Assembly: GCA_011109175.1 (NCBI GenBank)
Contig: RDEW01000023.1
Span: 786,154-850,153 of the forward strand
Direction of reading: 5' to 3'
Length of the DNA: 64,000 bases
From: Dicyema japonicum
Lineage: Eukaryota > Animalia > Dicyemida
The notes under the pieces are model-generated. The model was not told the DNA's origin. It saw only the letters and a list, made by a program, of their open reading frames with translations, and searched no databases. Position numbers and translations under genes: made by a program. Below are positions 1 through 64,000 of the stretch, one piece after another; within the stretch, counting starts at the first letter, position 1, and every line of letters begins with the position of its first letter.

Positions 1-149
1 TAGCTCTTTTTTAACACTTCCTGATAACTTTTCCTTCCGTAGCCAGGCCGACTCTCGCGGAGGAGGTGCTGCTTCGTACTTGTTAGTACTTGGGACAATT
101 ATCCTTTTCAGGGCTGGCGGTTCCAATTTCTTGGTTATAATATCCGTCT

Positions 150-400
150 GTTTTGGTTCCTTGTTGTCGATTCGGGAGTTTAACTTTCGTCTGGCCTCCA
201 TGAATACAGGGCATCCTTTGTATCTTGCGCCGTGTTTTGTTGATCCGCAGTTAACACATTTTCGCTCAAGAGTTAAATCCGCATCACACTTGGTGGTGTC
301 GTGTTCTCCTGCGCAGCGGAAGCATTTTTTCCCGTGCACTGGTATGCAAAGTGGCCGATTTGTTGACAACTGTAGCAGATTGGTGGTCCTCTTCGCATCC
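150..400 (-). mobile_element. Degenerate ORF1 (gag-like) of a Jockey/I-group LINE with three zinc knuckles
   Basis: The minus strand reads CYSCQQIGHFAYQC, then after a frameshift CFRCAGEHDTTKC and CVNCGSTKHGARYKGC. This is the triple CCHC arrangement of LINE ORF1. Confidence 0.75.
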
Positions 401-1139
401 ATTCGCAAGAAATCTTGTTCGTCCCGATGTAGAAGCCACATCTAATTAGTGATGCAGCCTCCGACTTTATCTAAATAATTAAAAAATTAATTTCAACAAT
501 AAAACTCTTCATTTTCCCATATTTTAAACAATTTAAAATTCCAGGTTAGACGATTGTATTCATTTAAGTTTCAATTAAGACAAAAAATTCAAAAAAATAT
601 TTTATTTATAAGAAATGCTAAGTCACTTCTTTTTAAGCTTTTTAACACGACTCATGTGGACGATCTCGGTATGTCCCTCATTTGATTGAAGTGTCATTCG
701 TTTGTTAGACAATTTATCTACGACTTTCACTTTTTCACTGTAGGGAAATTCAAATTTCCCTAGCTTTAGCGAGGGAATTGTCCCATGGTCTTTTTTTACG
801 CAAACCTACGTTGTCAATGTAATTAACTAACCTCATCTCCTTTCTCGAATGAGTATTTTGAGTAATGAACCCCCATTTTTCTGTTGATTATTTTGAAATA
901 AGGGGAATTCAAATCTAATGGACAATGCATAAAGTCAAATTCTATGAAATAATAAAAAAATAATAACCTGACTCTCCACTTGATTTAACGAATCTCTCTG
1001 TTTCAATTTGAGTTTCTAAATTTTCGCTTAACTCTCAAACCATTCACAAATGTTTCATCATTTTTTTCAATGTAGCCTACATAAGGGAGAACTGGATTAA
1101 ATCCTTTGATGCCTCTGTAACGACGAAACAGATTGTCAC

Positions 1140-1850
1140 CTAATTTATATATAACGCCATACAACCTGTTGAACTATGATAACTAAGATTATAAAATTGG
1201 ACAGCTTTTTTAATCTGTTTTTTCCAACATTTATTTGGATCATTCGATAACATCTTTGATAAAGTTCGAGTGATTGTCTGATTGAATCTTTCTTCAATTT
1301 TTTAAAAAATAATTCAATTGTATACCTTGACTACGTGGGTTGTTTGGACGTGAATGAATTTGAATAATGTTATATTTCTTGCAAATTGCAGTGACATGTG
1401 AGTTTTTAATAAGATCGATTAAATCTATTTGAAATCTCTCATTGGGCCGATTTGCAATTATATGATTTTCTTCATCATATTCCTTAAGACTTCTGGCAAA
1501 AAGACATGTCTCACAATGGGAAAAAATATCGCGAATAACATTTCTTTTCACAAAAAACATCGTTCTTTACAATGTACTTCTAGGATGTTTTGGCCACAAT
1601 GTGTTAAATCATGAATTTGAGTAGCGACAAACTTCATTTCCTCAACGTTGTCCGAAACAATAACCAATTTATCGCCTTCTGGGTCTTTTAGATTCATTCT
1701 TCCTCCTTTAAGAACGAAGCTCTTGAACTTTTTCGGATCCTGCACATAGCATATGCAGGCACATCAGAAGGTAAGCCTCCTTCCAGAATAATTTTGAGAT
1801 TATCATATTCAACAGATGTCTTTGCATACAAGCGTGACATAATAATTCAA
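1140..1850 (-). mobile_element. Ginger2/Tdd-like (KRBA2/SCAND3-type) DDE integrase relic
   Basis: HHCC zinc motif (IHDLTHCGQN...CETC), RPNERFQIDLIDL, and HSRPNNPRSQG...ERFNQTITR, all broken by frameshifts. Confidence 0.75.
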
Positions 1851-1954
1851 ATTAGTATTAATAGTTTATAATAATTTTATACAATAAAATTAATATTTTA
1901 TCTTACTAAAAATTAGAATTTTAATCCAAAAGAACAATTTTTATAGTTTTTTTT

Positions 1955-2446
1955 TTAAATTAATAAATAAAATATGAACAATAGAAGTCATGTAGCTGCC
2001 GCCTTCACTGCGTGGCTGTTCCCTCTCAAAATTGCGAACGAAATTCGCTCAAATAGCCAGCGGCGTTCACGGAGATCTCCAGTGCATGAGGTGATCCGGT
2101 TTCCAAGACGTCCGAAAAACTCGAGTGTAGAGGGGGAGTAGGATCCGGAAGTCTCCATAGCAAGGGGAACAAATTTGACATCATCGGGAAGGTCGACNAA
2201 TATGAACAATAGAAGTCATGTAGCTGCCGCCCTCACTGCGTGGCTGTTCCCTCTCAAAATTGCGAGCGAAATTCGCTCAAATAGCCAGCGGCGTTCACGG
2301 AGATCTCCAGTGCATGAGGTGATCCGGTTTCCAAGACGTCCGAAAAACTCGAGTGTAGAGGGGGAGTAGGATCCGGAAGTCTCCATAGCAAGGGGAACAA
2401 ATTTGACATCATCGGGAAGGTCGACGTATTTAACGAGTTTGGCCTT
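1955..2446 (-). mobile_element. 3' end of a CRE-like non-LTR retrotransposon (RLE domain), duplicated across a single-n join
   Basis: FVPLAMETSGSYS...LGNRI...ERRWLFERISFAILRGN, then stop, short UTR and poly(A). The segment repeats across the n at about 2198. Confidence 0.75.
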
Positions 2447-2744
2447 NNNNNNNNNNNNNNNNNNNNNNNNNNNNNNNNNNNNNNNNNNNNNNNNNNNNNN
2501 NNNNNNNNNNNNNNNNNNNNNNNNNNNNNNNNNNNNNNNNNAGAATTATGGCAAGCACATTAGTAGCAGATTTTTCGATATTTTGTTCAAGTCGAGCAGC
2601 TTCAAAAAAAGAATTAACATTGTTGTGTTTTCCTATTGAGAGAATATTTTTATGTTATCATAAACAGCATGCTGTTTGTTGCATAGATAGAGGATCCTAG
2701 GTCATGGTTTTCAATAACCACTTTGGGGTATTTCCCATTTAATG

Positions 2745-4025
2745 TGTCCCATGGTGGTTACATGTCACCTATCAATCAAACAGTTTTATCAGGTTATCTG
2801 TCAGATGTCATGCTTAATGCGTATTTGATCATTTTTTTATTTGAGTCAGACATATATAATATTTTTGGCGCTATTCACAAATATTAAACATGTTCTCTCT
2901 AAGATGTCTATTTGTTTATATGATAATAATAGGTTTTGTCAAAAATATTGTGGAATATCAATCCATAGTGAGCATTCTAAATGGCGAGCCTGTACAGACA
3001 TCTTCAAGACAGGCGAAATACAAATTAATTAAAAAATCTAAGAAATTTATTGTCATTAATGGTCGGTTATACATCAAAGACGAAAAATTTGAAAAACATA
3101 GAATAGTTATTTGCATGGATAACGAGTCTGAAATGTGAACTATTGCGGAGTCTATCCATATAAATAGCCATTCGGGGACTCGTAAACTGCAGCAAGAATG
3201 TTTGCACTCCAATTTTTCGATAAAACGGATTATTAGTGAAAGAATTGTCAAAGAGTGCCCAATTTGCAAGCTTTCTATTCAACTTAAAGTAGAAAATTAA
3301 ATAATTTATAGTTTTTAGATTCAAAACACCATGTGATTTCCAAAAAACCTAATGAACGATTCCAAGCAAACCTTATAGATGTAAAAAAAACTAATGATTC
3401 AAATGCTGGCATACATACAGGAAGTGCATCGGTTCTCGGGGTGAAAATCGAGAATGGATGGGACAACTGCTCAAAGAAACAGGGATCACCTGACGGCCAT
3501 TTATTCCCTTTTAATTTGTCGGTGATTCTTAGTTTAAATAAATGAACTCTCACTTTCTTTGAAATTATATTTACTGTCATTGACGTCTACAGTAAATATG
3601 CAATTCGTACGGAGTTAAGAATAAATCTGCAATAGGTATATTTTAATTTATTGGAATTTAGATATTTTTGGAGCATTCGAAGAAATTTGTTTTGAAATCG
3701 GCTTTTGTGAGATTCTGCAAACACATAATGGGAAAGAGTTTAAAAATAAAATCTATTGCTAGGTTGAGCAGATTTGAATCTCCATATAAGAACCACGTGA
3801 AATTCTTAGAATTTTGTCGAATAACCGACTGGAGGTTTATTTAATATTGTAGCAGATTAAGGCACGTTCATGAGAATTAAAAATAATCAAAATCACTCTT
3901 TCAACAAAATAGAATTAAAAAAATTAAATTCTTATTATCTAAACGATTATTGATTAGAAACCAATTAATATTGAATGATAGGTGACATATTGACTGACGA
4001 ATGACATGTAGCCACCATGGGATGT
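2745..4025 (+). mobile_element. Ginger2-like DNA transposon relic with imperfect inverted repeats
   Basis: IHINSHSG...CPIC, KPNERFQANLIDV and ILQTHNGKEFKNK. The inverted repeat cccatggtgg(t/c)tacatgtca / cctatca occurs at about 2748-2780 and 3971-4022. Confidence 0.7.
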
Positions 4026-4489
4026 GTAGCACGTGCGTAATGCGGCATAACCTGCTCTGTACACATTTTATTTAAGTAAAGAACAGTTATCATAACTAAT
4101 CGAAGAGGGAGAAGCAAGGTCTTTTTTTCTTTTTGTTTAACATTAATTTGTTCTGAATAGTATTTATTTTACAATTCGATATTTGTCTTAACTTGACATA
4201 CATGTTGGCTCTTGCCCATTCTATTTACAAAGCTACCTCGTCTTTTGAGACCATGGATTTGATTTCCTTATTTTTTTCCTTTAATTGCACTTGGATTGAA
4301 CTCTAATTGTCGAGGAGTTTCACTGCTGCAAGCATTAGGATATCTATTCAGTCGTTTGAAGGTGGGAATCTTTCTTTTTTTTTCTTCTAGAGCAGGGGTA
4401 TAAAACTCATGTCGCTTAGAGAGCCGCATTTATAATAATTTCTCATCACATGAGTATTAGTTTTTTATTTATTTAACTCAAGATCATGG

Positions 4490-6480
4490 TAAAACCAAAC
4501 TAATTATCACGTGATCCCGATGCATTCTAACAAAGACCTCATCTTGTTCTTCCCTCGTGCCCCCCAAGATCATGGTAAAACCAAACTAATTATCACGTGA
4601 TCCCGATGCATTCTAACAAAGACCTCATCTTGTTCTTCCCTCGTGCCCGGGCATGAACGTACAAGACGGCTGCTTGAATTTTCAGGACCATTTTCCCGTG
4701 ATGTGGAGTCTATCCTCATTAAGCCCTCCAGAGGCGTAGGTCCGGTTCGGTGATCTTCTGTGTAACTTCAAGGTGACTGTCTTTCTTCCCAATCTTTTGT
4801 CAGAGGTAAAAAGTGACGTAAACGACTTCTCTGCATTCATCACGAGCCGGTTTTCCATTATCCAGGTTAATTTATATTCTTTCTGTGACTTTCTGGATGT
4901 CCTGATCTCGCGAAGCCAACACAACATCATCAGCATAGGCAAGTAAAACATATTCAAGAGTCGGGAGATCAGCCAGAAAGAGGTTAAACAGAGCAGGGGA
5001 TAAAGGAGGTCCTTGAGGGACTCCGTTGGGGAGGAGACGTGAGATTGATTTCAGGCAAACACGTTCCTTTCGTTCACATAGGAAGTTAGTGATCCAAAGC
5101 TTTAGCTTCCTGGGATCTCCGATTGAAATATTTTTCTTGATAGAATCTTCCTCGAGACTGAGTCAAAAACTTTGTGTATGTCAATCAAGCAGAGCACTGC
5201 TTTAAAGTGTCTCGGCTTGGTTGTGAATCCGACTCGAATGAAGTCGGTCAATTTTTGTAAGTATATAGACGTGGATCTCTCATTTTTAAATCCATGTTGA
5301 AAAGGCCTCTCTGGTAAAAATTTTTTCATTCTCCCGATCACAAGCCTCTCCAAGATTTTTGACATGGAACATAGTAGTGAAACTAATCTAATAGACGCTG
5401 AGTAATCTCTCGGTCTTCCTGGTTTTAGTATTGGCCGTATTATTGCGTGTTTCCATAATAATGGTATCACATTCTGATTAATCGAGTAGTTGAAAACCAA
5501 CGTTAGATAAGTAACTCCACCGTCTCCAAGATTTTATTAATAAAATAACAGGAATGTTGTCTGGTCCGTAAGAGTATGTCATTTTTGCGAAATGTATTGT
5601 ATACCTCACCTCCCTCCGATAATAAAAGTGGTTCTGATAGTCTCTTTAGATTCCTGCGTGATGGTAGTGTATCAGACTTTATGTGTTACTTGTGTGAAAT
5701 TTTAGTATAGAATTTATACAAGTTGTTCACATTCCTTTGAACATAGTTCTCCTCAAGAAATTTCATCGCCACGTTTCGAATAGCTTTTTACACCTCTCCC
5801 GTAGTGTGATTTCTTTTTACTATTTTAAGCACACGATTCCATTTCAACCTCTGGGCCTTTAATTCCATTTCTGTTTAGCTGGAAAGCTGTAAAGTGCTTT
5901 TCTCTTCTATGGGCTGAGGATTTTTTACGGGAAGGTTCGATCTTCTGCAAAATGCATCGCCCGAGGACGAGAATGTCCCCAGGAGGGTGGGGTCTATCGG
6001 TCCTTTTCAGGTGGGTATTAGGTGCCCCCTGGGCGTTTCCATATCCTTTTGAATTGGTAGACCACATAACGCCACGTTAAGGATAAAATTATCTGGGAAG
6101 GAACCAAAGGGAGAACATCTGCTTGTGCCGACCAAATCCATCTTCCAATACATTATTACAGGCTTCCGCCCTTCTCCAATTTTCTTTCTGAAGGACTTGT
6201 TAAAATTTAATAATAACCAGTCCGCTTCCGCCCTTCTCCAATCTGAAATAGATATACGATTTTGTTTCTATAAGAAGCATCCAAAGACTCGATGATAATA
6301 AAATACTACACCGGCCCCCTCCTCCAATAGACCAATCAGAATCCTCTCTTCCGAGGGACGTCTGGATAGACCTAGCTCGTATGTGGGCACCACCCCTCTC
6401 TACTAGCGTACGAAATCCTCTGTCCCTTTTGCAACCTCTACGTGTTGACAACAAATCATTTATTTGAATTTTTCACAACG
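4490..6480 (-). mobile_element. Degenerate Jockey/I-like LINE ORF2 (reverse transcriptase), family A
   Basis: KHAIIRPILKPG...SLLCSMSKILERL...QHGFK...LIDIHKVFDSV at 5102-5500. The 3' end GGGATCACGTGATAATTAG is shared with copies near 28370 and 32310. Confidence 0.8.
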
Positions 6481-7929
6481 TTCGTCTACAATGCTGGGAC
6501 TCACCGATCTATGGGAGCGACCGACATCTGCTGCGTCCTTCTTAATAGCTACAAGTTTTGTGAGGCTGAGGTTACTTAAATAACTAACTAATTGTTGAGT
6601 GGTATTTTTTATATTTTATGACGATACCCACAACATCAGATAATATCAATTTCAGTGATGGGACAATCACTTACTCTCCAATCGTATGGGAACAGACTGT
6701 TTTCACGACTAATTCAGATATTTTATAAATTTCCAGTCCTTCTAAAAATCAATATTGATTGAGGTAGTGACGTCACTCTCTATTTATAAGTGATGAAATG
6801 TCTCGAACCACTATGAACGAATGAATTATTACTTTTAATGTGAGAGGAATCAGTTCTTAAATACGAAAAAGCAGCTTTTCCAAAATCTACAGAATTACGG
6901 AGTGTCTGTTGAATGCTTTCANAATGTCTCGAACCACTATAAACAAATGAATTATTACTTTTAATGTGAGAAGAATCAGTTCTTAAATACGAAAAAGCAG
7001 CTTTGCCAAAATCTACAGAATTACGGAGTGTCTGTTGAATGCTTTCAGGAACTAAAGTATCCACCCAACTGGATGAAGACTATGGGGAATATAAATTTCT
7101 GTTTCTGGGACTGTAGGCACTATGGATGGGCTTTGTGGAGCATAAAATCATTGCGATGTAATATCAATGACAGGATTTGCATAATCCAGATTATCAATAA
7201 ATTAGCAGAAATAANNNNNNNNNNNNNNNNNNNNNNNNNNNNNNNNNNNNNNNNNNNNNNNNNNNNNNNNNNNNNNNNNNNNNNNNNNNNNNNNNNNNNN
7301 NNNNNNNNNNNNNNNNNNNNNNNNNNNNNNNNNNNNNNNNNNNNNNNNNNNNNNNNNNNNNNNNNNNNNNNNNNNNNNNNNNNNNNNNNNNNNNNNNNNN
7401 NNNNNNNNNNNNNNNNNNNNNNNNNNNNNNNNNNNNNNNNNNNNNNNNNNNNNNNNNNNNNNNNNNNNNNNNNNNNNNNNNNNNNNNNNNNNNNNNNNNN
7501 NNNNNNNNNNNNNNNNNNNNNNNNNNNNNNNNNNNNNNNNNNNNNNNNNNNNNNNNNNNNNNNNNNNNNNNNNNNNNNNNNNNNNNNNNNNNNNNNNNNN
7601 NNNNNNNNNNNNNNNNNNNNNNNNNNNNNNNNNNNNNNNNNNNNNNNNNNNNNNNNNNNNNNNNNNNNNNNNNNNNNNNNNNNNNNNNNNNNNNNNNNNN
7701 NNNNNNNNNNNNNNNNNNNNNNNNNNNNNNNNNNNNNNNNNNNNNNNNNNNNNNNNNNNNNNNNNNNNNNNNNNNNNNNTCTCCAGACGTCTGAATATTG
7801 TTTTTAGTTGTTCTTTTGTTCTGTGAGTATTACTGATTTCAGCATCAGTAAGAGGGAATCCATAAATCAAGTATAGCTAGAAAAATAAAAGTAACGGACC
7901 GATAAAGAAAATCCATAAAAAATATAAAA

Positions 7930-8790
7930 TGCGATTGCTTCCCATTTCAAAAACCAATTCCACGACGAGGACCCAATTACATACGAAGAGGTTCTGAACG
8001 CTATCAACAACTAAAAAATCAAACTAGCTTTTAGATTGATAGAATAAATGTAAACCTCATAAAAATGCTTTTGAATTATTGACACAAAAAAATGTCAACA
8101 TTTATAAAAAAAATTTTGAACTACCTTTACCACTAAAAGGACAACTGAACTGTCTATCTAAGGAGATTCCTTATCTCCGATTTTGTTCACTATTTACCTT
8201 GAAGTGACATTGCGTTTGCTGCACGGAAAAATTGGATTATGTTACATAACTAAACTTATTTATGTCGACGACATAGAACATGTTTTTCGAAGATATACAA
8301 AGCCGGGTAGCATAATGGTTAGGTGTCGGGCAAAGTGACTTAGGTTGCGGGCTCGAATCTCGATGCTCATCTGGTGAAAGGTTCCACGCATTTGCGATGC
8401 TAAAAGGGCTTGACGAGTAACTCCGTCATCAGTGGACACTCACTGCGGTTCTGGATATTCAAAAAAGGACCCACACACAAGAAAAAGAAAAAAAATAGAA
8501 GTGAAGATCATTCCTTGGTTCTACGATTAGTTAAAATTGACTGTTTTTTACTTAAATAAACTGTGTCTCCTGCCTATGCGGAGCATAAATACCACGGCTC
8601 CGTGAAAAAAGGCCGTTATTATTATACAAAGCGGACATCTACGCTACTGACTCCCTATTGCAATTCACAAATATCTTGTGTCTTAAATAAGAAACTCGAA
8701 AATGCAGATGACCTAAATGTCCTCCGTAAAATCGCTTTCACAAGTAGAGGATGGATGAAAATAACATAAAAAAATGTTCACGTTGTTGCA
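7930..8790 (+). mobile_element. RTE-clade LINE relic interrupted by a SINE
   Basis: GDSLSPILFTIYL and YVDDI fragments before the SINE; KLENADDLNVLRKIA...RGW (RTE C-terminus) after it. Confidence 0.6.
8302..8622 (+). mobile_element. tRNA-derived SINE, copy 1
   Basis: GCCGGGTAGCATAATGG (A box) ... GGCTCGAATCTC (B box), a (TTA)n tail, and TSD tatacaaa at 8294-8301 and 8623-8630. Colinear with 45381-45704. Confidence 0.85.
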
Positions 8791-9275
8791 GAAACGGCCT
8801 ATCTACAGTCCACTGTTTTAAAGCGGCTAGCAATTCAAAGTCTCTGGAGCTAAAAAAAGGAAGTGAAAGAACAGAAAAAAAGCAAAAAAAATTTCAAGTA
8901 GCCACATATCACCAAACTGACTTTGGCGCCACTTGGCATTGTTAGACATTAATTTTTTGTTGGAAAAATAGAGCTGAGTTGAATTTTTATTTAATTAAAT
9001 AATAATTTTTAATTCATTTTTACTTTCCATTAACACATTCGTTCTTTCTATAAAATTTGAAAAATTTAATAATTAAAAATCCTACCGCCCAAATTTATAA
9101 TTCCTACCATCCAGATTGGTTGAGAATTAATAGTCTCATGGACTTGTATGCAACCAAAATGATTATTTAACATAACCTTTCCCCTCTTAAATAAAATGCT
9201 CAAGTGGAGGTTTTTTAAGACCACTTGTTTCAATAATGTAAAAATATCAAAAAAAATCAATTAAAACCACAAAAA

Positions 9276-9965
9276 TCAATCGTTTTTAATCTTAGTAAGT
9301 CGATGATTGAGTGTCAAGGCTGCATGTGAAATCCCCATTACAAGCAATATAACAATGAAAGCAGTGACACAAATGTAGCAATCAGTCATCATCTCAACAA
9401 GTGGGTAAACATGAATGCTCTTTTTGTTTTTTAGGTACAGCAAACTAAATTAATAAAATTCTCACACAGCTGTATAAGTCAAAAGGAATGCAGTCAATGC
9501 TAAACATCTATGCATCCACCTCGGTTGTTCCTGATAGTCGAATAAACTCACAAAAAGAGGAATAACATAGAAAAGGTGCTTTAACTTAAAACAAGTCAAA
9601 CTATGCTTAAATTAGTTGGCAGAGTAATTACACATTTTTTAGAGGTGAGAAGAGAGCTGTCATAAAAATAAAGAATCCAAAAAGAAATAGCAACACCAAG
9701 TCCGATTGGAAGTGCCAAGGAAAAATACAAGAATGTGTATAAATTCTTAATTTTTGAGAATTTGTGAGAAAGACAGCATAAAACTGTACAAATAAATTGA
9801 ATAATCTTCAATTGAGATAAAACAATTTACATAATTCCAATTTGTTAGAAAATACATCTTTGGGACTCCACAAAAATTCATTGAAGGATAAAATATTGAC
9901 CAGGCATAGAACGACTGGTGAATTAAAAAACAAGAATTAAATATTCCACGCCTTGATAAGACCAT
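9276..9965 (-). CDS. AIG1: AIG1/ADTRP (FAR-17a) family multi-pass membrane hydrolase, 4 exons
   Basis: Removing 25, 23 and 21 nt GT-AG introns gives MVLSRRG...YFLTNWNYIIQ...LALPIGLGVAISFWILYFYD...IHLFY...HVYPL...*. The FLT, LAxPxG, FW and VYP motifs are those of the family. Confidence 0.8.
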
Positions 9966-10154
9966 ACCTAAAATATATTATTTGAATATTTAAAAACAAA
10001 CATTTTAAATATTAATTTGATTCAATAAATAAATTTAATTATTATAATTACTGCTAGGAAGCACTTCATAATAACGATCGAGAAAACACGGGCAACCCAC
10101 CTAGGACCTTTTTTTTCTGCTAAGTATGGTGTTGATGATGGTGGGCTAGTAAAT

Positions 10155-10400
10155 GTGAAAGCGTTGATCGAATTACAATATAATAATTTGATGGAAAAGA
10201 TCAACTTACAAAGCCTTCATAAGGTCCTCTTTAGAGCATTGGACAACTCACATGTCGACCTTAAGTCGTCGACAATATGGTTAAAATACGGTAACAACTC
10301 ACCTCTATCGGAGGTGCTGTATACGTATATGCAAGACCTCAATATTTTTTGGTTCCCGTGTAATTCTGAGCATCCGGTTCTGCGTCTTATATGCACTTGT
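10155..10400 (+). mobile_element. Fragment of a non-LTR retrotransposon (post-RT region of an RLE-type element)
   Basis: LHKVLFRALDNSHVDLKSSTIWLKYGN...EVLYTYMQDLNIFW resembles the LH..L...VD...S..WL..GN...E....QD.NIF segment that precedes the CCHC/RLE domain. Confidence 0.55.
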
Positions 10401-12410
10401 GTTGGTTCGATAGCGGAAGATCGGGCCAAGGTGCGGTCACCCCTGAAATTTTTATTTAATTTAAAAATTTCATAATCGACCACTCTGCTTAATTGATTTG
10501 TTCTATTAATGTGGTTAAATAACTTCAGCATCCTATGATTGCAACGAGAGTATCTATAAGTCAAAGCTTTAAACATTTTTTACGATTAGCTATAGACTGT
10601 ACCGCTAGGTTTACTCTTTTACTGTGTAGGGAGAGTTTTAACACGCGGGCCAAACAAATGATTGTTATACAGTCCACGACATTTGGACGGACTACGTCAT
10701 CATAATGAGACCACCAGAGAAAAGGAATGGATTTCTGTCAATGGCGTAAAATTGACAGGTCGCGGTTATAAGCGTTCTTCGTGGTCAGAAGACGCTGACA
10801 TTATATACGAACTCTCCAAGAACAACGATGCTGTCCTACAAAGTAGGTGCTTCCACGTGTTTAGCGAAGCACTGGGCGCTAACGTCCATAACACGATACT
10901 GAAATTGTTTCGTTTGTTGTTGATACTTGCAATTTTAACAAATTTTAAAACCGCAAAATCTGTTGACTATTCAGAATGGCATCTTCAGCTAAGAAAAATA
11001 GGAAACTTGCAGATGGAATTATTAGAAATGCAGTCTGATTCTACACTGAGAGTGGGTATACCTTCCTAAAAAGTTTATAAATTTCAGATTTTTCAACAAG
11101 GATTATGCACTGGTCGATTCTACCTATGAGTGTAGCAGTTGTTTTCCTAATGAAATCAGCAAATCTTGAACAAGGCTGACTAATTAACACGTTTCATCCA
11201 AGATCAAGGTCGGTACTGCTAATACATTTTAGATGTACGAAAAATATCATGAGAAAAATGGACAAAACAAAGACTAAAGAGTAAAAATTATAATCTTGAA
11301 AAAATGATTACAATTGTTATATTTGGTGTTGTGGAGCGTTTTGTAACACAGCTGCTGTTAGGTTAAGGGGACCTTCAAAATAGTGGGGAGAAGTTAATGG
11401 CTCTTTTCGTTCTTTTCTGGAACGGGTGACAGCATGACAGCAAAAATGTTTCTCGGCAATTTTTGAATTACAGATCCCGCTGTAGTAGACTTGCAAATTA
11501 TTAAATAAACTTCAGTAAGATTAGGCTTTTCAGATTTGTTAGTGTGACCAGCTTGTATATTCAAATTATCTTTTGCGGCTCATGGAGCCTTTGAGTTTGA
11601 TATGTCTGATTTAAATCACATGTTTATATATTCTTGGAGTGAATAATACACTGTTGTCAATGTGACTACGAGATAAGTGAGTGCATGAACCACATGCTTT
11701 AAGGGCTACTAAGATCACTTGAATAGTCATCATAACTTCTTTATTAAGACCCTCATTCGAGAATTGGCGAATTATAATCATCCTGATCTACCTCAGACAG
11801 ACTGAGTATACAAGTTCCTCCAAAATTTGATAGTATTTTAACCAGGGTTGACCATACATTCGATGTCTCCTGAATTTGTCATTTAAGAAATGTACAGGAC
11901 AGAATATGAAAGATGAATTATATCCGTAATAAGACAAGACACGTCACCGGCAGAACACCTAGAGTAGGTTTGAAATTAATTAGAACACTGAAGTACCTAT
12001 ATTTTATAGACAACTATGCCACGAAAACACCAAAAGAAGCAACAAGGAATTCACATGCGCACGTGTCAAATAATAGACTTTCCAATATAATCAAACATTA
12101 AAATAAAACAGACAAATTAAAAGCCGACTTTTATTGAAGTGATTTAGAAGTTCTATCTGGCTTTTCGAATTTTTGAGAAAGCAAAGTCTAGAGAGTCTCA
12201 AACCGAGAAAAAACTAATTGAACAGGTAAATAAGACTTAAAGGACAAATGGAAAATAGGTTTCGAAGTAGATATTTTGACACAAACAACCGAGCATATTT
12301 TGAAAGTTAAGATTAAAAAAAAGATTTTTATAATATTATAATATATTTGCTAAATTTAAATAATATATTTAAAAAATTAAAATTAAATTAAATTGTTTTA
12401 GCGCCTAACA

Positions 12411-13140
12411 ATGTTGCCTTCTGTTGATCCTATTGCAGCTTTTAAGGTCTGATCTTTAGTAAACTCTCAGCTCATAGTAATGGGGGATGGTGGTATTGGA
12501 AAGACTACCTTCATTGGAAGACATAAAACGGGCAAATTTATTAAAAATTATACTGCCACAATCGGTGTTGACATCACAAATCTCTTATTTTTCACCAATA
12601 AGGGGCAGATAAGGTTCGATATATGGGACACAGCCGGTCAGGAATCAGGTGGTGCACTCAAAAGCGCGAAATATGTTGGAAGTTGCTGTGTGTGCTCATA
12701 TTAGGTAACTGTGCTATCCTCATGTTCGATGTTACTTCACGGATCACTTACAAAAACCTTGAATGTTGGCGAAAGGACATTCTGAGAGTCTGTCCACAGA
12801 TTCCCATCGTCGTCTGTGGAAACAAGACCGACCTGAAGGAGCGTAAAGTGAAGCCAAAAAGCATTAACTTTCATCGTAAATATGGCTTGCCTGTAGTTTT
12901 ATTGTGTATAAAAGTACTATGACATCTCTGCTAAGAGTAATTTTCAACTTGAGAAACCTTTCCTGAATCTTATGAAGAGGCTTTTGAATATGGATGACAT
13001 CATTTTAATTAAGGCGCCGGATCTGCACCCCCCATTGACGATGATGGACATGGATCAGGCTAAGAAGAACGAGGCTGAGCTCAAGGTTGTTAATTTGCTT
13101 AGTATAGGAAGCCGAAAATGACCCAATCCTAGACGAATAA
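12411..13140 (+). CDS. RAN: Ran GTPase (divergent), 5 exons
   Basis: Introns 12447-12470, 12682-12704, 12893-12914 and 13086-13107. The product has [55 protein letters not shown] and a Ran-type C-terminal extension. Confidence 0.92.
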
Positions 13141-14143
13141 CTTCTTTTTCTTTTTTTATTCATAAATATTTGATTTTTTAATGATTTGAAGTATTAGTTA
13201 ATGCTGTGATGTAACTGTTATGAAACATTATGAATGGAATTTTTTAGGGGTGATATTAAGAGTGTCTTTAGATCGGTTTATCTACATCAGGTTTGCTAAT
13301 TGATGTAGATTGTTACAACGGTCGAGTGTAGGATTTTTGGATAATTTTCAAAATTTGGAGAAAGTGGTGGTATTATTTCTTAGGATATGGTATTTAGTGT
13401 GGATTGCATTTCTAATGATAAAAAGGGTTGGTGGACGATTAGGAGAAATTGTCACTGAGTATATCGATTATAGTGAGGCTAGTGTTATTAGTCGATTGTC
13501 CTATTAATGGATTAGTGTTAATTTGAATAATTTGTTGGTAGTGCAGCTGTAATTTCTTATTTGATGGCTTCTGTTGGAAGCCACTTTACTACCCAAGTCA
13601 TTAATGAGTAGCTTAATAATATAACCACGTGACTTGAAACAAAGAATCTAAGACACGTTTTCAATATTAATAGAAACAGTAAACAAATGACTGATCACGT
13701 ATGATCCATTTTAGAATCAACCAATTCAGACTCGACCCAACCAGAAATCAATAAAGCTAAAAGATAGAGGAAACTATAATAAAAAAGAAATAAACTCAAT
13801 TTCAATTGATTTAATGGACAATTAATGATTCAATTGACAGAATTGAATACAATTTCCTTTCATTAACCCACGTGGTCTCTTCATCAATAATTACGTAATA
13901 AAGAAGCAAATATTTCTAGCGAAGAAAAATAATTATATCCCATTAAGGAAAATATTATTATTATTAAGGAAAATAGACAAGTATGTACTTTTTTTGAAGT
14001 GGAATTAAATTGAATAATATTTTAATTGTGTGAGTTTTTGATATTTATAGTAATTTTTAAAATTAATTTAAAATTAAAAAATATTTTTAAATCAAATTAA
14101 TAAATAGAGGCCTTTATATTTTGTATTTTGTTGACCTCCTTCT

Positions 14144-15344
14144 ATGTAGTTTCCTTTAAAAATTTAAGGTCACTAGAGAGTATTATTCATTCAAACGACC
14201 CAAAACATGTTCAAGACAAAATAAGGGAATACTTAAGAAGACGGAATATCAATCCTCCTTCCGACGTTTCCAGTCGTTATTGCCCATTAAAAAACAAACG
14301 GGGAAATTTAGGACAAAAAGTAAAGTCGAAAACTGCTTCTCTTTCGGACTTTCACCTAATTCCCGTGGAATGCTTTGGTTATATACCTATGTGAGATTTC
14401 AGTTTTATTTATAGTGTCCTTATTGAGGTGGTAGAGTTCATAAAGTTGGAATGTAACCACATGGGAATATTCAGAATTTCTCCCAATAATCACAAAATTG
14501 AAGAATTACTCCGCAATATAGGAGAGGACGACTGGCTGTCTTCTGCAGGAATCTATGAGGTTGCGGGGGTATTCCTCAAGCTATTGAGTTGTTTTGGGGG
14601 ACCAATAATCGGACCTGCATGGGGACCAGTGATGAGAAAGTGCATCCAAATCGATGATTCTTTATTGTTTTATGTATTGGCACTGCTTCCAGTTGAGATG
14701 ACTTGCTTACTAAAGTTGTCTTGATCTTTATTTAGATATTCGATGAGCTGTTTGTGTCACGTGGGTTGCCGGAGTGAGGAGAATTTGATGGACGTGGTGA
14801 ATTTATCTACGGTGGTGATGCCAGCCGTGATTGACTATGTTAAATGTTCGAGCAAGTCTTCGCTAAAGGAGACTCTAATGGTAATTGATTGAATCACGTG
14901 CAGTTGGACAGGCGGATTGTGGAGAGACTGATAATTGACTGGGAGTCGATAGGGATGTACGACCGGGAGATTCTAACAACCGTTATGGAGTTCCCCAGGG
15001 GTCTGTTCTCGAATATGACCAACTCTTGCGTTAAATTGGCGAAGAGGGCTGCGAGCATGTCGAGAAGCATGTTGTCCTCAAGGATATTGAAACGTGGGGA
15101 GTTGCAGTAGTGATGGGACTAATTTATGTTTAGTGGATCGAAGTATCCACTGTTCAGATTCAGATCGACGAGGGTGCAGAATAGTGTGTGTGACAGTCCT
15201 CAGAGGGATATGAAGAGTTTTGCGAAAGAAAAAAAATCAGTGAAACCATTGGAAGAAGAAAACGTGTCTGCTGATGCTGTTGTTTTCTTGAAGGAGGATA
15301 TGGGGACTGGACTGTTTAACTACTCCACTGACTCTGATAGTTGA
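14144..15344 (+). CDS. RhoGAP-domain protein, 6 exons
   Basis: Introns of 23, 24, 21, 23 and 27 nt. IPIVLIEVVEFI...GIFRISPN (arginine finger)...ENLMDVVNLSTVVMP. The exact start codon is inferred. Confidence 0.85.
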
Positions 15345-15879
15345 ATTATACATTTGTATATTTGTTTATTTATGCTTCTTGGTGTTATTTATTTTTGTTT
15401 TGGGATGGTCACAAGTTAGTTGACTGATCACGTGGGTCTATCGCGGATTTCCTGAATTTATTTGTCCAGTAGTATGTTTGGTTTGTCGCATGAGTCACAA
15501 CAAGCGTCATGTTACTTAAGCGAATCGGTTGGATAGTAAAGGAGTCGGGAGACACTGAAAACCCAAAGTTTTACATCAGTGAAGTTTCGACGTAGAATCC
15601 GAATTCGAGTCTCGTCCAGCCAAAAATAGAGATAACTTGGATCATCTGTTAGAAGCTGTACGTATAGTTAGTTTGCTATGTATGTTGACAATAATATTAC
15701 TGTTATGACACGTGGGAAGTTTTGTTTGTGTTTTAGAGGTTTTGAGATATAAAATGTCGTTAATTAGTGTTATCTGATTGATAGATATTTTCATAGCTCA
15801 GCGTTTCTTATAATTTACCACCTAAACGGGAAGACTGTATAATGTTGACTTGTGGTGAAGTAAGAAACTCACATGTCTC

Positions 15880-16560
15880 AACTTATGAATGTAATGAGTA
15901 GCATTATGACCTTTTGACTTTAAAAATATTAACCATTTGAGGAGTAATTTAGTATGTTGAGTGGCTAAGGTAGAGATGGTGACCTACATTGTACGAAATA
16001 TCTATTTTTTGTGATGAATGAAAGCCCTTGTCTTCTTTCNAATGTAATGAGTAATATTATGAACTTTTGACTTTAAAAATATTAACCATTTGAGGAGTAA
16101 TTTAGTAAGTCGAGTGGCTAAGGTAGAGATGGTGACCTACATTGTACGAAATATCTATTTTTTGTGATGAATGAAAGCCCTTGTCTTCTTTCTTGAGTTG
16201 ATGACGTAGCTCTGTCACTTAGTGTATTCATCTTCTCTTCCAATTTTCTAATCGAGGGTTTCCGACAATNCATAACTTATGAATGTAATGAGTAGTATTA
16301 TGAACTTTTGACTTTAAAAATATTAACCATTTGAGGAGTAATTTAGTATGTTGAGTGGCTAAGGTAGAGATGGTGACCTACATTGTACAAAATATCTATT
16401 TTTTCGTGATGAATGAAAGCACTTGTCTTCTTTCTTTAGTTGATGACGTAGCTCTGTCACTTAGTGTATTAATCTTCTCTTCCAATTTTCTAATCGAGGG
16501 TTTTCGACAATTCCCTCTAATTATCTTTCACAAATGGTTTAACAAATGGACTCTACCTAC
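15880..16560. repeat. Three near-identical copies of a roughly 150-250 bp segment separated by single n
   Basis: aatgtaatgagta...gccctt/cacttgtcttctttc recurs after the n at about 16040 and about 16270. Probably overlapping contig ends. Confidence 0.7.
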
Positions 16561-18149
16561 ACATTAAAGAGTTCTTGAAGTTGTTACTTGCACGTAAGGG
16601 GATATCTACTTCCTTCTTAAGTTGATGAAAATTGAAGATCCTTTGATTTGATTGAATCAGATTATTTGGAGTGTCACTCCAATCTGAAGCAATTTGATGG
16701 GAGATTGTAAATTATTCAAGTGAGTGGTCTACTTCCTTAAAACGAGAGACAATCAATAATATTTGAACCACAACTGTCGCTCGAATCGAATTTCCTTTAA
16801 AACTTACCAAATCTTGATCTAACTAAGAGCTACAAGTGAAGAATACCTTTCCTGGGATGTAACTTGTGTAGATGGCTTCTCCTTTTTAACCCCACGTGCC
16901 GAAACCCTTAAAAAATACGAACAGGCTAAATGATAATAGCGGGAAACTGTATGATAATTTTCTTCTGATACTATTCATCAGTATGCGCAAAACAAAACTA
17001 CAAATTAAGGAAAATTATTTTTTCCACGTCTCACAGATCATTGGCGATAGTCAATTAATTTATTAAGCCTACTCGATTTTCTGAGAAATTTCTTTTTACT
17101 TTGGACCGTAAGGATCTTTTAATTTCTCTTCTAGCAAAATTTATTCAACACAGGAATGGCAAAAAGGTCTCCAAAGCAGGCATGCTCACGATCATGGTTC
17201 CCTTTTCGATATTTTATAAATATATTATATCCTGTGGCTCCCCAATATTTGTTAGTATTTAAATTAAATAAATTATTAAAAAAGTAGAAAAACTTGTATT
17301 CCCATTACAACTTACCACCTTTATTGACNNNNNNNNNNNNNNNNNNNNNNNNNNNNNNNNNNNNNNNNNNNNNNNNNNNNNNNNNNNNNNNNNNNNNTGA
17401 TAAGTTTGACTTATCAGCCCGGACACGAAGATGGCCCCGGGTTCTCATACTATACGACATTTATTATAGATTTGAAAAATTTTGTTTTGATTGACGAAAC
17501 TGATATCCGGGGACAGAAATATGTCAATACACTTATTGGAAGAATTTCTGATCCCAAGAAATGTTTTTAATATCTTGTGGTCATTGTCTTCTGCGGCTTA
17601 CTCTTCTATTATATGTCAGATAATTGACGATGTTCTATGGATTTTGCGATAGATCGTGAAGACGCTGTTAACATATTTAGAAATTGCATTTCGGGGACGA
17701 TTTATGTGGAATCATGAAGTACTGGAATCAAGATTAATTTTCACTCGAGTGATTTCTCTCACAAACGTGGAAAAATAACATATTTCTCCATAACTATCTG
17801 AAAATTTCCTTCCACATCATTTTTTGTTGAGAAGTTTTTCTTTATTGGAAAAATTCTATCCTAAACCCTAAATTTTAAATCCGAAAACGTTTTGTATTAC
17901 ATTATTCTGTATTTTAATAAAGATTTTGATTAGTTTTTTATATTAAAAAATTTTTTTGTAGATAAATTGATCATAATGTCAAAAATGGTCAAAATTTTGA
18001 AATTTTAAAGTCTATAAAGTCAATTTTTAGGTTAAAATTTCCGATTTATAAAGTCAAAAATAAAAATCGCCCTAATTATTAATAGAAATGTCCGTGGAAC
18101 CAGAAAAGTTAACTAATTTGAGATTCCACTTTTTCCATCCATCTCTGGA

Positions 18150-18830
18150 TACGCGTCGTGAGTCGTTTCCATCCACCCCTGTTTCTCGCATCAGATCATC
18201 CAGATCCTCTCTTGTTTTCAGTTTTCTTTATATGCAAGTGAGTTCTTTGTCAACCTCGATACGTTGTTTTGTTTAATACAAAAAAGTATGATTCCATGGC
18301 CTAATTGGCCGGTGCCATTTCCGAAGCTCTTAGGATATGTCCAGAAAGCTGCCATTTCGCAGAAGTAACTTTATTCCCAATCTGTGTCGTTTGAGTGATT
18401 CTATAGAGCTCGTTGTTGGTCATCCGTTTTGCCTAGTAGATTCCCAGGAGAAATCGTAATTGATTTCTGTAAAAAACATAGGAAGCCGCAATTTGTATTG
18501 AATGATACGTGAGGACTACTCATCCACCGGACTGTTTTTTGTTTAGTGCCAATGTTGCTACAGTTTTCTTCGTTTAATGTCTTCCCAGTCTTCTAGTACA
18601 TAACACAACTTTCTCACTATTCTCCATGTTTTATCAGCCGACTGGACCTCTATTTCACTGTTGTTTTGTTTGCTTTCCAATATTCAATTTCAATGATCAT
18701 TTGTCCAATATTTCGTGTGCACATTTGATGATATTTTGTATATCCTTCATTTTTTCCGAAAATAGTCTAGTAGCCCACGCAAGTTGCTTCGACAAAGATA
18801 AAGAATAAAATGGGAGATGTGAAATCACCT
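18150..18830 (-). mobile_element. RTE LINE 3' relic
   Basis: The minus strand gives KWQLSGHILR...APAN*AMESYF. Homologous to 21130-21660. Confidence 0.6.
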
Positions 18831-18879
18831 ATGGTACCCCAATATAAGTATAAAAATTTTCAGACCATCATGGCCGAGT

Positions 18880-20460
18880 TGGACGCTAAGATCTGTGTCA
18901 ACAACAGTAATCTTATCAACCTTAGGGAATGCTCGTCCAATATTGGGCGATAGGAAGATGATCTATTGGCTTGTTGGGTTTTCGAATAGGTCTGATTAGA
19001 GACTTCTTCCATATTTCATGGATTGTACTTGTGTTAATGGATAGGTTGAAGATATAGGCTAATAGTTCCAAGGCTCGATGGCCTAGGTGCTTCAGTTCAC
19101 ATGTGGTTATGTTGTCTGGTCCTTTGGCCTCTGAGTTGTTGGCCTTGGATATGGCTCTGCGAACATCCTGACTAGTAAATAGGATACAGTCATCGGAGCG
19201 TTTCGGTTCAATCTTTTTCAGGAATACTTGGTGTTTTTTTGAAAACTTCCTGTAGGATATAGATGTGTAATATTTTATCAGAGTGTCTGGTTTTATGTAG
19301 ACTTCGACTTTTCTCTCTGGGGAGGGTCTTTTAATGTTTTTGATCCACTTCCACACTATTTGGATTGGGGGGTTTTTGTAGAGAGCTTTCGATAGTCTCG
19401 TCCATCTATTTGCATTTTCTGTCTTTATGTTGTTGTCGATCTCTCTGTTCAATTCTCGGATTTTCCTGATGTTCTCTTCTGTTGGCGATTTTACCATCTT
19501 TAGACTATTTCGTTCTCTGATCAGATGTTTCGTCGTTGTGTTGAAACGTTTTGATGACGTTGGTTGTCTCCCCATAGGAATGTACTTCTTTTTCGCAACC
19601 TTTATGGTAGAGTTGAACCATTTCACTAATTGTTCGACGGAGGGAGAAGTGGGGAAATTTAATAGTCCAATACAATTATCGACGTATTCCTTGAATCCTC
19701 TTCAATTTGCAAGGCTGTAATTAATTATCGTTGGGCATTGTCCTTTTATCCGTGACCTCGTTTTGACCTCCAAAAATATTGGATTGTGGTCACTCCTGGT
19801 GTCATATTTCACTGACCAGTCAATAAGAGGGGCCAAAAACGGTGATGACAGTGAGATGTCGATAAAAGGGTTATCGTTACGTCGAGTAGGTGTTCTTGTA
19901 TGGGATGAAGGATCGATGAGTATACATAGGCTGTGTAGGTCCTCAATTATCATCTTCCCTCTTTTGTCGAAGGTTTGTCCTGCCAGCCACAGTGGGTGCT
20001 TCTCATTGAAGTCACCACAGATAATCACATCTTTCAGTAATGCGAGAGGAGTAAGTCTAGGAGCACTGGACGATCAGGAACTCAACAGTGGGAGATATGC
20101 GTTGACAATTATTATTGATAGTCTTGGGAATTGTACTTTGGTAACCAAAAGTTCGAGATTTCCATATTCTTTAAGCATAGTGTAAGCACTGTTAGTTAAG
20201 TCCTCAGACGGAATGCAGTTGCGGATAACTGTGAGAAGACCCTTACCAAGTTTGCCAATTCTGTCACGGCGAATTACTGTGAATCCCGGAAATACTGGTG
20301 TTGAATTCTTTGAAAAAAGTTTAGACTCTTGAATTAGCAANTATTTTCTGTACAAAATTGGCCTCTTGATTTCATGGTTTATGAATCCAAGGGAATCGAT
20401 AAGGTCATGCGGACGTTAGCGACTTTAGATCCAGCTGCAGTAGTATACCTTGTTCTTACT
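18880..20460 (-). mobile_element. Jockey/I-like LINE ORF2: AP endonuclease plus start of RT, frameshifted
   Basis: IQESKL, IRRDR, NAYLP, ICGDFNEKHPLW, IDISL and SDHNPI (APE motifs), then AKGPDNI...WKKSLIRPIRKPNK. Confidence 0.85.
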
Positions 20461-21129
20461 CGTATGCCCTCAGATATATAAATTTTGAAATTAATCTCGT
20501 CCTTAAAAAGGTAAATTTTTATAATTCTTGCAAAAAACTATATTTTTCTTTATTTTTCGTAGTATTGACATTCTCGTTTTCAAAACTCATAAATTCCTCC
20601 ACAACTCTCTTGTTTTTCTCCATCTCTTAACGACAATATGCAGTAGATTGAGGAACGTTTAGCAGAGTTGCTAAAGGACGTCAATCTCCAATTAATTTTT
20701 ATTTGATGTGGTCCACCACTGTAGAAACGCAACGATGGTCGTTTTTACGTCCTCTCCTTTCGGAAATGCGCTGGAAAAGTTATCAACGGAGTTATTGAGT
20801 GGGGACTTGATTCTAGCGGATTTCCAGTTCAGTTGAAGCCTCTCGGATTGACAAAATAACTTTCTTTCCTCGAGAAAGCGCTAGATGTTTACCCTGGAAT
20901 TCCACCTTCATGGATGACCTCTTTCCTCCAACCTTGCACTGACAGCAACTAAGAAAGGGCCGAGACTCCAAGAAAAGGAAATATGAAAGTCTTGATAGAA
21001 AGTTCATTTCTGAAACAGTCGCCGTCGAAACATCATGAGTAAGGGCCATAAAATGCCATTTTTAAAAGAAGGATCATTTTTTAGCAGTGAGTTAAATTAC
21101 ATGAAAATTAATTAAAAATGTTTTATCTG

Positions 21130-22430
21130 TACGAAGTTATAAATTCTGTTTCTCGAATCCGTCCTCAGATTATCCAGATCCTCTCCTGTTTTCAGTTTTC
21201 TTCTTATCAAAGTGAGTTCTTTGTCGACCTCAATACGTTGTTTTGTTTAATACAGAAANCATTTTTGCCATAAATTGCCATTTTTAAAGGAAGGGTCATT
21301 TTTTAGCAATGAGTTAAATTACATGAAAATTAACTAAAAAATTTTTTTCTGTACGAAGTTATAGAATTTGTTTCTCGCTCAGAACATCCAGATCCTCTCC
21401 TGTTTTCAGGTGTCTTCTTATCAAAGTGAGTTCTTTGTCGACGTCGATACGTTGTTTTGTTCAATACAAAAAAGTATGATTCTATGGCCTGATTGGCCGG
21501 TGCAATTTCCGAAGCTCTTAGGATAAAGAGCTGACATTTCGCAGAAGTAACTTTATTCCCGATCTTTGTTGTTTGAGTAATTCTATATAGCTCGTCGCCA
21601 GTAGACTCCCAGAAAAAGTCGCAGTTGTTTTCTGTGGAAAGACTTGAGGTTTTCCAGTTCTTTGGTGGTTAGGCCCAAAGTCCCCGCGTTATAAAGTAGA
21701 ATTGATTGGATAATGTAGTTGAAACAACCGAATTCGAAGGCTAGTGTTTATGTACTTTCGCCCCATCCAGATCGCCCACAATTTTTTGAAAGAAGCAACC
21801 GCCAGAACTTTCCTGTGAATAACGTCCTCCGAGTTCCAGAGGAGAGATCCAACTTTCTTGAATGTTCTCCACTTTTCCTCGTTTCTCGTCATGCAACGGA
21901 ATATGCTAGTTCTTTCCGTTTTGTCTGGGTTTACTAGCATGAACCAGTCCTCCAAGCTTTGAAGGATCACTTATAATATAGTTTGCAACGTATCCCTATC
22001 ACGGCAGACGAAATCAATATCATCGGCGTAGATTACTTTTATCATGTTAGTGAAGCAGTTCTTTTCCCGGAGAGGTCATAGAGCTACCTCCAGGTATATT
22101 ATGAATAGGACCTGTAATATCGTGTCTCCCTGTAGTGCGCCGGTGTCAGTTTTAAATATTGTTGAGTTGTAATTTCCCACGCACACTGATAGCGATGTGT
22201 TGGAGAATAAAAATTCGATTTTGAATAATATGTTTGTTTATCTTGGAAGCAGATCACTGACCCTGCTGAACTGTATCGGATCACTTCTCACAAGTATGAA
22301 GGTTAATATTGGAGAAAGGATCTGGAATATTGTGCGCATTTCGTTAAAATCGTCATTGGAGATAGAATTTCAATTCTGAGAGCGGCCAACCTGGCTGAAA
22401 TGAGCTTCTAGTAGTTGTTAACTTTTTTGT
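21130..22430 (-). mobile_element. RTE LINE RT and C-terminal relic
   Basis: KKVGSLL..SEDV.HRKVLAVASFKKL.AIW...SLRIRL and ADDIDF, on the minus strand. Confidence 0.7.
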
Positions 22431-23240
22431 AGTTAAAAATAAAAATTTTCTTTTAAACAATTGATTTATTAATAATTAAGACAGTCATCCATCCAAAGTG
22501 GTCCGCGCAGACATTATCGACGTTGCGTTGCCTCTCACGGTTCCAACTGAAATCAACTAAAGAAGCATCGGGTCTCACGTGCGTCGTAACATTTTGGAGC
22601 AGCTAGGCGTCTTAGTTTCTATAAGGAGCGAAGCGATTTTCCACTTATTCTTCTCAACTAAAGAAGCATCGGGTCTCACGTGCGTCGTAACATTTTGGTG
22701 CAGCTAGGCGTCTTAGTTTCTTTAAGGAGCGAAGCGATTTTCCACTTATTCTTCCAGTTGGATAGAACTCGAATAGATCTCGTAGAACTTCTTATTTTTT
22801 TCTTTTGCGCTGATCGTTTTTTCCGCGGCATGGAGTGTGTCTACCGCGCTCCCGACAATGTTGGATGGGAAAGTTGGTCGACACAAGTACCATCCCAGAC
22901 CAAAGGTTTTCCCTCTTCGAATGGAAAAATTGTGACCCCGTCAAACGTTTTTCGTTTCCTCTGTCCAGGCCAACAGGTTCAAGTATGGCGAGGTATCCCG
23001 CAGACTCCAGGGCTTGCTTGACAATTCCGTTATTAATATTATCATTAACCCCAGCCTCATTAGTAAGCCCAGCATAAACAGTCATAACTAACTAATCCAA
23101 GGAATCATTTGTGAGTCCGGAAAATCTCCAGTCTAAGTTTCGAGGAGATGCCGACGGGGACCCGACACTACTAACGGGGAGTGTATTGATCCAAGCGCCA
23201 CTCCGTTCGCAATTTCAAGTGACTAGACAGACATATCTGT
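22430..23240 (-). mobile_element. CRE-like non-LTR retrotransposon 3' region
   Basis: SGAWINTLP, GYLAILEPVGLDRGNEKR.TG, and ISVGTVRGNATSIMS*. Confidence 0.75.
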
Positions 23241-23502
23241 GTGGTTTGATTGGTTNTATGTTATGTTATCCAACTAGCAATTGGAATAGCCACACAATTA
23301 GGGCCACCACTGTTTGATCCTCGGCTGATAAAAATTTCGCCTATTCAGCCTCGAGAGATATAACTTTTCTTCTGCCTTTTGAAGGATTGCGATTGTCTAC
23401 GTGGTTGGAATAATTATAAAGGGCGTGGAAAATAATTTTAACTAGTTTTGCTCAAAAGCGAGATTTTCTCAAGTTGATGAGACCCGTAAATAAAATTAAT
23501 CG

Positions 23503-24600
23503 TTAAACAACCAAATTATCACGGAAATACGCAAGCAAAGCAATAATCGTAGTACCAACGAACAAACCGGAGAATTCAATGGCCAGAATTTTGACTGCTG
23601 TGTTCATAAATTCACTTGGATCATCTAAGATCTGGGACCGTATTTTCTTGAGTTCCAAAACCTTCGATGAGATCAGACCATACCATTGCGAAGAAAGAAA
23701 TATTGACAAAGATTCCCATAACAAATGCAAGGGACCAGCTAATCATGCCGTCCACTGAGCCGAATATCATCCCCAAAATAAATCCAAAAACAAGGAAGAC
23801 GATTGAAATGTAGTTCAAAAGGAGAGCTTTTCTAACCGAGTACCCCGAGTTGAGGAAGATTGAAATATCNACTAAATNNNNNNNNNNNNNNNNNNNNNNN
23901 NNNNNNNNNNNNNNNNNNNNNNNNNNNNNNNNNNNNNNNNNNNNNNNNNNNNNNNNNNNNNNNNNNNNNNNNNNNNNNNNNNNNNNTTGTCAAATAATAG
24001 TCTCGCCTATTTCATGAGTGAACTCTTCGCAGATAATCACTATCCCGAGACTGACTCCAAGGGAGAGGCTGAAGGAGTAAGCCGTACTTAAGGAGAACCC
24101 GTCCATAAACTTGTGGATACTGTCTCCGATGATGATTGCCGTTATAATGGAAGTCGATTTTTGTGTAACCTGATTTATAACTTTCAAAAACCTGCTGGTT
24201 ATCTTTTTTCAATCTCTGGAAGACGTCGAAGATTGCGTCGATCGCCAGTATTAAGTAAACCCCCATCAATATAGTCAGACCTTTGCTTAGAAGTACTCCC
24301 TTGGGTTCCTCAATGTTAAAAATCTAAAAAAATATTTGAAACCAAACTTCAGATAGCAAAAATAGCACGGAGACTCCACCCAAGGCTCCAATTGATTGGG
24401 AGAGTAGGAACGACAGAATGTACTTGTAAAAGTATTTGCAGCTCAAAAAAGCAAAAAAGAAGCCAATTCCTGAAAATATGGAAATAATAAGCACATTTAC
24501 TGTCCCATATAGCCAGGCTAACTTAGAAATGCACAAATTACAGTACTTTTTTGTTTGGTCGTTTAGTTTTAAGGACTTTATCTTTCAAAGGTTCCGATAG
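23503..24600 (-). CDS. SLC39A: ZIP (SLC39) metal transporter, ZIP8/ZIP14-like LIV-1 type; contains an N-gap and the 5' end is not resolved
   Basis: Introns of 22-25 nt. AWLYG...GDSIHKFMDG...CEEFTHEIG [gap] DISIFLNSGYSVRKALLLN...GIFVNISFFAM. Confidence 0.85.
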
Positions 24601-24920
24601 GACAGGGAAATAGAATGAAGTTTATATAAATATAAGCAATAAGTCACGAGTTTTATGTTAAATGTCGCATGCCATTACGGTTACACTAAAATAAACGTTA
24701 CAATACTTTACCTTTTTCGATAATTCATTTCCCCTGACGAATTGCAAGGAAATCTATTTGACGGATCTCGACCACTTTGGGTACTATGTTAGGTGGAAGA
24801 TTTTGTTCCTCGGAATTATTTACTTTTGAACTTTACATACAAGACATCACAATGTTTGGTTCATGCAACTGAGAGCTACTCCCATGTCGTATTCAACTTA
24901 GATTCATGTGATGTTCAGTA

Positions 24921-25810
24921 TCATAACTTCAAATAACTAGCAGCGCTCACGAGGTCTCCTGTTCGTGCAGCGATCCGATTCCCTAGACGACTCAAGAATT
25001 CCAGCGTCGCAGGCGCAAGGGAACCGGCGAGTGGAACAAACAAAAAATCCTTGGGTAGAACCGCGTACTTTTCCCGTTTCATCTTCTCGGTTTTCTCGGC
25101 AACAGAACAGGCTCCAGAGGCACTCTGGAGTAGGTTGCAAGAGGTAAACGTGTCGGTGCATGTAACGTCCCAGACAAGAAAATTCCCGGCTTCAAAAGGG
25201 AGGATTGTCATCCCATCTGGTCGTTTCCCGTCCCGTCTGCAAAGACCGATTGCTTTGAGCATAGATGGGTGTTCGGCAACGTCCAAAGCTCGCCTAACAA
25301 TATCGTTCAAGGCCATGTGTCTGGGAAATCTGTTTGCACTCTTCTGCAGGAGAGAGGGTGTAGGCCAAAACAGTCGATCTTGTCTCCGCATCGGCACGGA
25401 TGTGGAACACAGACTTTTAATCCCAGTCGCAATGAGATCCCAATACGGAATCATTCATCATCCAGGAAGGTACTCAGAACTCCATTGTGAATGGCGTTGA
25501 GCCATGCACAGCGATGTTGGCTAGATGATACTAGCAAATCTTTGAAAAAATTCCAACATATAGCATCGTCTAGGCCCGCTGAGAGAACGAAAAAGGCAGA
25601 GAAAGCTGATAAGTGCGGCTCCAGGCCTCGCGAGCATGGCCGACGTCTTTGTCAATAGAGAATTCAGCTAGAGATGGTAGAATCCTCTTGACATGGGTGT
25701 TACAGGCCATTAGCGATGATAGATATGAAGGGGAAATAGGTCCACAACTGATCTTTTCAAAATCTGCATAATTTTCTTTGATTAAATACCGTGAGTTTTG
25801 CAATTTTTCC
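24921..25810 (-). mobile_element. CRE-like retrotransposon zinc finger and RLE domain
   Basis: AWLNAI...RIGISLRLG...PHPCRCG...GLHPLSC, RHMALNDIVRRAL, RRDGKRPDGMT..VWDVTCTDT, and EKMKREKY. Confidence 0.85.
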
Positions 25811-26639
25811 AAACTATATTTTATTTTGCAATTTTTCCATGAAACAAATTTTAATTCATTATCGATTGCTTCACAGCAATAATACCATCGTAATCCATCT
25901 TCTTAAAAATTGTTGTATTTTATTGCAACGAGATATTTGGAATAACAAAATGCCGATCTAAGAAACTCCCCCATCTTGAGAAAATTACATCTGGAGGCAA
26001 TTTAATCTCAACAAACAGAGCTCTGCGCTTTATTGACTTCGAAAGATCATATAAGTCAATAAATAATATCAATTATATCATTCGAATTCGAATGTACTAA
26101 ATTTACGGCTGATTTCACAATGTATAAAGTCTCTGGATTACAAATAGTCAAGAAAATATATTATTTTCCCGTTAATGTTACTTTCATCAATTAAATAGAA
26201 TTGTCTGTTTAAAAATGTTTTTTGTAATTCAATAATATGAAAATCATAAATATTTTTTCTGAGTTCTGTAGTAGACGGGACATGATAATTTAATTAAAGG
26301 AAAAACTTATATAACTATTCCCTAATTAGTTATGTGGAATATCGGCTATAAATGCTTTAACTAAAAAGCCTTCCAGTTTTTCTTTGTTGAGAGAAACCTC
26401 ACAAATATGAATTGATAGCAAATGAACTTTGGCTACTCTATGAANTCAATTAAATAGAATTGTTTGTTTAAAAATGTTTTCTGTAATTCAATAATATGAA
26501 AATCATAAATATTTTTTCGGAGTTCTGTAGTAGACGGGACATGATAATTTAATTAAAGGAAAAACTTATATAACTATTCCCCAATTGGTTATGTGGAATA
26601 TCGGCTATAAATGCTTTAACTAAAAAGCCTTCCAGTTTT

Positions 26640-27060
26640 TCTTTGTTGAGAGAAACCTCACAAATATGACTTGCTAGCAAATGAACTTTGGCTACTCTAT
26701 GAATGCCGAGTGAAGATTATTCCAGTGGTTTTGACATAAGATGGAGTTGTCTTAAGATGCTTCAAGAATCATATGGATAAATTATCTATTGAAGAATCAA
26801 CGAGGACATCCATCCAATCGGTTGTTCTAAAGAGAACGCTCGAAAGTATGCTCATTGAACATAAGCATGGGATGAAGGTAAACGATGAAGAGTACGTCTC
26901 TGCTATTTCCCAACTTGTGGAACTGTCATGCTGTGAGGATAGCCCACTAGACTCTAACGGAGATATTTCGACTGAATCTGATGTGGAGATTGGGAGTAAC
27001 AGGGAGTTTATGGCACACTCTTCTTCTAAGAGAAGACAATCTGGATTAAAATTCGCTTAA
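26640..27060 (+). mobile_element. RLE C-terminus of a non-LTR retrotransposon (includes ORF 26773-27060)
   Basis: EKPHKYDLLANELWLLYECRVKIIPVVLT*DGVV...SIQSVVLKRTLES. The TAA sits where W of a TWDG motif is expected, so the ORF is a TE tail rather than a host gene. Confidence 0.7.
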
Positions 27061-27089
27061 TTAGTTATTTTACTCGTTATTTATTATTA

Positions 27090-27900
27090 TTACTAAAAGC
27101 AGTCCCGAGAAAACATAAATTAGTTAAGTTTCCCTTGTTCTGTATTCCTAATCATCCTCTCTGTCAACCTCGACCATGATCCTCTGTTACGCGCTAGTTC
27201 TCTAAGGTAGTCCAGATCGTCCGCCGAAGTTAGTCTCATACCAACCGTCGATAGGGCTTTGTTCAAGATACTCGGAAGTGTCGTTCTTGGCATTCCGCGT
27301 AATCTGTCTCCTGTGTGCGCGGAGTAGTTATCCATTGCGACATTTGCGGGGACCTGGTCATTTAAGCGTACCACGTGTCCAAAAAGGCTCCATCTTGATT
27401 TGAAAATATCATCTGACAACACGCAGTATTTGCATTCATTATAAAGGTTTGCATCAGAGATCTTCATAGGCCAGTTGATCTTACCGATTTGAGCTGAACT
27501 CTGTGGAAAGAGTCAAGACGGTCCATTTCCCGTTTAGAGATTCCCCAAATCCCAGAGTTGTAGGTTAGTACCAGGATGACAAAAGTATCTTCTAAGCCTG
27601 GTGTTTAGTTCTATCCTCTTCTTGTGGCTCCATATTGACGTGCGCTCATAACAAGAATCCTCCTACGAGTAACATCTTCAGAGTCTCCTAGAAGCGAGCC
27701 AACCTTCTTTTGCCTCTCTATGACTCTTCCAATCTCCGATCATTACGTGTAAACATTGTAAACTCCGATTTGTCAGGATTTGCGGATAATAACCATTTCG
27801 AAAATGTGTGGGAGTACACTGAGGATGTGCTAAAGTGTTTGAGTATCCTCAGAAACAAAATCCAGATCGTCCGTTATCTCGTCATAGTTGTTTCCAATCA
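27090..27900 (-). mobile_element. RTE LINE, 5'-truncated copy of a relatively young family
   Basis: RWSLFGHVVR...PANVAMDNY...PRTTLP. It differs at 12 of 115 residues from the copy at 54758-55105 and has a (TAA)n tail. Confidence 0.85.
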
Positions 27901-28364
27901 GGAGCCTGAACTCTCTTAGTGCAGCTAATCAGATAATTAACTCATTTTATTTTTTCAAGTTCAATTTTTATATTTACATATTTTTCCATATTTTAGTTTT
28001 AGAAATCTTACTCGCTTAGTCATAAATTCTGTTTGTGACTCTTAAGTAAAAAACGAGTAGAAAACGTCCTTCTCCACTTAAATGAACTGAGACTTTTCCC
28101 CTCATATCAGAGCACCTTTCAAAATGTCTTTTTTTGCTACGAAATATTCAACCAGAACATAAAGTCAATTCTACAAAGCATGGTGATTTTTCAAGAAAAA
28201 TATCCAATTGGCGATGCACGAAAACTAGCTGTGGAAGAACTCCAAAAATATTAAAATTGAAAGTTCAACATTTAATTATTGGAAGTAGTATGCCAAGACA
28301 ACTAATATTGGAAGCTTCATCGTCAGTCATTATTTATTTAACAACCCAAGACCACGGTAAATTA

Positions 28365-29120
28365 AACTAGTTATCACGTGATCCCGATGCATTTTAGCAG
28401 AGACCTCATTTTTGCCCGGTGTTCTTTACTCATGCCCGGGCATAAACGTACAGAACGGCTGACTGAATTTTTAGGGCCACATTCCCGTGATCTGGAGTCT
28501 AGTCTCATAAGGTCTACTAGAAGCGTAAGCCCGGTTCGATGATCTTCACAAATCCAACGCTACGTTACTTTGTAAGCTCTATTTTGCATTTCCTCAATTT
28601 TCCTTATATTTGCCCAAGATATGGACGGTCCTTACGAGGAAAATGCATATGAGGAATATGGCTCAATATACTGTTTGTACACGTTCATCAAGACTGGGTG
28701 AGTACTGAGTCACTCTTCCATATTCCCGATAAAATAATCAATACGTTCAGTTTCTTCTAGCATTTCAATGCAATGTTTTCTACGTGTGGAGTCAGACAGA
28801 GATGTATATCACTTGTCACACCCAAGATCCTTGACATCCGTTGAAAGGGATGCCGACCTTGATTAACATCAAGGTGACTGTTTTCCTTCCTAATCTTTTG
28901 TCGAAAGTAAAAAGTGACGTAGACGACTTATCTGCATTCACCACGAGCCGGCTTTCCATTATCCAGCTTAATTTATATTCTTTCTGTGACCTTCTAGATG
29001 TTCTGATCTCGCAAAGCCAACAAAACATCATCCGAATAGGCAAGTAGAACATCATATTCAAGAGTGGGGATATCAGCCAGAAAGAGGTTAAACAGAGCAG
29101 AGGATAAAGAAGATCCTTAT
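28365..29120 (-). mobile_element. Jockey/I-like LINE family A, 3' part
   Basis: LMNVYKQYIEPYSSYAF...IRKIEEMQNRAY. Same 3' end as 4490 and 32330. Confidence 0.75.
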
Positions 29121-29289
29121 GAATTTAATCAAATCAAAATTAAGGAGCCAAATTACTAATGCAAATTTGCAATCTTGTCTTATGTTAAAAATGTCGAGTT
29201 ACGACTCAGACCAAACACTATTGGCGAAGGAAATGCAGGGTCAATTATCTCATTAATTAGAATAGATTTCTTTTTTTAATGTAAAGTTA

Positions 29290-30200
29290 ATGTAATTAAA
29301 TTAACACAGTCAACCATCCAAAGTGGACCCCGCCGACATTATCGACGTTGCGTCGCCTCTCACGATTGCAACTGAGATCAACTGGAGAAGCCACCGGGTC
29401 TCACGTGCGTCGTGGCTTTTTAGTGTAGCTAGGCGCCCAAGTTTCTTAAGAAGCGAAGCTATTTTTCACTTATTCCTCCAGTTGTCATAACTTTATGTTT
29501 TATTATTCTAAAAAGTGGCTCTTCAAAATTTTTAATTGCCAAAAACCAAAAATTGGCTTTTTGGCTTAAAAGGTTGTCGATCCCTGCCCTAAATAAATCC
29601 CTGTCCTAGACGACTCAGGAACTCCAGCGTCGCAGGCGCAAGGGAACCAGACGTTTCAACCGTGAACTAAAAAAACAAAAAATCCTCGGGTAGGACCCCG
29701 TACCTTGCCCGTTTTGACCTCTCGGCCTTCTCAGCGGCAGAAAAGTCTCCAGATGTATCCTGATGTAGATTGCAAGGTGTGAATGTGTCGGTGGAGATGA
29801 CGTCCAAGACAAAAGGTTTATGGCTTCAAAGGGGAAGATGCTCAACCCATCTGGTCATTCCCTTCATGTCTGCGAAAGCCAACTGGTTCGAGCATATAAG
29901 GGTGTCCTGCAGTATCCAAAGCTCGTTTAACGACTTTGTTCAAGACCATGGATTTGGGGCACAGACTTTTAATCCGAACAAGTCTTTGAAATTGAAGTGG
30001 ATGGGAAAACATTAGTTAAGAATGACAAAAAATCCTGGGAGTGATCTTCAATACACATATGTGACTCTCTCCCATGTCGAATCTGGTAACTTTGAAAAAT
30101 CAATCTGAAAAAAAACTTAACGTGGCAATGGAAAATCGCGACCATCCTGTACTGAACACGCTTTACCCCAATATATTGATCCATGCATTTCCTATGAATC
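29290..30200 (-). mobile_element. Two CRE-like retrotransposon fragments
   Basis: ISVAIVRGDATSIMSA* at about 29310-29460 (homologous to about 22480). DG(LS)IFPFEA..LSWTSS-type RLE segment at 29600-30000. Confidence 0.7.
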
Positions 30201-30647
30201 GCGGCTACACAAAAAAGGCTATTAGAATGACATAAAAGTTGTCTACGGACAAAAAGAACGCATTGTCGACACTCTTAGAGATTATAATCTAAATGAATTA
30301 AAGAGGAGGGCATATCCAACGTGATCAAGACAACCTGACGAGCATGCGTAGGATCAGGAGAGGAGATATGCTGCAGAGGGGTAGAATCGTCGAACCAAGC
30401 TGTGAGCATATCTTAACTTTGTTGGGGTCACTAATTTTGTTTTTCCTCTTAATGGTGATCTTGTAATTTAATGAGTAGAATCGTCAAACCAAGCTGAGAG
30501 CATATCTTAACTTTGTTGGGGTCACTAATTTTGTTTTTCCTCTTAATGGTGATCTTGTAATTTAATTGCAGTTTTTAATCAATACAGGAGATTTAACGGC
30601 AAATAGATAAGAGACAAATAGATTAACCGAACAAACCATAAGTGATA

Positions 30648-31743
30648 TTACTGCCTAAATGGATATTCCTTGAGATTTTGATATCTATTATAATCAGCCA
30701 ACAAAATACGATTCCAATCCGAGTACCCTGACGGAAGAAGCCAGCGAATGCAGTCTCTCCATGTCCTCTGGGCTTATCACAAAGTCAAATATCTGGCATA
30801 GTTAACCCACGAATACATCAAAGTTGCTTTTAATATGTTGGGGGTTCAGGCTCTTTGTAACAACTGCTGATCCACGTTCGATGTGAAAGCGAAGGAGAAT
30901 CTTAATATAACACGTGGTGTACCTGAACTGCCGATTTATTGTATTTTCCTGCCAATTCTTTAATCACCTCGTTATCCATGAATGAAATATCTTTCTCTTT
31001 ATCAGCCCTAAACTGAGATAACTGCCTAACCACGGCCTATCTGGGGAACCCAGTGGACTGTAGGCAGTGACTATGATCCCCTGGGCAGCACAGTAGTCGA
31101 TCCAGCTTCGGTTATCGATAAAAGGATGAGCCTCAAACTGATTCACGACAGGTCTGATTTTGCAGACTGCCAGAATCCTCTCCAATTGGGAAGGATTAAA
31201 GTTCGATACGCCAATATTCTTCGCCAGTCCAGCGATTTTTACACCTTCCATTCCCCGCCACGTGTCTTCCAATACTCCAGATCCTTCAATAATGTTTCCA
31301 TCTTCATCACGTGGGAATAATTCGTCCCCTTCCTGCAATAATGACGTACCCCACCTTGAAACTCATGGGCCAGTGAACCAAGTACAGATCAACATAGTCG
31401 AGGCCCAAATTATTAAGGGATGCGGTAATATTGTTTATAACGGCCATTTCTCTGTGAAACGTGTTCCATAGCTCGTATAAGAGACCTCGACTACCTTAGT
31501 GGTCACGAATATGTCGGTCCTTTTGATAGTCCCGTCAGAGATTTTTTCATTTATTGCCTTCCCCACCTCAACCTCGTTTCCATAAACATAAGCAGTGTCG
31601 ATGTGTCGGTACCCCAATGTTATCGCATTACTCACTGAGTTGTAGGCGTCAGTTCCAGTTGCCTAAACTGCTAATATAAATTTCACCTTCCACGTTCCAA
31701 GTCCAATTGATGGAAATGCAGTACGATCAGGGAAATAATACAT
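30648..31743 (-). CDS. AKR1: Aldo-keto reductase (AKR1/aldose reductase-like), 8 exons
   Basis: Introns of 24, 23, 22, 23, 22, 24 and 25 nt. [47 protein letters not shown]. The catalytic D-Y-K-H tetrad is intact. Confidence 0.95.
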
Positions 31744-31849
31744 TTGTAGATAAAATTATCTTTTATTTTTTCCAAAAGCAATTTATTAAAAAACATTTTT
31801 ATTTAATATAATTTTTAATACAAAATAATTAGGGCAACCACTTGATGAA

Positions 31850-32330
31850 CGAGTACAAACAGTACATCGAGCCATGTTCCTCATATGCATGCGTTTCGTG
31901 AGGACATTTCATATCTTGGACAAATATGAGGAAATGCTAAAGAGGGCTTACAGAGTAACGGAGCGTTGGATTTGTGAAGATCACCGAACCGGATTTACGC
32001 CTCTGGAGTCCCCTATAAGACTAGACTCCAGATCACGAGAAGGTGGCCGTCCTGTACGTTCATGCGCGGGCACGAAGGAAGAACACCGGCAAAGANTTCA
32101 TATCTTGGACAAATATGAGGAAATGCTAAAGAGGGCTTACAGAGTAACGGAGCGTTGGATTTGTGAAGATCATCGAACCGGATTTACGCCTCTGGAGTCC
32201 CCTATAAGACTAGACTCCAGATCACGGGAAGGCAGCCGTCCTGTACGTTCATGCGCGGGCACGAAGGAAGAACATCGGCAAAGATGAGGTCTCTGTTAGA
32301 ATGCATCGGGATCACGTGATAATTAGTTCT
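31850..32330 (+). mobile_element. Jockey/I-like LINE family A, 5'-truncated copy (internally duplicated across n)
   Basis: Homologous to 28365-28700 and ends GGGATCACGTGATAATTAG. Confidence 0.75.
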
Positions 32331-32369
32331 ACAATTTGTATTGAAATTGATGAAATAATGAAAAAATTC

Positions 32370-33090
32370 TCAACTGAATGTTTGTCATATTCGAAAAGTT
32401 CGTCTCATTCGTCACAGATGCCGCAAGCTATATGACAAGTGGTAGGAATAAATCTAATTTTAGCTGGGCCCTCAATGAAATTTTTATATCCAAATATTTT
32501 CCACATCACTTGTGTTTCACATCTATTACACAATTGTGCTTTAAGATAACCTCATTTCTTCTATTACACAATTGTGCTAAAATCCTACATCACAGATGTT
32601 GATAACCTCACGGTAAAAAACAAAAGATGCTGTAAATGTTGTCACAAATAGGAAATCCACCCGAAGTTGTTGTCACAAGAAAGAGAAGCTGGCTAAAAGC
32701 AGCCAAATACTACCAGAATCTTCCAGAAATTACTAAAATTGTCTCTGAATTTTAATCAAAAATGTTTTGACTTTTAATTATTGTAGGACGAAGAATCAGT
32801 TAATATCCCCACGTTGTTTTCAAGTTTAGCCGAAATGCAGATCTGTGCAACATAAATTTTCATCAGATCGGAATATAAAAAATATATAAAAGCTTTGGAT
32901 ACTAAGTATTCTTGATTTCTCAAATAAAAATCTTTCGCCAAAAATTTACTGATACCTTCGAAACTGTTTCGAAAACTCAGCTTCAGTTGAAAGGGCGATG
33001 TCTCTTTTGATGAAATTATTAAAGATCGAAACTTTAAACCTGAGAATGTTAGGGATATTTAATGTTGTACTACAAAAAATTATTTCGTTT
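32370..33090 (+). mobile_element. hAT-like (CGGBP1/DUF659-type) transposase relic
   Basis: FVTDAASYM, HITCVSHLLHNCA, PEVVVTR.SWLKAAKYY, spread over frameshifts. Confidence 0.65.
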
Positions 33091-33199
33091 ATTTTTCCAT
33101 AAAGCAATTTTCTGGTTGCTTAATAATTCTGGTCTTTGGAATTTTTTATTTCACTACAATTCTAACTACTAATTTGGTTGAACTGGTGACGTGGTTCTT

Positions 33200-33400
33200 A
33201 AATTATGTCAACTTAATCTGCTCATATTGGCGTCAGTCAACGTTCGAAATTTAAAAGAAAAACGGAAAAGGGAGGATTTGATAAATGACTTAATATCTTG
33301 TAAGGTCACTATATGCAGTATACAAGAGACTAAAGTGNTAAGGTCACTATATGCAGTATACAAGAGACTAAAGTGAAGGATGCAGTTGATGGAGAATTAC
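33200..33400 (+). mobile_element. RTE endonuclease N-terminal fragment
   Basis: ASVNVRNL...CSIQETKV. Confidence 0.55.
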
Positions 33401-33999
33401 GGAGAGTTTAGACTTATACACTATGACCTCCATTTAGGGCAGACATCTAGTTTGGGGAACCTCTGTTTTTGGGATAGTTTGAAAGTGGCATAATTTTTAT
33501 GCGGTATTTTCCAAATTTGGATATTATCGGAACCTCCAAGTGGGGCACTAGATTTTTAATTTATACACATATTTGTTATTAATATAAAAATTAATTAAAT
33601 AAAATTTTATTTGAAAGGTGGATCTCATGACGCCTTTTAGATATTGAAGAAGGCATAGACCAGAAGGAAACCATTCTACCAAGCAGGTAGCGGTCCATGA
33701 AGACTCCGGATTGTTACATATGGTGACTATTACTTCACGGTTTTCATGCAGGTAACTTTTCGTTGTGAAATATGTCGCGAGTCCTACGCGCGATGAGTCA
33801 ATGTCAAACAATGTCAATTAAATTAATTTTTTCAAGGTTAAGAATAATTATTATTTTTAACTGTGATTATTAATAACTTATTAGTCACTAATTCAACTTC
33901 TTAAGTCTTTTTAATGTATCTTAATTACTCCAAGTTAATTTTAGGAAAATTAAACTCAAATTCATATTATATTTAAATACAAAACCTTTTCTGAATGTT

Positions 34000-34760
34000 T
34001 CGATGTTGTCTCGTTCAGTATTATTATCTACTACAGTATTAAATCCTGGAGTCCAACGATATCTTTGGAACGGACTAACCCCTACGAAAAAATATAAGAA
34101 ACACCTGTAGATGAGTGAGGCGTTTAATTGTATGAAAAACAGCATTTGGATTGTATCTCACCTAATCCTTTTTATTACCCAAACTCATCACTTTCGGAAC
34201 ACTTCTTGTGATCGTCTGGTTAAATCTCTCCACAGTCCCTTGATTTTGGGGATTGTCGGGTTTTCCATGTATTTGCGTCACATTAAATTATTTGCATAAC
34301 TTTGTCATATGAAAATTCTTGAACTTTGTACCATTGTCCGATTGTAAATATGTACATTGGCCGTAATCCATAAAAATTTCTTCTACTTAATTTCCACTTT
34401 TATTTATTATATTTTTCGTAACAGCATATTTGGAATAAACATAAATAAAAAGCAACCAAGAAAATTAATTATTTTGATTTTTAAATCTATAAAATTACAT
34501 ATAAAAACTTTCAGACCTTTCAAGACCAATCAGATCGACTTGAAATCTCTCATCTCAACAAATTATATTCATCTTGATCTTTCACAAACAATCGCTGGCC
34601 TGACATAACAAGCATAAGACAAAATTTTGCTAGCGTGGATAATAATTTATTTGCGGTAAGTATGGTATTAATCAACCAGGTGTGTGACAGGCAATCCATG
34701 AATTTGCTGTCTGTGTTTGCATCCAAGTCTCAGTTCATTTACTACGGACAGAAGATTTAA
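34000..34760 (-). mobile_element. Ginger2-like integrase relic
   Basis: DERFQVDLIGL and HGKPDNPQNQGTVERFNQTITR on the minus strand. Confidence 0.7.
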
Positions 34761-35989
34761 AGGTGGACTTGAAATATTCCTCGGAAGCATTCACATCCCT
34801 TACACACGAATTCAGAAGATCCTTGGAGAAACTTTCGACTCTCTGATGACGTTCTCCAGTCACACGTGGAGGCGTTAACTAAGAGTCTTCGAAAATGGAA
34901 CGTCCTAAAAGCCATTGTAGAGAAGAACCCCTTTCCTCCTACTGTTTGTANNNNNNNNNNNNNNNNNNNNNNNNNNNNNNNNNNNNNNNNNNNNNNNNNN
35001 NNNNNNNNNNNNNNNNNNNNNNNNNNNNNNNNNNNNNNNNNNNNNNNNNNNNNNNNNNNNNNNNNNNNNNNNNNNNNNNNNNNNNNNNNNNNNNNNNNNN
35101 NNNNNNNNNNNNNNNNNNNNNNNNNNNNNNNNNNNNNNNNNNNNNNNNNNNNNNNNNNNNNNNNNNNNNNNNNNNNNNNNNNNNNNNNNNNNNNNNNNNN
35201 NNNNNNNNNNNNNNNNNNNNNNNNNNNNNNNNNNNNNNNNNNNNNNNNNNNNNNNNNNNNNNNNNNNNNNNNNNNNNNNNNNNNNNNNNNNNNNNNNNNN
35301 NNNNNNNNNNNNNNNNNNNNNNNNNNNNNNNNNNNNNNNNNNNNNNNNNNNNNNNNNNNNNNNNNNNNNNNNNNNNNNNNNNNNNNNNNNNNNNNNNNNN
35401 NNNNNNNNNNNNNNNNNNNNNNNNNNNNNNNNNNNNNNNNNNNNNNNNNNNNNNNNNNNNNNNNNNNNNNNNNNNNNNNNNNNNNNNNNNNNNNNNNNNN
35501 NNNNNNNNNNNNNNNNNNNNNNNNNNNNNNNNNNNNNNNNNNNNNNNNNNNNNNNNAGATTTTCGTTGTCAGAGCTAAATCAATGCGTAAGAACCTTACA
35601 TAATGCTTTCTAGGGTTCTGATGACACTTTGAGAGTCTCCGAGATCACCACTTGAACCAATCACGGAGTTTGGTTTGAAAACTGAGAATCTACTTGAGTT
35701 GTTATTGAGTTTTAGCGAGCCGTGGTTGACAGTGCAGCAATCCCCTGCCAAAACTATCCCATCCTTGTATTTACAGCCAATAATGCCGTTTTGTAATATC
35801 CCAATACTATTTTGTGTGTTAAAGCATAATCAGTATGATAAATTAAGGTTAAAAGTGACACACATACCTCATGTGGAGTGTATATTATTTTATTATATTT
35901 TTTAAATATAAATTAATTTAATAACCTTTTAACGTCATGTGGTTCCAAAAAATTCTGAAGTCGCACGGAATACAATAAATATATTACAT

Positions 35990-38440
35990 TTTTTGGTTGA
36001 GGTGGTTACATATGTCTACAAAGGATTCAGAACAATTTAATTCCCTGACTATCTTAACCTTCAATGTCAGAAGCCTGAATAACGTGGCTAAGAGGCAGCT
36101 TTTATGTTCCGATGTTGAGAAATACCGGGGTTCTGCATGCTGCCTGCAGGAGACTAAAATTAAAATGGATTCAATGAAATACATCCAAATTACAGGTTAT
36201 TATTGCTTGCCTCGGAATCGAGGCATTATGGACAAGACTTTGCCATACACAAGGACTATATTCTCAGAATATATCATTATCGGGAAGTCAATGACAGAAT
36301 CAGTGTCTTACAACTACGTACAAGATCACGCAGAAATTCGAGGAGACTAATCGCAATTATCAACGTTTACGTACCAGTGGACGTATCCTAAAAAATCCGG
36401 AAGAACTCGACCTTTTCTACGAGGAATTGGAAGGACATTAACAGACCTCAGTTCATCATACTTATTGCTTATTGCCTGAAACTGGAATGTGAAAGTGAGA
36501 ATCCGTAGAGGAAATGAAAGTTTCATTGGCCAGCACGGAAGAGGAATCAGAAATTTCTCGGGAACCATCTTGGCGGAGTTTGCCAGGCATTTTATCTGTT
36601 CCTATGTAATACTGGTTTCCAACATCCCGTCCGTTATAAAACAACATGGACTGGGCAACGATTCTTACCTACAGAAGGTTCTGTTAACATTTTCAACCAA
36701 ATTGACTACATCATCTGCCGAGTTAAAGAAAGATCACTCCTACGTGCCTCGAGGTCTTACGGAGGTGCAGCTATCGACAGTGATCACAAGATAGTCTCTG
36801 CCAAGTTCACAACGAGGACTTTAACTGAACTAATAAGAAGAGAGCCAAACGTAGATGTAAGAAGAAGCTACAAAATGGACATCTTGTTGCTCGTTACCCA
36901 ACTAGATTAAGCTATCACACCTGACTTAAGAATGGCCGCTCTCCTGGACCGGATGGAATCAATTCAGAACTTTTCAAATACGGGCCACTTGCACTAACGG
37001 ACAAACTGGCGGAACTGCTCAACTCTATGTTCATAAAAAATACTCCGCTCTTGGATCCGGACTATTAATACCAATACAAAAACCTAACAAGCATGCTGGG
37101 CCTGTTGAAATCCTACATCCAATAATCCTGCTAAACACGTTACGGAAACTTCTGACATTAGATACGTTGAACCAAATTAGAGAAAAGTGGACGACTATCT
37201 ATCCCCTAGTCACAGTGGATTCAGGACAGGAAGATCCACTGCGGATGTAGTATGGAGCCACAAGTGGCGCTGTGCTATCAACCAGAGATTTTAAAGTGCA
37301 CCAACAGTCCTGGGAATAGACCTCTCTAGGGCCTTTGACACGGTCCGCCGTGGTCTACTTCTCAGGATACTGAAACAATTCTTGGACCCTAATTCTGTCA
37401 GTATGATCCAAGTGTTCCTATCTAACACGAAGCTCAGAGTGCGGGTCGGTGAGACGTTTTACAGTGAATTTACGTTCAATGATGGCACTCCTCAAGGAGA
37501 TTCCCTTTCGCCTCTGCTATGTGTCATATATCTGGATCGGCATTACGAGATCTTTGGAAGTTCTATGATGGCTTAGGCGGACGACGTCGACTTTGTGTCA
37601 GAAGACAAATCGTCCCTACTTTGACACCTCGAGGTGGCACCTGCTGAACTGGTTTCTTGGAATGAACATCACAAAAACCGACATTGTAGAAATCAGGAGA
37701 ATGTTAAGAAGATCAATTAAAACATAGCGAAAAACGAACAAACTTGGCCTTTTACTTGAAGACAGTCAAGATATTGCCAGGAGGAAAGCCCTCGCTTGGG
37801 CAACGATGAACAAATTGAAGAAAAGGTGGATTGGCAAACGACGATCTTGCACATCACTTCGTTTGAGACTGTATGAAGTCTTTGTCAAGCTGATCCTAAT
37901 GTACAATTCATCGACCCGAGGAACGTCCAAAACCAGAGAACTTAGACTAGACTCTTTCCATCAAAGACAACTACTAGGACTGAACTGGCCAGCAAAAATA
38001 AACAAGGAATCGCTGTACAAGAGATGTTGCAAGAAATTGCTGAAATGCGCTGGAGGCTATTTGGACATGTCTTGCGTATGGACTTGGGCGCTCCAGCAAA
38101 CATAGCAATGGAGGATTACTTCAGGAGACAGGGAAAGTGTTTTTGTGGACGCCGGCTTATTGCCCTACCAGAAACACTTGACGGAAATGTAAAGCTTGTG
38201 AACAAACGTCTAAGAAATGGGGACGACCTGGACGAGCTGAGGAAATTTTTGTGGACGCCGGCGTATTGCCCTACCAGAAACACTTGACGGAGATGTAAAG
38301 CTTGTGATCAAACGTCTAAGAAATGGGGACGACCTGGACGAGCTGAGGAAATTTTCTTACGTTCGAGGAAATTGAAAGAAGTTGGTTAGGAAGATTGTTT
38401 TGAAAGCTACACGAGTGAAGTTATAACTATTATGATTTTA
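35990..38440 (+). mobile_element. Near full-length but heavily mutated RTE LINE (APE + RT)
   Basis: TFNVRSL...CLQETK, INVYVP, DGINSELFKYG, GFRTGRST, IDLSRAFDTV, GTPQGDSLSPLL, ADDVDF, RWRLFGHVLR. Confidence 0.85.
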
Positions 38441-38529
38441 CTAATGTTCCTAATAATAACATTATATAACGACAAGTAAAGAAACTCGGTTCATTTATGG
38501 GAGATAGCGAAGATATCTTACGTATGAAA

Positions 38530-39130
38530 ACTAGCCAATGCTGCGTTATATTAACTGAAGAATCAATGGCTCAATCAAAGAGGTATCAACACGAAATTGA
38601 GAATCCTATTATACGACTCATTTATAAAACCCGTACTTTTATATAACGCTGGAACTTGGGCGACCTCATCAGTGGATATGGAAAGACTAGACTCATTCCA
38701 CAGAGGTCAGCTGAAAAAAATAACAGGGACTACTTGTCCTACGNCCTACGAGAATATCGAGAAATACTTTATATAAAAAATGCAGCACTAGATTTATCAG
38801 TTTAGAAATACTGGAATCCCAATCCCGATGGAAGCTTTTCGGACACGTGCAGAGGATGGAATTAACATTCCCACCGAACATATCTATGGAAACATACTAT
38901 GTTAGTCAAGAAGGCCGCTATTGTGGAAAACCTAGAGCAACGATGCCAATAGTTTTACAAAAAGATCTGGTTAATATTAAAAGAAATTTCAAAACTGCCG
39001 ATGACCTCGACACTATAAGAGCCTTAGCTAGGAACAGGGGAGCATTGAAAAGATGACATCTAACATTGTTTTTTGCTGCACATGCGAGACTATAAGTAGT
39101 ATGGCTACCGTGAAGTGCTTAAATAATAAT
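38530..39130 (+). mobile_element. RTE LINE 3' fragment; its terminus matches the SINE tail
   Basis: GKPRATMP...KTADDLDTIRALARNR. Ends ctgcacatgcgagactataagtagtatggctaccgtgaagtgcttaaataataat. Confidence 0.7.
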
Positions 39131-40132
39131 ATTATATAAAAGAACAATTCCTTGTACAAATTACTGTCAATTAGTTTAGATGATCCGAGTTCCCTTACTT
39201 GGCTGCGAATTTTTACGTCCGTTGTCCTCCATTGTATCCACCGCTACCCTTAAGCACTTCCCTCGTGGTTGCACAGGAAATCGATTGGAAGGAGAATTTC
39301 TGGGTCAATCAACTTTCCTTTGCTCGTGACAAAGATAGACGAATTGAGTTTCTACCTTTTTCATAAAACTGAAGGAATTCGACTCCACATCTACGGGTCC
39401 TAGCTTCTATAAATAGAAAATCGATCCATAGATTTATATCGGCCAGCATTCCGACTGAAGGTTCTACCCATCAATGATGTATGCCGAGTGATGTCGTCAT
39501 CAGTGAATCAATGCAAAACCGGATCGTCTGCATAGGTCTCACACGCAACAAAATGAAGTTAGTACCATTTCTTGACTCGGTCCTCCCTTTAAACGATAAG
39601 TTAATATAACTGTTCTTTACTATAATAAAATTTGTTCTCTGCGGAGCTATAAATATTGTCACCTTCCGTACGTGGATTCCATCTAATTTTTTGCATTTTA
39701 TGACATTTTTCCTGACTCTATAATTAAATATAACAAAAATCAACAAACTATCGCTCTATTCCCTTGAGTGGCTTTTTGTTACTTTATAATTTTAAAATAT
39801 CGACGATTTTAATATAAATTACACCATTCAACTCAGAAAACTGTGGATTATACACCGCAATAATTTTCATTTCATTAGTGGAGTTCCCCGTACTAACGGT
39901 GACAAATATTTTGGCTCTCGTAAGAATGCGGACCGTATCGTGAATTGATTCCGTAGAGCATTGGTTTCTATAGAGAATCTCCATGCGATAAATGCATACC
40001 CCACAGCCGCTGCTATGTTGTGTTGGTAAAACTTCTTTTATCAAGTGTAGCGACATTGACCTAACCAATATGGCAAAATTGGTAGTTTTCAGTAAAAATC
40101 AGAGTAATTCCAAACAAAGTAATATTAATTTA

Positions 40133-42098
40133 TTATTCTTTGCATATTAGAGGTTCAGTTTCGTCGGTTTTGACGCCAATCTTAGTGTTTTTGAAAATGG
40201 AAATAAAAGTGGTCAACATGTATGATAACATGCCTAAATTATAAACATAGATTGCCCACATGATCCGTAGATCACTCCAAACATGATCCAAGACTCTTTC
40301 CTAATATGCACACAAATAATAAATGTAAACAAATTAGATATCACCGGCAAAAAAGGCATGAGCGGAGTCTAACTATAAAATCACGGCAAAACCTTGAAAA
40401 CTCCAGAATCAGTTAGCATGGGTATCCTCCACAAAATCAAAAGACACAGAAGAGATATTATGCTTCCAAAAATGAGAATAAATAAGTTTCCTTTATAGGC
40501 GTAAATTCCATGTTTCGTTATTAACGCGAAAATAAGCGAAAAAATAGCTAAACTGATATCATTTTGTACTTGGAATTGCGAGAAGTATTCTACAAAAATT
40601 TTTTTTCTTTTTTGTGAGCAAATTCGCTTCTGAGTAGTTCCCCCTGAAAACATATTTGTTGGAATATCGAATGTTGACTACCATAATGTTTAAAATTGCC
40701 ATCGAAATTAAAAGTGAAAGTCCAGTCAATTCAACGAGGATTTCCGTGGCGACAAACACGGAAAAAAATGCTTACTAAAATTACTAGAATCTACCCACTA
40801 TGACCCCGGCAATGAAGCAATTTCTTTTTATCATAATGTCACTGTCTTTGCTGTAGAATATTTTTGGGATAAGATTATCCAGCATCAAATAATAGAATAA
40901 ATGTCCCACAGCCATGATCTCCCCGTAAATCCTAAACTATGCCGGTTTATGCCAAACCCAGAGATTATTCCGCAGATGCATCCAATAGCGATGCTATAAG
41001 CAAGGAATTTTTCTCCATATTTATAAAAAACAGCCGAGAAAGGTGCCCCTACATCAGTCAAGTAATAAGGGGTCATCATGGAAATCACTATAGTGGAGGA
41101 TATGTAGGCCAACAAGGCGGCCAGCAAAGAGGAGATAATGCTGATTGGAATAGCTTTTACAGGGTTTTTGACTTCACTAACTAAAACTGACCATATACCC
41201 CCAACCAATCACAACGATTATATCGAATCCAGCCAGCGAAAAAAACGCCCCAACCGAGGCTACTATGATCCCCGATAATCCGTAAGGAGCAAATCCTCCT
41301 TTTCCGTAGGTTGAGGCAGAGGTGTTTGCATCCTACAAATAAATTTGAATCTAACAAATTTTATCTTCCAATTTTTTGTATCCGCCAATCGGGCACCTCC
41401 GACAACCACTGTAAACAAGACCAGTCCGTTTAAAATGACAAAGAAAATGGCAATTTTCTTAGAGTTTTCATCCTTGAATAAAAAGATTGCTAAAAATATC
41501 CAATTTATCCAACTCAAGAATCCTAGAATCAGAAGAACTGGGAGAGGGGTGAAGTAACTCATCAAATAGCCAGAATTTACAGAATATAGCGACGAAAAGT
41601 AGTTTGAAATCGCTTTATTACAGAGAGTGTCGATGTAAAAGGACATGGCTTGGTTCATGGTTGAAGCCCCTGGATTGAGAATCATGAATACCGAACACGT
41701 GGCTTAAGGAAAAGAGCAGTCCTAGTAATAATGCAGTAAACTCCCCGTAAATGGCATAACCAAAGGCATAAAATGAGGACGAATGAGGCATTCTGGTCCC
41801 GACCTCAGCGTACACGAGTCCTACGAATTCAGTTGAATCCAAAATTACCGTATAACATGTTTAGGACTGCAGCTATCAAAAAGGCAACGATTGTGGCCGG
41901 TCCCGCCTGTTTCTTTATCATTAAACCGGAGACCGTGTAAATCCCAGAGCCGACGATACAACCAATGCCTAAACATTAATGAACAGCGCCACAAATCATA
42001 GTCAGCTGAAATGGGCCGATGTGTCGGGTTCTCTGCCTCTCCTGGGGGGCCAAGTCAAAATATCGTCGTCTCGTTATGACTGAAAAGAACTTATTCAT
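40133..42098 (-). CDS. SLC7A: Cationic amino acid transporter (SLC7A/CAT family), multi-exon
   Basis: Spliced product: IGCIVGSGIY...AGPA...YAEVGTRMP...GE, GGFAPYG...GFD...EVKNPVKAIP, and a C-terminal FKTPLMPFLP. Introns are 22-28 nt where resolved; not every middle junction was traced. Confidence 0.9.
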
Positions 42099-42789
42099 TT
42101 GATTGTTGTGTGAAGACGTTGACATTAGTTTTATATTTAACGGTTTTTTATCACTTAATTTACTGATAATTTCACAATATCTCGTTTCTAGTGAATTCCA
42201 ATTTGATTATTTAATTTTCAATTTATTAACCACAAATTTAGAAGTTAGTTTAACCTTAAATTGGAACTGATTCAGATGGATCACATGATTGGGGAGATAA
42301 AGAACGGAGAAAACGAAAAAAAACCTTAATTTGATAACAGTCTTGAGTTATCGTTAGATTTGATTAAATTGTAATCATTATGAGGAAATGTTATCGATAT
42401 CAAATTATTTGTTTTTTCTAAATTAAATTTAAATATTTGAACACTTTCAGCTTCTCCAACATGTAATAAGTAGGGCAACCGTTTGCTATAAAATGCTATT
42501 TAATAAAAATGCACAAAAAATTGGAATTTTTATAAAAATAAATTTAATAATTGTGACCGGTTGACAACGACTCCAAATTGAGAACGATCCGCAAAATCGA
42601 TTTAACCGTTAAAGCCGTTTAAGCGTATGACGGAAAGTAACGGTCACCGGTTAAGACAGTTAAATGCGACCCATTAAATATCGGAACTTAACAAAAATTT
42701 ATATTGCTGTCTCTCGGACAGTAAATCAAGCGGGGAAACAGGAAACACTTTATTCAAACAGGAATTAGGAGTTAGTTTAAGGGGTTATT

Positions 42790-44690
42790 TATGAGTCCGC
42801 CTATGCTGTCTGAACACTTCCTACGCACCCCACCTCCATTTGATTTAGTTCCTGCGTCGGATCCCATTGATCCTTTTCTCTACAATGTATTTGAGTGGTG
42901 CGAGAATACTATTCTTTTCTGTACTCAGGACATCAAGCAGTTTTTTCTGCAAGGCAAACTTTATAGCTAACCTTCTCGATTTTTCTATTAGTAACATTAT
43001 CTTATCCCTTCGACGAGAGAAACACCATGCCTCACACCCGTATAGTAATCCTGGTAGTATAATCTTCATAAAGATAAATAAGGTCTCCAAGCTTATGGAC
43101 AATTTGCTTGTACAGAGAAGCGCTTGTAACGCCTTCTTCCTTCTTCGTCTGATATCCCCCATGAAAGAACCTTCCCTATCGATAACTATCCCAAAGTCTC
43201 AGTAGAGAGTCTTATTTCCCTCTTGGAGCACCAATCCTGCACTTGGTTAATGAATGATTTGATTCTTTTTTCCGATAGTGTTGACTTCCCAGACGTATCC
43301 GTAATCAGGATATCGTCTGCGTATATCAACAGTTTGGTGTTCGTATCCGAAGGAATTGGGAAGTCCGACAGAAATACATTGAACAGAAACGGACTCAAGA
43401 CAGAGCCCTGTGGAGAGCCTCTCTTAAATAGGATATCTTTTGACATTTTTGATCCAGCACGTACTCGGGAAGTTCGTCCTGTTAGGAAGTCCTTTATCCA
43501 TATGAAAAGTTTCTTTTGGATGTCAGCAGCCACTAGCCNTCTGATAGAAACACATTGAACAGAAACGGGCTCAAGACAGAGCCCTGTGGAACGCCTCTCT
43601 TCAATAGGATATCTTTTGACATTTTTGATCCAACACGTACTCGGGAAGTTCGTCCTGTTAGGATGTTCTTTATCCATATGAAAAGTTTTTTTTTGGATGT
43701 CAGCAGCCACTAGCTTTGATAAGAGGGCTTCATAGCACACGCTATCGAAAGCCTTGGACAGGTCCAAACACACCAGGTTGACTTGCCTCTTGAATTCCAG
43801 ACCTCTCAATACTACCGAATACATGTGGTGGATGCAATCCGTGCAGGATTTTCCAGATCTGAAACCACATTGTTCCGCGAGGAGGAAGCAACTCTCTTTC
43901 ATGTGCTCGTTTAGTCTCTTGAAGATGATTCTCTTTGCAATCTTAGAGATAGAGCAGATTAGTATGATTGGCCTATAGTTAAGGGGGTCTTTCCCCGACT
44001 TTCCTGGTTTTATTATCATCCTGACAATAATGGTTTTCTAGCGTCTTGGGATATATCTATGGTCAATGCTTGCGTTGAGCAATTTCTTCAGCACGAGCAG
44101 CAGATCTTCTGGGCCTCCCTTAAACAATCTCATCCTAATATAATCATGTCCATGGACGTTAGCTTTGCATGCTCTAATGACAATCACAACGTCCTCTGTA
44201 GTTATTTTTATATCAGTATTTTTGAGATCGTCCGGATAATAGGTAAAAAGTTCTTGTGAAACTCCCAGCTCTTCCCTCGGGATCAGCTCCATTGGGTTGA
44301 TTCCCTGGATACGGTCTAGTTGCTTCTTAAAGATATCTGGGACTTCTTCCGTAGAACATGATCCATTTTCTGACTTGGTCAAAGAGATTCTCATATCATT
44401 TTTTTTCTGGCCAGTTATTCTTTTGTAGATCTTCCAGAACGAGGGGTCTTTGGTGTTTAGTTTGCTTGCCTCGACTCTCCAACATTGTTCTTGAGTCAGT
44501 CTTGTTTCCTCTTCAATGGCTTTTTTGATAAACCCAGTTTTTGAGATTTCTAGATATGTATCTTCTGTAATGTTCCTAGTATAGCCTTGATAGGTCACCT
44601 GTGAACACTGACTCTGTAGTATCCGGAGCCAGGTTTGATCCGATCTTAAATAATGACAATAACAAAAATAACAACGATTTATTAACAAAA
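42790..44690 (-). mobile_element. Jockey/I-like LINE RT, degenerate
   Basis: KPGKSGKDPLNYRPI...QCGFRSGKS...LDLSKAFDSV...GSPQGSVLSPFLF...YADDI. Confidence 0.85.
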
Positions 44691-44939
44691 GAGTTAAGGA
44701 GTTTTCTGGAAAGTGTTACATCTGAGTCCTACCATAAGGCTTGAAATCCACACCTGGACCCTTCCTCCTTTTTTGTATTAATTTTTTTTCAGGACGTTTC
44801 TCCCAGCTTTATATACGTGTCCTGGTCTGGAAAGTGTTACATCTGAGTCCTACCATAAGGCTTGAAATCCACACCTGGACCCTTCCTCCTTTTTTGTATT
44901 AATTTTTTTTCAAGACGTTTCTCCCAACTTTATATACGT

Positions 44940-46520
44940 GTCCTGGATTTTTGATTCTTTCCTGAAACTATTGATCCGATCCTCCACAATTCTGCTAATC
45001 GTTTCTAAGAGCTTGTTTTCATTTTCACTTAGACAGTCTTTCAGTTTCTTGTTTAAAAAGAGCTTAATTGCAGCTCTCCTTGTCTTCTCTAGGAGGGATA
45101 AAATCTTCTCCCTCTTCGGAGAGAAAAACCACCCCTCGCACCCATAAATAGGCTAGGAAGAATAACTCCTTTGAAGATGAACAGGTAGGTGTCGCGGCTA
45201 ACGTGTAACATCCGTGTATATAGGAGCGACTGAAAGGCTCTCTTTCCCCCTCCCTTTATGTCGTCCATGTAATCTCCTGCGTGTCCGTAGTTGACCCCCA
45301 GGTAGCGCAGACTGTGTGTATTGTTTACTCCCAATGTGTATTCTTGTTTCAGGTGTTTTTTCACATTGCTTATTCGGAGTGCCGGGTGGCGTAGTGGTTA
45401 GGTGTCGGGCTAAAGTAACTTAGGTTGCGGGTTCGATTCTCGCTGCTGTTCACCTGGTGGAAGGTTCCACGCATCTACGACGCGAAAAGGGTTTGATGAG
45501 TGACGTTGTCATCAGTGGATCCTCACCGCGGAACTGGATTGTCTAGAAAAGACCCACATTCAAGAAAAAGAAAAAAAAGAAGTGAAGATTATTCCTTGGT
45601 TTTACGATTAATTATAATTAACTGTTCTTTACTTAAATAAAGTGTGTGTCCTGCCTATGCGAAGCTATAAATACTATGGCTCTCGTGAAAAGGCTTTATT
45701 ATTATTATTCGGAGTGCGCAAGATTTTTCAGCAGAGAACTTTAAACCTCTCAAGTTGCACAAATGGTCAATCTGGTCAACATATTCCCAGATTCTTCCTT
45801 CAGATATAGAAGATTTTAGAGATGTGTCCACCACGATTACGTCATCCGCATAAATAAGAAGACTAGTATTAATATTCCTCGGACGTGGAAAACTCAACAT
45901 AAATATATTAAACAAAATAGGGCTCAATACTGAACCTTGAAGTACTCCCCTCTTGAATGACATTGCATCGGATATTCCACGCACCTTCACAAAAGATTTT
46001 TTTACTGAAGATAATTTCTTAGCCAAACAAATAGGTATCTTGGAACACATGCTGATGCAATCTGCTTTAACAACGCTTCGTGACATACACTGTCGAATGC
46101 TTTCGAGATATCAAGTTTATTTGTTTAAATCAGAGCCGTTAAGTATCGAAGACTAACAAAGTATTATTACTATCATTTAGACATCTATGCAATCGTGGCT
46201 TTTAACTTAACAACTTTATTTTGTCTTTAAGGCTATTGTTCACATCGGTTGTGAAGTTAGCCACAAGGGATGACGAGCGTTGAGATCCCCACATATTAGT
46301 AAATTCTTCAGTCCGGAAAGGCAGAATATTTGGGGAACATAGTAAGTTGGACAGGAACCCTGTGGAGGGATGTACACATTCCAGGAATAGCTGGAATTTG
46401 ATAGTGATTTGCTTCAAAAGTTTAGAAATTTGAGGGCTTATGTCGGTACAGGTAATATTGTTCCTCACAATAGTGAGTAGGCCTCCACAGTGGCCTTTCT
46501 CCCGATCTATACGGATCACC
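44940..46520 (-). mobile_element. Second LINE copy of a related family, interrupted by a SINE
   Basis: GVLQGSVLSPILF...YADDV at 45655-46086, then LRYLGV at 45089-45364. The frame is continuous (CALRISNVKKH) once the SINE and one TSD are removed. Confidence 0.8.
45381..45704 (+). mobile_element. tRNA-derived SINE, copy 2
   Basis: A box TGGCGTAGTGG, B box GGTTCGATTCT, a (TTA)n tail, and TSD ttattcggagt at 45370-45380 and 45705-45715. Confidence 0.9.
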
Positions 46521-47052
46521 GTGTATACGGAAAAAGAAGGTGTTGGAGTGATTGGTGATAATTTGTATTTTTGGATTAGTCAAAAACGGCGGCAAAAAAT
46601 TCTTTTGGCAGCTGTAGTATCTTAAATCTGCTTAAATAATTCATATAATAGGAAAAAACCGACTAAACTGAGCCGATTTAACAAAGTGATTAATTAAGGG
46701 CAAAACAGGATCCCGACCTCAACCTTGTCGGTGTTGGATCATTTAGATACTTGAGGACAACATTTTTCCTTTAACAAAGTGATATAGGAAAATACGCAAA
46801 TAATATCGGCAATCGATAAAAACCAATAATTCACCAAAATTTCCAATTCTTCTAAAACTTTGCGTATCTCACGGTTCCGCCATTTGTTAATGAACACCAA
46901 TAGAAGGAAAGATCACATCCACTTTAAAGATATTTACTGCAGCATATGTATGTCATACTACACCACAGCTGCATCACCACCTCAACCTCAAACCAATAAG
47001 CTGACCATAGCATAACGATAAAGAAACCAAAATGTATAATCCATTAGCAAAG

Positions 47053-48381
47053 TCAATCAATTAAAGGGGAATAACTGTAATCTCTCCTTCTATATAATCC
47101 AAATACATATCCCCCCAAAGCTAACAACGGCAACGAAAAAATAACGGAAAACACAATATAGAACAAAGTCATGTTTTCCGGGACATCAGTTCCAACAGTA
47201 ACAGAAAAATGCCTAAAATACGACTATTTTACAACCACGCAGCAAATCCGGTAGACTGGTAGGGGTCTCCGCTGGTCAATGGAACTGTCAGAAAACATGT
47301 TTTTATGGTATCAAGGCCATCTTTGGTGGTTAGGTTAACACCATTAAGGGAATTCACTTGGACCAAATTCCCGTTCTCCCCCGCCGTTTTGGAAGACAAA
47401 TAAATACTCGGCCATTTCATGTATATTTGACCCATATAAGGATCCTTTTCACACAGCACCCGATTCATCTAGAATATGATAACCAAACAACATAAAAGAC
47501 TCCTGGAATGTGAGAATCAATGACCTGTCTTAGTCGACTCATTTCAACATGACAAGAGTTCCCCCACGAAGTGGTAAATTTGAAAATCAAACTAAAATTA
47601 AATAACTCTAATGTTATTAATTTAATATTTAATAATATTTTACTGAGATTTCTTAAATTTGCTGACATAATTATCCGCAATAATTTTAACCCCCAACTTA
47701 TTGTAGCTAAGCTGCAGGTTAGGATACGCCCCTGAGGACTCCCCGTTAATGATGAGCTAGTTATTAATTTAATATTTAATAATATTTTACTGAGATTTCT
47801 TAAATTTGCTGACATAATTATCCGCAATAATTTTAACCCCCAACTTATTGTAGCTAAGCTGCAGGTTAGGATACGCCCCTGAGGACTCCCCGTTAATGAT
47901 GAGCTAAGGAAATTTAAAATTTTACTAGAATATGGAATCCATGTGTTGAAAGGTTCAAATAGCATGTGTTAGGTCCTGATTCGCAGTTACTATAGTTGAA
48001 GGTCCATTTCATGTCACCAGGACATAAAATCGTCTTATTTCCTTCGAGAGAAACGTCAATAATCTAAATTTATTAATTTAAGGTGGTCAACCTCGGACAT
48101 AAAAAATCCAAAAAATTGTTCGTCTTTTAAGATTTTTGATTTATTTGAAGTAAATTTTTGTAAGTCATTGGTAGAATTTTTGACGAATATTTTAGGTGAT
48201 CCAATGTTTTCCACGGAATATTCAACCATTGAGCGGGAATCCACGTAGGTCACCTCAACAAAATCATGGTTGCCCATATCTTTGAATTTTTTGACTGTGA
48301 TCTTAATATTGTACTAAAAATGATAACATTTTTCAGGGAATTATATTTACTGAATAAAAACAACAAGACAACAAAAAACAT
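47053..48381 (-). CDS. GLMP: Glycosylated lysosomal membrane protein (GLMP/NCU-G1)-like
   Basis: Signal peptide MFFVVLLFLF; VEYSVENIGSPKIFV; C-terminal DPYQSTGFAAWHFSVTVG..P, a TM helix, and tail RRRDYSYSPLID* (YxxPhi). One exon is tandemly duplicated (147 bp), probably an artifact. Confidence 0.7.
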
Positions 48382-48899
48382 GAATTATAATTAATTTTTA
48401 ATTAATTATTTCAAATTAACTTTGTAAATTTAATTTTTATTTAAAATAAATTATTTTTAATGTGGATTTTGTAATTTATTTTTATATTCATAACACCGAA
48501 CCGACGCCTCTGGAGGCCCATATGATACTCGACTCCAGAATGCAGGAATCCAGCCCGTCCTGAACGATCATGCGCGGGCACGAGGTAGGAACACCGGTCA
48601 AAGATGAGCTCAATGGGTTCCGCGATTTTGGGATTCTAAATAATAATAATAAATTCATATTATTATTTAGAAAAATGGAATTTTTTTCAATTTTTTTCAG
48701 AACTCAATAGCCGCCATCATCCAGTCAGACTTCTTTGAGGTAGTTGATAGGCAGGTAGTTGTGGTTTTTTTAGTTGCCAGATTGAAGCAAGCATCCAATT
48801 TTCTCCTCGTGAGGGTTAACAAAATCGATAATTGCTCTGTCCTACATGATAGCAGCTAGTCTCCTACAAGTTACTAATGTCGTGGGACTAGATAATGCC

Positions 48900-49035
48900 T
48901 ATTTTCGGATACTGAAGGACATGATGTTTGAAAAGGGAACGTTTATTTTCGGTGGTATTCGGTATATTTGTTATTAAACAAAATTTTAACAATGAAGACA
49001 AAATACTAGGGTGTGGCCTTCAGTATCCGAAAATA
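48900..49035. repeat. 136-bp segment bounded by a perfect 19-bp inverted repeat (MITE-like)
   Basis: tattttcggatactgaagg (48900-48918) is the exact reverse complement of ccttcagtatccgaaaata (49017-49035). Confidence 0.6.
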
Positions 49036-50618
49036 ACTTTATAATCTTTTTTCTCGAATATATCAGAGTGTGACAGCCTCAAAATGACAAAGTCTCTTGA
49101 ACAACCCAATAGGCCGGAAATCAAACTACATCTGGATGCGTTCTCTAGATACGAGAAGAATCCTTCCCATTTGTTGGGATTAATCCGCTACAAACTACCC
49201 GCAGGAGAAATCCTGGTATGGACAATGGGATTACTTAACTTGGCTGATAACTCTTGTCCTCTTTTTTGTGGTTCCAGGGTTAATATATTAAATTAAATCA
49301 GTGTGACTCGCGAACCATTTGACCTAGCTAGATGGTGATTGGAAAACATTTGCAGCAAATCATTCAATCCTAATATCAACTGCTTACCAGGGATTAGCAA
49401 ACGGAACCATCCAGACAAGAAGGGGTGGACTAACAAAAAATCACAGGGAAACATAAAAGTTTATTCTTTTTTTNNNNNNNNNNNNNNNNNNNNNNNNNNN
49501 NNNNNNNNNNNNNNNNNNNNNNNNNNNNNNNNNNNNNNNNNNNNNNNNNNNNNNNNNNNNNNNNNNNNNNNNNNNNNNNNNNNNNNNNNNNNNNNNNNNN
49601 NNNNNNNNNNNNNNNNNNNNNNNNNNNNNNNNNNNNNNNNNNNNNNNNNNNNNNNNNNNNNNNNNNNNNNNNNNNNNNNNNNNNNNNNNNNNNNNNNNNN
49701 NNNNNNNNNNNNNNNNNNNTTTTTTGTTTCTATTCAACATTCTCATTTTGAATGGAAATATTCTCATTTTGAATGTGAAATGGTATAGTTGTCTCCAACA
49801 TTCAAAATACAGAGAATGATTCTAATCCCTGGCAAAACATCTGGTAAGATAAGACTGATATTACCAATCTTTTCACGTACTTCAATAGATTTTTTTCTTC
49901 ATGATGTAAATCTTTATATACATAGAAAATTAGCACATGGTTTAGAGAACTAGGAGAGTGTCGCGAATGCTATGGAATCGAATCCATTTAATTAAAATCT
50001 TGAATATCGAAATAGTGATTTAATGAAGGGAATTGTATCATCTTGTTCGAAGTAGTCATTAAGTCTTAAAAAATCCCTCGAAAGGTCAAGTTTTGACGTA
50101 GCTCTGGGGAGAAAAGCACGAGTTTTTTTAACTCTTTTTTAATTTCCCATAAGAAATATCTCAACAATGGCTATGATACTAAACGAAAAAAGAAAACCAA
50201 GTTAACTCATATTTTTAAGACTTTCAAACTAACAAGTGTTCACTAAGCTTCACTAAGCTTACTTGACTTTTGTCGCAAGCACTGATAAAGTGGAATACAT
50301 CCACGCTCGATTTAGTCGGACAAGTGATTAGAGTCAATAGTTAACTCATATATTAAGCCTTTCAAGCAAACAAAAGTTTAATCTAGATAATTCAGTTCAT
50401 ATGGTAAATTCCAATTAAAGGGAATTCTACAGTGCCAAACTTATAAAACAGCAGCACTCATATTAGCTTTAATTTATTAAGCTCCTTCAAACTGGCAAGA
50501 CCTCACTTAGGTGACTCGACTTTTATCGTAAGCATTACTAAAGGGAATATCTCAATGCCTGGGTTAAACGGTTAGATGATAAAACAAAGCACAATTAACT
50601 AACTCCAGAATATTCCGC

Positions 50619-51258
50619 CTATATTTGCAAACTCAACAAAAGTCAAATTCAAGTGAGCTTAAAATTCCCTCAACAGTAGCAGAAAAATTGCTGAAATTGG
50701 CATCCAACAGACAAGCCTGAACAAACTGAGGGACATCTTCCATGAATAACTGATTTATCCGCTCAGTCACTTCAAAAGGACTTTTAGTAATGTACTCCTA
50801 GCATGATTGAAACCACTACTTTGACAGCAAATGATAATGCAGAAGAACTTTTGACAAATTGATTCAAATATTCATAAAAGTCACCACAGCTTGTTTCAGA
50901 ATCATTTGGGGGTGCAAATTGGATACGAAATTTGCGGATTTTATACTGAAAATTAAATAATAATTACCTGTTTTCTGAAAATAAACAATAAAGTGTCTTC
51001 CCTTCGAAATATTTTCAGCCAATTTTCGCAATGACAGAGGAAAAAACACTCCTTTAGTGAAATTTATGTATTACTAAGATTGTGGAATTTTTTCTTATTA
51101 TTAGCTGATAATTTTCATTTATTTTTAGTTCTAATTTCTCAGATTCGATTGTCTATTATTATTATCATGTCTACATTCCATAATGGCTTTATACTGGAAG
51201 GTTTGAATTGCTGAAATGCGTATTTCACAAGACTAATTTTTTTGTTAATCATTTCCAT
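50619..51258 (-). CDS. REC114: Meiotic recombination protein REC114-like, 5 exons
   Basis: Introns of 22, 23 and 22 nt plus one of 20 or 29 nt. Product: MEMINKKISLVKYAF...LWN...ECFFLCHCENWLKIFRREDTLLF...IRKFRIQF...C...FVQACLLDANFSNFSATVEGIL, matching the REC114 signature motifs WLKIVRR.DCLLF, R.FRVQF and CLMDQNFPAFVEEVE. Confidence 0.85.
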
Positions 51259-52479
51259 ATAAAACGGACAAAATTTCCCTCCAAAAATAAAAAAAATCTA
51301 TTTTCATAATCGAAAAAATAAGTTTTTATTTTTTTAATAAATTTAAGGTTATATTTAAATTTAAGTTTAAATGAAAAATATGAAAAACATAATTTCGAAG
51401 CTAAAATTCATTTTAATCTGCGTTCGTCTCATTTAGATGAGGAACTCTAAGAAATTTCAGACAAACAAGAAGTTGTACCCACATAAGAGGATTAAGCCAT
51501 TCAGCGCTATAGAGCTATAATGCCATCTAATCTCCCCATATATTGCGACAAGCTAACCACGTGGTTAATTGTTCGGACGGTCGAGATGGCGAGGTATCCC
51601 TATTGCACGAAATATTACTCCGCTTCANAAACATAATTTCGGAGCTAAAATTCATTTTAATCTGCGTTCGTCTCATTTAGATGAGGAACCCTAAAGAAAT
51701 TTCAACAAACAAGAAGTTGTACCCACATAAGAGGATTAAGCCATTCAGCGCTATAGAGCTATAACGCTATCTAATCTTCCCATATATTGCGACCAGCTAA
51801 CTACGTGGTTAATTGTTCGGACGGTCTAGGTGGCGAGGTATCCCTATTGCACGAAATATTACTCTGCTTCATGGCGGATCAAAGCCCTTGTATTCATCTG
51901 GTAAGGATAGACGTGGTGACAGATTCTGGAGACAAGTTCACACAAATGGAGTGGACAATACATCTGGGTTCTTGTCCAGCCAAATTGAAGTAACTTTGAG
52001 GATTATCTGATAGAAGATAATACGAAATATAGTTTAGTTCAGCCATGCCCAAAGGGGAGCCACGAAAAAAAAGATTTTTAATACAAAATTTGTTGAAAAT
52101 TAATATATAATTTTATTTTTGAGGTCATTTTTGAAGTTTCCTCATCTCTTTTTTCTGGACTTTTCTTTTGTTTAATAATTGCCCAAAGGGGAGCCACAAA
52201 AAAAGATTTTTAATACAAAATTTGTTGAAAATGAATATATAATTTTATTTTTGAGGTCATTTTTGAAGTTTCCTCACCTCTTTTTTCTAAACATTTCTTT
52301 TGTTTAATAATAAAATTGTTTATAATTTTATTATTATTTTTTCCAGTATTCGTATATAATTTACTATGTGGTCAACTTTTTATCAAATCGTACAATCTTA
52401 TAAATAAATAAAATAAAAATATTTATAATAATGATTAATTATTTTAGAAAAAAACTGGATTTGAGTAATATAACCAAAA

Positions 52480-54060
52480 AAGCATCGACAATATTCTGAA
52501 GAATATTTATCATGGATTTATTACATCACCTAATAATCGAGATACGCCATTTTGCTTAATATGCCATCGTACAGGATATAATATGTCACATCCCCACTTG
52601 TGGAGGGGCCTTTGAGTGGAACTATGGAGGAGATAATTCTTGCTATTAATGGATGCAAAAATAAAGCTCCGGGATGGGATTTTATCCTCTTGACTGTCTT
52701 CAAAAATGCGGGAATATTATTATTGAAAACGTTATGGGCTTTATTTAATTCTTCGTGGTGTTCCGGACATGTTCCTTCTACGTGGAAGAAGTCTTTTGTA
52801 CGGATGATCCCGAAGAAGGGAAAAGCTAGTTCAAATCCAGAGAACTACAGGCCAATAAGCATAATATGCAGTATATCGAAAATCATGGAAAAAATCATTT
52901 TCAACGAATCATCAAAATACGTTGAAGACAACAATTTTCTTCTTGATGATCAGTGGGGTTTTCGCCCCACTAGAGGTACTGGAGATTCTTTCTCAATATT
53001 ATCAAATTTTACATGTGTTGCTAAAAGGAAAAGAGAATGTCTTACGGCCATATGTCTAGACATATCACAGGCTTTTGATAGCGTTTGGCATGCTGGGTAA
53101 TTGAAAACTTTGTCAAGTTTTAATGTTGGGAGCAAGGCTATAGTGTGGATTTTCTTTCTAGTAGATAATCGTTTATACGTGTTGGAGATCATATATCAAA
53201 GAAAATTTTATTAAAAAGAAGGGTTCCACAAGGGTCAGTCTTAAGTCCTTTCTTATTCAATTGTATTATGTGTGACATTCCGAAGGTTGAACACCAAAAT
53301 TCGAAAATGCTTATTTATGTTGATGACATTCTTTTGCTTGATCAAAGGGTCAGTCTTAAGTCCCCTCTTATTCAATTGTGTTATGTGTGACATTAAAATT
53401 CGAAAATGCTTATTTATGTTGATGACATACTTTTGCTTGATCAAAGTATTAATAGATCGATTTCCTGAAAACGTGTTTCAACACATCTAAAAAATTAAAT
53501 GGTGCCGAGATAAAGGTTTATCCCTATCTTTTGAAAAGTGTACTGCTTCATGGACTGTGAATAACAAGAATAAATCAAACATTTGTATTATTACTGAAGC
53601 AATCAAATGCATGGAAGAGTTGCAATATCTTGGTGCTTGTGTGAACTCGAAGGGTTTCTTCATTAATTATATCAAGAAAAAGAGGAAAAAAGCTACAGCT
53701 ATGTTGAAATCGCTTCTACGTTTTCAATTAAGTCCGGAAACTTTTTTTATGTGTATACAGCTTGTATAGAACCATTCTTGATTTATGGCTTCCAAGAATG
53801 GTTTGAAAGTGATGTGAAGTACTCTTGTAGAGCTTCTCGATAAATCGAGGAGATATGCTATTAAACTAACATATGGACTTGATTTTGAGTCTAAATTACC
53901 GCCTAGTGATGAGAGACATGCAAGATTCATTGAGAAAAATATTGCACCACCTGAAAAAATAATTCTTGTTGGATGCAAGGGGTCAATAATTCGAAGAGGA
54001 GACATATGGTGTCTCGTTATACCAGACTCATCAACAGGACAAATTCGTTGTCTTTTCCCT
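52480..54060 (+). mobile_element. Jockey/I-like LINE RT, degenerate
   Basis: KAPGWD...NYRPISIICSISKIME...QWGFRPTRGT...DISQAFDSVWHAG, GVPQGSVLSP, YVDDI, YLGA. Confidence 0.85.
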
Positions 54061-54339
54061 TTCTAATTAGTTTTTAATTAGCAACGAGTTTGTTATGTTA
54101 ATAAAAAATTATCTATCTATGCCATCGTACATTAACGAATGAAAGCATGAAGCCAAACTAAAAATCATTTGGATAGTGCACATAAAAATAAAAAAGATAA
54201 ACCAAATCTTTGGATTTTTTATAAAACTGACGGCAAAAACTTTTTTTAATATTTATTAAAACTCGACAAAAAAAGAATTTGGTAGTAAATTTCAAATTCT
54301 ATTTAGGTTTAATCAAATCATATAAAACGTGTAAACATA

Positions 54340-54420
54340 TGTCCAAATGCGGAAATTATCATAATATTGGAGAAACACTAATTATTCCTGCTGCAGAAAT
54401 AATTTTATCTCAAGTTCAAA
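54340..54420 (+). mobile_element. Buster/SPIN-type hAT transposase fragment (repeated at about 55480-55560)
   Basis: HNIGETLIIPAAEII resembles the HTI(G/A)E.LI.PAA motif. Confidence 0.5.
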
Positions 54421-54539
54421 ATGTGGATTCGGATTAAAATGTTGTTAAACTTTGGGAGTTTTTGATTGAGGTGGTGACTACATCTCTATTGCACTATGTC
54501 TTATTCGTATTCTTTACCGACTTCTCAGGACTTAAACAA

Positions 54540-56460
54540 TTGCAGAGGACTTAAACAACCTCACAAGAGACACCAACTGGTATGCGACCTAGCCACAAGA
54601 AGAAGATAGGACTAAACACCAGGCTTAGAATATACAAAGCTTTTGTCATCCCAGTAATAACCTACAACTCTGGGATTTGGGGAATCTCTAAACGGGAAAT
54701 GGACCGTCTTGACTCTTTCCACAGAGTTCAGCTCAAATCGGTAAAATCAACTGGCCTATGAAGATCTCTGATGCAAACCTTTATAATGAATGCAAATACG
54801 GCGTGCTGTCAGATGATATTTTCAAATCAAGATGGAGCCTCTTTGGCCACGTGGTACGCTTAAATGACCAGGTCCCCGCAAACGTCGCAATGGATAACTA
54901 CTTCGCACACACAGGAACCAGATTTCGCAGAAGGCCAAGAACGACACTTCCGACTATCTTGAACGAAGACCTATCGACGGTTGGTATGAGACTAACTTCG
55001 GCGGACGATCTGGACTACCTAAGAGAATTAGCGCGCAATAGAAGATCATGGTCGAGGTTAACGGAGAGGATGATTAGGAATACGGCACAAGGGAAACTTT
55101 ACTAATTTATGTTTTCTCGGGAGTGCTTTTAATAATAATAAACTTAGGAAGACACAGGATATAATACAGTAAACTCTCCCAAATTTGCCATTTTTGGTTC
55201 CAGCTCTTTGTTTTAAACGTTCTCAAAAAGATCCTTTTCAATTTCGTTTAAATCGGATGCTATTTCATTCTTGTTTAGGGATTTCATTTCAGTAGTTTCT
55301 TCGTGGATGAGTATCTCATTATCATAAATTAATGATGTTATTTCTTCTTTATCCATTGCATTTTTTCAGAAAAATTTATAGACAAATTTTTCGATTTNTA
55401 TTGAAACTCGACAAAAAAAGAATTTGATAATAAATTTCAAATTCTATTTAGGTTTAATCAAATCATACAAAACATGTAAACTTTTTTCCAAGTGGGGAAA
55501 TTATCATAATATTGGAGAAACACTAATTATTCCTGCTGCAGAAATAATTTTATCTCAAGTTCAAAATGTGGATTCAGATTAAAATGTTGTTAAACTTTGG
55601 GAGTTTTTGATTGAGGTGGTGACTACATCTCTATTGCACTATGTCTTATTCGTATTCTTTACCGACTTCTCCGTTCACTCTGGGAACTTTCAATTGCAGA
55701 GGACTTAAACAACCTCACAAGAAACACCAACTGGTATGCGACCTAGCCACAAGAAGAGGATAGGACTAAACACCAGGTTTAGAATATACAAAGCTTTTGT
55801 CATCCCAGTAATAACCTACAACTCTGGGATTTGGGGAATCTCTAAACGGGAAATGGACCGTCTTGACTCTTTCCACAGAGCTCAGCTCAAATCGGTAAAA
55901 TCAACTGGCCTATGAAGATCTCTGATGCAAGACCTTTATAATGAATGCAAATACGGCGTGTTGTCAGATGATATTTTCAAATCAAGATGGAGCCTCTTTG
56001 GCCNAACGGGAAATGGACCGTCTTGACTCTTTCCACAGAGCTCAGCTCAAATCGGTAAGATCAACTGGCCTATGAAGATCTCTGATGCAAACCTTTATAA
56101 TGAATGCAAATACGGCGTGTTGTCAGATGATATTTTCAAATCAAGATGGAGCCTCTTTGGCCACGTGGTACGTTTAAATGACCAGGTCCCAGCAAATGTC
56201 GCAATGGATAACTACTTCGCACACACAGGAACCAGATTTTGCAGAAGGCCAAGAACGACACTTCCGAGTATCTTGAACGAAGACCTATCGACGGTTGGTA
56301 TGAGACTAACTTCGGCGGACGATCTGGACTACCTAAGAGAATTAGCGCGCAATAGAAGATCATGGTCGAGGTTGACGGAGAGGATGATTAGGAATACGGC
56401 ACAAGGGAAACTTTACTAATTTATGTTTTCTCGGGAGTGCTTTTAATAATAATAAACTTA
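54540..56460 (+). mobile_element. Two tandem copies of the young RTE 3' fragment inside a roughly 1.2-1.3 kb duplication joined by n
   Basis: ORFs 54758-55105 and 56072-56419 are almost identical, and the flanks are duplicated too. Confidence 0.8.
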
Positions 56461-57480
56461 GGGAGCCACATGATATAATACAGTAAACTCTCCCAAATTT
56501 GCCATTTTTGGTTCCAGCTCTTCGTTTTAAACGTTCTCAAAAAGATCCTTTTCAATTTCGCTTAAATTGGATGCTATTTCATTCTTGTTTATGGGTTTCA
56601 TTTCAGTAGTTTCTTCGTGGATGAGTATCTCATTATCATCAATTTATGATATTACTTCTCCTTTATCCATTGCATTTTTTCAGAAGAATTTATAGACAAA
56701 TTTTTCGATTTCAATCGGATCGTGAATATCCGTATTAGATAATACTTCTTATGTTCACATTTACTATGGTGTACTAATACTCGACTTTTTTTTAGAATTC
56801 TAAAACAATTTTTGATTGTTTTGGTTATACATCTTCCCAGGCCATTTTATAAATAGAACAATGTCTTTAGGTTCAAATTTTTATATCATTCATAAACTGA
56901 CGTGTTTTTTTTCCAATAATCCAGTAAGATACTCAAATTTGTGTCTAAAGTGGACTTGTTTTAATAATTCCCAAATCCATTGGCTGAATTATTCCAGTAT
57001 TTTAATATTTTCCAAATTCGATGGCATACAATGAAAAGGACAAGTATCTATAAGGAGCAAAATTGATTTCTCTGCCCTAAAAGGTTATTGAAATTTATCA
57101 TCTAGTTAATAACAATAAATCCGGTCATTCACGCTATTTTGGAACTGTAATACGAAACAGAATACAGTTAATCATAAATTTTTGAAACATTTTGGCATTT
57201 TTGATTTTCCAATCAATAAAAGCTTTAATTTATGATTCTCAGACATATTTGTGCATAACATCACTGATACTCTATTTTTGAAGATCCTTTATCTTCCGAA
57301 CGGAGTCTTGCATATACACGTGGATGGAATAAGCTTGTAAAATTCCCAGTTACATCCAGGTTATAAATCTGCTCGCAGGTATATGATTTTGAAACTTCAT
57401 GAAATTTTTTGAGAAACCATTCAATATCGACACTTTTCTCAGTGCACCTTTGCCCATGTAATTTTTTCAGCCAAAATCCA
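56460..57480 (-). mobile_element. pogo/Tigger (CENP-B-like) transposase relic
   Basis: The minus strand gives EQIYNLD.TG.FYKL, VMLCTNMS..HKLKLLLIGKSK.P, LLLIDTCP.H and IQPMDLGIIK. Confidence 0.75.
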
Positions 57481-58049
57481 CGCCTTTTCTTAAATTTGGA
57501 TAAAATCCATAAAAGTATTTAAAATAGTGGAGAGAAAGCTGGTTAACGAAGAATTTTGTTTTTGTTCGTTAGTGAGTCTTTTATATCGACCATTAGAAAC
57601 ACAACGGGCATGCTACTCGAATTAAGTTTTATTGTTTTAATTTTTAGTAATTTTTTTAAAACTTTAAAAAATGATGGCAAATTTTGGAATTAACAAATTT
57701 CCACTAAAATTAGAATATTTCTTTAAAAAATGGCAATTCTGATAATTGGCTTTTTTAAAAGAGTTAACTAAATGTCACATTCTTGATGCCTATGGGCAAC
57801 CTATTTTTTACGTGTTTCCATGGTAACAAGATATCAATTGCTAGATTTAACAAAGAATTTATTTAAAATAATAAAAAACAATTATTTTTTAAGTCTTGAC
57901 ATTAAGACCGATCTTCTTCCATTAGAAAATTCAACCTATCATAAATTTGAAAAAAACCTCTACACGTGAATTAGATAAAATAGAGACTATTTCGCAAGTA
58001 TCAGAATATTTGGATTCAAACTTATCAAGCATCAATGATGGGTTAGTTC

Positions 58050-58900
58050 CATGATCTTTCGCGATTTGTACCTAAATGCACCATAAATTTAACTTGATCT
58101 CCAATAACATAATTGTACTTACTACAATGTACACCCATTTGTCTATTCATCCGTCGATAGTATTCGTCGTCACCCCCAATTGGTGTTATCTCAAAATTAA
58201 AGGATTCTACAAAATTGTAATTTATAAATTAAAAACCGCCATTAATTTGATGAGCCGATTCGCAAATAGTTGAAACGTCATTAACTCTTATCACTGATTC
58301 TAAAATTATAAAATTTAAATGTAGCACGTTCTTCGCATTCTATCATTTGTAAAGAATTTGTTCCAAAAATTCCGCGATACCGTTTGAATGGTGTCTCATT
58401 TGAAAAAGAGTGCATTGTCGTATTGTAGCAGTAAACTGCATATTCTATTTCTCACATAAAGATTGAATGTTGGCATTTTTAAATTCATCCCGTTGTCCGA
58501 AAGTAAAATTTGACATTGTCCATATAAGTGAAAAGGGACTCTATATTCCGACATACTTCAAATGCCGACTTATTTAACAACGGCCTTGCAAAAGCGAAAC
58601 TAACGTGGTTATATATAATTTTAATACTGACTGAGAGTGATTCAGACATTTTTCTTAACCGTTGTACAGAGAAGAAACGAGGCACGTCACCACCTCACCA
58701 AAAAATCCATTGTATATCCTTGGTTGACACTGAATTTTTTTCAGATCGATTAGATCAATCTGAAAACGCTCATTTGGCGACAGGATAATGTCCCTGACGC
58801 ATTTTATTATCGAGTCGACGATTATAACGAACGAATGTAACTCAATGATGACCTTTAAATGGTTATTCTGAAAAGGAAAAATTTTATCCAAAATCTGACA
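58050..58900 (-). mobile_element. Ginger2-like integrase relic
   Basis: SPNERFQIDLIDL and HVSFAFARPLLNKSAFEV. Confidence 0.7.
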
Positions 58901-59299
58901 ACTTTAAATTTATTAACTCCAGAGGCCTTCTGGCTGTAACGTCTGGTGACATTGAATCAGAACGTTCAAATCTGAAAAATTGAGTTTTTAGCGAAGGTCA
59001 ATTATCTTCAAACATATTTTACCCGTAGGGCGACAAGTCCTTCTGTCATGACACAGTAGTTGAAAAGGATCTTCCTATTTTTTTCCCTGACAAAAACCAT
59101 TGGTGAAGATTACCACTATGAAAAGGCTCTTCCACCAAAGAATGAAGTGATGTCCGCGACAGTAGGACGTGTGATGAAACTTACCTACTTCTCTTCCGAA
59201 GCCTGTAATAGACTATTGGAGAATATTTTGGTCTTCACAAGCAGATTTCTCGAAGGGGTTAGTTATGGGCGATGGTTGGTTACCACAAGTCCTACCACA

Positions 59300-59900
59300 T
59301 TGCTTTGACTCTTCACCAGTATCCGTCTCCTTTTTTACAGATCCGGAAGTTTTTTATACGAGTCTCTAAGGGGACTCTTCTGTGATCTCATTTATCTCTC
59401 TTTAGCGCAAGATTGATAGCTGCTCTTCTTGTCTTTTCTAACTGCGGTATTATCTGGTTTTTGTAGGTGTGTACCCCATTACAGTAGTGAACCCCAGTGT
59501 ACTCCAACAAGAACGGGACAATGACGCGTTCGAACAGGAAGAGGAAAAGTTATTTTCCAATTTTCTGTTTTTCAATATACAAAAGAGCTTGGAATGCCCT
59601 CTTTTTTCTAACAGCTATGTCTTCATAAAACTTCCTTCCAATTAACACTCCAAGATGGTAGAAGTTCCACATAAATTGTCACCGAAATATAAATTCTGAA
59701 TGTGTTCAGTAGCGTCTTCTACTGTGAAATAGATTTCTTCTGTTTTCTTTATCAATTCATGTATACCCCCATAATGGCATAATATTACTGATAAATTTGT
59801 TGTAGTTCGTTTTTATAAACTCCTTCCAAACATCTTTTTGGGTTGACAAGTAACGCGTGTTTGATTACTGCGGGACCGGATTGTCTAATGGGAATAGCAC
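59300..59900 (-). mobile_element. LINE RT C-terminal relic (family of 42790-46520)
   Basis: KRAFQALLY...LFLFERVIVP parallels KRAFQSLLY...FIFKGVILP at about 45200. Confidence 0.55.
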
Positions 59901-60049
59901 ACAAGTAAAAAAGAAAGGAACGAGAAGTCAGGAACATTTTCAATGTCTTTGATTAGCCACCATGACTGTTTTTACTTCTTAAATTGTGAGTTTTCGTAAT
60001 GGAAACATTACTACTCGGAAGGGGGGCTATTATTACTATTAAACACATT

Positions 60050-60170
60050 GGGCTAGCGCAGTGTCATAAGTGCTGGGGGAAGGTCTGATGGCCCTTGGTT
60101 CGATTTCGTTGCTGGTTCCATTCGTCTACGATGCCTGAAATGACGAGTGACTTCCATCGAAACTTTTAAT
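60050..60170 (+). mobile_element. Short degenerate tRNA-derived SINE relative
   Basis: tagcgcagtg (A-box-like) and ggttcgatttc (B box), followed by ggttccattcgtctacgatgc...tgacgagtgac, which aligns to the SINE body. Confidence 0.55.
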
Positions 60171-61249
60171 TATTTTTTTACTTCATTAAAATTTTTGCAA
60201 TAATATCTAGCAACTTCCCAATCTTGTCAGAATAAATTGGGTAGGTACTCGTTTTCAACAAATTTTTCTCTTGTTTTTTCTGGTTGCCCTTATCTAAGAA
60301 ATTAAAAAATCATCTGATTTTTAGACAACAGTTGTGAAGACGTAGAATGTTATATTATGTAAAATCGTATAAAAACTTCCATACTTGTGCATACATGTAT
60401 CTGGCCGCATCCCATATCGGCAATAGAAAATTATCGCGATCACAAAATCCGTAGCATATCGTCAATTATCTGGCAGGTAATCGACCGCAGAAGACAATGG
60501 ACGACATTTCATGGATTGACTGATTACACAAATTGACTGCAACATTATATCTTCCTCGCCGGTAGAACCTCTTATGTGTTGTAGCAAGTCATAGTCATCC
60601 ACCCAGAATGGGATATTCTTTAATATAACCTCAGACGATTTCAAAGTTTCTTAACTGAAAGTGTGATTTCCGATCCTGAATGCTTGCTCCACCAGGAAAT
60701 TGTTCCTATCTTCAATTTCCTTAAATTAAACACGAAAAGACCCGACCCCTTGCACATGAGGCGAGCGTCCATTATCGAGCCAAGATGACATAAGGCGTTT
60801 GATAAGCTAATCGCTCCTCTTCCACATCAAAGGCTTGTCAATATCATAAACAACTTTTGAAAGTTATCTAGAGAGAATTGATAAAGTCCGCCTCAATTAG
60901 TTGTCTCCTCTTAAAGTCAGACCCACACTTTCAGGATCTTCGTAATAATTTTTGGGTATGACTGTTTTTAAATTCGGTCTCGTCGTCCGATTGCAGCAAT
61001 TTGCACGGGTTATTTATTTTATTTTCCATAAATATCGTGTACCGACACAAACTGGTAAATTATTCGATATAAGTGATTTTAAAAACTCAGTCGTTTATGA
61101 TTATGAATTTTCAGAACTTGTTGAGGAATACCTGGGTGGTTTCCTCTCCTTTGACAATGTGATGACCTATATCAAAGGCAAGGGATATTTCAGATTTCTT
61201 CATATAAAGAAATCTCCTTAAAAGGATTAACCAGTCAACGAAAGAAATA

Positions 61250-61800
61250 AAACTCAAGGTTCGAATACTGAACCAAAAATTAAGGACAAAGAACGTAAAT
61301 TTCAGAGGGCTGAATGGACCCGATTATTTTCAGCCTCAACAAGAATTTTCCTACTGCGGAAATTTGGTCGGCCATTAGACACATTTCAAATACCACCGAA
61401 AAGATACATAACGATGATTTCAACTTGGACAACCTAACTTGAACTCTACATTTCAACTTGGACGATCTAACAGAACCATGCATCTCATATGCGTGTGCTT
61501 CCTGGGCCCGATTATCTCTTGGACAAATTCCATGAAAATCAAAGTTAGCAAAAAAGGCTTCTAAGATTACGGAACGATGGATTCTGGAAAGTTTCAGTCT
61601 CCAATGCCTTTGAAGTCCTTAATACGTAAGAACCGAGGAACGTGGCGTTGCAACTAAGAGGAACCGGTTATATGGGCACGATGGATTCTGAAAAGTTTCA
61701 GTCTCCAATGCCTTTGAAGTCCTTAATACGTAAGAACCAAGGAACGTGGCGTTGCAACTAAGAGGAACCTGTTATATGGGCAATGCGTACTTGCGTTGGC
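61250..61800 (+). mobile_element. LINE RT 3' relic
   Basis: LTEPCISYACASW...KKASKITERWI, similar to the family A C-terminus. Contains an internal duplication of about 110 bp. Confidence 0.5.
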
Positions 61801-63252
61801 TCAAGAGATGAACATCGTGCTTGTAGTCTCTGTTCGATCGTGCTGGGGTTACATGATTAGTTAGGTTGGTGTTACCGTGATCTTTGGAATTTTTTCAATT
61901 CAGTTATTTTAGATATTTACTAGTCACGTGTGTGGTGTCATGTGATCTATTTGTCATGGAGACACCCATTGCTTGGAATTTTGAATATTTACCTGTCACG
62001 TATACAGAAAGGATCTCGCTCTTTCTTCACTAGATGAGTTCACTGACAGAGGTCACGCATGAAATATGGTCTCATTTTGACGGTGGGAACTGGGATCACT
62101 AAGTTAGTTAAGGACGTTCTTTCTCTGACACGGTGATGCTGGGGACTTTCTCTAAAAAGAACCAAGACTATCTAGAAAGTAACAACCGAAGGAGGACGCT
62201 CCAAGAGATCAGTCAGATGCATTTGGTGAAGCGGGAAATTGAAGTCGTATCAAGACAAAAGGTAACCGTCATGTAGCCGGCAGAAGGTAAGAGGTGCACG
62301 ATTTTTTTGAGTCACATAGTAAGTCTAATAATTGTGTAAATTTTAATAAGGCATGTAAATTACTTCCTAACAAAACAATCAAAATATTGAATAATTAATT
62401 TTAATTAAAATTCTCAACCACAAATTAAAAATCCATTTCACAACCCACATATGGGCATATCGACTTTTAATGCGAGGTTTAGTGGTCACGTGGTTTCATG
62501 TGGTTACTTGATTAAAGATTTCTATTTGTTTTTTTATGTTCCTCCTCTCCCCTTTTTAATAGAGTGTCGTCATGTGATCCACCCGTCTCAGGTGGTGCCC
62601 AGACTCAGGAAAAGGATCTTTTGCTCCTCTATCCTGTTGGAAGAGTTTCCAAAACTGCAAGAAATGGACGTCTATACTGGTTCTGGATGAACTTGTGGAC
62701 TCTTGGAAGGACTCTGTTTTCCTGACAGTGTGAACTAGATACACTTAACTAGTTACCAAATGCTAATTTTTTTCTTGGTGTATTCTGGGTTAATAATATC
62801 GACTTTTAGTTTCCACCACACCTTAACGACCTCCAAATATAATCATTAGACCGCCTAGAAGATTCAAACTGAACAGGAAGATTAAGTATTACTACTTATA
62901 GACCACGTGACAAATCGAGAAAGAAAGAACCAGTAACCTACTAGCCGATCCCCGCTCTCATGAGAGCTCCCTGTGATCATTCGACGATTCGTTTAATAGT
63001 GTTATCTTACATGGTTCGAGTATTGTTATGATCCCACGTTAAGTCAACAAAAAAAACTATTCTGCCTTAAAAACCTTAGATGACATGACCACGTGGCTTC
63101 TATGTTCTTCCAAGTAAAATCTAAAGGTGCTAATAAATAAAGATAACAATCATAAAGGAATAAAAATAATATGTTAAATAAAATTAGTATTTTATTGTAT
63201 TCAAATTGATTATTATTATTTCAAAAATGTTTCCTCATAATTAGTTGAATTA

Positions 63253-64000
63253 ATGAGTCAAAGTATCAGACAGAATAGAAGCCTGGAACAAAAAGGCAGC
63301 AAAGCCTCGGTAAGCCATCCTCAGTCTTTGCAATTTTAATCATTTGCGTGTATTATTCCCTGTAGTATTAACTTTATATTGACTTAGCGTTGATATGCTC
63401 TAATTTAAGTGATTTTAACAACTCGCCGTTTATTTTTTGAAAATTTTATGAATTTTCAGAGCTTAAATCTCCGAACTCCCAGAAAAAATAGGGAAGACAC
63501 AATTGTGGGAAAATATAGATTCGTCCGAACTCTCGGAAAGGGCAACTTTGCTAAAGTGCTCCTCGCCAAGCACATTCCCACGGAACATTTGGTACCTTGA
63601 CTTGTATATTCCTTTAGGTTGCTGTGAAAATCATAGACAAAACTCAGCTGAACAAAAACAGCCTTGAAAAAGTAATTTCAATCTTTACATCTAGCTACAC
63701 AGGGAGGTCAGAATGCTGGAAAAGATTGATCATCCAAACATCGGTACCTCTCTTTTTTAGTTCAGTCAAACTATACGAAGTCATTGACCGTGAAACAACC
63801 CTTTACCTTGTCATGGAATATCTGTCTGGGGGTTGATTTTTTGCTCATTGTAGGTGAGATTTTTGACTACCTGGTGGCTCACGGGAGAATGAAGGAGAAG
63901 GATGCTCGAGCCAAATTCAGGCAGGTATATTCCGAGATCATGGTAGATTGTGACAGCCATGGAGTATTGCCACCAAAAATTTATCGTCCACCGTGATTTG
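63253..64000 (+). CDS. MARK: MARK/Par-1 serine/threonine kinase, 5' part (runs off the window)
   Basis: Introns of 150, 26, 23, 22, 22 and 22 nt. [17 protein letters not shown]...[37 protein letters not shown]...[37 protein letters not shown]...HRDL. Confidence 0.95.

Follow-up and report, generated by a model that had tools for sequence, protein, structure and literature searches.

Introns shorter than 30 nt are known among animals only from Dicyema japonicum and from myxobolids (Hadjez 2026, PMC13644364). The length of dicyemid introns was reported as 26.2 +/- 1.9 nt (Aruga 2007, PMC2222250) and as 24.9 +/- 2.5 nt in a study that described their 5' signal as the weakest known (Irimia & Roy 2008, PMC2483917). 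For the D. japonicum genome a mean intron length of 38 nt, a GC content of 36.7% and 4.1% of gaps were given (Lu 2019, PMC6736024). The splicing signals are reduced to GTa...AG, with two or three weak As upstream of the AG, and in the logos of the D. japonicum length classes their distance from the AG grows with intron length (PMC13644364). The authors of the latter work left the recognition mechanism open and called for more study. How an animal spliceosome recognizes introns of 22 nt with almost no consensus is an open question.

The choice of the 3' splice site has been described in larger introns and in other very small ones. Mammalian splicing takes the first AG that follows the branch site, with the exception of AGs located near this site (PMC9284458, with reference to Smith 1993 and Chua & Reed 2001). 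Natural mammalian AGs lying no more than about 6 nt from the branch are benign (PMC9284458). In the 15-16-nt introns of Stentor coeruleus, the branch A has a set place 5 nt before the 3' G, position 10 in the 15-nt and position 11 in the 16-nt introns (PMC9505925).

In this work we analyzed the introns in a 64-kb stretch of D. japonicum DNA (referred to below as the window). The window has 34-40% GC, is interrupted by assembly gaps and is for the most part made up of LINE/reverse-transcriptase debris; an Rfam scan of its full 64 kb gave no match. Three near-identical 130-codon ORFs were revealed at 27123-27512 on the minus strand and at 54713-55102 and 56027-56416 on the plus strand (LFPQSSAQIGKINWPMK...). 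They are copies belonging to one repeat family, which probably represents the 3' part of a LINE.

Introns of the window and their placement

In total, 28 introns were rebuilt within the window in six genes (AKR, Ran, MARK, CAT, RhoGAP and ZIP), and these are referred to as the verified set. First, all GT...AG pairs of 12-100 nt (mostly 12-60 or 12-70 nt) that join stop-free exon frames were collected; the candidate joins were then checked against homologues. Frame joins served to include one further intron in the RhoGAP gene and two in the ZIP gene. Several joins were equally open at the CAT junction 40681-40548, in the gene at 47053-48703 and in the PSMB4-like gene, and these were left out. 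A Viterbi gene finder that used ORFs only, with a flat intron-length prior, was tried and dropped: it wrongly called AKR introns of 14 and 13 nt, because the codon bias in the window is just about 0.16 bit per codon.

All 28 introns begin with GT and end with AG. Their lengths are 22 nt (nine introns), 23 nt (six), 24 nt (seven), 25 nt (two), 26 nt (three) and 28 nt (one), with a mode of 22 nt and no verified intron below it. This narrow spread of 22-28 nt fits the dicyemid class of ultra-short introns (about 20-30 nt). The donor signal is GTa, with an A frequency of 0.50 at +3, and positions +4 to +6 are near background (28 introns). Removal of the introns restored an open frame colinear with the homologues in AKR, Ran and CAT and, via unique joins, in MARK.

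The AKR gene encodes an AKR1B-like aldose reductase in the standard genetic code, from an ATG at 31743 to a TAA stop at 30650-30648 (Table 1). Residues 9-309 of its product align with pig and human AKR1B1 (1dla_A and other chains; E 5e-90), and its best matches are animal AKR1B proteins. The alignment is gap-free at six of the seven junctions. A one-residue indel is found two residues past junction 4, and no other choice of AG could yield it. In intron 1, the use of the AG ending at position 16 or of that ending at 19 would cause a frameshift. Just 3' of the gene, at 30420-30560 on the minus strand, there is a direct repeat with a unit of about 70 nt (ttaaattacaagatcaccattaagaggaaaaacaaaattagtgacccc...).

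The gene designated CAT encodes a cationic amino-acid transporter, as follows from its matches to Pfam AA_permease and AA_permease_C and to CAT1 structures; its reading as catalase was rejected. Nine introns were placed in it, of 24, 28, 22, 23, 25, 26, 24, 24 and 26 nt. Across the 25-nt intron 41205-41181 the product follows the CAT1 numbering (9uat_A) through residues 232-268, the split codon 269 and residues 270-342 without a gap. Here the product would gain two residues with the AG ending at 19 and one residue with an alternative donor at 41198. The latter GT is lost in the DNA of the other sample (C>T on the plus strand). For the intron 40957-40932 there is a single short GT-AG join of the two exon frames, the other candidate being 59 nt long; the upstream exon is homologous to CAT1 and the downstream exon has no match of its own. 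A match of one CAT exon to a repeat protein, obtained in a search of protein representatives, was spurious, this exon being a poor choice for such a search. It should be added that runs X1-X4, all from one sample and listed as possible RNA, are genomic DNA: over 39900-42500 they gave colinear 2.5-kb contigs with about 1.7% differences and no joints.

The exons of the Ran gene correspond to Ran residues 13-82, the split codon 83, residues 84-145 and residues 146-202 with no gap. From this colinearity the introns have 24, 23 and 22 nt, and the in-frame alternative donors, with which two of them would have 17 and 19 nt, are rejected. The placement of the last Ran intron, based on the acidic C-terminal tail, is probable. 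In the MARK kinase gene five introns (26, 23, 22, 22 and 22 nt) were placed, each of them the sole short join matching the kinase sequence. For the MARK intron 63744-63765 the other candidate GT-AG join, of 37 nt, would delete conserved kinase residues.

Introns or candidate joins were also seen in other genes of the window. A FAR-17a/AIG1-like membrane protein gene at 9279-9977 on the minus strand (Pfam PF04750, E 4e-9) has probable introns of 25 and 26 nt. Within the gene at 47468-47968 on the minus strand, whose family was not recognised, a segment of about 49 codons is duplicated in tandem, with SSSLTGSPQGRILTCSLATISWGLKLL... occurring twice, and the introns of this gene have stacked in-frame GTs giving 20, 23 or 26 nt. 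A proteasome beta-7 (PSMB4)-like exon at 35599-35829 on the minus strand adjoins a 606-N gap. No GT-AG join of 21-28 nt connects it to the upstream exon, the only candidates being 44 and 53 nt long.

Table 1. Genes and introns of the window referred to in the text (positions are those of the window; positions of AGs and As are counted from the donor)
Feature	Position	Strand	Length	Remarks
AKR1B-like aldose reductase gene	30648-31743	-		8 exons, 7 introns; 310-aa spliced product
AKR introns 1-7	31686-31663, 31494-31472, 31354-31333, 31030-31008, 30922-30901, 30816-30793, 30709-30685	-	24, 23, 22, 23, 22, 24, 25 nt	
AKR intron 1	31663-31686	-	24 nt	gtgaaatttatattAGcAGtttAG; AGs end at 16, 19 and 24, only 24 used; As at 15 and 18
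AKR intron 4	31008-31030	-	23 nt	AG ending at 18 (ctcAG) skipped, 23 used; A17 seventh from the 3' end
CAT intron	41181-41205	-	25 nt	in-frame AG ending at 19 skipped, 25 used; A18 belongs to the skipped AG
CAT intron	40932-40957	-	26 nt	AG ending at 21 skipped, 26 used; As at 18 and 20
CAT intron	40771-40794	-	24 nt	AG ending at 20 skipped, used AG 4 nt on; unique join
CAT intron	40369-40392	-	24 nt	AG ending at 20 skipped, 24 used; downstream exon matches AA_permease_C
Ran intron 2	12682-12704	+	23 nt	in-frame alternative donor (17 nt) unused; internal As at 17 and 19
Ran intron 3	12893-12914	+	22 nt	in-frame alternative donor (19 nt) unused; Ran numbering ...145/146...
Last Ran intron (probable)	13086-13107	+	22 nt	AG ending at 17 skipped, 22 used
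MARK kinase intron	63744-63765	+	22 nt	gtacctctcttttttAGttcAG; AG ending at 17 skipped, 22 used; A16 is the only internal A
Candidate intron, RhoGAP gene	14715-14735	+	21 nt	in-frame alternative of 18 nt
Candidate intron, FAR-17a/AIG1-like gene	9465-9445	-	21 nt	alternative of 48 nt

Skipped AGs and the length floor

In eight of the 28 introns there are internal YAGs that end 16-21 nt from the donor, nine in all, and none of them is used. All nine are TAG or CAG, with the same pyrimidine at -3 as in the used acceptors. They are located 4-8 nt before the used AG (9/9), the nearest one in each intron being at a distance of 4-6 nt. For five of the nine, the A falls exactly on the seventh base from the 3' end of the intron. 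The skipped AGs are followed by T (eight cases) or C (one case) and never by a purine; the used ones have G or A at +1 in 20 of the 28 introns. If used, eight of the nine would lead to a frameshift.

Shuffling of the intron interiors gave 6.3 +/- 2.3 internal AGs expected to end at 16-21 nt, so that the nine observed are neither enriched nor depleted. What goes beyond chance is the complete disregard of the AGs at these distances, together with the absence of introns shorter than 22 nt. In addition, eight in-frame alternatives that would give introns of 13-20 nt (seven GTs and one AG) are all unused; they are ruled out by the gap-free colinearity with solved homologues.

The rule that the acceptor is the first AG ending at least F nt from the donor predicts 25 of the 28 introns at F=20, 27 at F=21, all 28 at F=22 and 19 at F=23. 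The sharp length floor is real in the window. An earlier note on this DNA had listed six introns with skipped upstream TAG or CAG (AKR introns 1 and 4, MARK, Ran and two CAT introns), and all six cases hold, the Ran case as a probable one only. The same note had put the floor at about 21 nt and had taken 21 nt for the length of the shortest confidently placed introns. The sharpness of the floor is borne out by our data; its best value is F=22, the AG at 21 being skipped in CAT 40957-40932, and the shortest verified intron has 22 nt.

A positioned adenosine and the choice of the acceptor

The introns are poor in conserved signals, and an A is nevertheless found at preferred positions in their 3' parts. 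An A occupies position 16 from the donor with a frequency of 0.54 (p 0.005) and the seventh base from the 3' end with a frequency of 0.57 (p 0.001), compared with 0.23 in the intron interiors (28 introns); the p-values were obtained in shuffle tests with the maximum taken over columns. An A is present at positions 15-19 in all 28 introns (p 1e-4), and in 26 of the 28 an A is located 5-7 nt before the 3' G, at L-7 to L-5 (p 5e-5). Its context, a weak one, is T-y-A-T/G: T has a frequency of 0.64 two bases upstream, G is absent one base upstream, and T or G follows. After the A come three or four residues, mostly T, and then the YAG.

The candidate site is narrowed down by the introns that are poor in A. 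Internal As occur only at 5 and 16 in MARK 63832-63853, and Ran 12682-12704 has two, both in the 3' part (Table 1). In MARK 63744-63765, A16 is the only candidate branch adenosine, since no other A is present in the interior. If the branch nucleotide is an adenosine, the acceptor skipped in this intron is the branch site itself.

These data point to the following scheme. The introns would be U2-type GT-AG introns of the ordinary kind, reduced to the smallest size that is physically possible. In them the putative branch adenosine would be found about 16 nt from the donor, never less than 15 nt, and about 6 nt ahead of the 3' G. The catalytic centre would be out of reach in step 2 for an AG situated upstream of the branch A, for one that includes it and for one whose end is less than about 5 nt past it. 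With the branch-proximal AGs kept from this step, the first AG at least 5 nt downstream of the branch A would serve as the acceptor. The floor of about 21-22 nt would then be the sum of the minimum donor-to-branch and the minimum branch-to-AG distances. Thus, AGs less than 22 nt from the donor are probably ignored for the reason that they lie on or beside the branch-point A; this would be the classical rule working at a very small scale and not a new ruler. We assign to this reading a probability of about 0.6. We infer both the role of the A as branch point and the steric exclusion of the nearby AGs, the branch sites being deduced from base composition.

Expressed as a rule (the first A at position 15 or beyond, then the first AG with its G at least 5 nt on), this scheme predicts 28 of the 28 introns. 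The rule contains two parameters that were fitted, and the data used to test it are those that suggested it; a ruler counted from the donor reaches the same 28/28 with one parameter. Moreover, even the best A column contains A in only 54-57% of the introns, and no branch signature was detected in 41 dicyemid introns by Irimia & Roy (2008, PMC2483917), which counts against a branch-point reading.

Next to this reading stands a ruler anchored at the donor, in which the first AG ending at least about 22 nt from the 5' splice site is taken whatever lies between and the branch nucleotide is set by distance. For the dicyemid spliceosome, distance from the 5' splice site would then be the main determinant of the branch nucleotide as well as of the acceptor, with almost no reading of sequence, and if true this would be an unusual way of choosing the 3' splice site for an animal. 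It agrees with the sharp optimum at F=22, with the coincidence of the modal length and the floor and with the disregard of the eight in-frame decoys, and dicyemid splice-site signals are indeed very weak (PMC2483917, PMC13644364). Against it speaks the positioned A, which is significant and has branch-like flanks. The key prediction of the ruler concerns internal AGs ending at 22 nt or later, of which only about 0.6 are expected in the set, and it has no power here. We consider the donor-anchored choice unlikely, both as a rule for the acceptor and as a description of how the dicyemid spliceosome works.

The two models differ in the candidate introns of 21 nt found in the RhoGAP and FAR-17a/AIG1-like genes, where the exons flanking both have weak Pfam and PDB matches. 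In an extended set, in which five unverified introns including these two were added to the 28 (n=33), the branch rule predicts 33/33 and the donor ruler at most 32/33, because an AG at 21 would be used in both candidates and is skipped in CAT 40957-40932. No single threshold fits if both candidates are real, the ruler at F=22 or F=21 then missing one or two introns. This advantage of the branch rule is thin, the 21-nt introns being candidates.

The earlier note had favoured a ruler-like choice of the first AG beyond about 21 nt rather than branch-point scanning. The ruler itself does describe the verified set at F=22; its preference over scanning is not supported, as the two-step branch rule describes the set equally well. 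The note had named beforehand, as an observation that would speak against the ruler, a branch-point motif explaining the choice independently of distance. Such a motif is arguably present, namely the positioned T-y-A-T/G with the skipped AGs on or next to its A, and for this reason the claim of a ruler in place of branch-point scanning is not supported. The word 'undescribed' in the note is too strong, since the bypass of AGs near the branch site is established (PMC9284458).

Local context of the AGs was considered as well. In this case the used acceptors would be YAGs followed by a purine and the skipped AGs would have a poor +1 base, in line with the lack of purines after all nine of them. 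However, eight of the used AGs are themselves followed by a pyrimidine, and the pyrimidine at -3 is common to all skipped and used AGs. The skipped AGs lie in a zone that is T-rich anyway, with a chance of about 0.02 for no purine in nine. Local context is an improbable basis for the choice. The absence of purines at +1 is weak evidence that the skipped AGs are not wholly invisible, and the pattern may reflect a weak purine preference or selection against decoys in a strong context.

It is about as improbable, or slightly more so, that the upstream AGs are used at some rate and that the frameshifted products either undergo nonsense-mediated decay or are tolerated noise. A frameshift would follow from the use of eight of the nine, and homology sees the productive form only; furthermore, in Paramecium bursaria alternative 3' sites are mostly out of frame (PMC12862383). 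On the other hand, the AGs at 16-21 nt are not depleted (nine against 6.3 expected), and so they appear to cost little, and the in-frame AG ending at 19 in CAT is likewise not the conserved form. Finally, wrong gene models are a most improbable source of the pattern: the ORF-only Viterbi model did mis-call introns and several junctions in poorly conserved genes are ambiguous, but the AKR, Ran and CAT junctions are colinear residue by residue with solved structures.

Comparison with known systems

The branch-point reading gives a testable geometry, in which a branch-like A lies about 16 nt from the donor, the acceptor follows about 6 nt on, and decoy AGs and GTs are ignored. If it holds genome-wide, it would define the smallest distances from donor to branch and from branch to acceptor with which a metazoan spliceosome works. 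Gene prediction would benefit as well in the genomes of dicyemids and myxozoans, in which introns are misplaced by callers based on ORFs.

The ultra-short introns of dicyemids and myxobolids belong to the same class as those of the window, with 22-28 nt here, GTa...AG and weak As before the AG. The papers describing them (PMC2222250, PMC2483917, PMC6736024, PMC13644364) contain neither a table of unused AGs nor a floor rule. According to Hadjez 2026 (PMC13644364) the As move away from the AG with intron length, which suggests anchoring at the 5' end and is not clearly so in the window: in introns of at least 24 nt the A looks slightly better anchored to the 3' end.

In mammalian scanning with its AG exclusion zone (Gooding 2006, PMC1431707; PMC9284458), AGs at the branch or a few nt from it are bypassed and are tolerated in natural introns, as those of the window would be under the branch-point reading. 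The dimensions are different, since the putative branch-to-AG distance is about 5-7 nt here versus 18-40 nt in mammals, a real polypyrimidine tract is absent and the whole intron has 22-28 nt. The introns of Stentor coeruleus (PMC9505925) resemble those described here in their weak other signals and U-rich interior and, under the branch-point reading, in their fixed geometry. Stentor is a ciliate, and its A is invariant in about 91% of the introns compared with about 55% here, the donor-to-branch distance being about 10 nt there and a putative 16 nt or so here. Paramecium (20-35 nt) and the Bigelowiella nucleomorph (18-21 nt) likewise have narrow intron lengths pressed against a lower limit and degenerate signals, in other lineages and with floors other than that of the window. 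The floor found in this work thus matches a known constraint, the minimum donor-to-branch plus the minimum branch-to-acceptor distance, here in an animal and with putative values of about 16 and about 6 nt.
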